Counted from the first letter of the stretch, positions 1 through 64,000 are shown. The stretch is DNA of 64,000 nucleotides from Candidatus Zhuqueibacterota bacterium (GCA_049322915.1 JBMOPW010000020.1:64001-128000); one strand, 5' to 3'. Numbers and translations are program-made. Notes: generated from the sequence alone by a model not told the origin.

Positions 1-1
1 T

Positions 2-358
2 ACTGTGGATACCTATCCGGATACTGATTTTGAAGGCATGATTACGGCAATCTATCCCAAAGCAGTGATTCAGGATAATGTGGTGAATTATGTGGTCACA
101 TTAAAAATTACCAACTTCAAAGAAAAAATACTTCGTCCGGAAATGACCGCCAATGTGAGCATTTACCTTGAAGCACGAAAAGGCGTTTTAACCATTCCCT
201 TAAGCGCCATTAAAAGAGAGCGCGGCGAACGATTCGTAACGGTGCTGGAAGGCGATAAGCAGGCGCCGCGCAAAGTCAAAACCGGCTGGACCAGCAATGG
301 TTTGATTGAAATCATCAGCGGTTTAAATGAAGGCGAAAAAATAATAATTACTGACTGA
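2..358 (+). CDS. Efflux periplasmic adaptor (MacA-like MFP), 5'-partial
   Basis: C-terminal MFP motifs (DNVVNYVVT, LRPEMTANV, IPLSAI, VEIISGL-like IEIISGLNEGE); frame is open from the window start; lies upstream of a MacB-type ATPase. Confidence 0.85.
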   Translation, partial: TVDTYPDTDFEGMITAIYPKAVIQDNVVNYVVTLKITNFKEKILRPEMTANVSIYLEARKGVLTIPLSAIKRERGERFVTVLEGDKQAPRKVKTGWTSNGLIEIISGLNEGEKIIITD

Positions 359-373
359 ACAAAGGAAACAAAG

Positions 374-1126
374 ATGAACAACATAATAATTCAAGCAAAA
401 AGTCTTTCCAAGATTTACGGCAAGCAAGGCAACGCGGAAGTAGTGGCGCTCGATAATGTCTCTCTCGAAATTCGACAGGGAGAATTTGTCTCGATCATGG
501 GGGCTTCGGGTTCCGGCAAATCAACGTTAATGAACATTCTCGGCTGCCTGGATAAACCGAGCAGTGGTTCCCTGGTTCTGGACAGCACTGAAATAAATAA
601 GCTGGATGATGAACAATTAGCAAAAATCCGCAACCAAAAAATCGGATTTGTCTTTCAGTCGTTCAACTTGCTGGCGCGAACAAGCGCGCTGGAAAATGTC
701 GAGCTGCCACTCATTTATTCCAACAAAGAAAATATCACCAGGCTTGCAAAAGACGCGCTGGTCTCGGTTGGATTGGAGGACCGAATGCATCATCATCCAA
801 GCGAGCTTTCCGGCGGACAGCAGCAGCGGGTTGCCATTGCCCGCGCCCTGGTTAACAATCCGGAGATTATCTTTGCTGATGAACCAACCGGCAATCTGGA
901 TACCCGCTCCAGTCTGGAGATAATTTCGCTCTTTGCGGAATTGAACAGATCCGGTAGAACTATCGTCCTGGTTACGCATGAGCCGGATATCGCCGCCCAC
1001 ACCAGACGCATCATCAAGATTGCCGATGGCAAAATCGTATCCGATGAAGCGAATCAAAATCCATTAAATGCTAAAAATGAACTTGAAAAAATACCTGCAG
1101 CGGAGGTTGCCAATGAAGACAACTAG
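374..1126 (+). CDS. ABC transporter ATP-binding protein, MacB/LolD family
   Basis: Walker A GASGSGKST, signature LSGGQQQR, Walker B IIFADEPTGNLD. Confidence 0.95.
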   Translation: MNNIIIQAKSLSKIYGKQGNAEVVALDNVSLEIRQGEFVSIMGASGSGKSTLMNILGCLDKPSSGSLVLDSTEINKLDDEQLAKIRNQKIGFVFQSFNLLARTSALENVELPLIYSNKENITRLAKDALVSVGLEDRMHHHPSELSGGQQQRVAIARALVNNPEIIFADEPTGNLDTRSSLEIISLFAELNRSGRTIVLVTHEPDIAAHTRRIIKIADGKIVSDEANQNPLNAKNELEKIPAAEVANEDN

Positions 1127-2327
1127 ATTATTAAAAATCGCTTATACTGGTCTTGGAAGAAATAAGCTCCGGACATTCCTGATGATGATAGGGATCGTAA
1201 TTGGCATTACGGCGCTCACATTAATTATCTCGGTGGGAATCGGCGCGCAGGATCGGGTGATGGACCGGGTGAAAAAATTCGGGCTGGAGAGCATTATGGT
1301 ATTTGCCGGCGGCGGCAGAGAAATGGGTCAGCCGAGCGGCGGACAGATTACCACATTAACCCTGCAGGATGCTGAAGCGATCAAGCGCGAGGTGAGCGCA
1401 ATCGACGAGGTGGCGCCGTTTAACCGTAAAGGCAATGCGGAAATTAAATATCTGGATAATTCAACCACCGCGACGGTTTTCGGTATTACCCCGACCTGGG
1501 CATCCGTCTGGGACTGGGACGCTGAAACAGGTGATTTTATTTCGGAAGAAGATATGGCTAATTTTAATCGGGTTTGTCTGTTGGGCCCCACAGTGAAGAA
1601 GGTACTGTTTGGAGATGAAAATCCAATTGGGCAGCAAATCCGCATCGGTACTATTCAGTTCGAGGTGAAAGGCGTAATGCAGCCCAAGGGAACCAGTCCC
1701 GGCGGCGGTGACATGGATAACCGGGTGAATATTCCACTGACTACGTTTATGCGCCGTGTGGCCAATGTGGATTATATTGCCGGGATTAAAATTCTGTTGA
1801 CTTCCGCCAGCGAGATGGAACAAGCAGCCGAAAATATCCGGGCGATTCTTCGGGAACGGCACAGCATTGCAGCAGGTATGCCGGATGATTTTTCAATTAC
1901 AACGCCCACTGAAGTGACTCAATTTGCAGAGAAGGTTGCCGGGACATTCAACATTTTTCTGGCGCTCGTAGCTGGCATTTCTTTAATCGCCGGCGGAGTT
2001 GTTGTTGCTAATATCATGCTCATATCAGTGAACGAAAGAAAAAAAGAAATTGGTTTGCGTAAAGCAGTTGGAGCAAAGAGTAAAGACATCATGATGCAAT
2101 TCCTGTTTGAAGCATCTGCCGTTACGTTGATCGGGGGAGTCATCGGAATAATTCTCGGCGGAGGAGGCGCAAAAATTTTGGAGATGATAACAGGCATGCC
2201 GGTATCCATCTCCTGGGAAAGCGTTACCCTCGGTGTCGTTTCTTCAAGTTTGATTGGAATTATCGCGGGACTGCAACCGGCAAAACGCGCCTCCAAACTG
2301 CAACCAGTTGAAGCCCTGCGATCATAG
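1113..2327 (+). CDS. MacB-type ABC permease
   Basis: RTFLMMIGIVIG N-terminus, periplasmic MacB domain, C-terminal NIMLISVNERKKEIGLRKAVGA; GGAGG RBS before ATG 1113. Confidence 0.92.
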   Translation: MKTTRLLKIAYTGLGRNKLRTFLMMIGIVIGITALTLIISVGIGAQDRVMDRVKKFGLESIMVFAGGGREMGQPSGGQITTLTLQDAEAIKREVSAIDEVAPFNRKGNAEIKYLDNSTTATVFGITPTWASVWDWDAETGDFISEEDMANFNRVCLLGPTVKKVLFGDENPIGQQIRIGTIQFEVKGVMQPKGTSPGGGDMDNRVNIPLTTFMRRVANVDYIAGIKILLTSASEMEQAAENIRAILRERHSIAAGMPDDFSITTPTEVTQFAEKVAGTFNIFLALVAGISLIAGGVVVANIMLISVNERKKEIGLRKAVGAKSKDIMMQFLFEASAVTLIGGVIGIILGGGGAKILEMITGMPVSISWESVTLGVVSSSLIGIIAGLQPAKRASKLQPVEALRS

Positions 2328-2405
2328 GGTGTATCCTTTGCTTTTACAGATTGAGGAAAAGAATAATTTATCGGCATTTGAAAAAACGAAGATTAAGCTT
2401 ACACC

Positions 2406-3629
2406 ATGAAAATTGCACGAAGTATTAAAATATCGAGGAAGCAGCTCTTAGCGCATAAATTGCGAACGATCCTTGCGCTTGTTGGAATTATAATAGGCGT
2501 ATCCGCGGTAATCATTATGGTGGCTATTGGCAATGGCGCGCAGAATGAAGTGCTGAGTAAAATTGAAGCGATGGGCGCCGACCTTTTAATCATAAATGCG
2601 GGTCAGGTTCAAAAAACTGCCGGCAGAATGCAGGTGCAGGGAGTGGTTACAACGCTTACACTTCAGGATGTCACGGCGCTTCAGAAGGAATGTTCGCTCG
2701 TTGAACGAGCCGCACCGGTACAGAGTAAAAAAATGCAGGTTAAATATGGCAACTTGAGTACAAATACAACGATTGTTGGAACCACGAGCGACTTCCAAGC
2801 GATTAGAAATTTTCGCGCTGCTACAGGGTGGTTCTTTAGCGACGAAGAAAATTCCGCATCAAGACGAGTGGCTGTATTAGGACGATCCGTCGTCAATAAT
2901 GTATTTGGAAGCGAAGACCCGATCGGAGAAACGATACGCATTGGAAAAATTCCATTCGAAGTGATTGGTGTAATGGAAGCTAAGGGAGTTGACCTGAACG
3001 GATTTGACCAGGATGATCAAATTTTTATTCCGATACGTACAGCCCTGAGAAGAGTATTCAATCTGAGCTACATCAATTCCATAAACATCCAGGCTGTCAG
3101 TCTGGAAAAAATGAAGGAGACCGAAAAACAGGTCATCGAAGTTTTAAGAGACCGGCATCGCTTGAATAAACAAAATAAAGCCGACGATTTTACAGTACAA
3201 AATCAAACTGACCTTTTAGAAACACAGCGCGAAACAACCGACACGTTTACAATGCTGATTACAAGCATTGCCGCCATCTCTTTACTGGTAGGCGGCATCG
3301 GCATTCTGGCGATCATGCTTATCGCGATTCGTGAAAGAACAAATGAGATCGGCTTGCGGATGGCTGTGGGTGCAAGCCGCAAAGATATCCTGATTCAGTT
3401 TGTCATTGAATCGGCTATTCTTAGCATTGGCGGAGGAGTAATCGGGATATTCATTGGTGTGGTTGTCTCGTTTATAATCTCCTTTGGAACTGAATGGGCA
3501 GCAAGCGTTTCTTTGGCATCGATAGTTTATTCATTCGGTTTCTCGATGCTCGTCGGATTATTCTTCGGAGTATATCCGGCGCGGAAAGCTTCCTTGCTCG
3601 ACCCTATCCATGCGTTGCGGAGTGAATAG
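2406..3629 (+). CDS. MacB-type ABC permease (second paralogue)
   Basis: Same architecture; IRERTNEIGLRMAVGA and GVYPARKASLLDPIHALRSE. Confidence 0.92.
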   Translation: MKIARSIKISRKQLLAHKLRTILALVGIIIGVSAVIIMVAIGNGAQNEVLSKIEAMGADLLIINAGQVQKTAGRMQVQGVVTTLTLQDVTALQKECSLVERAAPVQSKKMQVKYGNLSTNTTIVGTTSDFQAIRNFRAATGWFFSDEENSASRRVAVLGRSVVNNVFGSEDPIGETIRIGKIPFEVIGVMEAKGVDLNGFDQDDQIFIPIRTALRRVFNLSYINSINIQAVSLEKMKETEKQVIEVLRDRHRLNKQNKADDFTVQNQTDLLETQRETTDTFTMLITSIAAISLLVGGIGILAIMLIAIRERTNEIGLRMAVGASRKDILIQFVIESAILSIGGGVIGIFIGVVVSFIISFGTEWAASVSLASIVYSFGFSMLVGLFFGVYPARKASLLDPIHALRSE

Positions 3630-3727
3630 TAGAAATGGGAAGCAATCCTATGTGGATTGTTTTGTGTATTGAAAATGAGTGAATAGAATGGGGCTTGAAA
3701 TTGCCAGGCGCTGAAGGGAAAAAAACA

Positions 3728-4552
3728 ATGAAACCAGAAGAGATCAGGAGGAGCGTTCGGGAAAAATACGGCGAGATTGTTACCCACAAGGGAACATCCT
3801 GTCAGCCAACAGGGTCATGCTGTTGCGGCAGTGACGTTGCCGACGAGATCAGCAAAAGCTTTGGCTACTCAGAGGACGATTTGGCGGCGGTTCCCACTGG
3901 TTCCAATTTAGGACTCGGCTGCGGCAATCCCATTGCCCTTGCTTCACTGAGACCAGGCGAGATTGTGCTCGATCTCGGTTCCGGCGCCGGCCTGGACAGT
4001 TTTTTAGCGGCCGAAAAAGTCGGTGCGACCGGCAAAGTCATCGGTGTGGACATGACGCCGGAGATGCTGGAAAACGCGCGGCGAAATGCTGAAACAGGGA
4101 ACTACACCAATGTGGAGTTTCGATTGGGGGAAATCGAACACTTGCCGGTAGCGGATAATTCAGTGGATGTCATCATTTCCAATTGTGTCATCAATCTTTC
4201 GCCGGACAAGGACAGCGTTTTCAATGAGGCGTTTCGCGTGCTGAAACAGGGCGGGCGTCTGTTGATATCGGATATCGTTCTTTTGGGTGAGTTGCCGGAA
4301 TTCATCAAAAATTCCATCGAAGCCTATGTGGGGTGTCTCTCCGGCGCGCTTTTGAAGGAAACATATTTGAAGAAAATTGAAACTGCCGGCTTCGGAGAGG
4401 TAACCGTACTTGAGGATGCTTCATTTCCAGTTGATTTGATGTTGAATGATCCGATCGCACAGATTGTGAATCAAATTCCTGAATTGACCGCTGAAATTGG
4501 ACGTGAAGTCGAAGGGCTGGTACTCAGCATAAGGATTTCAGCGACAAAATAG
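3728..4552 (+). CDS. arsM: Arsenite S-adenosylmethionine methyltransferase
   Basis: VREKYGEI, CCC, NLGLGCGNP, VLDLGSGAG, IISNCVINLSPDK and YVGCLSGA motifs. Confidence 0.92.
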   Translation: MKPEEIRRSVREKYGEIVTHKGTSCQPTGSCCCGSDVADEISKSFGYSEDDLAAVPTGSNLGLGCGNPIALASLRPGEIVLDLGSGAGLDSFLAAEKVGATGKVIGVDMTPEMLENARRNAETGNYTNVEFRLGEIEHLPVADNSVDVIISNCVINLSPDKDSVFNEAFRVLKQGGRLLISDIVLLGELPEFIKNSIEAYVGCLSGALLKETYLKKIETAGFGEVTVLEDASFPVDLMLNDPIAQIVNQIPELTAEIGREVEGLVLSIRISATK

Positions 4553-4566
4553 AATCGGAGTGAACA

Positions 4567-5073
4567 ATGCCCGAAGATATTGCTAAACTTATTGTTGGCA
4601 ATGTGCACATTGGCATTGCCGGCCTGAATAAAATCATCGAAGAAGTGAAAGCCATGCGCCTTTCCGACGAAGCCAAACTACAGTCCCTTTTGTTGGAAAA
4701 AGTGAAAGTCCACAATTACGTGCCGCCATCCAAAGAAAACGAATACGCCGCCGCTCTGCTCAAATTCTACCAAAAGTCGATTGGAATTCAGGTCGAAACA
4801 GCAGGCGCTGATGGATGCGTATTTTACATCCTCGGCCCGGGCTGCCCTGCCTGCGACCAATTAGAACGCGATACAAAATCCATTCTCGCCGAACTGAACG
4901 TGGCCGCACAGGTGGAACACATCCGGGACGTCAATGAAATCGCCAGTTTCGGTTTCATCCGAACGCCGGCGCTGGTTTTGAATGAAAAAGTCATCCTGTC
5001 GGGACGGACCATTCCTATAAACCAACTGAAAAAAATATTTTCTGAAGAACTCAACAAGGAGCATAAATCATGA
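4567..5073 (+). CDS. Thioredoxin-like protein with N-terminal extension
   Basis: C-terminal ILGPGCPAC...TPALVLN thioredoxin_3 fold. Confidence 0.8.
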   Translation: MPEDIAKLIVGNVHIGIAGLNKIIEEVKAMRLSDEAKLQSLLLEKVKVHNYVPPSKENEYAAALLKFYQKSIGIQVETAGADGCVFYILGPGCPACDQLERDTKSILAELNVAAQVEHIRDVNEIASFGFIRTPALVLNEKVILSGRTIPINQLKKIFSEELNKEHKS

Positions 5074-5309
5074 ACATCAAAATTTTAGGATCGGGCTGCG
5101 CCAATTGTGAAAAACTGGAAGCACTGGCAAAACAGGCTGCTGAAGATTTGAACGTGGACGCCACATTTCTGAAAGTAAAAAAAATCGACGACATTCTGGA
5201 CTACGGAATCGCCCGCACGCCTGGCCTGGTGATCGATGAAGTAGTGAAATCATCGGGCAGAATTCCTTCGCTGGATGAAATAAAAAAGTGGATTCAGGAA
5301 GCTAAGTAA
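5070..5309 (+). CDS. Small redox-active disulfide protein (MTH895/thioredoxin_3 family)
   Basis: IKILGSGCANC...TPGLVIDE..SSGRIP. Confidence 0.9.
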   Translation: MNIKILGSGCANCEKLEALAKQAAEDLNVDATFLKVKKIDDILDYGIARTPGLVIDEVVKSSGRIPSLDEIKKWIQEAK

Positions 5310-5377
5310 ACAACCACAAAAAAATAATTACCAATACTTAATTCTTTTAGCTATTGAATTAAAATGACCGTTGAATA

Positions 5378-5447
5378 CGCCAAAGGACGCATCTGCCTTT
5401 GGCATGATCCGTGTGAATCAGTGTCATCCGCGTCATCCGCGTGCCAT
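5378..5447. repeat. Short hairpin followed by a 9-bp-period ATCCGCGTC repeat
   Basis: GCCAAAGG..CCTTTGGC stem, then ATCAGTGTC ATCCGCGTC ATCCGCGTG; the reverse complement recurs at ~23990-24025. Confidence 0.6.
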
Positions 5448-5500
5448 GAATTAACTCAAGTTTGCCACTAACTCAATTATCGAAAAAAAGTAAGTTACGC

Positions 5501-6375
5501 ATAAAAGACCGAACCAAACTAATGGTCAATATAACAACTTTTTTGGCCGCCTATTTCATTCCATTCGAAAAAGTGTACGTGCAAAAAGCGCTGCTGGAAT
5601 CGTTTCTGATGCTGCAGGAATATCCCCGCGAGCATGTGCTCTTCTGTCTCGTGCCGGCGTTCTTCATCGCCGGCGCCATTTCCGTTTTGTGAATCAGGCG
5701 GCTGTGATGAAGTATTTCGGCGCAAAGGTGAACAGAGTTTTATCCTGCACAGATGCATCGGTATCAGGGACAATTCTCGCGGTCTGTTCCTGCATCGTCC
5801 TCCCTCTATTTGCCGGCATTTACAAACGCGGCGCCGGCATTGGTCAGGCAACCGCCTTTCTCTATTCAGGCCCGACCAACGATATGCTGGCAATTATTCT
5901 CATTGCCAGTGTTTTGGGGCCGAAAATGGGAATCGCACGAGCTGTCGGCGCTATTTTATTTTCGGTGATCATTGGCCTGGCAATGACCTTCATCTTCCGC
6001 AGGCAAGAAAAAGAGCGCAACGAAAAAGCCATCAATTTCACGCTGGGCGCTGAAGAAATGACGCGCCCTGTGGAAAAACAGTCTCTATTTTCTCTCGCTG
6101 GTTTTCATCCTGATTTTTGCTGACTGGGGCAAGCCGGCGAGCCATTGGGATTCTGGAACGCCGTATTCCAAATCAAATGGCCGATAACGTTGACGCTACT
6201 GGTTTTGCTGGGACTGCAACTGTGGCGCTGGTTCAAAAAAGACGAGCATTCCCAGTGGCTGAACCAGACATGGTTTTATGACTGGCAAATTCTGCTGCTA
6301 TTGTTTGGCGGCGTGCTGTTCGCTGGCTTTTTAAAGGGTCGCCCCAGTACCGATTCAGACCAGACGAAGCGATGA
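5501..6375 (+). pseudogene. ArsP-like (DUF318) permease pseudogene
   Basis: REHVLFCLVPAFFIAGAI, AVCSC.VLPLFAGIYKRGAG and AFLYSGP motifs split across frames; ATA at the expected start; frameshifts at ~5688, ~6090 and ~6140; truncated after GRP. Confidence 0.85.
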
Positions 6376-6392
6376 ATAAAGTACTTCTGCCC

Positions 6393-6462
6393 TCTCGCAT
6401 CTATCTTTTAGCGTCTCGCATCTTGCTTCTAGCGTCTAGCTTATAGCGTCTGGCATCTCGCT
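6393..6462. repeat. Degenerate 7-bp tandem repeat (10 units, TCTMGCN)
   Basis: tctcgca tctatct tttagcg tctcgca tcttgct tctagcg tctagct tatagcg tctggca tctcgct. Confidence 0.8.
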
Positions 6463-6568
6463 TTTATCCATCCAAAGAAGACCTGACAATACGGTCATGA
6501 AGAGACAGAAAAGCAACTAATGGGGAAAGGATAAGATTGGCCTCACTGAGGGATTTTGATGCATCGAT

Positions 6569-6955
6569 TTAAACGATTTTATTTTCCAGATTTAATATTC
6601 GTGTTTCGTGGTTATCGATTGTCTTTTCATGGCGTGTGCGTGCATGATCCACTGCTGTTTTTTCAGTCTTTCCATTTTGAAGCCCTTTGGCAATACCATC
6701 GATGGCCGTCATCATAATATCAAACTTGTTGTCGAGAGAATCCAGACGGTCATCTACCCGCTGAAATCCATTATTCATTTCAACTTTGAGTTCAGCAATG
6801 TCGTTGCTATTTTTAAGCACCTGGCGGGCGACAACTTCCAGGGCTTCTTTTGTCGCATATTTGCTCAATTCATTTCTAAAATCTTGTTTAAGCTCCTGTT
6901 TAAGATTTTCAAGATCCTTTTTTGTTGCGACATCGTTCTCGGAATGGACAGCCAT
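6569..6955 (-). CDS. Hypothetical coiled-coil protein (tandem copy 2)
   Basis: Heptad pattern, ATKKDL/ATKEAL motifs, GGAGA RBS; near-identical to 7018-7425. Confidence 0.8.
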   Translation of the reverse strand: MAVHSENDVATKKDLENLKQELKQDFRNELSKYATKEALEVVARQVLKNSNDIAELKVEMNNGFQRVDDRLDSLDNKFDIMMTAIDGIAKGLQNGKTEKTAVDHARTRHEKTIDNHETRILNLENKIV

Positions 6956-7017
6956 TTTTTTCTCCCGGATTCTAACTTTAAGGTTAATAAAAAATTATCC
7001 TGCCAAACCAAAGTTCG

Positions 7018-7425
7018 TCAGGCTGTTTTCGTCTCCAGGTTTAATATTCGTGTTTCGTGGTTATCGATTGTCTTTTCATGGCGTGTGAGTGCATGATCCA
7101 CTGCTGATTTTTCAGTCTTTCCATTTTGAAGCCCTTTGGCAATACCATCGATGGCCGTCATCATAATATCAAACTTGTTATCGAGAGAATCCAGCCGAAT
7201 TTCCACGTTATCAAGACGCTGATCTACCCGCTGAAACCCATTTTTCATTTCCACTTTGAGTTCAGCAATATCATTGCTGTTTTTAAGCACCTGACGGGCG
7301 ACAACTTCCAGGGCTTCTTTTGTCGCATATTTGCTCAATTCATTTCTAAAATCTTGTTTAAGCTCCTGTTTAAGATTTTCAAGATCCTTTTTTGTTGCGA
7401 CATCGTTCTCGGAATGTACAGCCAT
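7018..7425 (-). CDS. Hypothetical coiled-coil protein (tandem copy 1)
   Basis: As copy 2, plus one extra heptad. Confidence 0.8.
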   Translation of the reverse strand: MAVHSENDVATKKDLENLKQELKQDFRNELSKYATKEALEVVARQVLKNSNDIAELKVEMKNGFQRVDQRLDNVEIRLDSLDNKFDIMMTAIDGIAKGLQNGKTEKSAVDHALTRHEKTIDNHETRILNLETKTA

Positions 7426-7462
7426 TTTTTTCTCCCGGATTTTTTATGTTGGACTTGTAATA

Positions 7463-7491
7463 AACATAAAGCAATCTTGTTAAAAAGTCAA
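7463..7491 (-). promoter_or_regulatory. Sigma70-type promoter for the coiled-coil pair
   Basis: TTGACT-17 bp-TATGTT on the minus strand. Confidence 0.55.
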
Positions 7492-7509
7492 CACATATTT
7501 TTATAAAAT

Positions 7510-7786
7510 TCAAAGCATCAACCTGCCGCTCCCCGCCTCGCTCGCCTGCGCCAGCTCGCACCGCATCTGATTCTCGAATCCCATTTGGGCGGCATATCGT
7601 TCTTTTGCGGCATTCACCGGATCGTCGATCATGTAAACGGCTTTTATTTCGAACAAAGTCCAGTTGACCGAGTTGTCCGGTACCAGGAAGTCGGGGAACT
7701 ATTTGTGAAAATTATGACTGGTTGGATCAATATAGTTGACGAAGAAATCTGACTGTCTGCAGGTGAATAATGGTAAGATAGAGCTT
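7510..7786 (-). pseudogene. Orphan PD-(D/E)xK nuclease C-terminal fragment (copy A)
   Basis: Manual translation QSDFFVNYIDPTSHNFHK*FPDFLVPDNSVNWTLFEIKAVYMIDDPVNAAKERYAAQM; internal TAG and a frameshift. Confidence 0.75.
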
Positions 7787-7789
7787 CGG

Positions 7790-8020
7790 TTACAATAATT
7801 CTTTAAATTCTTCCAGTGTCACTCCTATATCACTTATAATCCCCTTCAATGTTTTTGGTTTAATATCCTTTCCTGAATGAATGGGTATAACCACTCTAAA
7901 TTTTTTTTCTGGATGAATATAAACGGCATGGCTGCCAGATTGCCGATCAAATTTAAAACCAAGCTGCTTTACAACTTTAATAACATCCCTCGAATTCAAA
8001 ATAGGCAAGCCTGGGCTCAT
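7790..8020 (-). CDS. hicA: HicA family mRNA interferase toxin
   Basis: LGF..DRQSGSH, VVIPIH, KTLKGII motifs; 76 aa. Confidence 0.92.
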   Translation of the reverse strand: MSPGLPILNSRDVIKVVKQLGFKFDRQSGSHAVYIHPEKKFRVVIPIHSGKDIKPKTLKGIISDIGVTLEEFKELL

Positions 8021-8241
8021 ATAGCAATCCTTAGCGACTTGATCAGAATGTCTTCTTCAGGTACGTTTTCATTGTGGGCGATCATACTTTCCAGGTATAA
8101 TTTGATCGCATCCTGAATGTTATTGAGAGCTTCATCATAGGTATCCCCTTGTGAGTGACATCCCTTCAGCGCAGGGCAAAATACGTGATACCCTCCGTCA
8201 TCCTCTCGTTCAAAGATGATTGTATAATTGAACATTTTCAT
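8017..8241 (-). CDS. hicB: HicB family antitoxin (short form)
   Basis: EDDGGYHVFCPALKGCHSQGDTYDEALNNIQDAI; overlaps the hicA start. Confidence 0.92.
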   Translation of the reverse strand: MKMFNYTIIFEREDDGGYHVFCPALKGCHSQGDTYDEALNNIQDAIKLYLESMIAHNENVPEEDILIKSLRIAI

Positions 8242-8454
8242 TTTCAGGCTCCCAGGTTAAACAGCAATAAATTGATTACCTGTCATCGCAGTGCTTTGAG
8301 TTGCCAGATTTTTGCCTTCTAAATTAACGAATGAAAAGTAGAAAATCAAGTGCTTTTTGCAATCTTCATTCCGGGATCGGTGTCCTCTGGACGCTCTAAA
8401 TCATCATGTCACAGAAGAATTGAATATGAATTAACTCCACATCTCCAATTAATT

Positions 8455-8775
8455 TCACCTCAAAATCCGCCCCATCCCCTCCTCGCTCGCCTTCACCATC
8501 ACGCATCGCATCTGGTTCTCAAAGCCCATTTGCGTGGCATATCGTTCTTTGGCAGCATTCACTGGATCGTCGATCATGCAATCTGCTTTGATCTCGAACA
8601 AAGTCCAATTGCCCGAGTTGTCCTGAACCAGGAAATCGGGCTAATATTTACGCACGGTATGGCTGACCGGATCGATTTAACTGATGAAAAACTCCGATTC
8701 GCCGTGGGTGAACATGCCTGTGAAGTATAGTTTATTCACATTTCCTCGTTTTAATAGATCGAGAAAGAATTTCTT
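8455..8775 (-). pseudogene. Orphan PD-(D/E)xK nuclease C-terminal fragment (copy B)
   Basis: Manual translation KLYFTGMFTHGESEFFIS*IDPVSHTVRKY*PDFLVQDNSGNWTLFEIKADCMIDDPVNAAKERYATQM; two in-frame stops. Confidence 0.78.
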
Positions 8776-8794
8776 TTATTGATTTTATTTCTTG

Positions 8795-10030
8795 TCAAAC
8801 CTGATACTCAAACTGCTGAACCAATGTATTAAAGCTCATATTGATCTGGACTGCATCGTGGGGCAGTAACACATATTTCCAGGGTTTTCCATGATGCTTT
8901 TGGGTGAAGTTCGTCGCATGGGTACAATAAAGTACGGCAGCCAATGACTTTTCCTGGACTTCTCTGCTTTCTATGTCCTTTTCTTTTTTAGTTTCGATGA
9001 GATAAAGTGAATCATTTGTCTCCGCAACAAAATCCGGGCAATAGCGTTGCGAATTATGATTGTAATAGATATTGAATTGATTCACTGCCGGACGAAGCCA
9101 CTTGAGTACGTTGGCATTTTGCTCCAAAATGATGGCAAAATCTTTCTCGGTTTTCGAATCGAATTTGTACAAGTCATGACACGCCTTTTTAAAACCACTG
9201 AACACTTTGCTCGGAATGGTATTTGCCGGCGTGATTGTCTCCCGAAAATCATAAATTTTATCAACAGTATATTTTGATAAATTATGCGTTTCGATTCGAG
9301 TGAAGGGCCGAACAATCGGCTCCTGAAAATCTGGCGTCTTGTAATAAAAATGTTCCATGAGCTGCACGTGAATGTATTTGCCAATATCCCGTTTATGATA
9401 CAAAATGACGTTGGCGATTTTATCTTCTTCCAGATAGCCGCGGAATTTTTCTACTGCCTGGTGCGCCAGCTTAAAAAGCAATTCAGCGTGCGCATCATAA
9501 TCAATTTCAGCATGGTTCATCAGTTCGGAAACGATTATATTTTCAAGACTGCTGTAACGGATTCGCCGGTCTGAGGACTCGACATACTCAATTTCTCCAT
9601 TACGCAACGTTTGTATGATAATTTCCTCTGATCCGGGTTGGTAGTTCAAATTCTGCACATCCAGATCAAAATCGTAAAAACCGGAATCAACCTGCTCGGA
9701 CTGCATAATGGTGATGCGCGGGATTTCGATGATGTGCCGCGCGAATTCTTTCGCTATCTCGTCGTAGCTCTGCTCTACCTGTTTGGCAACTTCACCGGAA
9801 AACATATCCCGTTGCACTTGAATTTCGAATTTTGCCTGGATGCGCTTTACGGCAATAGCTTTGATTTCCGTTTTGGTTAGCTCAGCCACGGAATTAACAT
9901 CGCGGTTAAGTTCGGGCAGGGTTTCAAAAATTATTTTTTTTATCGCAAGCTGTTCCTGCGCGTTCTGCTTTTCACGGACATCTTTGATTTGCTCGATCTT
10001 CTTCTGCTCCTGTTCAAACACGCTCACATA
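8795..10030 (-). pseudogene. Type III restriction endonuclease Res subunit, C-terminal half (5'-truncated)
   Basis: IEIPRI, FSGFKKACH.LYKFDSKTEKDFA and YCPDFVAET..YLIETK nuclease motifs; no helicase motifs; 5' end runs into a repeat. Confidence 0.8.
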
Positions 10031-10036
10031 TTTAAA

Positions 10037-10178
10037 GCTCGAAGTCACCAAGCTACAAAGTTACACGAAGATGTCATTTTATTCGTTCTTATTTTGTGCA
10101 ATTCATTTTTCTAAACCACGTTCAGCTTTTCTGAATCGATAATTCAGATGCATTTTTTTCTTCGCGACTTTGCGTGAT
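10037..10178. mobile_element. MITE-like hairpin repeat (uninterrupted copy)
   Basis: Closely matches 24191-24305 plus 24471-24505; internal inverted repeat AAAGTTACACGAAG..CTTCGCGACTTT. Confidence 0.7.
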
Positions 10179-10370
10179 AGATGGACTTTGGAGCCGTTCC
10201 TGAAGAAGAAGGAACAATTCGAAAAACCGGGCGTGAATTGAACATCTGAAAAAAACGCGTCCGTCGGAAGTCAGGGCGCCCAGGCCGGACAACCAGTTTC
10301 GGCAGCAGCCGAGGCGTTTCATCCGACGAATGTCCGGGATCATCCAACGAAAAAAATCTGGAGAACCACA

Positions 10371-11360
10371 ATGCACCCATTCATCCGAAACACCATACTG
10401 AACCTGATCCTTGTGAGCGTCATCTTTGGCGTCATGCCGGCGCTGGCGGTCGGGACGCTGCAGCAGGGAATTGACCTGTTCAACGACCGCAAATTCCCGG
10501 AGGCGAAACAGATTTTCGAATCGGTTTTCAAACAGGATCCGCGCAACGCTGCGGCGGCGTTCTACCTCGGCCGCATTTCGCTGGTGCAGGATAATTACGA
10601 GGATTCCATCGACTGGCTGGAAAAGGCCATTGACATTGACGCTGCCAATTCCGATTACCACGTCTGGCTGGGGCATGCCTACGGCGTCAAGGCGCAGCGC
10701 GCCAGTATGTTGAAAAAGGCCGGGGCGGCCAAAAATGTGAAAAAGGAATACGAAAAAGCGGTGGAGCTGAATCCGGACAATGTGCAGGCGCGGTTCGGAT
10801 TGCTGCAATACCACATGATGGCCCCGGGAATCATGGGCGGCGACAAGGACGCGGGTCGCGCCCAGGCAGCGGAAATCCGCAAACGAGACGCGGCGCTGGG
10901 GCATCAGGCGCAGGGGCTGGTCCATGAAATGGATAAGAAACCGGACCTGGCCGAGCAGGAGTATCTGGCCATGGCGGCGGAGCATCCGGACAGCCTGCAA
11001 TTTCAGTACCAGTTGGGAGCTTTCTACAAGCGAACTAAAAGCTACGCCAAAGCCATCGGCGTGTATGAGAAGATCATCGCCCGGAAGTCGGACGAATACG
11101 TGGCCTATTTTCAGATCGGCCAGGTCTGCGCCGAGAGCGGGGAAAATTTGCAGTCCGGCGAGCTGATGATGAAGAAATATTTTGAAGCGGCGCCAGCCGA
11201 CGCCGGCGTGCGAATGGGCTATGGCCATTATGTGCTCGGTCTGATTTATCAAAAAGGAGGCAGGCAAGACCAGGCGCGGGCTGAGTTCACCCAGGCGCTG
11301 CAATTGAATCCGAATTTGAAAAGAGCCAAAGAGGCGCTGGATGAATTGAATAAGCAATGA
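10371..11360 (+). CDS. Secreted tetratricopeptide repeat protein
   Basis: Signal peptide and multiple TPR motifs; APGIMGGD motif. Confidence 0.88.
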   Translation: MHPFIRNTILNLILVSVIFGVMPALAVGTLQQGIDLFNDRKFPEAKQIFESVFKQDPRNAAAAFYLGRISLVQDNYEDSIDWLEKAIDIDAANSDYHVWLGHAYGVKAQRASMLKKAGAAKNVKKEYEKAVELNPDNVQARFGLLQYHMMAPGIMGGDKDAGRAQAAEIRKRDAALGHQAQGLVHEMDKKPDLAEQEYLAMAAEHPDSLQFQYQLGAFYKRTKSYAKAIGVYEKIIARKSDEYVAYFQIGQVCAESGENLQSGELMMKKYFEAAPADAGVRMGYGHYVLGLIYQKGGRQDQARAEFTQALQLNPNLKRAKEALDELNKQ

Positions 11361-11512
11361 AGCAGGCGAGGCGCGCCAACCGATCGTTCGGAATGTTCAT
11401 CCTGAACGACGCCCTCTTCGGGAACATACGTTCCAATCCATTTTCCGCGCTGGATAAATATCCAGCGCGATCGTGTGGCTATCTGACAATGAAAGGTGAT
11501 ACAAGTTCAACC

Positions 11513-13849
11513 ATGGTGTTAAAAAAAAATCTCCGGTTCGCTCTGTTCGTTCTCTTTCTCATCTTCCCATTCATTGCCCGCGGGCAAAATGCTTCCTCGC
11601 TGTACGGGTTTCAGACGCACTTCGGCCAGTTCTATCGTGCGGATATGGATTCCGCGCATCGGGAGCAGATGCTGGATCTGGTGCAGCACGCCGGCTTTGC
11701 CATGATTCGCGACGAATGCTACTGGGCCGAGGTCGAGACGCAGCCGGGCGTTTACGCGTTTCCGGCGGCCATTGATGACTATGTCGACGCAGCCAAACGC
11801 CGCGGGATCGATGTGTTGCTCATTCTCAATTACAACAATCCGCTCTATGCCGCCCACGCCGGTTCGGCCGTGACGTCCGATTCCAATCGCGCCGCTTTTG
11901 CCCGTTATTGCCGGCAGGCAGTGCAGCGGTATCGCCTGCGGGGCGTGACCCATTACGAAATCTGGAACGAGCCCAATAATCCGCAGTTCTGGGATCCGCA
12001 GCCGGACGCTGCCGACTATGCCGCGCTGTTGCATGTCGTGTATCCGGCCATCAAAGCCGTGGATTCGACGGTGACGGTCATTGCCGGGGCCATGTCTCCG
12101 GCCGAGGGGAATCCGCCGCCGTACATCGATTGGCTCACGTTCATTTCGCGGGTGTATCAGCATGGCGGCGCTGAATTTCTGGACGCGGTCTCCTTCCACT
12201 ACTACAGCGTGGACGTCGCGCCGGAGTCCAAATTTCTCAATGACGTTCAGAAATTGCAGGCCATTGTCGGCGAGGACACGCCATTCTGGCTCACGGAATT
12301 CGGCTATCCCACGCACAGCGGCTGGCCCAATATTACGGTGCAAAAACAGGCGAACTACGCCGCCCGTCTGTTTTTACTGGGCAAATCGGTGAAGTCCCTG
12401 CAGCGCATCTTTTTCTACGATTTGAAAAATGACGGGGAGAATCCCGCGGATGCGGAACACAATTTTGGCGCGCTGAATTTTGACATGACGCCCAAGCCGG
12501 CCTATCACGCGCTGAAGGGACTGGCGACCACTGTCGCGGACCTGCCGGCGGAGTCATTGGAGTTCGGGAATAATGTCTATCGCGCCTATTTCGCCAGTGA
12601 TTCGGCCTGGGTGACAGCGGCCTGGCGGGCCGCCGGGGAATCGGAAGAGACTGTTCCAATTCCTGGTTCGGAGTACGGGCTGATCGACCGCGATGGCGCG
12701 CGGGTGGGCTACGGAATCACGAATCAAAATCAGGTGACGCTGCGGCTATCGGAACAACCGCAGTACCTGACGTCTCTGCCAGCCGCACCGGCGCTGGTCG
12801 CGCTTCAGGTGCTGCCGGAGAAAGCCATTTTGTTCCCGGGGCAAACTGCGCCGCTGGTCATCACAGCAACTGCTGCGGACGGGCTGCCTGTTTCATTTTC
12901 AGAGTCCGTGGTCAATGTCAGACTGGAAGGCGATGGCGGCCGGCTCGATGGCGAGGCGTTTCTCGCTGAAGCGCCGGGTCGTGCCAAAATCATCGCCGAC
13001 TATCGCGGATTGGCCGATACCGCCATCGTCGATGTGGTGCCGCCGGGGAATATTCGGATGGACGATTTTTCGGACCTCACCGGCTGGCAGGTGGATGTGA
13101 TGAATCTGGACAGCAGCGGGACGTTCATCCGGCGCTGCGACTCGCTCGCTTCTGAGGGCGGTTCCAGCGCCAGGCTGGCGTATCGATTCGTGTACAAATC
13201 CGGCATTCACAAGAGCAAATACCAGGTCCACTTGTTGCATCGCATTCCTGTGCCCGGCGCGCCGGACACGCTGCTCATTGATGTCCGCGGCAATGGTCAG
13301 CCCATTCGGTTCGAGTTTTATTTTGAAAATATCCGCGGCGACGAGATCAAAGAATCTGCATTTGACCAGCCGGCAACCTGGCAGGATGAATGGCGGCCGG
13401 TGAAAATTCTGGCGCAGAAATTTATCGGCAAGATTGAATTTCCCATCTTCCTCAGTAAAATCGTCGTCTACATTGTGCAGGATGGCGCGGTCAATGACAG
13501 CACCTATCACGGCGAGATCTTTCTGGATAATCTCCGCGTCTCCCTGGAGGGCGCTGCTGCTGCGCCGGCGTCGCTGCCGGAATCGCTGAAATTTCAACTC
13601 CACCAGAATTATCCCAATCCGTTCAATCCCAATACCACGGTCCGCTATTCGGTCGCCAGCGACTCCCACGTGACCCTGTCGATTTTGAATCTGTTGGGAC
13701 AGCGCGTGTGCACGCTGGTCGATGACTGGCGCGCGGCAGGGGAATATCAGGTTCAGTTCGATGCTGCGGCATTCGCTGCCGGCATGTATGTGTACAGGCT
13801 GGACGCCGGCGAGCTGCGGCAGATCAGAAAAATGATCATTTTAAAATAA
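11513..13849 (+). CDS. Secreted clan GH-A glycoside hydrolase (GH5/GH39-like) with Ig-like/CBM-like domains and C-terminal sorting domain
   Basis: Signal peptide; YEIWNEPN and WLTEFG catalytic motifs; C-terminal LHQNYPNPFNP...KMIILK. Confidence 0.82.
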   Translation: MVLKKNLRFALFVLFLIFPFIARGQNASSLYGFQTHFGQFYRADMDSAHREQMLDLVQHAGFAMIRDECYWAEVETQPGVYAFPAAIDDYVDAAKRRGIDVLLILNYNNPLYAAHAGSAVTSDSNRAAFARYCRQAVQRYRLRGVTHYEIWNEPNNPQFWDPQPDAADYAALLHVVYPAIKAVDSTVTVIAGAMSPAEGNPPPYIDWLTFISRVYQHGGAEFLDAVSFHYYSVDVAPESKFLNDVQKLQAIVGEDTPFWLTEFGYPTHSGWPNITVQKQANYAARLFLLGKSVKSLQRIFFYDLKNDGENPADAEHNFGALNFDMTPKPAYHALKGLATTVADLPAESLEFGNNVYRAYFASDSAWVTAAWRAAGESEETVPIPGSEYGLIDRDGARVGYGITNQNQVTLRLSEQPQYLTSLPAAPALVALQVLPEKAILFPGQTAPLVITATAADGLPVSFSESVVNVRLEGDGGRLDGEAFLAEAPGRAKIIADYRGLADTAIVDVVPPGNIRMDDFSDLTGWQVDVMNLDSSGTFIRRCDSLASEGGSSARLAYRFVYKSGIHKSKYQVHLLHRIPVPGAPDTLLIDVRGNGQPIRFEFYFENIRGDEIKESAFDQPATWQDEWRPVKILAQKFIGKIEFPIFLSKIVVYIVQDGAVNDSTYHGEIFLDNLRVSLEGAAAAPASLPESLKFQLHQNYPNPFNPNTTVRYSVASDSHVTLSILNLLGQRVCTLVDDWRAAGEYQVQFDAAAFAAGMYVYRLDAGELRQIRKMIILK

Positions 13850-13877
13850 TGGAATGAATGAACAGAGCGAGTCGACA

Positions 13878-14855
13878 ATGGCTGAAGAATTATTGAGCGT
13901 GCGAAATTTAAAGACCTATTTCTACACATCCGACGGCATAGCGCGCGCGGTGGATGACGTGAGCTGGAGCGTGAATGCCGGGGAGACCATCGGGCTGGTG
14001 GGCGAATCCGGGTGCGGCAAAAGCGTGACCGCGCTCTCGGTGCTGCGGCTGATCCCGGAGCCGCCGGGTCGAATCGAGTCCGGGGAAATCGTATTCCGCG
14101 GGAAGAATTTACTCGACCTTCCCCTGGAGGAAATGCGGAAAATCCGCGGCAACGAAATCTCCATGATCTTTCAGGAGCCGATGACCTCGCTGAATCCGGT
14201 GTTCACCATCGGCGCGCAAATCATGGAAGTGATTCAATTGCATCAGGGATTGAAGAAGAAAGACGCGCGGGACAAGGCAATCGACATGCTGCGGCGGGTG
14301 GGCATTCCCTCGCCGGAGCGCCGCGTGTCCGAGTATCCCCACGAATTGAGCGGCGGCATGAAACAGCGCGCCATGATCGCCATGGCCCTCTCGTGCAATC
14401 CCAGCGTCCTCATTGCCGATGAACCGACCACGGCGCTGGACGTCACCATTCAGGCCCAGATTCTCGATTTGATGCTCAAAATGAAGGAGGAATTCGGCAC
14501 GGCCATTGTCCTGATTACGCACGATCTGGGCGTTGTGGCAGAGACCGTCCAGAAAGTGGTGGTGATGTACGCCGGGAAAGTGGTGGAGGAAGGCTCGGTG
14601 GAGGTCATTTTTGAACGACCCAAACACCCGTACACTCAGGGGCTGCTGAACTCCCTGCCCAAACTTGATGTTGTGGCGAACCGCAAACAGCGATTGAATA
14701 CCATCCCCGGCATGGTGCCCAGCCTGTACGATTTGCCGCGGGGCTGCAATTTCTCGCCGCGGTGCAGCCAAGCCGTGGATGTCTGCCGCGAATCCCGGCC
14801 TGAATTGCGCGAGATCGAAGCCGGCCATACGGTTCGCTGCTGGCTAGCGGAATAA
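13878..14855 (+). CDS. Oligopeptide/dipeptide ABC transporter ATPase (OppD/DppD)
   Basis: [34 protein letters not shown] and C-terminal Cys cluster. Confidence 0.93.
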
Positions 14856-14957
14856 TTCCGGCCAGGTATGGGCGTTCCGGCGAAACAGAGTATGAATGTG
14901 GCAATTGTCCCGGATCGTCGCCGGGAGTTGGCCGGATTCGAATCAAATGGAGGCGTC

Positions 14958-15377
14958 ATGAAAATTTACTTTTCCGGGTCCATCAGCGGTGGACGGAATT
15001 TTTTGCACAGCTACAAGGAGATTGTCCGGCATCTGAAACAGACCGGTCACGAGGTCCTGTCGGAGCACATTGTGCTGGATAGCGTGTTGGATTCCGAGAA
15101 CCGGCTCTCGCCGCAGCAGATTTACGAGCGCGACATCGATTTCCTCAACAACTGCGACGCCGTCATTGCCGAAGTATCCAATCCCTCGCTGGGCGTTGGC
15201 TACGAGCTCTGCTACGCAGTGGATCATGATATTCCGGCGTTGTGTCTTTACCAGCCCGGCATTTTTGTCAGCCGCATGATCATCGGCAATACTTCGCCCC
15301 GATTCGCCACGATTGAATACAGCAATGAGGACGAGCTGTACGCTGCTATCGATACATTTCTGCGCGAGCAACAGTAG
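14958..15377 (+). CDS. Nucleoside 2-deoxyribosyltransferase / DNPH1(Rcl)-like N-glycosidase
   Basis: KIYFSGSISGGR, IYERD, AEVSNPSLGVGYE, SRMI.G motifs. Confidence 0.88.
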   Translation: MKIYFSGSISGGRNFLHSYKEIVRHLKQTGHEVLSEHIVLDSVLDSENRLSPQQIYERDIDFLNNCDAVIAEVSNPSLGVGYELCYAVDHDIPALCLYQPGIFVSRMIIGNTSPRFATIEYSNEDELYAAIDTFLREQQ

Positions 15378-15413
15378 CGCCCTTCCTGACGCATGAAAAT
15401 TTACCTCTCCGAG

Positions 15414-15442
15414 CACACGATTTTTTCAAAGTCTGTGTCTAA
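15414..15442 (+). promoter_or_regulatory. Putative ECF-sigma promoter upstream of the sigma gene
   Basis: CACACGATTT-N10-TGTGTCTAA, repeated with identical spacing at 16077. Confidence 0.6.
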
Positions 15443-15493
15443 TGAATAAGTGGAAAGACCTGATATTGAACCGCGATTAGCATCGAGGGATAT

Positions 15494-16069
15494 TTGCAGG
15501 AACACGAACTGGTCAAAAACATACAGGCAGGAGATATTCGCGCCTTCAAAATGCTGTTCGAAAATTACCATTCGAATGTGTTCAACCTTTGCCTGAAACT
15601 GGTGGGCAATCGCGTCGAAGCCGAAGACTTGTGCCAGGATATTTTCATCAAAATTTACCAGTCCATCGATAATTTCGAGTTCAAGGCGAAGTTATCCACG
15701 TGGATTTACCGCATTGCGGTGAACGTGTGCCTGAACCATCAGCGAAGCAAGAAGCGCGTGCAATTCCTGCGGCTCGACCATAGGGGATCGGAGCGCTGCA
15801 CCGACGTGTTCGACCTGCTCGTGAATCCGCCGGGCGAGCAACCGGACGTCTCCCTGGAGCAGAAGGAAAAGGAGAAAATCGTCTGGGACGCGATTCACTC
15901 GCTCCCGGAGAGTCAGCGGCTGGTGCTGATTTTACAGCGGTATGAGGGGCTGTCGTGCGAACAGATGGCGCAGGTGCTCCGGTCGTCGGTCTCGTCGGTG
16001 CAGTCGCGGCTGTTCCGGGCCAAGGAGAATTTGGCAAAAAAATTATTACCCTATCTGGATAAAATTTGA
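15494..16069 (+). CDS. ECF RNA polymerase sigma-70 factor
   Basis: AEDLCQDIF, STWIYRIAVN, region 4 VQSRLFRAK; TTG start after a GAGG RBS. Confidence 0.93.
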   Translation: MQEHELVKNIQAGDIRAFKMLFENYHSNVFNLCLKLVGNRVEAEDLCQDIFIKIYQSIDNFEFKAKLSTWIYRIAVNVCLNHQRSKKRVQFLRLDHRGSERCTDVFDLLVNPPGEQPDVSLEQKEKEKIVWDAIHSLPESQRLVLILQRYEGLSCEQMAQVLRSSVSSVQSRLFRAKENLAKKLLPYLDKI

Positions 16070-16076
16070 AAATGTC

Positions 16077-16105
16077 CGCATGTTTTAGAACGCAGGTGTG
16101 TCTAA
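16077..16105 (+). promoter_or_regulatory. Putative internal ECF-sigma promoter upstream of the anti-sigma gene
   Basis: CGCATGTTTT-N10-TGTGTCTAA. Confidence 0.6.
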
Positions 16106-16128
16106 TTCATGAGAGGAGTTGAAAGACA

Positions 16129-16623
16129 ATGAAATGCAACGTTGTTCAAACCAGGCTGCTGCGGTTTCTGGATGGTGAATTGTCTGAATCGGAGCAGCGC
16201 GCCATCACACAGCATGTCCGGAACTGCGAGCAGTGTTCCGCTAGATTGGACAAGTTGACCGGGGTGTGGCGCAGTCAATGCCCGCTTCGCGCCGTCGAAG
16301 CGGATCAATTTGCCTGGCAAAAGCTGTACATCAGAATTTCCGCGCTCGAAGAGCCCCAACCGCGCGGCCGCCTTCATCAGCGATTGGTGAATCTGGCCCT
16401 GGCCGGCGGGCTGGCCATGCTCTTTCTGCTGGGCGTCGTGACCGGCATTTATCTCGGAACAGACCCGCAGTTGGTCTCGGAGCTTTCCATCGCTGAAGCG
16501 ACGGCCGAAGAGCAGTTCGTCAGCATGGTTCACATCGACAGTTTTCAGGATGCGCCGCCGGGATCATTGGGGAGTTTTTACATGGCGGTTTCGACGGATG
16601 ACCAATGGCGAGGTGCGCGATGA
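16129..16623 (+). CDS. Zinc-finger (zf-HC2) anti-sigma factor
   Basis: HVRNCEQC (HxxxCxxC) followed by one TM helix. Confidence 0.88.
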   Translation: MKCNVVQTRLLRFLDGELSESEQRAITQHVRNCEQCSARLDKLTGVWRSQCPLRAVEADQFAWQKLYIRISALEEPQPRGRLHQRLVNLALAGGLAMLFLLGVVTGIYLGTDPQLVSELSIAEATAEEQFVSMVHIDSFQDAPPGSLGSFYMAVSTDDQWRGAR

Positions 16624-17156
16624 AAAAAGTATGGCTCATCGCATTGATCCTGCTGCTCGTCATTAATCTGTCTGCGTTTGTAACCATGACTTACAACCGG
16701 TTAAATTATCGAAAATGCCAGATGGCCGGCGCCGGAGAAACCGGCGGGATTTACCTGTGTCAGGAATTGTGCCTGAATTCGAATCAGGTGGAAAAGGTCA
16801 AAACGATTCGTCGGGCGTTTTCGACGCAGTCCGATGAAATCACGTTGCCGCTGCAACAGAGACGCGCGGAATTGGTGCAGTTACTGGCTCAGACGCCGAC
16901 CGACAGCGTCCGCATTTTCGCAGTCGCCGCGACCATCGATTCGCTGCAAGGCGAATTGCACCGGCAGGTGATTCAGTATTTGCTCAAAGAAAAAGAGGTG
17001 TTCTCTCCGGATCAGCAGCAGAAGTTCTTTTCGCTGATCGAGGCGCGGTTGAATTGTCCGGCCGGACACCATTCCAGCCAGCAATTGAATTTGATGGATA
17101 GCTGCGCTGAACAATGTGATACAACGACTAAATGCCCCATAAATAAAACTGAATGA
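16620..17156 (+). CDS. Spy/CpxP-like periplasmic (heavy-metal sensor) protein
   Basis: N-terminal TM LLLVINLS; LCLNSNQ and FSPDQQQKF LTXXQ-like motifs. Confidence 0.8.
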   Translation: MKKVWLIALILLLVINLSAFVTMTYNRLNYRKCQMAGAGETGGIYLCQELCLNSNQVEKVKTIRRAFSTQSDEITLPLQQRRAELVQLLAQTPTDSVRIFAVAATIDSLQGELHRQVIQYLLKEKEVFSPDQQQKFFSLIEARLNCPAGHHSSQQLNLMDSCAEQCDTTTKCPINKTE

Positions 17157-17173
17157 GAGGAGGTGAAATTCCC

Positions 17174-17530
17174 ATGAAAAAGTACTTCGCGATTGGTATA
17201 CTCGTTCTGACTTTGATCGTCCTGGTTGGATTTGTAGTGCTGAGCAACGGGCCGGATACGGCGGTTTCTCAGACCGAAGAGGTTGCTGTCAAACAAGCTG
17301 ACCAGAAGGCGCCGGATAAATGCGGCGACAATTGTGAAAACTGCCCTGAAAAAGTGGCGGGCGAATGCAAAGGTCACGATGTCGAAGCTGCCGATTGTCC
17401 GGCAAATTGTCCCGGCGACGAAAAATGCACCGAGCACGGCAAAGCCCACGAGAAAGGCTCCAAAGAATGTCAGGACCTGAAAGCGGCCGGTAAATGTCCC
17501 CATAAATGCCCGGGTCATAAAACCGAATAA
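17174..17530 (+). CDS. Exported Cys/His-rich protein
   Basis: GGAGG RBS, N-terminal TM, repeated CxxxC motifs. Confidence 0.75.
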   Translation: MKKYFAIGILVLTLIVLVGFVVLSNGPDTAVSQTEEVAVKQADQKAPDKCGDNCENCPEKVAGECKGHDVEAADCPANCPGDEKCTEHGKAHEKGSKECQDLKAAGKCPHKCPGHKTE

Positions 17531-17555
17531 CCATTTTTGGACAGCGTAACCAAGC

Positions 17556-17594
17556 AGGGAGAAGGTAGATGTTATCTTCTCCCTTTTTATTTTT
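17556..17594 (+). terminator. Rho-independent terminator
   Basis: AGGGAGAAGGTA..TATCTTCTCCCT stem followed by a T-rich tail. Confidence 0.8.
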
Positions 17595-17691
17595 GGGCAG
17601 AAAAAAAGGCCTCGCGATGAAACTAATTCCCTCCGGCGTAGTTTTGAAATAAAATCATTTTCACAGTGAACATGACCGAAGGGAACATTGC

Positions 17692-18081
17692 ATGGAATTT
17701 TACGAAGACCGCGACGCGATGATGAATGCAGTCCAAACTGCCTATAAAAAGATGCTGGCGCAGGATGACTTTCAGAAAACCGTGGGCAATCTGGGCGCGA
17801 CATTTGGGATGAGCATCACCGATCTCACCATCGATTGGCTGGTGACGTGCCGCGATGGAAAGGTGCTTTGGGAAGAGCGACGCGGAGAAGAGGCCGATCT
17901 GTCGTTTGCTTTTAAAAGCGGGAAGGATTTTTACGAGGCGTTCATGGAGAAACAGTCGCCGATGTATTTCATCATGACCGGAAAGCTGAAAATTTCCGGG
18001 GATATGCAGTTCACGAATAAATTGCTGGAGTTGGCCCGACCGCTGCAGCAGGCGTTTCAGGAAGCCGCTCAGGTGAACTGA
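17692..18081 (+). CDS. SCP2 sterol/lipid-binding domain protein
   Basis: ADLSF...SPMYFIMTGKLKISGDM SCP2 signature. Confidence 0.78.
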   Translation: MEFYEDRDAMMNAVQTAYKKMLAQDDFQKTVGNLGATFGMSITDLTIDWLVTCRDGKVLWEERRGEEADLSFAFKSGKDFYEAFMEKQSPMYFIMTGKLKISGDMQFTNKLLELARPLQQAFQEAAQVN

Positions 18082-18252
18082 CATCGCGCGTCCTCCCGTC
18101 GAAAGACCGCCCGGGATGATGGGAGTCCCTGACGCCGGAACACAGGTGCGTGACAGGCAGCGCTGTTGGGAACCCTGCAACGGTGAGGGATTGGAGAGCG
18201 GATGGCGCGAGTTCGTGCCGAAATTCCCGAACCGGCAGCGGGAAATTTAGGC

Positions 18253-18281
18253 TTGATTTTGAACAAATTGTTTCGTATGTT
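18253..18281 (+). promoter_or_regulatory. Sigma70-type promoter of dcd
   Basis: TTGATT-17 bp-TATGTT. Confidence 0.5.
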
Positions 18282-18328
18282 TAACATCATTTTGTGAATT
18301 AGCAACGGTTACCTACGAGGAATTTAGT

Positions 18329-18874
18329 ATGATTATTTCTGATGTGACATTGAACGAGTATTTGAAATCCGGGAAATTGGTGGTTGACCCGCTGGACGAA
18401 ATGCAGGTGCAGCCGGCGTCAATCGATTTGAGACTGGGCAATCACTACCTGAAAATTGCGGAGCATCGAACCGCAATTCTGGATCTGGTGAATAAGCCGG
18501 AGTATGATGAGATCATTCAAAATGAGGTGGTCATTCCGCCCCATTCGTTTTTGCTGGCCACGACGAAAGAGTACGTGAAGCTGCCGGATGACCTGACAGC
18601 ATTCGTCGAGGGCCGAAGCTCCATCGGCCGGCTGGGACTGTTCATCCAGAACTCCGGCTGGGTCGATCCGGGTTTTGAAGGCGAGATCACCATTGAGTTA
18701 TTCAATGCCAATATTCTACCCATTAAATTGATATCCGGCGTGCGAATCTGCCAACTGGTCTTTGCCCAGTTGGATAAGCGGGCTGCCAAACCATACCGCG
18801 GAAAATATCAGGGACAGCGCAAGGCGACCGGCAGCCGCGTGGTCGAGGATAGCGACATCAAATTGCTCTTCTGA
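18329..18874 (+). CDS. dcd: dCTP deaminase
   Basis: QPASIDLRLG, EGRSSIGRLG, VDPGFEGEITIEL, YRGKYQGQ. Confidence 0.95.
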   Translation: MIISDVTLNEYLKSGKLVVDPLDEMQVQPASIDLRLGNHYLKIAEHRTAILDLVNKPEYDEIIQNEVVIPPHSFLLATTKEYVKLPDDLTAFVEGRSSIGRLGLFIQNSGWVDPGFEGEITIELFNANILPIKLISGVRICQLVFAQLDKRAAKPYRGKYQGQRKATGSRVVEDSDIKLLF

Positions 18875-18965
18875 CAAACCAGGCGTTGGCGCCGGCTATT
18901 TCGATTCCCGCCGGAATGCGCGCGCCGGATGAATGCAGTGAGGACAAAATCAAAGGAGAAAGACG

Positions 18966-19394
18966 ATGGATTACATTTTTCCGAAAATGACCATGCTGAT
19001 CGTTGTCGGTATAATGATGATTCTGGGGGGCCTGTTCATCATGTCGCTGGCCAGAGCCGGGGCGATGAGCATCAAGGCGCAGCAAGTTGTCCTCAAAGTA
19101 CCGATGTACAAAGAAAAGAGAATCCCGGCCAGCCAGGTGAAAGAAGCGCGGATTGTGGAATTGAAAAAAGGCAGCGACTATTACCCGGTCGCCAAGAAAT
19201 CCGGCTCGGCGGTCAGAAATTTCCGCAGCGGCTGGTTCAAACTCAGGAACAAAGAAAAAGCCTTCCTGCTCGTTGAAGGCAAGCAGGCTATTTACCTGAA
19301 AACCCAGGCCGGCGATGTGTTTATGATTGGCATCAACGACTTCGATCGGCTGGTGGAGGTGTATCGTCATGAAATTGGCCAGTTAGCCAGGTAA
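18966..19394 (+). CDS. Bacterial PH-domain membrane protein
   Basis: N-terminal TM; GWFKLRNKEKAFL motif typical of bPH families. Confidence 0.65.
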   Translation: MDYIFPKMTMLIVVGIMMILGGLFIMSLARAGAMSIKAQQVVLKVPMYKEKRIPASQVKEARIVELKKGSDYYPVAKKSGSAVRNFRSGWFKLRNKEKAFLLVEGKQAIYLKTQAGDVFMIGINDFDRLVEVYRHEIGQLAR

Positions 19395-19421
19395 TCACTC
19401 ACTCATCTTTTCAATCGCGAT

Positions 19422-20084
19422 ATGGAAAATAAATCGACTCTACAGTATCTCCTGCCGATCGTCAGCCTCCTGTTCATCCTGGCTGCGTTTGTGGCGCTCG
19501 TCTATTATGCACCGACGGAACAGACCATGGGACTGGTTCAGAAAATATTCTACTTTCATGTGGCCACCGCGTGGATTGGCTTTTTCGCGTTCGGCGTGGT
19601 CTTTGTCCTGAGCATCCTTTTTCTGTGGAAGAAAGACAGCGCCTATGATGACTGGGCCTACAGCGCCGGAGAAATCGGGGTGATCTTCACGTCGCTGGTG
19701 CTGGTCACCGGCCCGCTCTGGGCCAAGCCCATCTGGAATACGTACTGGACGTGGGATCCGCGCCTCACCACAACATTGATTCTGTGGCTGATTTACATCG
19801 GCTATTTGATGTTGCGGAGCATGATCAATTCGCCGGAAAAGGCAGCCCGCATTTCCGCTGTGTACGGCATCATCGGTTTCGTGGACGTACCGATTGTGTT
19901 TCTGTCCATCAGCCTGTGGCGCACCCAGCATCCGTCGCGGCTGACAGAGGTTGATCCGCGCATGACCCACGTGCTGATGCTGAGCCTGTTGGCGTTTTCA
20001 CTGCTGTTCTTCAGCTTGCTGCTCGTCCGGGCGAACATCGAGAAACTGAGAAAAGAAATTGATGTGTTGAAACGAACCATGTAA
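19422..20084 (+). CDS. ccmC: Heme exporter protein C / cytochrome c biogenesis
   Basis: IFYFHV, WWD motif WAKPIWNTYWTWDPRLT, WRTQHP. Confidence 0.92.
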   Translation: MENKSTLQYLLPIVSLLFILAAFVALVYYAPTEQTMGLVQKIFYFHVATAWIGFFAFGVVFVLSILFLWKKDSAYDDWAYSAGEIGVIFTSLVLVTGPLWAKPIWNTYWTWDPRLTTTLILWLIYIGYLMLRSMINSPEKAARISAVYGIIGFVDVPIVFLSISLWRTQHPSRLTEVDPRMTHVLMLSLLAFSLLFFSLLLVRANIEKLRKEIDVLKRTM

Positions 20085-20105
20085 CCGCTGATTTGGGAAT
20101 TCATT

Positions 20106-20255
20106 ATGAGCAAATTATTTTATTTCGTCGTCGCCTATTCCATCCTCTGGATTGTTCTGTTCGGCTATGTGCTGAATCTGATGAAAAAACAGAGCGAGGT
20201 CAAAAAAGAGCTGGATCGGCTGAAGCAGGAATTGATCAGGGAGAATCGCGATTGA
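20106..20255 (+). CDS. ccmD: CcmD family small protein (49 aa, absent from the ORF track)
   Basis: MSKLFYFVVAYSILWIVLFGYVLNLMKKQSEVKKELDRLK..., directly after ccmC. Confidence 0.82.
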   Translation: MSKLFYFVVAYSILWIVLFGYVLNLMKKQSEVKKELDRLKQELIRENRD

Positions 20256-20371
20256 TGCGAGGCTATCGCCTGACCGGATTTTTTAGCATCTTAATGAAAA
20301 ATATAGATATGGATTGGCAAGAATATCAGAAGACAACTGCATCTTTTTTTGCAGCGTTCAATCCATCCTAA

Positions 20372-20411
20372 TTTCCCACACAGGTCTGATTGCGATGTGG
20401 GAATTTTTTTT
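20372..20411 (+). terminator. Rho-independent terminator
   Basis: TTCCCACA..TGTGGGAA stem followed by a poly-T run. Confidence 0.6.
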
Positions 20412-20458
20412 AGATCAAGGCACTTTTACTTTGGGAAATTGAGGAGCTATTTTATACA

Positions 20459-21817
20459 ATGCAGGAAAAACGCCTGGAGCGAATGAGCTCCGAAAAAATG
20501 ATGCCGCTCATTCTGTCATTTTCACTGCCCTCCATCGTATCCATGTCCGCCATGGCCATGTACAACATTGTGGATACGATTTTCGTCGGGCTTCTGGGGA
20601 CCGAGGCCATCGCCGGTTTGACCCTGATGATCCCGTTGAATATGCTGCTGCTGGCGTTCAGCCTGTTAATCGGGGTTGGCGCCACATCGTACATTTCAAG
20701 AGCCCTTGGCGCGAAGCAGTACGAGCAGGCGCATCATATTTTTTCCAGCGTCACCTTTGCCGCGTCGCTCGTGGGCCTGATTTTGATGGGACTGGCACTG
20801 GTGTTTTTGAGGGACATCCTGGAGTTCATCGGCAGGAACAGCCCGGCTATCAAACAGGCATACGACTTTGGATTTGTGCTCAGTTTCTCAATCCCGGTCG
20901 TGATGCTCACCATCACGCTCAATCAATGCGCCCGCGCAGAGGGCAATCCCAATATTTCGATGACGTCGCTGCTGGTCGGCACGGCGGTCAATATCATTCT
21001 GGACCCGATTTTCATCTTCGGTTTGAATTGGGGCATAAAAGGCGCGGCGCTGGCCACGGACATCGCCAATGTCATTTCGCTGGTGATTGTGCTTTCGTAC
21101 TTCATCGGCCCGAAAAGCCACTTGCAGTTTCGACTCAGGCTCATCAAGCCCACCGGCTTGATTCTGAAAGAATTGGGCAAAGCCGGGCTTCCGTCATTCA
21201 CCAGTCATATCGCCGCCAGCTTCGTCATTGCGCTGACCAACAGCATGTTAGCCGGCTACGGCGCGTTCGCTCTGGCGATCATGGGCATCAATAATCGGCT
21301 GATCATGTTGTTCTTCATGCCGATGATCGGCACCGGTCAGGGATTTATGCCCATCGCAGGGTATAATTACGGCGCGAAAAATTTCGAGCGGGTGAAAGAG
21401 GCGTTCTGGAAAGCGGTCATTCTGGTGACCGGCATCTGCACCTTTGGCTGGATTTTAATTCAACTCTTCCCGGAGCTGTTCATTCGGGTATTTTCCACAG
21501 ACCCGATTGTCATTGAGCAGGGCCGGTCTTCGCTGCATATCATCAATCTGATGTTGCCGTTGGTGGGTTTTCAGATCATCGGCGCGACGCTCTATCAGGC
21601 AATGGGCGAGGGACTGGCGGGCTTCATTCTCTCGATCACGCGGCAGGTGCTTGTCTTTCTGCCTCTGGTGATTGTCTTCCGCGCGCTGTTCGGACTGAAG
21701 GGCATTTTCTTCGCGATTCCCACGGCGGATCTGCTGGCAGGATTGATCATATTTTTCTGGCTGCGCTCGACGTTCAAAGGTCAGAAGTTGCAGCCGGCAA
21801 CCGTGAATGTGAACTAA
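20459..21817 (+). CDS. MATE family efflux transporter (MepA-like)
   Basis: YNIVDTIFVG, NIILDPIFIF, GAALAT, GYNYGAK; about 12 TM helices. Confidence 0.93.
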   Translation: MQEKRLERMSSEKMMPLILSFSLPSIVSMSAMAMYNIVDTIFVGLLGTEAIAGLTLMIPLNMLLLAFSLLIGVGATSYISRALGAKQYEQAHHIFSSVTFAASLVGLILMGLALVFLRDILEFIGRNSPAIKQAYDFGFVLSFSIPVVMLTITLNQCARAEGNPNISMTSLLVGTAVNIILDPIFIFGLNWGIKGAALATDIANVISLVIVLSYFIGPKSHLQFRLRLIKPTGLILKELGKAGLPSFTSHIAASFVIALTNSMLAGYGAFALAIMGINNRLIMLFFMPMIGTGQGFMPIAGYNYGAKNFERVKEAFWKAVILVTGICTFGWILIQLFPELFIRVFSTDPIVIEQGRSSLHIINLMLPLVGFQIIGATLYQAMGEGLAGFILSITRQVLVFLPLVIVFRALFGLKGIFFAIPTADLLAGLIIFFWLRSTFKGQKLQPATVNVN

Positions 21818-21866
21818 CGCGCTGATATCAGACCAGTGGAGCTGATGGCGCAGTCGGTCACATCGG

Positions 21867-22844
21867 CTATTTTCGGGCGACGACGACTGTTTCGCAGGCC
21901 AATTCGGTGAGCGCGGCATTCCAGCCGTTTCGATGGAACCATTGCTGCACATCGGCCATTGGCCAGCCGAGGCGGAGATGGTTTCTTCCCTCCTCGTGAT
22001 GAACGCCCTGCAAAATTTCCTGGCCGGCATCGTTGATATCAGCGAGGATGATCACCCCGTTTTCGCTGCACACTCGAGCCATTTCGGACAGCACCAGTTC
22101 CGGCTGTGGCAGGTGATGAATCATGTTCACGCTCATCACGGCAGCGAACGACTGGTCCGGGAATTCCAACTTTTTCGCGTCCCCCCTAATGAACTCGATT
22201 TTATCATCCAATTGAAAATAGATGGCATTGAGTCGGGCGTAATAGATTTCATCGGGTGACTCGTCCACTGAGGTGCACGATCTGCCGGAGCGGGCAATGG
22301 CCATTGCCATGTGCCCTTTGCCAGTCCCCACATCCAGAATTTTCCCGTCGTCCGGCACTCCGTTGAGCATCTGAACAATCTGTTCCCGATGAAGGGGCAT
22401 GTCATAGCCTAAATCGCGGTAGCGGTTGATTCGTGCTGAATATTTTTTGAAATTATCCTTCACCAGAAAGTCCGCGACAGCCCCGCGCAGACCGTTCACG
22501 CCGAGCATGGAACAATGCTGCTTGTTTTCCGGGATGCCGCCCAATTGTTTTATCACATCGTCGTCAGTGATTTTGATGGCGTCTTTCAGATGCTTGCCAA
22601 TAGCCAACTCCGAGACAACGCTGGTGGTGGCGATGGCGCCGCCGCAGCCAAAGACCTTGTATTTGAAATCGACGACCACTTCGTCCTTCACGCGAATCCA
22701 CACTTTGATGAAATCCCCGCAGGAGGGATCTCCGACTTTGGCGTAGCCGTCCGCATCGGAGATCTCGCCGATGTTGCGCGGATGGATGAAATGGTCGATG
22801 AAATTCTGAGTTAAAGGGTCTGTGAGGTTTGAATCATACGTCAT
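21867..22844 (-). CDS. IscU/NifU-N scaffold domain fused to a class I SAM methyltransferase
   Basis: DHFIHPRNIG, GDPSCGD, FGCGGAIA, KQHCS, then ILDVGTGKG and HHLPQP..VLSEMARV. Confidence 0.88.
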   Translation of the reverse strand: MTYDSNLTDPLTQNFIDHFIHPRNIGEISDADGYAKVGDPSCGDFIKVWIRVKDEVVVDFKYKVFGCGGAIATTSVVSELAIGKHLKDAIKITDDDVIKQLGGIPENKQHCSMLGVNGLRGAVADFLVKDNFKKYSARINRYRDLGYDMPLHREQIVQMLNGVPDDGKILDVGTGKGHMAMAIARSGRSCTSVDESPDEIYYARLNAIYFQLDDKIEFIRGDAKKLEFPDQSFAAVMSVNMIHHLPQPELVLSEMARVCSENGVIILADINDAGQEILQGVHHEEGRNHLRLGWPMADVQQWFHRNGWNAALTELACETVVVARK

Positions 22845-23784
22845 ACGTCATGTCCTTCACTATAAAAAAGGTGCCTCGTTCCATTTTTTTCGAAGCGATG
22901 CGCTGGTTGCGCAGCAGCGTTTCAAGATATTTATTGATCTCATTGATATGAAGCCCCAGCGTTTCCGAAAGGTCTTCCAGCGTACAGGGACGGCGTCGGA
23001 TCATTTCCAGAATTCCGCTTTCGATGTCCTCGTGATACGACTGAATGGCGCGCCGGTCCTTAACCTTGGCGATGATTTCTGTCTGCCAGTCCAGAAATGC
23101 GGCGATCTCTTCCAGTTGCAATCGCGTCGCCGGCTGCACCCAATCTTCCGTGCCCGGGCGATCCAGTGAATTCAACTGCACGAGATCGGGTTTTATGAAA
23201 TGGATTTTCTCTTTTAAATGGTGCAAATGCTCCGGCTGATCATTCACCCCGGGGCAGATGAACACTTCCAGATGAAACGCGCCTTTGTAGATTTCTCTGA
23301 AATCGGCCAGTCCCTGGATGATGGACGCCAGATCAATCCGGAAATGGGGCCGGTTGATCGCTTTGAAAGCCGATCCCTCCACAGCGTCTAGCGAGGGGAG
23401 AACGATATCGACCGGCAGTATCTCCTGGTGCACGCGCGGATCGCCCATCAATGAGCCATTGGTGAGCAGCGCCAGCTTGTACTGCGGGTAATTGACTTTG
23501 ATGAACTGGACAATCTCTCCCAGACCGATGTGCAGGGTGGGTTCGCCGGAGCCGGAAAAGGTGATAAAATCCAGCTTCGGGTGTGACCCGAGGAACTCGC
23601 GCAATTCGTCGACCACTTCGCGCGTCGGAACGTATTCCGCCCGCCTGTCCGTGAGATGGGTGGTGCGGCCACATTCGCAGTAGACGCAATCGTAGGAGCA
23701 CGTTTTATAGGGTATCAAATCGATGCCCAGCGAAATGCCCAGTCGCCGCGACGGCACCGGACCGAACAGATATTTATAATTCAT
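22834..23784 (-). CDS. Radical SAM protein (Tyw1-like COG0731 type) with C-terminal wHTH
   Basis: FGPVPSRRLGISLG, CSYDCVYC, SGSGEPTL, RRRPCT. Confidence 0.9.
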   Translation of the reverse strand: MNYKYLFGPVPSRRLGISLGIDLIPYKTCSYDCVYCECGRTTHLTDRRAEYVPTREVVDELREFLGSHPKLDFITFSGSGEPTLHIGLGEIVQFIKVNYPQYKLALLTNGSLMGDPRVHQEILPVDIVLPSLDAVEGSAFKAINRPHFRIDLASIIQGLADFREIYKGAFHLEVFICPGVNDQPEHLHHLKEKIHFIKPDLVQLNSLDRPGTEDWVQPATRLQLEEIAAFLDWQTEIIAKVKDRRAIQSYHEDIESGILEMIRRRPCTLEDLSETLGLHINEINKYLETLLRNQRIASKKMERGTFFIVKDMTYDV

Positions 23785-23904
23785 ACTCGCTCTTTTCGTT
23801 ACAGGTTTAATCGTGATTTGCCCCTCAAAGGACAGGCCGATCCTCGGAAATTAGGTCTATTCCAACCGTCCTGGTTTCTGGTTGTCCGGAGAAAATAGGG
23901 TTGG

Positions 23905-23933
23905 AATATACTAAAAAAAAAGTACGGGCGCAA
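23905..23933 (-). promoter_or_regulatory. Sigma70-type promoter of the radical SAM operon
   Basis: TTGCGC-17 bp-TATATT on the minus strand. Confidence 0.45.
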
Positions 23934-23964
23934 GGGATTCATTGGTTAAATTTTACCCAACCAG

Positions 23965-24865
23965 GACGAGCCGGAACCAAAAAAGAAATAGAACGCTGAT
24001 GACGCGGATGACGCGGATCTTCGCGGATTCTTTATAGGGGGAAATCGGTGTCATCAGTGCGGTACGTCCGCCGTTTGTTTGGTGGATTATCCGTGTTCTA
24101 TTAAAAAAAGGGAACTACTCAGGTTCCAGGTTTAAAGGTTCCATGTTCAGGGTTAAAAAGTATTTTCGTCGCTATTCAGGCATGTCGTCTCGCCGCGAAA
24201 TCACGAAGCCACAACGTTGCACGAAGATGTCATTTTATTCATTCTGATTTTGTGATATTCATTTTTTTTAAAACCACGCTCAGCTTTTCTGAATCGATAA
24301 TTCAGCCTGCATTATTCATCGTATTTTTAGAGGAGGCTGGCTAACCTGAATGGTGCTCTTTTTAGAATAAACGTATAAAAACTGAGTTTCAAAATAGCTT
24401 AGCCTTTAGCTAATTGAAAATTTGAATGTTGACTCAAATTCTGAGCAAGTTCATGAATAATTCAGGATAGATGTATTTTTTTCTTCGCGCCTTTGAGACT
24501 TTGTGGCTGTGCAGTTACAAAAAAGTATTAAAATTTTCTGCCCAAAAAGGTCAGAAAATTATTTGTCAGATACTAAAATTATAGCAAAGTCAACTTCCAA
24601 ACAAGACATAGAACACGGATAACCCGCCAAAAAGATGGCGGACGTTCCGCACGGATTATGTCGAAGATGCATCCTTCGATGCATGTACACGGATTTGAAT
24701 TTTAAACATTGCTGTTGTCTAATAATCCATTCAGAGTGACAATGATAATTCTAAAAAAAAATTTAAACGCAAAGACGCAGATATCGCTGAGAGCCGCAGA
24801 CATAAATTTTGTTTTTTGCTTTTCTCTGCGGCCTCCTCGTTAAGAAAGTGTGTAACTATTCAAGC
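23965..24865. repeat. Mosaic of nested palindromic/MITE-like repeats
   Basis: 9-bp GACGCGGAT repeats; ~51-bp inverted pair 24051-24101/24608-24658; interrupted copy of the 10037 element. Confidence 0.75.
24306..24466. mobile_element. 161-bp non-autonomous IS-derived MITE
   Basis: Terminal IRs CCTGCATTATTCAT / CCTGAATTATTCAT (13/14); interrupts a repeat whose intact copy is at 10037. Confidence 0.75.
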
Positions 24866-25108
24866 AAGTATTCCTGCCGCAATGCGTCTCTCGGACGGGT
24901 CGAAAGCGATCTCGAATCAGGCTGATCCCCGAAAAAAACTGGCGCACTTATCGCAGCGCCCCGGCCTGTGGAACTTTTACCGGGGTTTTCGATTCAATTG
25001 TTAGTTTGTACCGGTGGCTGAAGCGCCGGGCATGTACCCGGACAGGCGCTTTTCATTGAAGCAAATTATCCCGGCAATACCTGCGGATCACGCGTTCATA
25101 AAATTTAA

Positions 25109-25663
<555 letters not shown>

Positions 25664-25727
25664 TGCCCAATGCCCGGCCGTTGCTGTTTGTCCCGCTGTA
25701 TCGACGGGAGGGGTCAGGAAAAAAATC

Positions 25728-25756
25728 TTGACTTTTAACAGAATATTTGATATTTT
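25728..25756 (+). promoter_or_regulatory. Sigma70 promoter of radA
   Basis: TTGACT-17 bp-TATTTT with extended TGn. Confidence 0.6.
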
Positions 25757-25777
25757 AAGTTTTTAAAATTAAAGCAA

Positions 25778-28302
<2,525 letters not shown>

Positions 28303-28448
28303 TTGGGCTGAGGTTTACTATCATAATTCTCATTCAGATTTTATTTGAAAAAGCGCGTGAGCCAAAAACGAATTGGAGGGAGGTTCACGCGAATAGTGTT
28401 CAATTCGAACACGTGAACAATAATCAATTCTAACAGGAGGTTTGTACC

Positions 28449-28778
28449 GTGCAATTATTTTCTATTATGTTACACATGGGGAACCAAGCGGCCGGCGGCA
28501 GCGCCAGTAGTCAACTGGGATTGTTTCTTCCCATGATTCTCATTTTCGTTATCATGTATTTTCTCATTTTCAGGCCCCAGGCCAAGAAGCAGAAGGAACA
28601 GCGAAAGATGATTGAAGCCCTGAAAAAAGGGGATAAGATCATCACGATTGGCGGGATGTATGGACAGGTAGTTGGGTTGAAAGAGAAAGAAGGGACGATT
28701 CTTGTGAAGATAGCTGAAAACACCAAAATCGAATTGGTGCGTTCATCTGTCGCGAGAATCATAGGTTCAGAGGAGTAA
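28449..28778 (+). CDS. yajC: Preprotein translocase subunit YajC
   Basis: YFLIFRPQ, LKKGDKIITIGGMYG; follows tgt. Confidence 0.95.
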   Translation: MQLFSIMLHMGNQAAGGSASSQLGLFLPMILIFVIMYFLIFRPQAKKQKEQRKMIEALKKGDKIITIGGMYGQVVGLKEKEGTILVKIAENTKIELVRSSVARIIGSEE

Positions 28779-29308
28779 TGGACAGTTTACGAGTTATCAA
28801 ATATGGCAATCCCATTTTGCGGCTGAAAGCCACGAAAGTCGAAACGATCGATGATTCCGTCAAACAACTCATCACGGAGATGATAGAAATGATGCGGTTG
28901 GAGGAAGGCATCGGTCTGGCTGCGCCTCAGGTGGCGCAGTCGATTTCGCTTCTTGTGGTCGACGAAAGTCTCATTTCAGAGGAGGGCAAGCCATCGGCGT
29001 ACATCAATCCGGAAATACTGGCTTCTGAAGGCGAGTCGGTTTTCGAGGAAGGCTGTCTCAGTATTCCCGGAATACGGGAAGAAGTGAAACGACCGGAAAA
29101 AATTACAGTGCGCTACACGAATGCCGATGGCGAAGTCATTGAACGGCAGATTGATGGTCTGCTGGCGCGGGTGCTGCAACATGAAATCGATCATCTCAAT
29201 GGCGTGCTGTTCATCGACCGCATCAGTTCGTTGAAGAAACAACTGCTGCGACGGCAGCTCAAAGAAATTCTGGATGAAGAAGAGGCCGTGATGAAGGAAG
29301 TCGCCTGA
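28778..29308 (+). CDS. def: Peptide deformylase
   Basis: GIGLAAPQ, EGCLS, QHEIDHL. Confidence 0.97.
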   Translation: MDSLRVIKYGNPILRLKATKVETIDDSVKQLITEMIEMMRLEEGIGLAAPQVAQSISLLVVDESLISEEGKPSAYINPEILASEGESVFEEGCLSIPGIREEVKRPEKITVRYTNADGEVIERQIDGLLARVLQHEIDHLNGVLFIDRISSLKKQLLRRQLKEILDEEEAVMKEVA

Positions 29309-29370
29309 TGCGGTTGTAAAAGGTGCATCACAACTGACAGGACGTGTCGTGTTCAGAATAGAGTAGACGC

Positions 29371-30300
29371 ATGAAAATTGTGTTTTTAGGGACGCCGGAA
29401 TTTGCCATTCCCAGCCTGGAAATGCTGTGGAAGAGCAGCCATCAGGTTGTTGCGGTCGTCACCGGCCCGGACAAGCCGGTCGGTCGCGGCCGAAAGTTGG
29501 CGCCGACGCCGGTGAAAATGACCGCCGAGGCCCTGGGGATACCGGCGCTCACCCCGGCGAAATTCAGCGATTCGGATTTTGTAGCGCAACTGAAGCAATA
29601 CAACGCCGATCTATTTGTGGTGGTGGCTTTTCGCATTTTGCCTGAAGCTATATTCGGCATGCCACCCAAAGGCACAATCAATTTACATTCGTCTCTGCTG
29701 CCCAAATATCGCGGCGCAGCCCCCATTAACTGGGCAGTCATCAACGGGGAGAGGGAGACCGGCGTCACCACGTTTTTCATCGAAGAACAGGTTGACACCG
29801 GCGAATGGATTTTGCAGGAAAAAACAGGCATCGGAGCGAGCGAGACAGCCGGGGATTTGCATGATCGGTTGAGTATCCTTGGCGCGCGCGTTCTGCTGGA
29901 GACAGTCGATCGCATCGCTGCCGGAAACGCGCCGCGAATCAGGCAGGTGGGTGATGTGACCCGGGCGCCTAAAATTACAAAAGAGATTTGCGCCATCAAC
30001 TGGTCCGAAGACTGCCTTTCGATTTACAATAAAATCCGGGGGCTATCGCCCTACCCGCGCGCCTACACCCATTTTATGGGGCAGGAATTTAAGCTCTGCA
30101 CCTCATCGATTGAATCGCAGGAGGCTGTACCAGGCGTTGTTCCGGGCGAAATTCTCAATGTCGACAAGCAGAAGTTCACCGTGGCGACCGGCAGAGGCGT
30201 GCTGGCAATTACTGAAGTGCAGCCGGAAAATAAGCGGCGGATGACGTCGGCGGAATATCTGCGCGGCAATCCGGTGCAGGTTGGTCAGCGATTCGGGTAG
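29371..30300 (+). CDS. fmt: Methionyl-tRNA formyltransferase
   Basis: FLGTPEFA, NLHSSLLPKYRGAAPI. Confidence 0.97.
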   Translation: MKIVFLGTPEFAIPSLEMLWKSSHQVVAVVTGPDKPVGRGRKLAPTPVKMTAEALGIPALTPAKFSDSDFVAQLKQYNADLFVVVAFRILPEAIFGMPPKGTINLHSSLLPKYRGAAPINWAVINGERETGVTTFFIEEQVDTGEWILQEKTGIGASETAGDLHDRLSILGARVLLETVDRIAAGNAPRIRQVGDVTRAPKITKEICAINWSEDCLSIYNKIRGLSPYPRAYTHFMGQEFKLCTSSIESQEAVPGVVPGEILNVDKQKFTVATGRGVLAITEVQPENKRRMTSAEYLRGNPVQVGQRFG

Positions 30301-30354
30301 AGGCGAATCAGAGCATTGGCAAAAAACGACGACAAATTATTCTGAGAGGGAAAA

Positions 30355-31368
30355 ATGAGAATAGTTAAATTATTCATCCTGGCGCTGTTGATACTCATTG
30401 CGGTGATTTTAATCTCAGGGCTGATTCTTCCCCGGGACTATCTGATGGAGAAGACCATTGTCATCAGTGCGCCGAAAGAGCTGGTATTCGAGCATGTCCG
30501 ATACTGGAGAAATTGGGATGCATGGTCTCCGTGGATTGAAATGGATTCGCTGATGGTTTCCAAGATCGAAGGGACGGATGGAGAGGTCGGCTCTGCATAC
30601 AGTTGGGTCGGCGATCCGAAAGTCACCGGCAAAGGTGAAATGAAAACCACCGCGATAAAAGACAACGAAGAGATGGCGTACCACACCCATTTTTATCATC
30701 CATGGGAACGCGAATCCGATGGCTACCTGCGACTGGTGGACGAAGCCGGCGCTGTCAAAGTGGTTTGGGCGTTCTACGGCACGACGCCGTTTCCGTGGAA
30801 CGTTGGCATGCTATTTGTCAATCTGGATGACGTGGTCGGTAAGGATTTTGAACGCGGCCTGGTTCGGCTCAAACAGCTCTGCGAAACCGAAGCGACTGAA
30901 ATCTCCAAATATCAAATCAGTGAGATCGAATTCAGCGGAAGGAATTACGCTGCCATTCGCAGCACGGTCGCTTTCAGCGACATCCAAAATTTTATGACCG
31001 CTTCGTTCGGAGAGATTCAGCAGACGATGAAACAAAAAGGGATGCGGATGGTTGGCGCGCCGGTGGGCTTGTATTTCTTCTGGGATATGCCAAACAATTC
31101 CACAGAGATGGCGGCCGGGATTCCCATTACCGGCAGCATCGACGCCGGCAACGTGCAGACAATCACCGTGGAAGCCGGCCGCGCATTGACGGTTGATTAT
31201 TATGGCCCGTATGATAAGTCCCAGTTCGCCCACATGGCCATGGATTTTTACATGAAGAGAAACGCGTTGACGCAAAAGGCCATCGTTCTGGAGGAATATA
31301 TCACCGATCCAATGACCGAGAGCGACAGCAGCAAATGGCTGACAAAGATTATTTATTTTGTCCAGTAG
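30355..31368 (+). CDS. Membrane-anchored SRPBCC + GyrI-like ligand-binding protein
   Basis: N-terminal TM, WDAWSPW...DFERGLVRLK SRPBCC domain, C-terminal YYGPY..EEYITDP GyrI-like domain. Confidence 0.85.
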   Translation: MRIVKLFILALLILIAVILISGLILPRDYLMEKTIVISAPKELVFEHVRYWRNWDAWSPWIEMDSLMVSKIEGTDGEVGSAYSWVGDPKVTGKGEMKTTAIKDNEEMAYHTHFYHPWERESDGYLRLVDEAGAVKVVWAFYGTTPFPWNVGMLFVNLDDVVGKDFERGLVRLKQLCETEATEISKYQISEIEFSGRNYAAIRSTVAFSDIQNFMTASFGEIQQTMKQKGMRMVGAPVGLYFFWDMPNNSTEMAAGIPITGSIDAGNVQTITVEAGRALTVDYYGPYDKSQFAHMAMDFYMKRNALTQKAIVLEEYITDPMTESDSSKWLTKIIYFVQ

Positions 31369-31400
31369 TAAACCGATTAGAAAAGCAGTCATGACCGCCT

Positions 31401-32732
31401 ATGTCGCCACGAAATCTGGTTATCACATTATTGGAACGGCTCGACCAGACAGATGCTTACGCCGACATTCTGCTGACGCGGGAGCTTCGTAATCAGGCGC
31501 TCTCCAGCCGGGATAAGGCGTTTGTTCAGGAAATATTTTATGGGGTGATTCGGTGGCGCCTGCGTCTGGACTGGATGATTGAGCAGCTATTTCAGGGCTC
31601 ATTTTCGAAGTGCCCTCCGTTTGTGAAAAATATTCTGCAAGTGAGTTTCTATCAACTCGCATTCATGGAACGAATTCCGACGTATGCAGTCATCAACGAG
31701 GCTGTGAATTCAGGCAAGAAAAGAGGGGGACCTTACTGGGGGAGCAAGATCAATGCGATCCTGAGGCATTTCAGCCGGGATCGTGCCGGCGTCACCTGGC
31801 CGGATAAGCGGACGTCGCCGGTCAGGCATCTTGCGGTGCGGTATTCGCACCCGCAGTGGCTCGTCGCGCGATGGATTTCGCAGTGGGGCATTGAAGAGAC
31901 AGAAGCGCTTTGTCAGGCCGATAATCAAATCCCGGACGTGACAGTCCGCGTCAATCGATTGAAATCATCGCCGGACCAACTGGCGGAGACATTATCCCGC
32001 CTGGATGTTCAGGTGACGCAATCAACATATAGCCGCGATTTTCTCAGGCTGAAGCACATCCCTGATCTGACGGAGTTGCCTTCGTTTCAGCAGGGATGGT
32101 TCACTGTGCAGGATGTGAGCGCCGGGTTGCCCTGCATTTTGATCGATCCGAAACCGGGGGAACGGATCATCGATTTGTGCGCTGCCCCAGGCGGCAAATC
32201 AACGTACATGGCCGAACTCGCCGGCGATGAAGCCGTGCTGCTGGCGGTTGATAGAAATTATGCCCGACTCAATCTTGTCAGGCAAACGGTGAAGCGGTTG
32301 GGATTGCGTTCGATTCAATTTGCTCAGGCCGATGGCGTTAATTTTTCCAGCCAACCTGTCGACAAAATCCTTGTGGATGCGCCATGCTCTGGCCTGGGTG
32401 TTCTGTCGAAACGCGTTGATCTGCGCTGGAAACGAACTCCTGAGCAAATTCACGAATTAGCGGAAATTCAACTGAACCTGCTGAACAACGCCGCCCAATT
32501 CGTGCGAACCGGCGGCGTGCTGGTCTATTGCACCTGTACCATTGACCCGGAGGAAAATGAACGCGTGGTCGAGGCATTTTTAGCAGGCCATACCTATTTT
32601 GAAATTGAAGATGCGTCGCTGTTCATTGGGAGAGAATTGACCCAGCCCGATGGCAGCGTGAGGACTTTGCCACATCGGCACGGCATGGATGGCTCATTTG
32701 CAGTACGATTGGTCAAGAAGAGCGAGGATTAA
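31401..32732 (+). CDS. rsmB: 16S rRNA m5C967 methyltransferase
   Basis: NusB-like N-terminus, DLCAAPGGKS, DAPCSGLG, YCTCT. Confidence 0.95.
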   Translation: MSPRNLVITLLERLDQTDAYADILLTRELRNQALSSRDKAFVQEIFYGVIRWRLRLDWMIEQLFQGSFSKCPPFVKNILQVSFYQLAFMERIPTYAVINEAVNSGKKRGGPYWGSKINAILRHFSRDRAGVTWPDKRTSPVRHLAVRYSHPQWLVARWISQWGIEETEALCQADNQIPDVTVRVNRLKSSPDQLAETLSRLDVQVTQSTYSRDFLRLKHIPDLTELPSFQQGWFTVQDVSAGLPCILIDPKPGERIIDLCAAPGGKSTYMAELAGDEAVLLAVDRNYARLNLVRQTVKRLGLRSIQFAQADGVNFSSQPVDKILVDAPCSGLGVLSKRVDLRWKRTPEQIHELAEIQLNLLNNAAQFVRTGGVLVYCTCTIDPEENERVVEAFLAGHTYFEIEDASLFIGRELTQPDGSVRTLPHRHGMDGSFAVRLVKKSED

Positions 32733-32738
32733 TTGCGT

Positions 32739-33515
32739 ATGATAGAATGGATTAAAGAAAACAGGATGATCCTATTAAAAAAAGCAGGAATACTTTTCGG
32801 TATTCTGCTGGTCATTTATTTCATTTTCGACGTGTTGATTATGCCGCTGTACACGCGGCACGGGCAGCAAATAACCGTGCCTGACCTTGCCAATTTAATT
32901 TACGAAGATGCGCGCGAACAACTGGACCGCCTCGATCTTGTCGTCGTGGAGGAATCGAAGAAATACGATTCCAGCAACCAATTTCCCATCGGCACCATTA
33001 TGAGCCAGAGTCCCCGGCCGGGTGCGACGGTGAAAAAAGGCCGGCGAATCTATGTCATTGTCAGCAAAGGAGAGCCGAGCCTGGAAATGCCGCAACTGGT
33101 TCATCGCTCCGAGCGCAATGCCATTTTTATGGTTAAAAATCTGGGCCTTGCTCTGCGGGACGTGCGGTACGATCATTCGGACGTCATCCCGGAGGGCGCT
33201 GTGTATTTTCAGAATATTCCGCCGGGCTCTGAGGTGAAAACCGGCACGCTCGTGGATATCGGCGTCAGTCTGGGACGTTTCCCGGATCGGTTCATTGTGC
33301 CGGCGCTCGTCGGCCGGAGTCTCCCTGATGCCAAAAAAATTATCATCCAGGCCGGGCTGACTATTGGAGATATTAAGTACGAAATTGATGAAAATCTTTT
33401 GCCGAATACAATCATTGCGCAATCCGTGAAAGAGAACGAAGTGGTCAATCAGGGCGACAGCATCGACCTGGTGGTGAGCCGGGAACCGGATCGGGACGGG
33501 GGAGCCATCCAATGA
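32739..33515 (+). CDS. PASTA-domain protein (TM + 3 PASTA, no kinase)
   Basis: YTRHG..ITVPDL, SQSPRPG..VK..VSKG repeats. Confidence 0.9.
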   Translation: MIEWIKENRMILLKKAGILFGILLVIYFIFDVLIMPLYTRHGQQITVPDLANLIYEDAREQLDRLDLVVVEESKKYDSSNQFPIGTIMSQSPRPGATVKKGRRIYVIVSKGEPSLEMPQLVHRSERNAIFMVKNLGLALRDVRYDHSDVIPEGAVYFQNIPPGSEVKTGTLVDIGVSLGRFPDRFIVPALVGRSLPDAKKIIIQAGLTIGDIKYEIDENLLPNTIIAQSVKENEVVNQGDSIDLVVSREPDRDGGAIQ

Positions 33516-34186
33516 TTTTAATTGCGCCTTCCATATTGGCCGCCGACTTTGCCAGGCTGAAAGAGCAGGTGGCGGAGGTCGAACGCGCCGGCGCCGATTG
33601 GATTCATGTGGACATTATGGATGGCCATTTTGTGCCCAATCTGACGTTCGGCCCGGACGTGGTTGCTGCCGTTCGAAAGATGACCCGACTTTTTCTGGAT
33701 GTTCACCTGATGGTGCAGGAACCGGATTTCATCATTCCCCGTTTCCGCGAAGCAGGGGCGGAAATGATCACGATTCAGGTGGAGGCGGTGAGACATATTC
33801 ATCGCTCGCTCCAGTTGATTCATGATTGCGGCGCACAGGCCGGCGTTGCTCTGAATCCCGGTACCCCGGCAGCGAGTCTGGAAGCGATTTTGCCGGATGT
33901 GCAGCTCATTTTGGCCATGACAGTCAATCCCGGCTATGGGGGTCAGCGGTTCATTCCCTCGGTAGTTCCCAAAATTGCCCGGATCGCGGAGCAGATCAAA
34001 GACCAGCATCGGCACATCCACCTGCAAGTGGATGGCGGCGTCGACGCGGAAACAGCGCCGATTGTGGCTCAGGCCGGAGCGGATGTTCTGGTTGCCGGCA
34101 CATCGGTATTTCGGCAGGACGATATTCCGGCCGCTATGAAAAAGCTCAGGCAGAGCGCTGCGCCGGAGATCAGTCGACAGGCTTGA
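33512..34186 (+). CDS. rpe: Ribulose-phosphate 3-epimerase
   Basis: IAPSIL, HVDIMDGHFVPN, MTVNPG, VDGG. Confidence 0.97.
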   Translation: MILIAPSILAADFARLKEQVAEVERAGADWIHVDIMDGHFVPNLTFGPDVVAAVRKMTRLFLDVHLMVQEPDFIIPRFREAGAEMITIQVEAVRHIHRSLQLIHDCGAQAGVALNPGTPAASLEAILPDVQLILAMTVNPGYGGQRFIPSVVPKIARIAEQIKDQHRHIHLQVDGGVDAETAPIVAQAGADVLVAGTSVFRQDDIPAAMKKLRQSAAPEISRQA

Positions 34187-34233
34187 CCCGGGATGAATCA
34201 ACGGATATATTTTCAGCGAGTTGAAGGAGGAAC

Positions 34234-34488
34234 ATGCTCACTTACCGTGGTGTTGTGAAGTGGTTCGATGAAATTAAAGGGTACGGTTACATTCAATGCG
34301 ATGAGAAGAAGACAGAGGTGTTTGTCCATTTTTCCGATATCGTGCAGGAAAAGGGATTCAGAACTCTGGCGCCGGGGACGCTCGTTGAGTTTGAAATGAT
34401 TTCTGGCGAACATGGACCCAGGGCCATGAATGTCGTTAAGCTGGCCGAGCAACTTGTCAACAGGCCCAATGTGAAAAAAATGGGGTGA
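34234..34488 (+). CDS. Cold-shock domain protein
   Basis: GVVKWF..KGYGYI, VFVHFS. Confidence 0.92.
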   Translation: MLTYRGVVKWFDEIKGYGYIQCDEKKTEVFVHFSDIVQEKGFRTLAPGTLVEFEMISGEHGPRAMNVVKLAEQLVNRPNVKKMG

Positions 34489-34553
34489 AATGAGCGGCCA
34501 ATCGGCACTTCGGGTGACCGGTTTTGTTGAAGCTAATTTTATCAACCGAGGCG

Positions 34554-35009
34554 ATGATGAAAAAACTTTTCGGTGAAGCAGACATAAAAAAAATTGCAAA
34601 GATCCTCAATTGTGATTGGAAATTCCGCGGCAACAACTACCGGCTGATGCTCGAAGATGAGGCCAATAATCGGAAGCTGTTTCTCGAAATTTACCCGGAT
34701 ATTCAAATCGGACCTGAGATAGGAAATCTGATTTCAGTGTACACGGCAAATACCCATTTGCAGCTTCATTTTTGCCAGGGCTTTGTTGTGAGCGAAATGT
34801 TGGGAGAAGTGACTTTTTACAATGAAAAACAGGGGTCTGTCAATGGCCTGATTGTGGAGCGCGAGGTCGGATGTTCGATGTACTCGAATGTGGATCGTCG
34901 CGTGCTTTCCGGCGATTTTTCAAATATGGGGCCGGAAGTGATGCTCGGCGGCATTGCCATGTCATTGACAGAACATATGTTGGATGCACATACGAATCGC
35001 CAGGAATAG
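34554..35009 (+). CDS. Hypothetical protein
   Basis: Co-directional ORF inside the operon with plausible composition; no recognised motif. Confidence 0.7.
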   Translation: MMKKLFGEADIKKIAKILNCDWKFRGNNYRLMLEDEANNRKLFLEIYPDIQIGPEIGNLISVYTANTHLQLHFCQGFVVSEMLGEVTFYNEKQGSVNGLIVEREVGCSMYSNVDRRVLSGDFSNMGPEVMLGGIAMSLTEHMLDAHTNRQE

Positions 35010-35027
35010 GAATTGTCAGATCGAATC

Positions 35028-35942
35028 ATGGAAACGAATGTCGATGAATTTATAAATTTTTTGATCGTCGAACGGAATTTAGCGAAGAATACGATTGAAG
35101 CCTATGCGACCGACTTGAACCATTACATCGATTTTTTATCCACACGTAACGTGCAACAGGTCGGGCAGATAAAGATGGAAGATGTGCTGGCATATCTGAC
35201 AGCGCTTCAGCGACAGGATTATTCGACACTGACTGTTGCCCGGCATTTATCCGCAATCAGGATGTTCCACCGATTTTTAATGGCTGAAAATATCACCACC
35301 AACAGCCCCGTTGAAAATATCGATTCCCCCAAATTGGCAAAGCGAATACCCATCGTCCTGGATCAGTCCGAGATCGGGCGATTATTAGCCCAGCCTGACA
35401 TCACAAATCCGCGAGGATTGCGCGATCGGGCGTTGCTCGAATTTGCCTATGCGACCGGGGTGCGCGTTTCCGAATTGCTGTCCGTTGAACTGGAAAATGT
35501 GCTGTTCGCTGATCAACTGGTTCGCATCGTGGGCAAGGGGTCCAGAGTGCGGCTCATTCCCATCGGCGAGCAGGCTCTGTATTTTGTGGACCAATATCTC
35601 AAAACGAGCCGGCCGATTTTGAAGCGAAAAACCGGCGAGATTCCCACCGTCTTCGTGAGCCATTTAGGGCGTCCGTTAACGCGGATGGGTTTCTGGAAAA
35701 TACTGAGAAAGTACGCGGTACAGGCCAACATCTCCAAACACATTTCGCCGCATAGCATTCGGCATTCCTTTGCAACACATTTGATCGAGGGCGGGGCAGA
35801 CCTGCGGGCTGTGCAGGAAATGCTGGGGCATGTCAATATTTCCACGACGCAAATTTACACACACCTCGACCGCGAGTATTTGAAAGAGATTCACCGGACA
35901 TTTCATCCAAGAGAACGTGAGTATTATAAAAAACGAATGTAA
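35028..35942 (+). CDS. xerD: Tyrosine recombinase XerD
   Basis: YATGVRVSE, HSIRHSFATH, LGH..ISTTQIYTH, HPR. Confidence 0.93.
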   Translation: METNVDEFINFLIVERNLAKNTIEAYATDLNHYIDFLSTRNVQQVGQIKMEDVLAYLTALQRQDYSTLTVARHLSAIRMFHRFLMAENITTNSPVENIDSPKLAKRIPIVLDQSEIGRLLAQPDITNPRGLRDRALLEFAYATGVRVSELLSVELENVLFADQLVRIVGKGSRVRLIPIGEQALYFVDQYLKTSRPILKRKTGEIPTVFVSHLGRPLTRMGFWKILRKYAVQANISKHISPHSIRHSFATHLIEGGADLRAVQEMLGHVNISTTQIYTHLDREYLKEIHRTFHPREREYYKKRM

Positions 35943-35965
35943 GTTAAATATGAGATTGGTTAAGA

Positions 35966-36769
35966 ATGACATCTGGATTCAGTTTTGATTTGTTATCAGA
36001 AGAGAAGATTCGCGCATCGCTCGAAGGGACAACATTTGTCAATAAAATATACGCGTTCTGGACGGTGAGCTCCACGAATAATTTTGCCTATAAACTGGCC
36101 ATGCATGGTTTGGACGAAGGGACGCTGGTGATTGCCGAAGAACAGTCCCATGGTCGTGGCAGAAAAGCGCGCGTGTGGGATTCGCAATTCAACCAGGGAT
36201 TATGGTTTTCTCTCATTTTACGGCCGGACATTGCCGCGTCCAAAGTAGGGCTGCTGCCGTTTTTAGCCAGCGTTTCCATTGCTGAAGCTGTGGAATCCCT
36301 CATCGGCCTTCGACCGGAATTGAAATGGCCCAACGACGCGCTGCTGGCGGGGAAGAAGTTCTGCGGCATTTTATCTGAAGTTGAATTTATCAATGGTCGG
36401 ATAAAATTCATCATTCTGGGAATTGGATTGAATGTCAATCACAAGCCCGATGATTTCTCCCCGGCCATCCGGGAACAGGCCACCTCCCTGCGCATTCAAG
36501 CTGGAATTCGAATCAATCGGACCGATCTGTTAGCGCACATTCTACGACGATTTGAAATTAATTACAGCTCTTTCAAATCGAATGGGATTTCGCCAATCCT
36601 GAAGCAATGGAAGGCCCGCTGCTCCCGATTGGGCAAGAGCATTCAGGTCGTGCAGGAAGATACTCGCTATGACGGAATTTTTCAGGACATCGACAGCGAG
36701 GGATGTCTGATTCTGAAACTGAACACTGGCCAGACCCTGAAAGTAATTGCCGGAGATGTTGTGTTTTAA
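35966..36769 (+). CDS. birA: Biotin-protein ligase (no N-terminal HTH)
   Basis: SSTN, QSHGRGR, KWPND, KKFCGIL. Confidence 0.93.
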   Translation: MTSGFSFDLLSEEKIRASLEGTTFVNKIYAFWTVSSTNNFAYKLAMHGLDEGTLVIAEEQSHGRGRKARVWDSQFNQGLWFSLILRPDIAASKVGLLPFLASVSIAEAVESLIGLRPELKWPNDALLAGKKFCGILSEVEFINGRIKFIILGIGLNVNHKPDDFSPAIREQATSLRIQAGIRINRTDLLAHILRRFEINYSSFKSNGISPILKQWKARCSRLGKSIQVVQEDTRYDGIFQDIDSEGCLILKLNTGQTLKVIAGDVVF

Positions 36770-36997
36770 TTGTTACCCATCATTGTGGAATTTTTTGAGG
36801 ATCAATTTTTTAGTACCAGGTCACAAATAAATTCCACCATTCAAAAGAAAAATGCAACACTCAGGCAAAACATGATGTCATGGATGAAGCGGACAGAACT
36901 CTGAAAATTGAATTGTGGTTGTTGTTATCCATTTGTGATTTAAAAATATGAATGACCAGTTATAATTTTGGCGACTATATTATTATTGGACATACGC

Positions 36998-37025
36998 GTA
37001 GTGGACGGTCGCGACCGTCCACTAC
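36998..37025. repeat. GTAG-type REP palindrome
   Basis: Perfect 28-bp palindrome GTAGTGGACGGTCGCGACCGTCCACTAC. Confidence 0.75.
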
Positions 37026-37317
37026 AGATACAAAAAAGTATCGAATTCATTGCCCATGCTTTCATCTGGTCATTCAAATTGAAAATTGTTTTTGGAATTT
37101 GCCAGAATAGCGGTTCAGAAATTCAGGTATTACGCACAAAGATCGCTGCGCCGGACAAATGTGTGATACATAACCGCTGGTCAAACCGCGCGATGCCGGA
37201 GGGAAGTAGCACCGGACTTCGGATATACGGCTGGCGGTTCGGGGCCGGCAATTGGCCAGCCCGGTCGAGTTTGCTTTTTTAACGACATTGGACTTTTCTA
37301 TGTTTATGGAGGATGTA

Positions 37318-38088
37318 ATGCTTCTCACAGTTGATATTGGCAATACAAACGTTGTTGTTGGAATTTACGATGGAGAAAAACTGATCGCGCACTGGCGAAT
37401 ATCCAGTCTCTACGCGCGCACCGGGGATGAATGCTGGATCCTGTTATCTTCTTTATTCCACTCGCATTCGATTGCCATTGATGCCATTGAAGGTGGAATT
37501 ATCTCTTCGGTTGTTCCCAATTTGACGCCTTCCTATCAGCAGATTCTGGAATCCTATTTCCATGTGGATCCTGTCATTGTGAGCTCTGATTTGAAACTCG
37601 ATTTGAAAATATTGTACGAAAATCCGGCATCGGTGGGCGCTGATCGCATCTGCAATGCTGTGGCCGGATTCCATAAATTCGGCGGGCCCCTTGTTATACT
37701 CGATTTTGGCACGGCAACCACATTCGATGTGGTCAATGAAAACAACGAATATCTCGGCGGTATCATCGCTCCGGGCATTGAAATGAGCGCATCGGTGCTG
37801 CATCAACGCGCGGCACGGCTGCCCAAAGTCGGCCTCAAATTTCCCGCTTCTGTCATCGGACGCACCACGGAAAGCAGCATTCAATCCGGGCTGATGTACG
37901 GCACTGTCGAATTGATCAACGGTCTGATCGCCCGAATCGAAAACGAAATGGGCAGGCAATTGAAAACTGTGGCGACCGGCGGACTGGCGAGCATCGTTAC
38001 TCCATTTACCAATAAAATTTCCAGCCTTGAACCATTCCTCACGCTGGACGGACTGCGGCTCATTTATGAACAGGTGGCCATGCGTTAA
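37318..38088 (+). CDS. coaX: Type III pantothenate kinase
   Basis: DIGNTN, SSVVP, GADR, DFGTATT, ATGG. Confidence 0.95.
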   Translation: MLLTVDIGNTNVVVGIYDGEKLIAHWRISSLYARTGDECWILLSSLFHSHSIAIDAIEGGIISSVVPNLTPSYQQILESYFHVDPVIVSSDLKLDLKILYENPASVGADRICNAVAGFHKFGGPLVILDFGTATTFDVVNENNEYLGGIIAPGIEMSASVLHQRAARLPKVGLKFPASVIGRTTESSIQSGLMYGTVELINGLIARIENEMGRQLKTVATGGLASIVTPFTNKISSLEPFLTLDGLRLIYEQVAMR

Positions 38089-38754
38089 GAAAATTTAAAA
38101 TAAATTCTTGTCATCTCCATTCATGTTTCTCTGAGAAAGCCGACATATTATTGGCCTCCTCGCGGGACAATTATCATTCACTTTCCTCATTCATCATTAC
38201 CCCACAACAATCATTGTCAATGCCGCGCTGCATTTTAATGCGCGCGCGCCTGGTTTTGAATTTCTTCAATCCACCCTGCAACGGTGGATCTGATGAAATC
38301 AAATATTTATTTTCATTAAAATTTATTGGGCAATATAACGCAATTGTTATGTGATTCATACACCGCGAGGTTTTCAGTGGCATCGGTTCTCATCATGGAC
38401 AGAGATATTATTTCGTTGAATGATAATTGAAATCTGCAGACGGGTGGTAATTCATTATAAAGAAAAGTCGACATAGTAAACTGGAAAATTTTAGTTGGTT
38501 CGATTAATTTCAGTGCAGTGGCGGCAGTCATGGCGCATCGCGATGTGAAGGATGGCCGGGGCCGATTCAGTCGGATTGGCCAAAATTACCGGTTGCATTG
38601 GGTGAAATAATTCATTGAAAATATAAATAGTTGAGCCAGTGTGACATATCTGTGATTCAATGGACATACTGGTAACGTTAAATTAACGAAGCTCGCTAAT
38701 TGCATGAAAAAAAAAGAGTAAATAAATTAGCATATCATTACCATTTAATTTTTA

Positions 38755-38769
38755 TGGTATAATCTTTGC
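38755..38769 (+). promoter_or_regulatory. Putative sigma54 (-24/-12) promoter
   Basis: TGGTATAATCTTTGC (GG-N10-GC) after an AT-rich tract. Confidence 0.5.
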
Positions 38770-39276
38770 CTTTTTAGGGTCTCAATCCATCCGGACTGCA
38801 ATAGACCCTGGTAGAGCACCGAACATAAATCGGTCCTGTGGAGGTTCACGCTGTCACTCATTTTTCAGGCGAATTCGAGAAAACGTCCTGTGCGGTGGGT
38901 GATAGACCGGATTCACCGGACGAACGCGAGTCAAGCCTGGCCAAAGTGCTGTCGATGCGCCCGTCATTGTCACAGCGGGAAAATGGCCGCTGGAAAATTT
39001 TAGCGTCATGCGAAGCAGGCGCGCCGGCTCACGATTCATCCTGTGAAATTCAATTCGATGTATCAGCGGGAATTTTGGCAACATCTTTGAAGCGCAGCAT
39101 GTAGCAGCGACGAAATTGCCTGCAGCAGACCTGGCTGATAATTGCCCAATTTCTCCGGAGTGAGATGAAATCAAGGCTGCCACTTGACCTCAATCCGGGG
39201 AAGAAACCAATAGTCCGGATGTCGACGCCGGGATAGACCGGCTGCCATTCTGAAAATTCTCTTTCCACTGAATGCG

Positions 39277-40017
39277 ATGACAAAACCAATTCGATCAGGT
39301 ACAACATACACGGATGATACTGTAGCTTCACCATCCACGGTTGCGGAGGATGACCAGCCCGATTTTTGGGATGTCATGATGACTGTTATCCATGATCTCA
39401 GAAATTCATTGAGCGCAATGAAAGGCTACGCCACCCTGATGATCCATGACCTGCAAGTCGATGATAAGTTGTACAGTTGCACATCAAAAATTCTGGACTG
39501 TATCATCAAGGTTGAGAATTTATTTCACGATATTCAATCCGTTGCCCGGAGTGGGAAGGTTCAGTACGAGACCGGTGAGGTGAGAAAATTAATTCAGATG
39601 AATGTCGATGCGTTTCAGTCGTCGGGGCAAAATAGCGACATCACCGTTGAGACGAGTTATCCGCCGGAAGCGATTTTCATCAGGCGCTCAACGGAAATCT
39701 TCTCCCGAATGGTGATGATTTTGCTGACGGAAATGTCATCATTTTATGAGGCAATTCGGGTTCATGTGAAAAAAGTAAACGGTGAAAGAGTCCGCTTTGT
39801 TTTTGAAGGCACGTTGAATTCCGATTTCCGAAGCGATGTGATTGGGGAAGTCGATAGCAGAAACTTCAAAAAGACAATGAATGACGTGTCGTTCCTGATA
39901 GTCAAAAAAATCATTGAAATTCACAATGGTCAGATACGATTTGAAATTGGTCGTGATTTACATGAGAGTTATGTGATCGAAATCCCTGTAGTTCAAGAGC
40001 GTTCGCTGAAAACTTGA
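39277..40017 (+). CDS. Degenerate histidine kinase (intact H-box, eroded ATPase domain)
   Basis: IHDLRNSLSAMKGYA DHp; IVKKIIEIHNGQI tail; N, G1 and G2 boxes absent. Confidence 0.7.
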   Translation: MTKPIRSGTTYTDDTVASPSTVAEDDQPDFWDVMMTVIHDLRNSLSAMKGYATLMIHDLQVDDKLYSCTSKILDCIIKVENLFHDIQSVARSGKVQYETGEVRKLIQMNVDAFQSSGQNSDITVETSYPPEAIFIRRSTEIFSRMVMILLTEMSSFYEAIRVHVKKVNGERVRFVFEGTLNSDFRSDVIGEVDSRNFKKTMNDVSFLIVKKIIEIHNGQIRFEIGRDLHESYVIEIPVVQERSLKT

Positions 40018-40039
40018 GGCTGTTGAAAGGTAAGCAGAG

Positions 40040-41413
40040 ATGGATAATAAGAAACGATTGTTGGTCGTGGATGACGAAGTTCATACGACGGAGATGATGA
40101 AGGAGGCGCTCTCACGACCGGAGTACGAAATAAAAACTACTTACAACGCAGAGAGCGGATTGTCCCTGGTTAATAGCAGCAATTTTCATCTTGTGATTAC
40201 TGATATTCGTTTACCGCGAATGGATGGGATTGAGTTATTGAAAAGAATAAAACATAACAATCCGAATATTGGTGTCATCGTCATGACGGGCTATGCTACC
40301 GTCGAATCTGCGGTCAATGCCATGAAAATTGGCGCATTTGATTATGTAATAAAACCGTTTTCAGTGGATGATATGTGTCATACCGTATCCCGCTACTTTG
40401 AAATGTCTGAGATTAAAAATGAAAACAAAATTCTGAAGCGGCAACTGGAAGAGAAATATGGATTGGAAAATATCATTGGCAAGAGCAAAGCCATGAAGGG
40501 TATTTACGATCTGATACGGACTGTGGCGTTGAGCGACTCGACGGTGCTGATCAAAGGCGCCAGCGGCACCGGGAAGGAACTGGTTGCGCGCGCTATTTAT
40601 GCGCAGAGCCCCCGCAAAAACAAGGTCTTCATCACCGCCAACTGCGCAGCCTGGCCAGAGTCGCTGGTAGAGTCGGAATTATTCGGCCATGTGAAAGGAG
40701 CGTTTACCGGAGCAACTCAGGACAAGAAAGGCATCTTTGAGGAGGCCGATGGAGGCACCATTCTTCTGGATGAAATCAGCGAGTTGAATTATAGCCTGCA
40801 GGCAAAGCTCTTGCGGGTGCTGCAGGAACGGGAGATCATTCGCGTCGGAAGCACGGAACGGATTCCTGTGGATGTGCGAATTATTGCCACGACCAATCGC
40901 GATTTGGATACGATGATCGCTGAGAGAAAATTCAGGGAGGACTTGTTCTTCCGGCTGAATGTTGTTCCCATCACGATGCCGTCGCTGAAAGAAAAGAAAG
41001 AAGATATTTTTCCCTTGATAGACCATTTCCTGGTCAAGTTTTCGGAGAAAAATCACAAGGACGTCAGAACGCTGGCCAATGAGGTGAAGGAGCTATTCCT
41101 GGCCTATGACTGGCCGGGAAATGTGCGTGAGCTGGAAAACCTGATCGAACGCGCCATTGTCACGTCGGATAATTGCCGGGAACTCACGCTGAAAAATTTT
41201 AAAGAGCTTGTTGAAAATATGGAAAAACGATCGGCGAACTCGATCATTGTTGTGGATGAATCGCTGCTATCGCTCGCTCTTGTCGAGAAAAATCACATTG
41301 AAAAAGTGCTTCAATTATGTAAAGGCAACAAAACCCGTGCTGCCGAAGTGCTGGGTATCAGCGTTCGAACGCTCCGGAACAAGCTCAATGAATACCGGAG
41401 AGGTAAAACGTAA
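40040..41413 (+). CDS. Sigma54-dependent response regulator (NtrC/FleR/FlbD-like)
   Basis: REC domain, GASGTGKE, ELFGHVKGAFTGA, WPGNVREL, HTH LGISVRTLRNKLNEY. Confidence 0.95.
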   Translation: MDNKKRLLVVDDEVHTTEMMKEALSRPEYEIKTTYNAESGLSLVNSSNFHLVITDIRLPRMDGIELLKRIKHNNPNIGVIVMTGYATVESAVNAMKIGAFDYVIKPFSVDDMCHTVSRYFEMSEIKNENKILKRQLEEKYGLENIIGKSKAMKGIYDLIRTVALSDSTVLIKGASGTGKELVARAIYAQSPRKNKVFITANCAAWPESLVESELFGHVKGAFTGATQDKKGIFEEADGGTILLDEISELNYSLQAKLLRVLQEREIIRVGSTERIPVDVRIIATTNRDLDTMIAERKFREDLFFRLNVVPITMPSLKEKKEDIFPLIDHFLVKFSEKNHKDVRTLANEVKELFLAYDWPGNVRELENLIERAIVTSDNCRELTLKNFKELVENMEKRSANSIIVVDESLLSLALVEKNHIEKVLQLCKGNKTRAAEVLGISVRTLRNKLNEYRRGKT

Positions 41414-41497
41414 GTCCTGTTCCTATTGCTCCGCTCGAATTCATCTGGCCGTTGAATAGGAACGTAAAGGGCAGAGCGCATTCCCTGGGTCAGCCGA

Positions 41498-43315
41498 TCA
41501 TCCGGGCTGCCTGGCGATGGCGTTTTCATCCAGCGCATGAATGACCCGAACGACCGGATACAAATCTTTTTCCCTGTCCCAATAGGGCGATCGTTCGTAG
41601 AAGAAATGCAATCTCGCCCGTGGATTCTCCGCGAAATTCTTATCCGCATGCAACCGCTGTTCAAATTCCCGCCTGATCTCGGGATTGTTATTCAGCATTT
41701 CCTGAGCTAACGGCTCCATCATATAGTCTTCAACGTATTCCCGCTGTTCAAAAATCGTGTTGAAAAATCCCCATCCCACCAGCGCATCCGGCGCCTGGGG
41801 TTCGAGCATGTGCATGATGATTTTCGATTCAGGGCAGCCCAACGGCACGTAATAGGTTCCGGCCGGAAATGTCCGCGTGGATTTTTCACCGTGGGTTTTA
41901 TAGCTGACCAATTGCCTCCCCTCGTAGGGTTCGGTTCGGAATTTCACGTCTGTGAAGCGATAGCCTTCGAATTCCTCGGTGACCGGTTGCGTGAGTCGGG
42001 ATATTTTTACGCCGTGGCATTTCAGCACATCGATCACTTCGGTCCATTGTTGGGGAATCAGGTAGCCCAGCGCAGGGACAATGGTGACTCCCGGCGTGAC
42101 GGTTTCGAACAACACGGATGTGACGTTCCTCGGCTGCTGACGGTAGCTGAGGTAGTCCGCATTGGAGACCAACCCTTTTTTGACCTCAATTTCATAGCCC
42201 CGAAAGAGAAAGGTATCGCCGACATCGGTGCGGGTGATGTAGTTCAGGGCAAATGATTTTCCCGGATCGAAAAGCGCTCCTAATGAAGCCGCTCGTTCGT
42301 CTTCATTCTTCACCGCCTGTAATAATTTTTCAGGATGTTTGGCTATCTCCATCAGCCCGACCAGAATGAAATCATAGGTCGCGGCAACGCGCGCCGGATA
42401 CGGTTTGAGACTGTGCGTCTCGATCAGCATGCCGGCGCGGTTTCGCACCGTGGCGTACGGATTGGAAAGCATGGGTCGCCAGACGCCGCCCATCAGTCCT
42501 TTTTCAGGATGAAGCTGATCGATGAGGCCGGCAAAAGGACCGACCAGATGGCCGCGAGCTTCGAAGGCCGGCAGGACGGCCGGCAGAAATTCATCCCGCG
42601 CCCAGGCAGAAACAGCGCCGCCAAAATCCGGGTGCGTATCGATTTTATAGGTCAGCACGTATTGAAAATCCAGTCCGTCGGTGGTGTGGCAATCATAGAA
42701 CAGATGGGGCTGCCACGCCCGATACAGAGCCAGCCAGGCGCGCATTTCCGGGGCATCGGCTTTGACAAAATCGCGATTGAGATTCAGGCGCGTTGCTGTG
42801 ACGCGCCAGCCCATCTCCGTGGGGCCGTTCTGATTGATGCGATTGTACGGCCCGAAAGCCTCGTGACCATCCACGTTGAAAATCGGGATGATGAGGATGT
42901 CCATGCGTTCAAAGATTTCCGGATAACGATTGTGAATCAGCATATCCCGGGCCAGCATCATGGCGGCGTCCTTGCCTTCGGATTCACCGGGGTGAATGCA
43001 GCACTGGATGAGGACAATCGGTCGCCCGCTGCGAGCAGCTTTTTCCGGAGTGAAATTCATGTCCGAGGAAATGATGAACAGCAACAGCACGCGGCCTTCC
43101 GGGCTCAGCCCGAAGCTCGTCAATTGCGCGAATTGCGACGCCGCATCCAGCCGCTGGAAAAATTCCTGAGTCTCGGCGAACCGGGGCGTTTCAAGGTTGC
43201 CTGATTTTTCGTAATAGGTCTGCCAATCCTGATCCGGGTTTGTCCGCTCGGAGCGACAGGCGACCAGCATGGTTGCGCAGGCCATGATCAGGACTAAAAT
43301 GTGAGTGCGTTTCAT
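41498..43315 (-). CDS. M14 family zinc carboxypeptidase lipoprotein
   Basis: Lipobox LVAC; IHPGE, NLNRD, DCHTTDG motifs. Confidence 0.88.
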   Translation of the reverse strand: MKRTHILVLIMACATMLVACRSERTNPDQDWQTYYEKSGNLETPRFAETQEFFQRLDAASQFAQLTSFGLSPEGRVLLLFIISSDMNFTPEKAARSGRPIVLIQCCIHPGESEGKDAAMMLARDMLIHNRYPEIFERMDILIIPIFNVDGHEAFGPYNRINQNGPTEMGWRVTATRLNLNRDFVKADAPEMRAWLALYRAWQPHLFYDCHTTDGLDFQYVLTYKIDTHPDFGGAVSAWARDEFLPAVLPAFEARGHLVGPFAGLIDQLHPEKGLMGGVWRPMLSNPYATVRNRAGMLIETHSLKPYPARVAATYDFILVGLMEIAKHPEKLLQAVKNEDERAASLGALFDPGKSFALNYITRTDVGDTFLFRGYEIEVKKGLVSNADYLSYRQQPRNVTSVLFETVTPGVTIVPALGYLIPQQWTEVIDVLKCHGVKISRLTQPVTEEFEGYRFTDVKFRTEPYEGRQLVSYKTHGEKSTRTFPAGTYYVPLGCPESKIIMHMLEPQAPDALVGWGFFNTIFEQREYVEDYMMEPLAQEMLNNNPEIRREFEQRLHADKNFAENPRARLHFFYERSPYWDREKDLYPVVRVIHALDENAIARQPG

Positions 43316-43333
43316 GGTTTTTTCCTCATAAAA

Positions 43334-44350
43334 TTAGTGGTCGGTTGAAGCGGGTAACAGCGTATGAATTGTGATTTCAGGCGGGCAGAAAAATCGGACT
43401 GGAACGCCTGAAGAGCCTGCCCCGGTGGAAGTGTAGCCGTACATGGATTCGTATCGCCAACTCCGCGCGGCAAACCGGCGGGGGCAGGAAACATTCAGAA
43501 AAATGGGAATCCGACCGGGCAGGCACACCTGGCCGCCGTGCGTGTGCCCGGCGAGATAGACATTGAATCCCAGCCGGTGCGCCGATTTGTACAGCTCCGG
43601 CGAATGGGCCAGAAGAATTTTCACCTCTTCGTGCGCAATCGCTTTGACTGCGCGATCCAGGTCGTGCAGCCCATAGAAATGGGGATCGTCCACACCGGCC
43701 AGGCCCAGTGAACTGCCATCGCGCTGAATGCGAGCGGATTCGTTGAGCAGCATCCGGATATCCAGTTGCTCGAGGTAGGGGACCATTTCGATAAAATCGT
43801 GATTGCCAAGTATGGCGTACACCCCGTGGCGGCAGTCCAGGTGCGGACGAATTTTCTCGATGTCGGCCATGGAGCGCTCGTATTTGCCCTGAGTGAGCAG
43901 CCGGAAATCGCCGGTGATGACGCACAGATCGAACGATGCGCCGGCCAATCGCCTGATAATCAGGTCCGGCAGAATCGGATCGATATCGAGGTGCATGTCG
44001 CTGAGATGAAGTATCCTGAAATTGTGGAAGCGCACCGGGAGATTGGGGATTTCAATCCGGTTTTCGGTGAGCTCGATCTGCTGGAAATTTTTATAGCCCA
44101 GCCGGTATAGCCCGGTCGCTTTGAAGGCGAATTCCGAAATGGTAGAAATCCAATCGATATTTTCGAAATGAAAATGGCCGACGCCCTTGCCGAAGTAGCG
44201 GGTGATGTGGTCTATCTGACGGGTCAGGCGTTTCTCCAAAAACCCGGGCTCGAACCTGTCCAGCAGCGCCTTTATGTCCGGCCTCAAGAGCGAGGGTGCA
44301 TGGGGCGAATCTGAATCGCCTGAATGGAACGTTTTCGAATGATGCGTCAT
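43334..44350 (-). CDS. Calcineurin-like metallophosphoesterase
   Basis: SDMH, TGD, GNHD, LAHSP, AGHTHGGQ. Confidence 0.92.
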   Translation of the reverse strand: MTHHSKTFHSGDSDSPHAPSLLRPDIKALLDRFEPGFLEKRLTRQIDHITRYFGKGVGHFHFENIDWISTISEFAFKATGLYRLGYKNFQQIELTENRIEIPNLPVRFHNFRILHLSDMHLDIDPILPDLIIRRLAGASFDLCVITGDFRLLTQGKYERSMADIEKIRPHLDCRHGVYAILGNHDFIEMVPYLEQLDIRMLLNESARIQRDGSSLGLAGVDDPHFYGLHDLDRAVKAIAHEEVKILLAHSPELYKSAHRLGFNVYLAGHTHGGQVCLPGRIPIFLNVSCPRRFAARSWRYESMYGYTSTGAGSSGVPVRFFCPPEITIHTLLPASTDH

Positions 44351-44515
44351 GGTCGTGTTCCCAGTTAACTCAGTTTCCGATGAATTCAGGGTTTGTTTTC
44401 AAAATGTGTTTTCAATCGTCATGGCTCCATAAATTGAATCGGATGATTTTCATGAATCTGGCCGACGCCAGGGCGTACTGTGCAGCGCCGGCTGTCACAT
44501 TGCCGGCGGCTGCGA

Positions 44516-46318
44516 TTAAAACGCCTGTCCCACAGAGAAGTAAAACTCGCCGGCTGACTCGCCCGGCTGCCGATCGAATTTGCGGCTGTAGTCCACGCGC
44601 AAAATTCCCAGCGGCGAGTGATAGCGCAGGCCCAGTCCGGCGCCGCCGCGAAGTTCCACAGGGGATAAAAACGAACGGTTCGGCCAGACATTTCCGACAT
44701 CGGCAAAGGCGATGAAGCTGAATTTTTTAATCACCAGATACCGCAGCTCGATCAGATTGAGCGTGAGGAAGATATTGCCGCCGATGGGATTATCGTCCTC
44801 GTTTTTGGGACCGAGAAATTTCTCTTTGAATCCCCGCACCGAGTTGGCGCCGCCATTGAAAAACCGCTCCTGAATGGGTACGGTTTTGGACACGCCGTAA
44901 TTGCCCATCCAGCCCCAGCTCACAGCCGAGGCAATCACAAATCTGGACGTGATGGGAATGAACTGCCGGCGTCGACCGGTCAATTTGATGAACGTGGACG
45001 TGCCCTGCAGAAACGCGCCAGCGCTTTCAATGTCCAGCGACGAGAGCGAGCCTCTGGTCGTGTTGATCATATCGTCCCGCGAATCGCGGGTGACTGTGAA
45101 TATCAAGCTGCGCGTGCTGCCTTTTTCATTCTCTTTCAGCGGTTGACTGAGATCGTTGAGATCCACATCGACGATCTCGTAGCGATAGGCCAGGGACAGA
45201 TTGGAGAAATGTCCCAGCTTTCGGCCGAATGTCAGTCGGATGCCGTGCCGGTTGATGTTGTATCCCGGCTCTTCCCTGCGCTCAACGAAGCCATTGAAAT
45301 CGGTCTTTGTTCGCGTGGAAAATAGCCAGGGATCCGTGAATGACGCTTCGACCCGACGGGTGATGAAACTGGCGAATGTGGCCAGGCCAACCTGCTGCGC
45401 TCTTCCCATCAGATTATTTTGCAGCAATTCCCCTGAACCGCGCCATTTATCCAGTGTACCCCAGCCCAGACCGAAATTCAATTCGGCATTCTGCTTTTCG
45501 GTCACTTCGATCTGAATATCGCGAACGCCGGGCGCTCCCGGTGATTTCTCCATCGGTTTGATGAAGATGCTCTGGAACAGTCCGGTCAAATAGAGCTGCC
45601 GCTGACTCCGGAGTATTTTTTCATAATGATAAATATCACCGGTCTTGAAAACAAGCTCCCGCAAAATGACGTGCGGCCTGGTCTTTTTCAATCCGTTGAT
45701 TTTAATGGCGCCGATTTTCACCTGCGGTCCTTCGCTGATATTGAAATCGATCAGTATTTCATGTTTCTCCGGACTGGCTTTCAACGATGGCCGGATATCC
45801 GCTTCGATGTACCCCTGATTGGCGTACAGGATCAACAGGTTGTAATTGTCCTTTTCGAGCATCTGCTTCTTGAAAGGCTTGTTGATCCCGGACGTGATGG
45901 CGCGGAACAGGACCGGGTCGCTGAAAACGTGATTGCCGAAGAACGAGATGCCGGCAATGGTGGTGATTGCGCCTTCGTTGATTTCAATTTTCAAATCGAC
46001 CTGATTTTTCAGGCTATCGATTTTAATCTGATAATTTTTAATGGCCGCTTCCAGAAAACCTTCGTTGTGGTAGAAGCTGAGAATCACATTCAGGTCATCC
46101 AAAAAAAGGTTGCGCTGAAAGAAATCGCGGTTCAACCAGGAATGCTTTCGGGTGAGCATGATTTTTTTGAGGCTGCCCGCCTGATACGCTGCATTGCCGA
46201 TGAATTGGATATCGTTGACTTTGTATTTCCCCTGGCCTGAGGCAAAGGCCGGCGTCAGGAACGCCGCCAAAGCGCTGGCGAGGAGCAACAGCCGATTGAT
46301 AGAGCGCGAATTGACCAT
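44516..46318 (-). CDS. Omp85 family outer membrane protein (TamA/BamA-like, 3 POTRA)
   Basis: Signal peptide, POTRA repeats, GGANSVRGF, C-terminal FYFSVGQAF. Confidence 0.9.
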   Translation of the reverse strand: MVNSRSINRLLLLASALAAFLTPAFASGQGKYKVNDIQFIGNAAYQAGSLKKIMLTRKHSWLNRDFFQRNLFLDDLNVILSFYHNEGFLEAAIKNYQIKIDSLKNQVDLKIEINEGAITTIAGISFFGNHVFSDPVLFRAITSGINKPFKKQMLEKDNYNLLILYANQGYIEADIRPSLKASPEKHEILIDFNISEGPQVKIGAIKINGLKKTRPHVILRELVFKTGDIYHYEKILRSQRQLYLTGLFQSIFIKPMEKSPGAPGVRDIQIEVTEKQNAELNFGLGWGTLDKWRGSGELLQNNLMGRAQQVGLATFASFITRRVEASFTDPWLFSTRTKTDFNGFVERREEPGYNINRHGIRLTFGRKLGHFSNLSLAYRYEIVDVDLNDLSQPLKENEKGSTRSLIFTVTRDSRDDMINTTRGSLSSLDIESAGAFLQGTSTFIKLTGRRRQFIPITSRFVIASAVSWGWMGNYGVSKTVPIQERFFNGGANSVRGFKEKFLGPKNEDDNPIGGNIFLTLNLIELRYLVIKKFSFIAFADVGNVWPNRSFLSPVELRGGAGLGLRYHSPLGILRVDYSRKFDRQPGESAGEFYFSVGQAF

Positions 46319-46324
46319 GTCGAT

Positions 46325-49300
46325 TTAATGAAATTTGAAGTTAAATTTCAGGTCGAGCCCGGATTTGCCTGTCTGACCTGTATTGCCAATGACGGACAGA
46401 TGTTTGTAAAGCTGATATCCCAGCTTGATTTGCTGTTCATTGGCGTGGCCGACAACCGTTGAATACGTGAGGTTGATGCGGTCGGATAGCTGCTTGGTGG
46501 CTGTCAGTCTCGGCCCCCAGTTTTTATCGACCTGAAAAAGATTGCCCTCGATTGAAATGCTCTCCAGCGAAAGCGTTCGGCCAATTTGCTGTTCCGTCAT
46601 CCCGGCAATTCGCTGGCTGGTGAATTCTTTGAACCGGTCCACGAGCAAGTCCTGAAATGTCGATGTCTTGCCGGCCTCCAGGCCGGTGAATAATGTCCCT
46701 CGGGTGCGCCCCACGGTCAGCATGGCTACAATGTCCGCTTTATCCAGCGAGGGATTGGACGTCAGTACCAGGTCCGGCTTTTCCATCTGTCCGGAAATTT
46801 TCAGAGTGATCTCGTAGCTTGTCTCCTTGATGGCCTGATAATCCGTCACCGTGCAGGTCGCCGTCAGATTGATGTGCGGATTGATCCGTTGCGGGTCGGT
46901 AAAATCGATCAATCCTTCGGTGATTTTGAATTTCCGGTCCAGGTAAAGCACATATCCCTTCTTCACCTCGAGCCGACCGGAGACATTCGGACGGGCGGCT
47001 GTCCCGAAAATATTGAGATTGGAACTCATTTTTATTTTGGCGATGTTGTTATCGATCCAGACGTTCTCCTGCCCCTGGACATTGACGTCCAGCAGCATGT
47101 TGTCGAGGATGCCGGCGACTTGCTGCGACGGACGCTTGGGCCATCGATTCAGCAGTTCTTCCAGTTTCGGCTTGAAATCCATCGTGTATTTCGCCTCGCT
47201 CAAATGAATGGCGCCCTTCAATTTCAGATTCTCTTCATCCTGAGTCAGCGTCAGATTGCCGTCCAGGATGCTCAATTTGAAGAGGTCGGAATGCGTCACC
47301 GTCGCCTTATTCAATTTCAGCGTGAATGAAGAATGGGTCAGTTTGTTGTCAGCGAGATGCGTTCGGCCAAAGAGCGCGAACGTCCCGTCGCCCAGGGCGC
47401 CGGAAAAATCGTCCAAAACCAGTTCATTATCCTGGGCCTGCATCGCTAAATTGATCGCCTGAATCGGCGTTTCCACATTGCGAAATTTCACCAGGCCATG
47501 TTGCACGAAGAAATAGCCATTGATGCGCGGCGCTGCAACTGGCCCGGCGACAAAGATTTTGCAGTTGGCCGATCCTTCGATAGTTTCCAGCGACGGCGCA
47601 AAGGGCGCTAACCAATCCAGATTCAGATTCCCGGCAGCGGCGAAGAAGTTCATTTCCTGAGTTTGCCCGGCGGATGCTTCCTGCGGAAAATCAACGGGCA
47701 GTGAGCCGCCAAATTTGACCCATCCATCATTGATTTTGAAACCGGATTCCGAGAATTTCAGCAACCCCCCTGTCCAACGGGCGCTGATTTGCAGGGAATC
47801 CAGGAGCGCCTCGGCCAATCCGATCTGATTGCTTTTGGCGCTGGCGTAAATCACCGGGGTGTCGGCTGAATCGGAATAGGAAAAAGATAATTCCGCCTCG
47901 CCGGCGAGAGTGACGTCCATCGAAAACAGTTCGGCGAGGGAGCCGAGATTCAGGCGATTGATTCGAAGGACGGCGTGCTTTTTTTCATCCGAAATATACC
48001 GGGCATCGAGCGCGATGTCGGCCACATCGGAAATCGAGCCATGCAACGAGCCGGCATACCCCTTTGTTTCCAGCAGTTCCATGACTCCCTGAAAAGAGAA
48101 TGGAGCGTTTTTCAGTCGGCCGGTGAACTGCTGCAATTGAATCCGGCGATCGTGGCATTGGGCGTGCACCGTTGCGGTGTCAATGGCTGCCAGCGCGGCT
48201 GAAAGAAATTTTCCATTCCGGATGTCGAGAAATCCATCGATTTCTCCCTGCAGGGCCGGGCCAGCCGCTGTCAACGCCGCTGTCAGTTCGCCGGCGATGG
48301 AGAAGGAATCCGGCAAAAACGGGTTGAGCCGTGTCAAATCGAAATGGTCGGCGACCAGCGTCAGCCGCGAGTCCGGTGACGCCGGCAGGTCAGCGAGACG
48401 TCCGTCAAAGGGCAAGCGCCCGTTGATCTCGATCATGCCGCCAGCATGCGAGGCGCGCACGCGGTGCAGCGTCAGCATTTCATCGGCGAATTCGATGTGA
48501 CCGGCGAGGGAGTCCAGCCGGGTGGTCGGCGACCCCAGATGGGATGTCGTCCATTCGAGCGCGATGTGGGGAGCGCGCAGGGGACCGGTCACAGCGCAGG
48601 CGAATGTCAACGCGCCGTCCAGTTCGGTGGGAAAGGACGCCAGTTCGAGCAGCGGAGCGATGCGAATCGCTTCGCCGGAGATGACGCCATTGACGGCGCC
48701 GCGGTTGAATGCGCCGGCGATGGTCAATTCACCGGCAGGCCGGGGAGAGGCGGCGGAATCGCCTTCGAACAATTGCACCGTCACGTCCGCGAACAGAGGC
48801 TGCGGCGCATCGATTTCTCCGCAAATCACAACCTGATTCGCTGCTTTGCTGGCCAGTATCCGATGGATGATAATTTTCTGGTCAGCGTAGGAGGCATGGA
48901 GCGACAGGCTATCCAGCGTGAAAGCATTGAGCCGGCAATTCTCCCAGCGCAAGTTTCCCGATGCCTGCAGTTGTTCGAGGCTGCCATTGGCCGCGACTTC
49001 GTACTGAAGCCGGCCGCTCATGGAATCGATGGGGCTGTCGGAGTTCAGGGCGCTCAGGTTCTCGGTTCGTCCCGCCGCCTGAAAATTATTCACAATAAGG
49101 CCGCTGTCCAGATAGGCAATGCTGCCGCGAGCATAACCTATCGGGAACTGGCTGAAATGTCCGTCCTGAAAAGTGAAATCGAGCGCTGCGGCCGGATGCT
49201 GTACTGTCCCGGAAACCTGGCCCTCAAAATCGAATTGCCCGTTGACATGCTGCACATTGAACAGCCCGGCGATGGATTCGATAGAGGAGAATGCGCCTCG

Positions 49301-50671
49301 AAACTTCGCCTGAATTGTGCTATTCGGGCGCACCTGCCCGCGAAGCGCAAACTGCGAATTTCCCTGGCGCAGTTCACAGGAAATGTCCCCACGGTCGATT
49401 GTGAAGCCGGCGTTGACATCGCCATAGCGCTGAGTTTGATTGACGATATTGCTGATCGTGAGACGACCCTGACCCATCGCGCTGGTCCATGCATCGGCGG
49501 CGCCGCTGAACTGAAGCTCGCCGGAAACTACGCCCCGTGGCGTCTGCGTGTTTTCATGGTACAGGATGGGCAGCATTTCACTCAGATGAAAATTGCTGAA
49601 TGCAGTTCGAAATGAAAATTGTGGCGTTGCATTTTCAACGGAAAGGGAGCCGCTACAGGCCATGTGCCCGTTGAAAGCGTTGACCGAAAAACGGGACAGG
49701 GTATAGGCGCCGTGAGCTGCGCGCCCGTCGGCGCTCAGTTCACGGATGGGAATGCCGTACAATGTGCCGGATGGTATGATCATTCGGACGTCGGCGTCGA
49801 GCTGACGCAGCGGCCCTTCCAGATGCGCATGCGCTTTCAGTTCCCCGCTGAAAGAACGTAGTGAGTCGTTGCTTTGCAGGGCTAACAACGGATTGAGCAG
49901 CGCAAGATTCACAACAGCATCCAGATTGCCATGCGACAGGGATGCGGATTTTAAATCGTATTTCCCGGAAGAAATGAGGGAGATATTTGCAGTACGAAGG
50001 CGCAGAGACGAGAGATTGAGGGTATCGGAAACAAGTGCAAAGTGGAGTTCCAGCGCATCTATCGGCTCGTTGAATCCTCGCCAACCCAGGCTTCCCCGGT
50101 CGATTTTCAATTCACCGACATAGCGATTGGAGACCGTGATCGAATTGAGCGTTGCGTTGATTTGGGGGAGTGTGATTTGTAGCGAATCCACGATGTCATG
50201 GTAATGCACGCTCAGATTGCTGATGTGCAGATGATCGATGTGCACGCTCATCCCTGTCTTGCCTGAGGCTTCGGCCGGGGCGTGATCCGATTTCCCTCGC
50301 CGGAGCGGTTGCGGCAGATTGTAGTCACCCTGTGAATCCTGGTAGATGTGGATCCGGGGCGACGTCAGCTCGATGGACGAGATAGCAATCTTCCCGGCCA
50401 CGAATCCCCAGAGGCTGTATTTCACCAGGATCCGATCGCAGGACACAAAGCGATGTGACGAATCGGCCTGGCTGAAATTCTGAATTCGCACATGGCTGAA
50501 CAGGTCCGTGCGCAGATCGCCCACAGTGACCTGCTGGCCGAAATATGCGCTCAACTCAGACTCCAGCGTCTGCCTCAGCAATTTCTGCCCGGGCGGTATC
50601 CGGAAAAAAATGTAACCGTTCACGAGAATCACGATAATCCCTATAGCGATTCGTGTCACAAATCGTTTCAT
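46325..50671 (-). CDS. Translocation and assembly module TamB-like protein
   Basis: N-terminal TM, long beta-taco region, DUF490-like C-terminus ending GLDLKFNFKF. Confidence 0.87.
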   Translation of the reverse strand: MKRFVTRIAIGIIVILVNGYIFFRIPPGQKLLRQTLESELSAYFGQQVTVGDLRTDLFSHVRIQNFSQADSSHRFVSCDRILVKYSLWGFVAGKIAISSIELTSPRIHIYQDSQGDYNLPQPLRRGKSDHAPAEASGKTGMSVHIDHLHISNLSVHYHDIVDSLQITLPQINATLNSITVSNRYVGELKIDRGSLGWRGFNEPIDALELHFALVSDTLNLSSLRLRTANISLISSGKYDLKSASLSHGNLDAVVNLALLNPLLALQSNDSLRSFSGELKAHAHLEGPLRQLDADVRMIIPSGTLYGIPIRELSADGRAAHGAYTLSRFSVNAFNGHMACSGSLSVENATPQFSFRTAFSNFHLSEMLPILYHENTQTPRGVVSGELQFSGAADAWTSAMGQGRLTISNIVNQTQRYGDVNAGFTIDRGDISCELRQGNSQFALRGQVRPNSTIQAKFRGAFSSIESIAGLFNVQHVNGQFDFEGQVSGTVQHPAAALDFTFQDGHFSQFPIGYARGSIAYLDSGLIVNNFQAAGRTENLSALNSDSPIDSMSGRLQYEVAANGSLEQLQASGNLRWENCRLNAFTLDSLSLHASYADQKIIIHRILASKAANQVVICGEIDAPQPLFADVTVQLFEGDSAASPRPAGELTIAGAFNRGAVNGVISGEAIRIAPLLELASFPTELDGALTFACAVTGPLRAPHIALEWTTSHLGSPTTRLDSLAGHIEFADEMLTLHRVRASHAGGMIEINGRLPFDGRLADLPASPDSRLTLVADHFDLTRLNPFLPDSFSIAGELTAALTAAGPALQGEIDGFLDIRNGKFLSAALAAIDTATVHAQCHDRRIQLQQFTGRLKNAPFSFQGVMELLETKGYAGSLHGSISDVADIALDARYISDEKKHAVLRINRLNLGSLAELFSMDVTLAGEAELSFSYSDSADTPVIYASAKSNQIGLAEALLDSLQISARWTGGLLKFSESGFKINDGWVKFGGSLPVDFPQEASAGQTQEMNFFAAAGNLNLDWLAPFAPSLETIEGSANCKIFVAGPVAAPRINGYFFVQHGLVKFRNVETPIQAINLAMQAQDNELVLDDFSGALGDGTFALFGRTHLADNKLTHSSFTLKLNKATVTHSDLFKLSILDGNLTLTQDEENLKLKGAIHLSEAKYTMDFKPKLEELLNRWPKRPSQQVAGILDNMLLDVNVQGQENVWIDNNIAKIKMSSNLNIFGTAARPNVSGRLEVKKGYVLYLDRKFKITEGLIDFTDPQRINPHINLTATCTVTDYQAIKETSYEITLKISGQMEKPDLVLTSNPSLDKADIVAMLTVGRTRGTLFTGLEAGKTSTFQDLLVDRFKEFTSQRIAGMTEQQIGRTLSLESISIEGNLFQVDKNWGPRLTATKQLSDRINLTYSTVVGHANEQQIKLGYQLYKHLSVIGNTGQTGKSGLDLKFNFKFH

Positions 50672-50810
50672 TAGACGACCAGCTTCCCTTTTGAATTGAC
50701 ATCTTAATTATATTTCGGACTCATAAAAGGTATCATTAAATTCGTTTCGAAACAACATAATTATTTTTTATGAATGAATGAGTCCACTCTGAAAAAAATC
50801 AAAGGTAAAT

Positions 50811-50905
50811 TTCTGTTCCCCGACTTAAAAGGCGGGGCTGTTCAAGGTGTCTAACTTTTAACTTTTTCAATTGAATAGCCATGTCATTTATAACGTGGAA
50901 AAGAA
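50811..50905. repeat. Degenerate inverted REP-like doublet
   Basis: CCCCGACTTAAAAGGCGGGGCTGTTCAA and inverted TTGAATAGCCATGTCATTTATAACGTGG. Confidence 0.5.
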
Positions 50906-51231
50906 ATCATAACCAACGTTTCAAAGCCTCATAAGGCTTTTCCTGATGTCCTTTCTCGTCCCGGTTGCTTGTTGAAATGCGCGCGGCGATTTCAGATCGT
51001 GCGGACGCTTTGATCTAAACTACACCGTCCCGGACATAAAATTTGCGCGTGTTCAGGAGAAAGAACTGGCATTATTTCATGGGGCAACAAATTTAAATTT
51101 GTGAACTTGGAGACCCTGGCTGCATGATTAGTAACAAATTCAAATGCAAAATGTTTCAAGAATTTTAAGTGACTGTCGATAAATGTATGGAATGTATATT
51201 AATAAAACTATATCCATTTTCTGGAGGAAAA

Positions 51232-52551
51232 ATGAAAAAAGTCCTTGTCGTGGATGACGATCCCAATGTATGTCGGTTATTCGAGGTGACGCTTCGGAAG
51301 GCCGGGTATGATGTTCGATGCGCGTTGAGCGCGAAGAATGCGTTGAAAATGGCCATTGACGACCATCCGGATATCATCCTCTCTGATTATATGATGCCGG
51401 ACCAGGATGGAAAGGAGTTCTGCAAAGTCGTTCGCAATCATAAAGAGCTTTCAGCCACGCCTTTCATTGTCATCACTGGCAAGGGAACTCCGAATTTGAA
51501 AACCCAGGGGCTGAGCGAATTATTCGATGATTACCTGGAAAAGCCGGTGAATTTGTCCTTTCTGGTCGCTAAAGTGAATGCAACGGTTCGGCGTGAAGAT
51601 GATACCAAACAGAAACACCAGCACCGCGTGAATCGCCTGTGGTCCATGGTCGTGGTACTGATGGTGTCCATCATCATCGCCGGAGGGATTGCGCTGGGAT
51701 TTCGGTTGCGCATCGAAAGCCAGGCGGCGGAAATCAAAAAACTGTTAGCCCTCAAAGAACGGTATGACAAGCGGATTCTGTCCATCGAAAATCAATTGGA
51801 CTCATTGGGATATGGGCTCGATGACCTCGACTTCGAACGGCTCAACGGTGAATTGAACCAACTGATTCGCAAGGCCAAACTTCTCTCCAGAGAATTGCCG
51901 AGCTCCGATGATCGGGATATTGTCATTCGGGGCATTAAGCAGGTGATGGCCGAGTTTGGCGAGGAGGATTATGTCGTCCCACCGCTATTCGCGAAAGAGG
52001 TCGGCAAGATGATTGACTTCTATGTCCGTGAGAAGCGCTACCATACCATCAGCAACCTTCGCCGGGCAAAGGAATATCTTCCCATGATCAAGGAAAAGTT
52101 CGCTGAAAAGGGTTTGCCTGAAGGGCTTGCTTACATTGCTATGGTGGAGAGCGGATTTAAGCCGGACGCCCTGAATAAAGCGTCCGGCGCGGGCGGCCTG
52201 TGGCAATTGATGCCGGCGACAGCCCGCGAATACGGCCTCCGCGTCAGTGGAAACATCGACGAACGGATGAATCCAGAAAAATCCACAGAAGTGGCGCGCG
52301 AGTACATCATGGACCTGATTGGCGTCTTTGGAAAGGAGTCCTTCATGTTGGCGTTGGCTTCGTACAATGTGGGCGATGGCCGCGTCCGCTATCATTTGAA
52401 ACAACTGTACAATCCATTTGAAGAACGCGATTTCTGGTACCTGTTCAGAAAACGCGCCCTGCCGGAAGAAACCCGGGAATATGTCCCCAAAGTGATTGCC
52501 TCCATTATCATCCATCGCAATCAGGAGAAATTCGGATTGAATGAGGGATAA
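51232..52551 (+). CDS. Response-regulator receiver-TM-coiled coil-SLT lytic transglycosylase fusion
   Basis: VLVVDDD, LSDYMMP, LEKP; TM LWSMVVVLMVSIIIAGGIALGF; AMVESGF, GLWQLMP.TA, ASYNVG, ETREYVPK; GGAGG RBS. Confidence 0.9.
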   Translation: MKKVLVVDDDPNVCRLFEVTLRKAGYDVRCALSAKNALKMAIDDHPDIILSDYMMPDQDGKEFCKVVRNHKELSATPFIVITGKGTPNLKTQGLSELFDDYLEKPVNLSFLVAKVNATVRREDDTKQKHQHRVNRLWSMVVVLMVSIIIAGGIALGFRLRIESQAAEIKKLLALKERYDKRILSIENQLDSLGYGLDDLDFERLNGELNQLIRKAKLLSRELPSSDDRDIVIRGIKQVMAEFGEEDYVVPPLFAKEVGKMIDFYVREKRYHTISNLRRAKEYLPMIKEKFAEKGLPEGLAYIAMVESGFKPDALNKASGAGGLWQLMPATAREYGLRVSGNIDERMNPEKSTEVAREYIMDLIGVFGKESFMLALASYNVGDGRVRYHLKQLYNPFEERDFWYLFRKRALPEETREYVPKVIASIIIHRNQEKFGLNEG

Positions 52552-52674
52552 TTTCTCCACGCGCTGATACAGCGACCTGACCCTCCTGTAATTCTCAGGG
52601 GCTGTATCCAAAGTCTGGTCAGGCCAATGTAATCACAATATATCGATACGATATAGCATTTTATTTATGTTACG

Positions 52675-52732
52675 ATTCAGGCATGTTGTCTTACCTCAAT
52701 AACCACACGTCACGAAGTTACAGAAAGATGCC
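52675..52732. repeat. Partial third copy of the 10037/24170 MITE-like repeat
   Basis: ATTCAGGCATGTTGTCT..CACGAAG..AAGATG matches 24174-24230. Confidence 0.55.
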
Positions 52733-52740
52733 AACTGATC

Positions 52741-52889
52741 GTTCGGGATATTTCCCGATTCTATTCTTTGGACATTTTTAAGGGTTCGGGATATCTATCC
52801 CGATTCTGGACTCTGGACATTTTCAAGGGTTCGGGATATTTCCCGAATCTGATCTTTGGACATTTTCAAAGGTTCGGGATTTCCTGAAT
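52741..52889. repeat. 43-45 bp tandem repeat (~3.4 units) with internal palindrome
   Basis: Units start at 52741, 52784, 52829 and 52872: GTTCGGGATATTTCCCGA...TGGACATTTT..AGG. Confidence 0.85.
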
Positions 52890-53559
52890 GTCCCAGCCGT
52901 TGCCTGCGCTGGATACATATCCAGCGCGATCGGCGTAGTTACGTATTTATCAATAAATTGGGGAGCAAGGGAAGCAGTTCCTGCCTAAAGATTTTGCCTG
53001 TGTCCGGCGCACCCGCAAGCATTCAGCGATTCAACTAATCTGCAACTGCGACTTTACGATTGATCGATCCGCTTCCAACTGACCGAATTTCTGTCAATTT
53101 TTAAAAGTTGTTCCTCCGCGCGCGACGAGCGCCTGTAACATAGATTATTTTTTTGAGATAAAGGCACGCCAGTCGTGGGTATCTCATTGTTTTTCAACCA
53201 AAAAAAAATTCAAGCGATTCTTTAGTTTTATTTAACAGCGTTTTATCGGTAATAAGAATGGAAATTGCATACTCATTTGATGTAGCAGATGGCATGTTCG
53301 CCTTCTCAATTTCCAGCCGAATAGATTCCAGATGAAGTTGACAGCGGGCTATCCTGGCTGGAGATTGCCAATTGCAGGTCACAGGAGGATCGCTGCGGCA
53401 TTGATTCGATGAAATGGTTGATGTGCTTCGATGCCCGGTTTGCAAAGCGATTGAGGACTGCGCTTGCTGAATTTGAGCATCTGTCCGGGTTACACCGGGG
53501 CAAGTACATTCGTTGATGTGTAAACCGAAAATAGGATCAATGAGGATGTGAGGTGGGGC

Positions 53560-53751
53560 ATGATGAAGATCTTTGCTGACGATGTTGTAAAAATCAGGTT
53601 GAAAATGAATCTCACCCAGGAAGAATTTGCCCGGCGGGTGGGTGTCACGCTCTCAACGATTCATCGCTGGGAGAAGGGAAAATCGCTGCCTTCCAAATTG
53701 GCGATTCAACGATTGGTCAGTCTGGAGCGGAATGGTATTCACCATGTGTAA
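53560..53751 (+). CDS. XRE/Cro-family HTH protein
   Basis: LTQEEFARRVGVTLSTIHRWEKGKSLP. Confidence 0.85.
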   Translation: MMKIFADDVVKIRLKMNLTQEEFARRVGVTLSTIHRWEKGKSLPSKLAIQRLVSLERNGIHHV

Positions 53752-53816
53752 CTTTCAAAAGGAACCTCCTGTGCTTTTTGATTCATCAGAACTATTTGCG
53801 CGCATGGAGCAGTGAC

Positions 53817-55649
53817 ATGCTCAATCTCCGTTCAATGTCCATCAAAACCAAGCTGATTGTCAGTTTCACCCTGGTTGCCGTCGCTTCGCTGACGATCGGC
53901 TACGGCTTTCTCATGGTGAATGACATCAATGCATTGAGGCAGGACCTCATCAAAGAAGTATTGCTGGAAACAAAGCTCATCCGGGAGGCATGCCGCCATT
54001 CATTTGCAGCCGGCGATTCCTTGCAAACCCTCACCATACTGAAAAGCCTGGCGTCCGTTGTGCCCCTTGACACGATCATAATTTACTCCGGCGATTCCAC
54101 CGTGTTTGTGAGCGTCCCCGGCCATAAAAATCGGGTTGCGATGAACTATCCCGGCCAGTCGGACCGGCATTTTTTCATAGGTAATTATTTACATGTTTTC
54201 AACGCTATGTTACCTAAAGAGCCAGAAGCCGGTTTCATTCATGTGATCTCATCCTCGGCGCTGTTGCAACTCACGATTGAACGCTATATCCTCACGACGA
54301 TTCTGTTCATGGTCGCGACCGGACTGTTTTCCTTTGTCATCGCCAAAAAATTCAGTCCTCTCATTTCTGATCCAATCATTCAGTTATCAAATGCCTGCAA
54401 TAATATTGCCCAACAAGGCGATTACTCTGTCCGCGTTAATATTTCAAATCAGGATGAGATCGGAAAGCTGGCGGACGAGTTCAACCGCATGATCGGGAAG
54501 ATAGAGACGCAACAGAAAATCGAGGCGAAAACGCAGCAAGCGCTGAAGGAGAATGAGGAGAAATATCGCGTACTTTTCGAAGCTTCGACTGATGCTGTAT
54601 TTCTGGAAACGATTGATGGGGATATTCTCGATTGCAATCACGCTGCCTGCCAGATGTTCCGCGCCCGAAAGGACCAGTTGATCGGGCTGAATGTCAGCGC
54701 GCTGGTGCCGGCTGAACTGGCAAAAAAGCTGCCGGAGATTGTTAGTCGGGAACGATTGAATCAGGGCGTTTTTCTCGAGGCGGAAAATGTACGACACAAC
54801 GGCCAGGTTTTTCCGGTCGAAGTGAACACCAAATTGACGCGAGTGAAGGGTATGGAGGTCGTCATTGCCTACATCCGCGATATTACCCAGCGCAAAATCG
54901 ATGAGAAAGAAATTCGCGCGCTGAACGCCGACCTTGAAAAACGCGTGAATGATCGAACCGCCCAGCTCGCCGCTGCGAACAAGGAATTGGAATGTTTTTC
55001 CTATTCTGTTTCGCACGATTTACAGGCGCCGCTTCGGGCGATCGATGGGTTTTCCCGACAGGTGTACGAACGATACGCTCAGGTTGTGGACGACTCCGGG
55101 CGAAAAAACCTGACGGTCATACTGGACCAGGTGAAACGGATGAATCAACTGATCCATGATCTGCTCAATTTTTCCCGGACAAATCAGAAAGAACTCAAGG
55201 TGCAGGAGATAGATTTCAACAGCCTGGTCAATGACGTCGTGACGGAGTTGAAAGAGCAAATCGACGCGACGAGGATGATTGAATTCAATATTTCACCAGT
55301 TCCGAAAGGACTCGGAGACCCGGCGTTGCTTCATCAGGTGTTCGTAAATCTCATCGGCAATGCGATCAAATTCACCCGGCATAAGGAGCATGCCATCATC
55401 GAGGTTGGATGTTTGCCGGATTCGCGCCGGCATGTTTATTTTGTCAAAGATAACGGCGTCGGTTTTAAAACCGAATATTCGGACAAACTGTTCGGCGTGT
55501 TTCAGAGGTTACACACGCCGGAGCAATTCGAAGGGACAGGCGTGGGACTGGCCATTGTGCAGCGCATCATTCACCGGCATGGGGGAGAAGTCTGGGCAGA
55601 GTCTGCCGTGGATCAAGGCGCTGCGTTTTATTTTTCATTGCCACCTTGA
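53817..55649 (+). CDS. Membrane sensor histidine kinase (periplasmic sensor-HAMP-PAS-HisKA-HATPase)
   Basis: 2 TM helices, DEIGKLADEFNRM, SVSHDLQAPLR, NLIGNAIKF, DNGVG, GTGVGL. Confidence 0.93.
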   Translation: MLNLRSMSIKTKLIVSFTLVAVASLTIGYGFLMVNDINALRQDLIKEVLLETKLIREACRHSFAAGDSLQTLTILKSLASVVPLDTIIIYSGDSTVFVSVPGHKNRVAMNYPGQSDRHFFIGNYLHVFNAMLPKEPEAGFIHVISSSALLQLTIERYILTTILFMVATGLFSFVIAKKFSPLISDPIIQLSNACNNIAQQGDYSVRVNISNQDEIGKLADEFNRMIGKIETQQKIEAKTQQALKENEEKYRVLFEASTDAVFLETIDGDILDCNHAACQMFRARKDQLIGLNVSALVPAELAKKLPEIVSRERLNQGVFLEAENVRHNGQVFPVEVNTKLTRVKGMEVVIAYIRDITQRKIDEKEIRALNADLEKRVNDRTAQLAAANKELECFSYSVSHDLQAPLRAIDGFSRQVYERYAQVVDDSGRKNLTVILDQVKRMNQLIHDLLNFSRTNQKELKVQEIDFNSLVNDVVTELKEQIDATRMIEFNISPVPKGLGDPALLHQVFVNLIGNAIKFTRHKEHAIIEVGCLPDSRRHVYFVKDNGVGFKTEYSDKLFGVFQRLHTPEQFEGTGVGLAIVQRIIHRHGGEVWAESAVDQGAAFYFSLPP

Positions 55650-55827
55650 TTATAAGCCTATAACGTCATGTAGCAAATTTATCACACTATGTAGAATTTT
55701 TCATCTATCCAAAATACACTAGATAACGATAATAAATCTATGTGACGTGGTAGGGTTAATTTTCCCCGGAACTTGTCTTGTGCTGTCGCCTGTGATTCGT
55801 CAGCAACTCAACTCATGTAAGGAAAGT

Positions 55828-58560
55828 ATGCAAAAGCAATTGCGGATATTAATGCTGGAAGATAATCCGCTGGACGCGGAATTGATACGGCTGGCCATTG
55901 AAAAAGACTGTATCGATTTCACCTATGTCCGGGTGGATGAACAGGATTCTTTTTACGAAGAACTGAGTAACTTCAATCCGGATATCGTCCTGTCGGACTT
56001 CAGATTGCCGCGATTCAATGGACTGACTGCTCTGGACCTGGTCAAGAGCAAATCGCCGGGCACGCCTTTTATTATTGTGACCGGCGCTCTGGACGAAGCG
56101 ACTGCGGTGGAATGCATCAAGTTCGGCGCAGTCGATTATGTGCTCAAAGATCAGCTAGTTCGGCTTGGCGCGGCCATCAAAAAAGCAATGGAGTTGAAAG
56201 AGGAAAAGTACAAGAAAGAACTCGCTGAGGAAGCGCTGCGGCAGAGTGAAGAGAAGTATCGGACGCTTGTAGAAAACGCGAACGAAGCGGTGATTGTGCT
56301 CCAGGATGATCAGTTCAGATTCACCAATACCAAGGCGGAGCAGATCACCGGATACAATCAGGTGCAATTGGCTTCCATGTCATTTCTGGACATGATCGTC
56401 CCTCATGATCGCGAGGAGGTCAAAGCAAGTCATCAGCGGTGGCTGCTCGAAGGCGAGGAAATTGGCGTGCTTCAGTATAAAATCATTGACCGGAGCGGAA
56501 GCCTGAAATATCTGGGCGGTAAGGGAGTATTAATCGACTGGAACGGACGACCAGCCATGCTGGCGTTCATCGGGGATATTACCCAGCGCAAGAAGGCTGA
56601 ACTCGCTGTGCTGGAGAGCGAGCAGAAGTTTCGGGCGTTTTTTGAAAACGCGCCGGAATATTACTACATCATCTCTCCGGATGGAAAAATTATCGATGTC
56701 AATAATAGCGCGCTGAATGTGCTGGGCTATCTCAAAAATGAGATCATTGGACTATCCATTTTTGCCACGGTATTCGATCGCTCATCGAGACCGTCCGCTG
56801 AGGCGATCTTTCAGGAATGCAAAACCTGTGGGCAGGTTCGCGATCAGGAACTGACGATTATCACGCGACAGGAAGAAAAGCGAATCGTGCTGCTCAGCGC
56901 GGATGTCGTGGTCGATCCCGAGGGGCAGATCATCTATTTACTTTTTGTTCAACGGGATATTACAGAACGCCTGAGGACGACTGCTCTGCTCAATGAACAG
57001 GCGAGATTGCTGGAGCTTTTCTTCAGCTATACGCTCGATTGCATGATCATTATGGATAAAAAATTCAATTACATCCGGGTGAACAACGCCTTTGCCCGGG
57101 CCTGTCATCGGAAAACATCGGAATTCCCGAATCGGAACCATTTCGACTTTTTCCCATCCGAGCCCAGGGATATTTTTGAAATGGTGGTGCAGACCAAACA
57201 CCCCTGTACGGCCATTGCGCGCCCAATTGTCTTTCACAAGAAAGATAAAAATGAACTGACTTTCTGGGATTGGGCGCTGGTCCCAATTCTCGACGACAAG
57301 AACGAGGTGGATCTGCTCATCTTTTCAATGCGGAATGTGACGGATAGAAAAAAAGCAGAAGAAGAATTGCAATTGAGCGAAGAGCGGTTCCGCTCGCTCA
57401 TTTTCAAAATCCAGGCAGCGGTGATGGTGTACGACTCCAACAAAAAAATAGTGATGAGCAATACAATTGCCCAGGATTTACTGGGCATCCGTCAGGCAAA
57501 GGCCAACTACACGGTAGATAATTCCGGTCTTCTGGAATTCTACCGCGATGATGGCAGCCTCATGACGCCCGAGGAATATCCAATCAATCAGGTGATGAAG
57601 TCCCGAAAGCCGCTGCGCGATGTGATTCTTGGCGTGAACAATCCGTTCAAAAAGACCACCGTCTGGATTCTGGTCAATGCCGATCCGGTGTTCGATGATT
57701 CCGGCAATATCCTGCAGACCATTATCAGTTTTGTCGATATCACGGAGCGAAAAAAACATGAGGAGCAGTTGCGCGAACTGAATCAAGAACTGATCCGTTC
57801 GAATAAAGAACTGGAAGAATTCACCTACGTTGTCTCCCACGACCTGAAAGAGCCACTGCGCAAAATGGCTTCGTTCAGCGAATTTCTCTTTGAGGACTAC
57901 TCGCACCTGCTGGACGAACAGGCCATTTCCTATCTCAATCGCATTCAGGATGCTGCCGAACGGATGAAAGGGTTGATCGAGAATCTGCTGGAAATTTCCC
58001 GAATCGGGACGCGCAAGAAAGAACTGGTTGTGGTGGACACCAACCATCTGGTGGAGGAAGTGTTGCACCTGCTGCAATTTTCCGAGACAAAATACTCCAA
58101 TAAAGGATTCAGAAATTTTGTCGATACTAACGATAATATAGTGATGCTTTCCAGGTTGCCTGCTGCATTGGCGGACCCGACGCAGTTGCACCAGGTCTTT
58201 CAGAATATCATCTCCAACGGATTGAAATTTCATCGGTCAGACGTGACCGCGGAATTAAAAATTACCGCCAAAAAGCGGGGCGAATGGATCACCTTTGCAA
58301 TTCAGGATAATGGAATTGGAATTGAACAACGGTACCTTGAAAAGATATTTATCATCTTTCAACGGTTGCACACGAAAGAGATGTATCCCGGAACAGGTGT
58401 TGGATTGGCGTTGTGCAAGAAGATTATCGAGCGGCATAATGGCCGTATCTGGGCGGAGTCGAAGTACGGAAGTGGAAGTACGTTTTATTTTACGTTAAGG
58501 GAGGGAAAGAGCAATGAAACCCAAAGAAGAACGTATGCCCATTCTGTTAGTCGAAGATGA
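55828..58560 (+). CDS. REC-multiPAS histidine kinase
   Basis: N-terminal REC, four PAS/PAC repeats (DITQRK), VSHDLKEPLR, DNGIG, GTGVGL. Confidence 0.93.
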   Translation: MQKQLRILMLEDNPLDAELIRLAIEKDCIDFTYVRVDEQDSFYEELSNFNPDIVLSDFRLPRFNGLTALDLVKSKSPGTPFIIVTGALDEATAVECIKFGAVDYVLKDQLVRLGAAIKKAMELKEEKYKKELAEEALRQSEEKYRTLVENANEAVIVLQDDQFRFTNTKAEQITGYNQVQLASMSFLDMIVPHDREEVKASHQRWLLEGEEIGVLQYKIIDRSGSLKYLGGKGVLIDWNGRPAMLAFIGDITQRKKAELAVLESEQKFRAFFENAPEYYYIISPDGKIIDVNNSALNVLGYLKNEIIGLSIFATVFDRSSRPSAEAIFQECKTCGQVRDQELTIITRQEEKRIVLLSADVVVDPEGQIIYLLFVQRDITERLRTTALLNEQARLLELFFSYTLDCMIIMDKKFNYIRVNNAFARACHRKTSEFPNRNHFDFFPSEPRDIFEMVVQTKHPCTAIARPIVFHKKDKNELTFWDWALVPILDDKNEVDLLIFSMRNVTDRKKAEEELQLSEERFRSLIFKIQAAVMVYDSNKKIVMSNTIAQDLLGIRQAKANYTVDNSGLLEFYRDDGSLMTPEEYPINQVMKSRKPLRDVILGVNNPFKKTTVWILVNADPVFDDSGNILQTIISFVDITERKKHEEQLRELNQELIRSNKELEEFTYVVSHDLKEPLRKMASFSEFLFEDYSHLLDEQAISYLNRIQDAAERMKGLIENLLEISRIGTRKKELVVVDTNHLVEEVLHLLQFSETKYSNKGFRNFVDTNDNIVMLSRLPAALADPTQLHQVFQNIISNGLKFHRSDVTAELKITAKKRGEWITFAIQDNGIGIEQRYLEKIFIIFQRLHTKEMYPGTGVGLALCKKIIERHNGRIWAESKYGSGSTFYFTLREGKSNETQRRTYAHSVSRR

Positions 58561-58978
58561 TCCGGATGATATTGAAATTACCCGGCGCGCGTTTCAGGAG
58601 AATCATATTAATCATCCTCTGTACATCGTGCGGGATGGCGCGGAAACAATAGAATTTCTGAAGAAGACCGGCAGATACATGAGCGATGGGAATCTGCCCC
58701 GACCCGGCCTCATTTTACTCGATTTGAATATCCCTCGCATCGATGGCCGCGAAGTTCTCAGACAGATAAAGCAGGATCCTGAGTTGAAATATATTCCGAC
58801 TGTGGTCCTTACTACCTCGAAATTCGATGAAGATATCATGCAGTCCTACCATAGCGGCGCAAATACATTCATTACCAAGTCGTTGCACTTTAAAGAATTT
58901 TCCAAAATGATCCGAATCATTAGTCAGTACTGGCTGGAAGTAGCAGAAATTCCAGGCAACCCTGACCATAAAAAATGA
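58514..58978 (+). CDS. Single-domain response regulator (Rcp1-like)
   Basis: ILLVEDD, ILLDLNIP, VLTTS, GANTFITK, YW. Confidence 0.93.
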   Translation: MKPKEERMPILLVEDDPDDIEITRRAFQENHINHPLYIVRDGAETIEFLKKTGRYMSDGNLPRPGLILLDLNIPRIDGREVLRQIKQDPELKYIPTVVLTTSKFDEDIMQSYHSGANTFITKSLHFKEFSKMIRIISQYWLEVAEIPGNPDHKK

Positions 58979-59085
58979 CGCGCGGGGCAAATCACCAAAA
59001 CCGTCACCAGGAATTGAAAAAGGGATTCGCTTCATTTTTATCACCCCGGAATGCTTTTTCGAAACGGCGTATATCCATAGCGCGG

Positions 59086-59270
59086 CAAATCCGCAAATCC
59101 CAAATTCGAAAATGATCAAATTCCAAATAAATTCCAAATTTCAAATACAAAATTAAAGCCCATGTCTATGATCAAACCAATAAAAGCTGACAATTTGTTT
59201 TTTCGGTTTGGAATTTTGGATATTGCCATTTGGGATTTAGTTGTGATTTAGGATTTGAGTCCTGGGATTT
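59086..59270. repeat. Inverted arrays of ~7-bp AAATTCC-like repeats
   Basis: CAAATCC/CAAATTC/AAATTCC array facing a GGAATTT/GGATTT array. Confidence 0.7.
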
Positions 59271-59323
59271 TCTTGCACAAAAAACAAAGATTTAATTTGT
59301 AATACTATAGAGGATTTCGTTGA

Positions 59324-62300
59324 ATGATAAAGGTTTTATACATTGAAGACGATTTCGAAGATGCGCTGATCGTCAGTCGTTATCTCACCCAGAGCCGTGA
59401 TGCGATTGATTTGCATGTGGCGTCCACCGGCGCGGAAGCCCGGGACAAGCTGCAGCACAACTCCTTCGACTGCGTGCTGCTGGATCAGAATTTACCTGAT
59501 ACCAACGGCCTGGCGCTTCTGCAGGACATCAAATCGAAATGGCCTAAAATGCCCGTGCTGATGCTCACCGGCCAGAAGGATGACCGGCTCACTGTCGGTT
59601 CTTCCATTTTGGGAGCGGACGATTTCATTGTCAAGGATGAAATCAGTACGGCGGTTCTGACCGAGACCATTTTCAGCGTCGTTCATCTGGGGGAGAACAT
59701 TGAGGAAGATTCAGACCTACGAGCGGGCGCCGTCCCACTGGGAGAGACAGAATCGACAGCTTTTAAGCATGGCGCGTACGGAATTTATGAGACGCTCATC
59801 AATACCATGACTGAGGGATTGATTTCGCTGGATTTGAACGGGACGATTCTGTTTGCCAATCAACAGGCCGGGGATCTGTTGAAGCGTCCTGTGAATTCAC
59901 TTTTTGGCGAACGAGCCAGCGTGCTGTTTGACGCATCTGATTTTCGCCTGTTCGAAGAAAAATTCACTGAGAATAAAAAGGGATTAACGCTCAAATATGA
60001 GGCGCAATTCACATGTCTGGATGGGACCAGGATCCCTGCGATTATCAGTCAGAGTCCCTACTATGACCGATGGCATCATCTGGCCGGCTGCCTGATGGTG
60101 GTCACGGATATCAGCGACCGCAAGCAGGCAGAAAATATGCTCCGCGCTTCGGAGAAAAGATTTCGTGATATTGCTGAGAATACGACGGATTTGATCTGGG
60201 AGATGAATCCGTTTCGGTGTTTCACCTATGTCAATCCACTGGTCAGGAACATCCTCGGCTTCAGTCCTGAGGAGATTCTCGGCCGGTGCATCGATGAAAT
60301 AATGCTCGCATCCAGTCAGGACAGAACGGGCAATGGGAACGGGGCCGATTCTGACAACCGTCTCTCGGTGAAGGTCGTTGAGGGAATCTGGCGTCATAAA
60401 AATGGCAGTGAAATTATTCTCGAAATGAGCAGCATCCCGATTTACGATGCCGTGGGAAAGTTGCTCGGCTACCGCGGCATCAGTCGCGATATCACCGATC
60501 GCAAGCAGATGGAAGAAGCGCGGCTTCGCGAGCGGGAGATGGATCTGAATCTGGAGCGCTGCATTTCTCAGGTTTCCAGGCATCTCATTGAATCCGAAAA
60601 TGTCGATGAGGCCATCAGGCACAATCTCGAATTGATCGGAAAAACGTTCAATGCCGATCATTGCTTTGTGTACACCCGGGGCGATGTCGATAACCCGGAT
60701 CATTTTTTTAAAAAATATTTCTGGAATGCACGATCAGGCGCTGACTGGTTCGCTGATCAGACCCACATGGTTCTCGATGCCAATTCTTCCTGGGCCAAAC
60801 TTTTATCTTCGAATCAGGTCGTGATCCTGCCGGATGCTGCCCACGCTGGCGATGATTCCGTCTCTGAAGCGGACTATTTACGCGATTTGCGCATCAGCGC
60901 CATCCTGTTGGTCCCGCTCTTTTTGCAGGACGCCTTCTATGGCTATGTTGGGATCGATTACATCGCCAAAGCGCACAATTGGCGGATGACAGAAATTGCC
61001 GCTGTGAGAACAATGATTGAAAACATCAGCAAGGTATTCGAGCGCAAACATGCCCGCGCTGCACTGTCCCAGCAGAAGGCAAAGTACGAGACCGTTATTA
61101 AAAGCACCAGTGATGGCATCATACTCCTGGATAATAATCTGAAAATCACGCTGATAAATCCTGCAGCGCTGAAAATACTGCACTGCTTTTATCGCGATAC
61201 CAAGGCCAAATCGATCCTCAAAGACCTGGGCGATATTTCCGTCGGCGATATCCTGACCACGATTAAACAGAATAACCTGAGTTCAATATCCAGAGAAATC
61301 AAAATCAGCAATGGAATCATGCGATTTTTCAATGTCGTCTTCTCGTCTGTGAAAAATATCAAAGCCGAGGTGATCGGACTGGTGGTGAATATTCATGAAA
61401 TTTCCGAGATTCGCAATGCACAGGAACAGTTGATTCACTCATCGAAATTAGCGTCCCTGGGACAACTCGCTGCCGGCGTCGCCCACGAGTTGAACAATCC
61501 CCTCACCTACATGTTGGGCTATGCGGAGCTATTGCACTCCAACCAGGAAGACCCTGAAGTCAAATTGAAATTGTCGAAAATACTGGATGGCGGGCGTCGC
61601 GTGAAAGGCATCATCGAAGACATGCTGGAGTTCTCCCACAACCAGACGCAGAACCAGGAATTGTCCGATATTAACAAGACCATTGAAAAGACATTGACGC
61701 TCATGGGCAGACGGCTTTCCAATCATAATATCCACCTGATCAAATCGTTCGATAAACGGCTGTCGCTGGTCTATTGCAATAAAGGCGAGTTGCAGCAGGT
61801 GTTTTTGAACCTGATTCAAAATGCGTTCGATGAGCTGGTGCGCAGCAAGGTCGGCGATAAAATCGAGATTGTGACCGAGCAAATTTCCCGGCAGAATATC
61901 CGTTTGAAATTCATCGATAACGGACCAGGCATGTCCGAGGAAATCCAGCAGCGCATCTTTGAACCGTTCTTTACCACCAAAGCCCCGGGCGAGGGAACCG
62001 GGCTGGGACTGAGCATCAGCTATAAAATCATCAAAAAGCACGATGGCGCCATCACGGTCAAAAGCAGCGTGGGAAAAGGAACCACATTCATCATCGAACT
62101 GCCGACGCGAGTGGACCAGGTTTCGAAGAATTCCGACATCACTGATCTGGATCTGGAATTCAAAGGGGAGGGCAAGTCCATTGAGACGGCGAAGGTCGTC
62201 ATCGTGGAGGACGAAGAAAAGAGCGATTCCCTGGTCAAAATCCTGTTCCGCACCGAGCATCAACTTGTCACCATCAGTCAGATTTCCCAGGCGCTGGATA

Positions 62301-62557
62301 TGCTGCGCACCGACGATCTGGATGTGCTGCTCGTGGACATCAAAAGCTTGAGACACATCAAGCAGTACATTCAAAACGGATTCATCCCACAGTGGAAGAG
62401 CCGAATCATTTTTCTCTTTGACTATCCGCTCAATGAACGGGTGAAGGCGTCTCTCTGGGGGAAAGGCATTGGCTGTCTGGCCTTGCCATTCAAAATTGAT
62501 GAGGTGATTCAATTGGTGAATGCAGTGCTGGAGCGCAGCAAAAAGGCCGGAAGATGA
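59324..62557 (+). CDS. Hybrid histidine kinase REC-PAS-PAS-GAF-PAS-HisKA-HATPase-pseudoREC
   Basis: [28 protein letters not shown]-terminal REC lacks the conserved Thr and Lys. Confidence 0.92.
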
Positions 62558-62925
62558 AACGCGGTATTTCTTTCCTAACTTCAGATGTTCATCATCATTC
62601 TAAACATTGCATCGATCAGCTATTTCCCTCCGACACAGCAACCAGGCATGACTTTTTCTGAGATATCAATCGTGACATCAGAACGCATGAGACACTGACC
62701 ACGCCAAAAACCTGACAGATCGAATTTCTTGCACGAACGCTGTTTTCCTTCCGCTGTGCGGTTTTGAAGGCCGGCCATCCGATTCTCATGAAGCCGTAAT
62801 AATTATTTTAAATCGCTCCGTGCGAACGCCGTGCCGAATCAGCGCCCCGGAGCGCTTTCCAGTCCGGGCGAGAGGGCTGGTTGCGACATCGATGGATTCT
62901 CATTTTATTCCGGAACGCAGTTCTG

Positions 62926-63306
62926 TCATTCCGCGGCCAGACATAGCAGTTCGACGCAGCAGATAGTTTCAGTCACTTTATGGAGGTCCACTGGTTTTTT
63001 GATGTAATCAAAAGCGCCGAGTTTGAGCGTCTCCAGCGCGATCTCCTCGGAGACATTTCCGGAAATCATGATCACCGGGATGTCCGAATTGAGTTCTTTC
63101 ACCATTTTCAATATCTGCATGCCGTTCATGGCCGGCAACTGTATATCGAGAAAAATCAGATCCAGCGGGTGTTGCTTAATGATGGCTGCGGCTTCAATAC
63201 CGTCCTTTGCCTGTAGCACAACAAATCCCTGTCTGCTCAGAAATGAATCCAGCAGAGAACGGATGAAATCCTCATCATCAACGATTAGTATTGTTTTCAC
63301 ACTCAT
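62926..63306 (-). CDS. Single-domain response regulator
   Basis: ILIVDDE, FLDIQLP, MISG, DYIKKP. Confidence 0.93.
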   Translation of the reverse strand: MSVKTILIVDDEDFIRSLLDSFLSRQGFVVLQAKDGIEAAAIIKQHPLDLIFLDIQLPAMNGMQILKMVKELNSDIPVIMISGNVSEEIALETLKLGAFDYIKKPVDLHKVTETICCVELLCLAAE

Positions 63307-63321
63307 GAAATAACCTTCAAT

Positions 63322-64000
63322 TTATGTTATAATCTGTTCTGCAATTTTTGAGATATGGATTAGCGGGTAATCCATTAGGTTTCGTGTATCCGGGAGTTTA
63401 CTATTCCCTTCGGATGCGGATTGAATAATTTTCACAATCGGACGAAGCGGCTGATGTTCATTGATGTCGATGACTTCGGCGATTTCGCCGGTGTTGAGCA
63501 ACACCGTGCTTCCGATTGGGTAAAAAGATATTTTCGTGACCAGCACTTTTTTCAACTGGCTCTGAAAATATTTCTTGTCCAATTTGATCAAATTGTTGAC
63601 GGCGGCTGTGGGATTCATCCGCGGTCGCCAGGGCCGGTCATGGATCATGGCCTCGAAATAATCGCACAGCCCGATGATCTGGGAGAGCTGATTAATATCT
63701 TTCAAGCGCTTTTGATTGGGATAACCGATCCCTCCGCTGCGCTCGTGCTCCTGCAGAATGATATTGGCCATTTCATGGATCATGTCATCGGAATGGAGGG
63801 CGGCCAGTGTGCGCACCAGATTCCTCCCCCAGACAGGATGGTGCTTCACCAATGCCGCCTCTTCGGCTGTTAGCTGGCTCTTCTTGTACACAACAGCTTC
63901 GGACAGTTTCATCATCCCAATGTCATGAATCAGCGCCGTTGTCGTCGCCAGCAAGCGCTTATCCGGTTCAGATAGCAGCGCCGGGCTGACGAACGCAACC
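63322..64000 (-). CDS. HD-GYP domain phosphodiesterase, 5'-partial
   Basis: LIHDIG, HHP, EHERSGGIGYP, DRPWR motifs. Confidence 0.9.
   Translation of the reverse strand, partial: VAFVSPALLSEPDKRLLATTTALIHDIGMMKLSEAVVYKKSQLTAEEAALVKHHPVWGRNLVRTLAALHSDDMIHEMANIILQEHERSGGIGYPNQKRLKDINQLSQIIGLCDYFEAMIHDRPWRPRMNPTAAVNNLIKLDKKYFQSQLKKVLVTKISFYPIGSTVLLNTGEIAEVIDINEHQPLRPIVKIIQSASEGNSKLPDTRNLMDYPLIHISKIAEQIIT

Follow-up and report, generated by a model that had tools for sequence, protein, structure and literature searches.

The gene studied here lies on the plus strand of the window, by which we mean the whole 64,000-nucleotide stretch of DNA that was analysed. The longest frame over it covers 51169-52551 (+), opens with a GTG and would encode 460 aa. 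The likely start is the ATG at 51232, which yields a protein of 439 aa; a GGAGG lies upstream at 51223-51227, and 14 of 15 homologues start at the aligned Met. The frame contains neither internal stops nor frameshifts. An Rfam scan of 50500-53900 at E<=0.1 returned no match, and scans for promoters and terminators gave counts not above those of shuffled sequence. From its N-terminus the predicted protein, called REC-SLT below, contains a receiver domain (REC, residues 4-115), a membrane helix (139-157), a heptad stalk (160-222) and an SLT module (226-436). The features are as follows.

51223..51227, + strand: ribosome-binding site GGAGG, ending 4 nt 5' of the ATG (read from the sequence)
51232..52551, + strand: REC-TM-stalk-SLT gene, 439 codons plus stop (ORF, Pfam, full-length homologues)
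51241..51576, + strand: receiver (REC) domain, residues 4-115 (Pfam; NCBIfam PhoB/YycF; PDB; Foldseek)
51385..51387, + strand: codon of D52, predicted phospho-acceptor Asp in SDYMMP (invariant, 16/16)
51553..51645, + strand: REC alpha5 and basic juxtamembrane segment, residues 108-138 (AF2; K+R counts)
51646..51702, + strand: predicted single transmembrane helix, residues 139-157 (hydropathy, 16/16 sequences)
51709..51897, + strand: predicted periplasmic heptad stalk, residues 160-222, with many invariant residues (heptad test; alignment; common to FHA-SLT proteins)
51907..52539, + strand: MltD-like lytic transglycosylase module, residues 226-436 (Pfam, NCBIfam, phmmer, Foldseek, motif alignment)
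52096..52410, + strand: Pfam SLT core, residues 289-393 (Pfam)
52147..52149, + strand: codon of E306, predicted catalytic Glu of the E-S motif (invariant; aligned to 8rhe and T7 gp16)

The preliminary description had placed the gene between a divergent tamB-tamA pair and three histidine kinases, and this arrangement was recovered. On the opposite strand upstream are found TamB (46325-50671), an Omp85/POTRA protein resembling TamA (44516-46318) and a metallophosphoesterase. Downstream, the order is a HAMP-PAS kinase, a REC-PAS kinase, a receiver of 154 aa and a REC-PAS-GAF kinase; HisKA/HATPase_c domains were detected in the kinases at 53778-55649, 55747-58560 and 59324-62557 (all +), the first of which begins 1.2 kb past the REC-SLT stop codon.

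Homologues with the same fusion, which the preliminary description had asked for, were sought by a word-indexed search of 5.8 billion proteins with the full-length sequence. Fifteen clusters listing both Pfam domains were found (54-96% identical, 99-100% query coverage, 439-458 aa), drawn from separate assemblies in JGI, Logan, NCBI and ENA, and D8/D9/D10, D52, T82, K104 and E306-S307 are invariant in all 16 sequences. Three of the clusters carry the NCBI name 'transglycosylase SLT domain-containing protein [candidate division KSB1 bacterium]', and one is named an OmpR-family regulator by JGI. The same fusion is present in five named MAG contigs, and a full-length copy occurs in 6 of the 41 genomes searched from the window's class, namely G000 (the genome of the window), G001 of the same genus, and G017-G020, which belong to two families other than the window's. 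The family of the window has 12 further genomes among these 41, all of which lack it. In two pairwise comparisons (the window with L009, a locus of the same genus, and L010 with L011) synonymous divergence is saturated (pS 0.70-0.88) and non-synonymous divergence ranges over 0.03-0.13 (pN) across all parts, showing strong purifying selection on every part of the predicted protein; of the four parts, it is the receiver that diverges least at non-synonymous sites in the window-L009 pair.

An assembly chimera or a gene-calling artefact, joining the genes of a response regulator and a transglycosylase, is excluded as far as can be told from the sequences, because the same fusion recurs in the 15 clusters with its motifs invariant. 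The chance of such an error is negligible, given four database sources, the MAG contigs, five other genomes and a frame free of stops and frameshifts. A 40,789-nt Logan contig has no differences over 51000-52700, although its run may be the source sample, and a 151-nt contig from another study covers the junction between alpha5 and the membrane helix (51556-51705) with four differences; both agree with the fusion.

An exhaustive HMMER search of 1.84 billion representatives at 50% identity gave one full-length REC-SLT representative (P0015), an N-terminal fragment (P0225) and a stand-alone receiver (P0349), and no other representative among the matches listed combined a receiver with SLT. The ESM Atlas contained no cluster of at least 50 members with this architecture, and its feature matches (0.81) were below the meaningful level. 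In the collections searched, the predicted fusion is limited to a small clade labelled KSB1, and since a single full-length representative was found among 1.84 billion, it may be a lineage-specific oddity of small consequence. As a side observation, a 4,867-nt contig from X2 matches 51367-51401 and 52456-52499 with the same spacing, a hint of a diverged homologue; otherwise the X2 and X3 runs gave short, diverged pieces only.

The receiver domain matches Pfam Response_reg (PF00072) over residues 4-115 with an E-value of 5.3e-22 and 78.5 bits, against a cut-off of 30.2. It had been described as intact, with a DDD pocket, a phospho-accepting Asp in SDYMMP, a Thr and a Lys-Pro pair, and these elements proved to be invariant in 16 of 16 aligned sequences (D8/D9/D10, S51-D52, T82 and K104-P105), as is Y101. 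We take D8, D9, D10, D52, T82, Y101 and K104-P105 to be the acidic pocket, phospho-acceptor and switch residues of the receiver, with D52 presumably at the acceptor position of CheY-like receivers. In the AF2 model five strands alternate with helices in the standard receiver (beta/alpha)5 fold. Its best solved matches in Foldseek were RpaA, VicR, PhoB and YycF (TM by target 0.85-0.90 against solved receivers); phmmer against the PDB placed YycF (2zwm, E 1.3e-22), PhoP and RpaA among the best matches, and the best NCBIfam matches were PhoB and YycF (94 and 93 bits). In profile, fold, pocket and switch residues alike, the domain conforms to a CheY-like receiver. Its beta5-alpha5 sequence, DDYLEKP...AKV.A..RR, also resembles, in our estimation, the OmpR/PhoB subfamily. 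No Trans_reg_C winged-helix DNA-binding domain was matched by Pfam in the protein at E<=1; the predicted protein is not a member of the OmpR/PhoB subfamily, which it resembles in its receiver only. A profile search gave 101 ORFs with a REC domain in the genome, among them three more with an N-terminal receiver and a hydrophobic segment: one a REC-kinase, and two without a recognisable second domain.

The C-terminal module matches Pfam SLT (PF01464) over residues 289-393 with an E-value of 7.2e-25 and 87.3 bits, against a cut-off of 21.3. The MltD-like motifs reported earlier (ES, GLWQ, YN and YVPK) are represented by E306-S307, G322/W324/Q325, Y378-N379 and Y417/P419, all invariant in 16 of 16 sequences. 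E306, which we take to be the catalytic Glu of the SLT fold, aligns with the IES of Pseudomonas aeruginosa MltD (8rhe) and the TES of phage T7 gp16. By profile and motifs the module belongs to the family 1 lytic transglycosylases (SLT), and the corresponding activity is predicted. The reported lack of LysM was borne out, as Pfam gave no LysM match even at E<=1. The NCBIfam MltD profile (NF008050) is matched by residues 263-436 at profile positions 86-252 of 457, with 103.6 bits against an equivalog cut-off of 508. A lipoprotein signal peptide is absent because the N-terminus is occupied by the receiver from residue 2 and the sole hydrophobic segment is at 139-157. The predicted protein is therefore not MltD proper, since it has no LysM and no lipoprotein signal and scores below the NF008050 cut-off. 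Genome G000 contains five ORFs with an SLT domain: REC-SLT itself, one canonical SLT+LysM protein, two short SLT proteins and a long one whose SLT domain is C-terminal. Because the canonical enzyme and three other SLT proteins are present, REC-SLT appears to be an accessory, specialised enzyme.

A single hydrophobic segment is found at the same place in 16 of 16 sequences (residues 139-157 here, mean Kyte-Doolittle 2.66), as had been stated, and no second segment scores above 1.67 in any of them. The 15 residues before this helix contain 4-8 Lys and Arg and the 15 after it 2-5; the count is higher on the N-terminal side in 13 of the 16 sequences, equal in 3 and never lower, the window's own protein having 4 on either flank. 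An N-in, C-out topology is predicted because the receiver starts at residue 2, there is no signal peptide, and the flank charges point the same way. The earlier inference that the receiver is cytoplasmic and the SLT module periplasmic is thereby backed at the level of prediction. The coiled coil also stood up to testing, heptad periodicity being strong at 160-194 (0 of 2000 shuffles as high) and at 200-222 (3 of 2000). AF2 on the 16-row alignment, with a mean pLDDT of 78.8 and a pTM of only 0.53, modelled a single continuous helix (108-191) from alpha5 through the membrane segment into the stalk, followed by helices at 201-292 and then by the SLT fold up to residue 429. Residues 90-92, in the alpha4 region that the dimer switch proposed below would need, had a pLDDT below 50. 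Full-length homodimer predictions scored 0.25, 0.32 and 0.26 against a mark of 0.42, which speaks neither for nor against dimerisation.

When residues 125-439 alone were used as the query, 848 matches at E<=1e-10 were obtained. The best 120 of these, counted from the listed Pfam columns, comprise 84 FHA(+YscD-like)+SLT proteins, 15 REC+SLT, 8 LysM+SLT and 13 with SLT only. The membrane helix, stalk and SLT module (residues ~130-436) are 35-43% identical to the FHA-SLT proteins, whose N-termini carry FHA in Pfam where the receiver sits here; none of the 16 REC-SLT proteins lists FHA (PF00498). In a BLASTP comparison with the FHA-SLT protein P0123, identity is 41% over residues 131-436, and because the match spans these residues, the swap point is placed at the cytoplasmic face of the membrane helix. 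More distant relatives give a similar picture. The HMMER search listed 41 representatives whose SLT-side match reaches residue 183 or lower, and 37 of them were scanned by Pfam (P0043, with FHA already listed, and P0199, P0241 and P0336 were left out); 30 of the 37 had FHA or YscD-like domains, 7 had nothing recognisable, and a receiver was found in none. The FHA-SLT sequences are labelled as Bryobacterales and other Acidobacteriota, Gemmatimonadales, Myxococcaceae and Chitinispirillia. The FHA-TM-stalk-SLT family is much larger than REC-SLT and apparently undescribed; the window protein shares its scaffold and lacks its N-terminal FHA.

The relationship between the two groups was examined in a quick maximum-likelihood tree of 71 rows (16 REC, 39 FHA, 11 LysM, and 3 FHA and 2 LysM from the window's class). 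REC-SLT proteins formed one clade with an SH-aLRT of 100, and the backbone was an open polytomy, so that replacement of FHA by REC, as a direction, is not proven. The class's own FHA-SLT proteins are 28-36% identical to REC-SLT, and acidobacterial ones are closer (39-43%). FHA-SLT occurs in 6 of the 41 class genomes (G013, G025, G030, G033, G035, which has it twice, and G040), never in the same genome as REC-SLT, itself present in six; chance gives such a lack of overlap fairly often, and it is only suggestive. The FHA-SLT locus of G013, the single such locus from the window's own family of genomes, has no neighbours in common with the REC-SLT loci, and owing to this lack of synteny a domain swap in place could not be shown. 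Among 14 FHA-SLT loci (of 18 tried, those in which the ORF filter found the target), no neighbouring family occurred in more than two. The membrane helix, stalk and SLT module are shown to have descended from, or alongside, the large FHA-TM-SLT family. The inside-out signalling proposed in the preliminary description gains comparative support here, as the same helix-stalk-SLT module normally carries FHA at the same cytoplasmic position.

The suggestion that the neighbouring kinases act as phosphodonors fared less well. At L009, the locus from the same genus, TamA, TamB and the small receiver are retained along with the second and third kinases, and the first kinase and a small HTH ORF are missing. 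The surroundings are different at L010, L011 and L012, whose orthologues are ~64% identical: an AsnB-like/YdjC/D-Ala-D-Ala ligase operon is transcribed divergently from the gene, and at L010 and L011 the genes that come after it encode a RelA/SpoT-like protein and a sigma-54 activator. At L013 a glycerate kinase lies upstream. No histidine kinase was found at L010-L013 within the 6-21 kb available per locus. The kinases, like tamAB, are thus kept within one genus only. They lack support as partners, and 'orphan' is therefore the most fitting name for the receiver. Three of the six REC-SLT genomes also encode a stand-alone receiver with 56-62% identity to the REC domain. In G000 it lies inside an operon of glycosyltransferase, Wzy, methyltransferase and AsnB-like genes, and at L012 (genome G019) directly upstream of REC-SLT.

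Our preferred reading, to which we assign a probability of roughly 0.6, is that REC-SLT is a bitopic inner-membrane lytic transglycosylase with a working cytoplasmic receiver, and that phosphorylation of D52 switches its activity or its reach. D52 would be phosphorylated by a histidine kinase encoded elsewhere in the genome. Like OmpR/PhoB-type receivers and REC-coiled-coil enzymes, the phosphorylated protein would pair differently through its alpha4-beta5-alpha5 face. Because alpha5, the membrane helix and the periplasmic coiled coil are predicted to follow one another without interruption, the change could cross the membrane as an altered dimer state or helix register. The MltD-like domain in the periplasm would in this way be turned on or off, or be allowed to reach peptidoglycan. 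The cutting of glycan strands would then be timed by a cytoplasmic signal, and this response regulator would have its output beyond the cytoplasm. More generally, that two different phospho-signalling domains occupy the same predicted cytoplasmic place speaks for a lytic transglycosylase, anchored in the membrane, that is controlled from inside and by phosphorylation.

Several other explanations would fit part of these data. One is that the SLT module is always active and that the receiver, in its phosphorylated (or its unphosphorylated) form, binds a partner in the cytoplasm, for instance a machine for division, secretion or polysaccharide export, or governs how stable the protein is; phosphorylation would then determine where or for how long the wall is cut and not the rate. 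FHA, at the same position in the sister family, binds phosphorylated partners, and the surroundings point in a similar direction, with the stand-alone receiver paralogue placed in the glycosyltransferase/Wzy/AsnB-like operon of G000 and next to REC-SLT at L012, and with the gene divergent from the AsnB-like/YdjC/D-Ala-D-Ala ligase operon in three loci of another family. No partner recurs across the neighbourhoods, however, and the unbroken path that leads from alpha5 across the membrane into the heptad stalk, with its many invariant residues, looks signal-conducting rather than like a simple tether. We consider this explanation unlikely, though the strongest of the alternatives.

A signal running from outside to inside, by which the SLT module senses peptidoglycan or muropeptides, whether or not it also cleaves them, and alters the uptake or loss of phosphate by the receiver, would make the protein a phosphate sink responsive to wall state or a connector in a phosphorelay. 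Close stand-alone receiver paralogues in half of the six REC-SLT genomes recall competing-receiver systems, and many of the 101 REC-containing ORFs in the genome are in hybrid kinases. The invariance of all catalytic-site motifs nevertheless fits an enzyme better than a sensor that merely binds, Pfam found no Hpt or other domain that could relay a signal from the receiver, and the FHA of the sister family is a reader and not an emitter of signals, all of which makes this direction improbable. Less probable again, and by a good measure, is a receiver that serves as a phosphorylation-independent dimerisation or folding module and does no more than hold a housekeeping lytic transglycosylase at the inner membrane. 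Such a role would agree with the lack, beyond one genus, of a cognate kinase adjoining the gene. A receiver that no longer relies on phosphorylation has usually lost part of its phospho-site residues, whereas D8, D9, D10, D52, T82, Y101 and K104 are here invariant across sequences down to 54% identity, and the receiver is the part with the least non-synonymous divergence between the window and L009.

To our knowledge, how bacteria restrain lytic transglycosylases and activate them in time is largely unsolved. The two-component control of wall hydrolases that we know of acts via transcription, and FtsEX, an ATPase, provides the direct inside-out control that we know of. By joining receiver and enzyme through the membrane, REC-SLT would solve the problem within a single protein and add a new type of output to those of response regulators, and a two-component signal could in this way affect the wall directly. 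We see about an even chance that REC-SLT is the first response regulator with an output on the far side of the membrane, switched by a D52 signal that travels along the unbroken helix, and that, together with the widespread FHA-TM-SLT family, it represents a general and hitherto unstudied class of wall-cutting enzymes, gated directly and post-translationally from inside by the two main bacterial phosphorylation systems. With 439 aa and two well-understood domains, REC-SLT would also be a compact test bed for outward signalling via a single membrane helix. The sister family includes sequences labelled Myxococcaceae, and if a culturable myxobacterium carries one of them, the idea becomes genetically testable despite the uncultured host.

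We know of no receiver with an extracytoplasmic enzymatic output, and a literature search, whose coverage left out most subscription journals, found no description of REC-SLT or FHA-SLT proteins. The closest solved relative of the catalytic module is P. aeruginosa MltD (8RHE/8RHF/8RHI), the top Foldseek match (E 5e-9, 28-29% identity over ~195 columns); the phmmer E-value is 6.5e-21, and the E-S, GLWQ, AYN-G and YVPK motifs align. MltD is an outer-membrane lipoprotein and, according to the PDB titles, has LysM repeats, whereas REC-SLT lacks LysM, signal peptide and lipobox and has instead an N-terminal receiver, an inner-membrane helix and a heptad stalk. The FHA-TM-stalk-SLT proteins share with it the scaffold, the predicted topology and a phospho-signalling domain at the cytoplasmic end. 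The domain itself differs, being FHA/YscD-like in that family: FHA reads phospho-threonine in Ser/Thr-kinase signalling, whereas a receiver is itself phosphorylated by histidine kinases.

With the OmpR, PhoB and WalR (YycF) regulators REC-SLT has the receiver domain in common, but it lacks their winged helix, its alpha5 enters the membrane helix, and its output is predicted to be periplasmic. WspR (3BRE) and PleD were also among the Foldseek matches, with 131-149 aligned columns. In these proteins alpha5 of the receiver is prolonged as a helical stalk, by way of which the pairing of receivers is coupled to the enzyme domain; their GGDEF output, unlike that of REC-SLT, is cytoplasmic, and no membrane is crossed. 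FtsEX with EnvC/amidases, PcsB, RipC or CwlO offers a parallel in function. Control of an outside peptidoglycan hydrolase by a cytoplasmic event is described for FtsEX (PMC11627006). REC-SLT would likewise pass a cytoplasmic event over the membrane to a peptidoglycan hydrolase; the hydrolases under FtsEX, an ABC-type ATPase complex, are however separate proteins reached via adaptors, while REC-SLT is one polypeptide and would use Asp phosphorylation. In Corynebacteriales, the membrane protein Cg1604 (SteB), with a receiver-like (beta/alpha)5 fold, controls the peptidoglycan hydrolase RipA (PMC9897464); its receiver-like domain differs from the receiver of REC-SLT in being extracellular, in having no phospho-site and in belonging to a protein other than the NlpC/P60 hydrolase. 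The parts of REC-SLT, namely the receiver, the SLT/MltD fold and coiled-coil coupling, are thus already known, as is inside-out control of hydrolases; it is their combination in one protein that is rare.

The region between the receiver-transglycosylase (REC-SLT) gene and the end of the kinase genes downstream of it was found to hold the following features (window coordinates):

52741-52880, tandem repeat just downstream of the REC-SLT gene, 43-bp unit x 3.2, 85% matches
53548-53751 (+), HTH_3/XRE-type ORF, 67 aa, E 1e-12
55747-62557 (+), cluster of a REC-PAS kinase (937 aa), a 154-aa receiver and a REC-PAS-GAF kinase (1077 aa)

The three-gene cluster, whose overlapping 154-aa receiver lies at 58514-58978, is retained in L009, the REC-SLT locus of the same genus, at 60-74% identity, and probably constitutes a separate multi-step phosphorelay. 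The HTH_3/XRE-type ORF directly precedes a HAMP-PAS kinase (53778-55649). The absence of both genes from L009 suggests that they are a recent insertion, which now separates the REC-SLT gene from the two conserved kinases. As for the 43-bp array, it could represent a stack of terminators or some small repeated element; in one repeat copy, the only one examined for this feature, the hairpin TCGGGATATTTCCCGA occurs with a T-rich run after it (52743-52758).

On the divergent side, the TamB genes of the two same-genus genomes (46325-50671, -, and L009:5401-9759) encode proteins that are only 46% identical, compared with 72-89% for their neighbours (75% for the TamA-like protein and 89% for REC-SLT); TamB appears to be evolving unusually fast here. 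At three orthologous loci of another family, the operon divergent from REC-SLT is of a different kind:

L010:5800-9881 (-), AsnB-like amidotransferase/YdjC operon
L011:862-4921 (-), the same operon
L012:952-3807 (-), the same operon

In L010 and L011 a D-Ala-D-Ala ligase follows the AsnB-like and YdjC genes, and a role of this cluster in cell-wall precursor synthesis or modification is possible. The submitters are at odds over the taxonomic labels of the REC-SLT clade: the two closest MAG records, L009 and L010, are titled 'uncultured Cytophagia bacterium', and other orthologue records 'candidate division KSB1 bacterium'.

Further receivers were found in the window's own genome (G000) and, next to REC-SLT, in L012:

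L061:9980-10393 (G000:C13, about 70111-70524) (-), stand-alone receiver, 137 aa, 56% identical to the REC of the window's REC-SLT
L072 (G000:C44:144188-144652) (+), receiver, 154 aa, with a hydrophobic C-terminal segment
L012:4059-4442 (+), receiver, 127 aa, sharing 58% identity with the receiver domain of the window's REC-SLT
L012:4498-5874 (+), REC-SLT gene

The operon around the 137-aa receiver encodes three GT2 glycosyltransferases, a GT1, a Wzy/O-antigen-ligase-like protein, a methyltransferase, a hexapeptide transferase and an AsnB-like amidotransferase. The L072 receiver, in which the last ~25 residues are hydrophobic (from residue 131, mean hydropathy 1.94), may be tail-anchored. In L012 the REC-SLT gene follows its neighbouring receiver gene after 55 nt, in the same orientation; this receiver either represents a tandem duplication of the REC or was the origin of the REC-SLT fusion.
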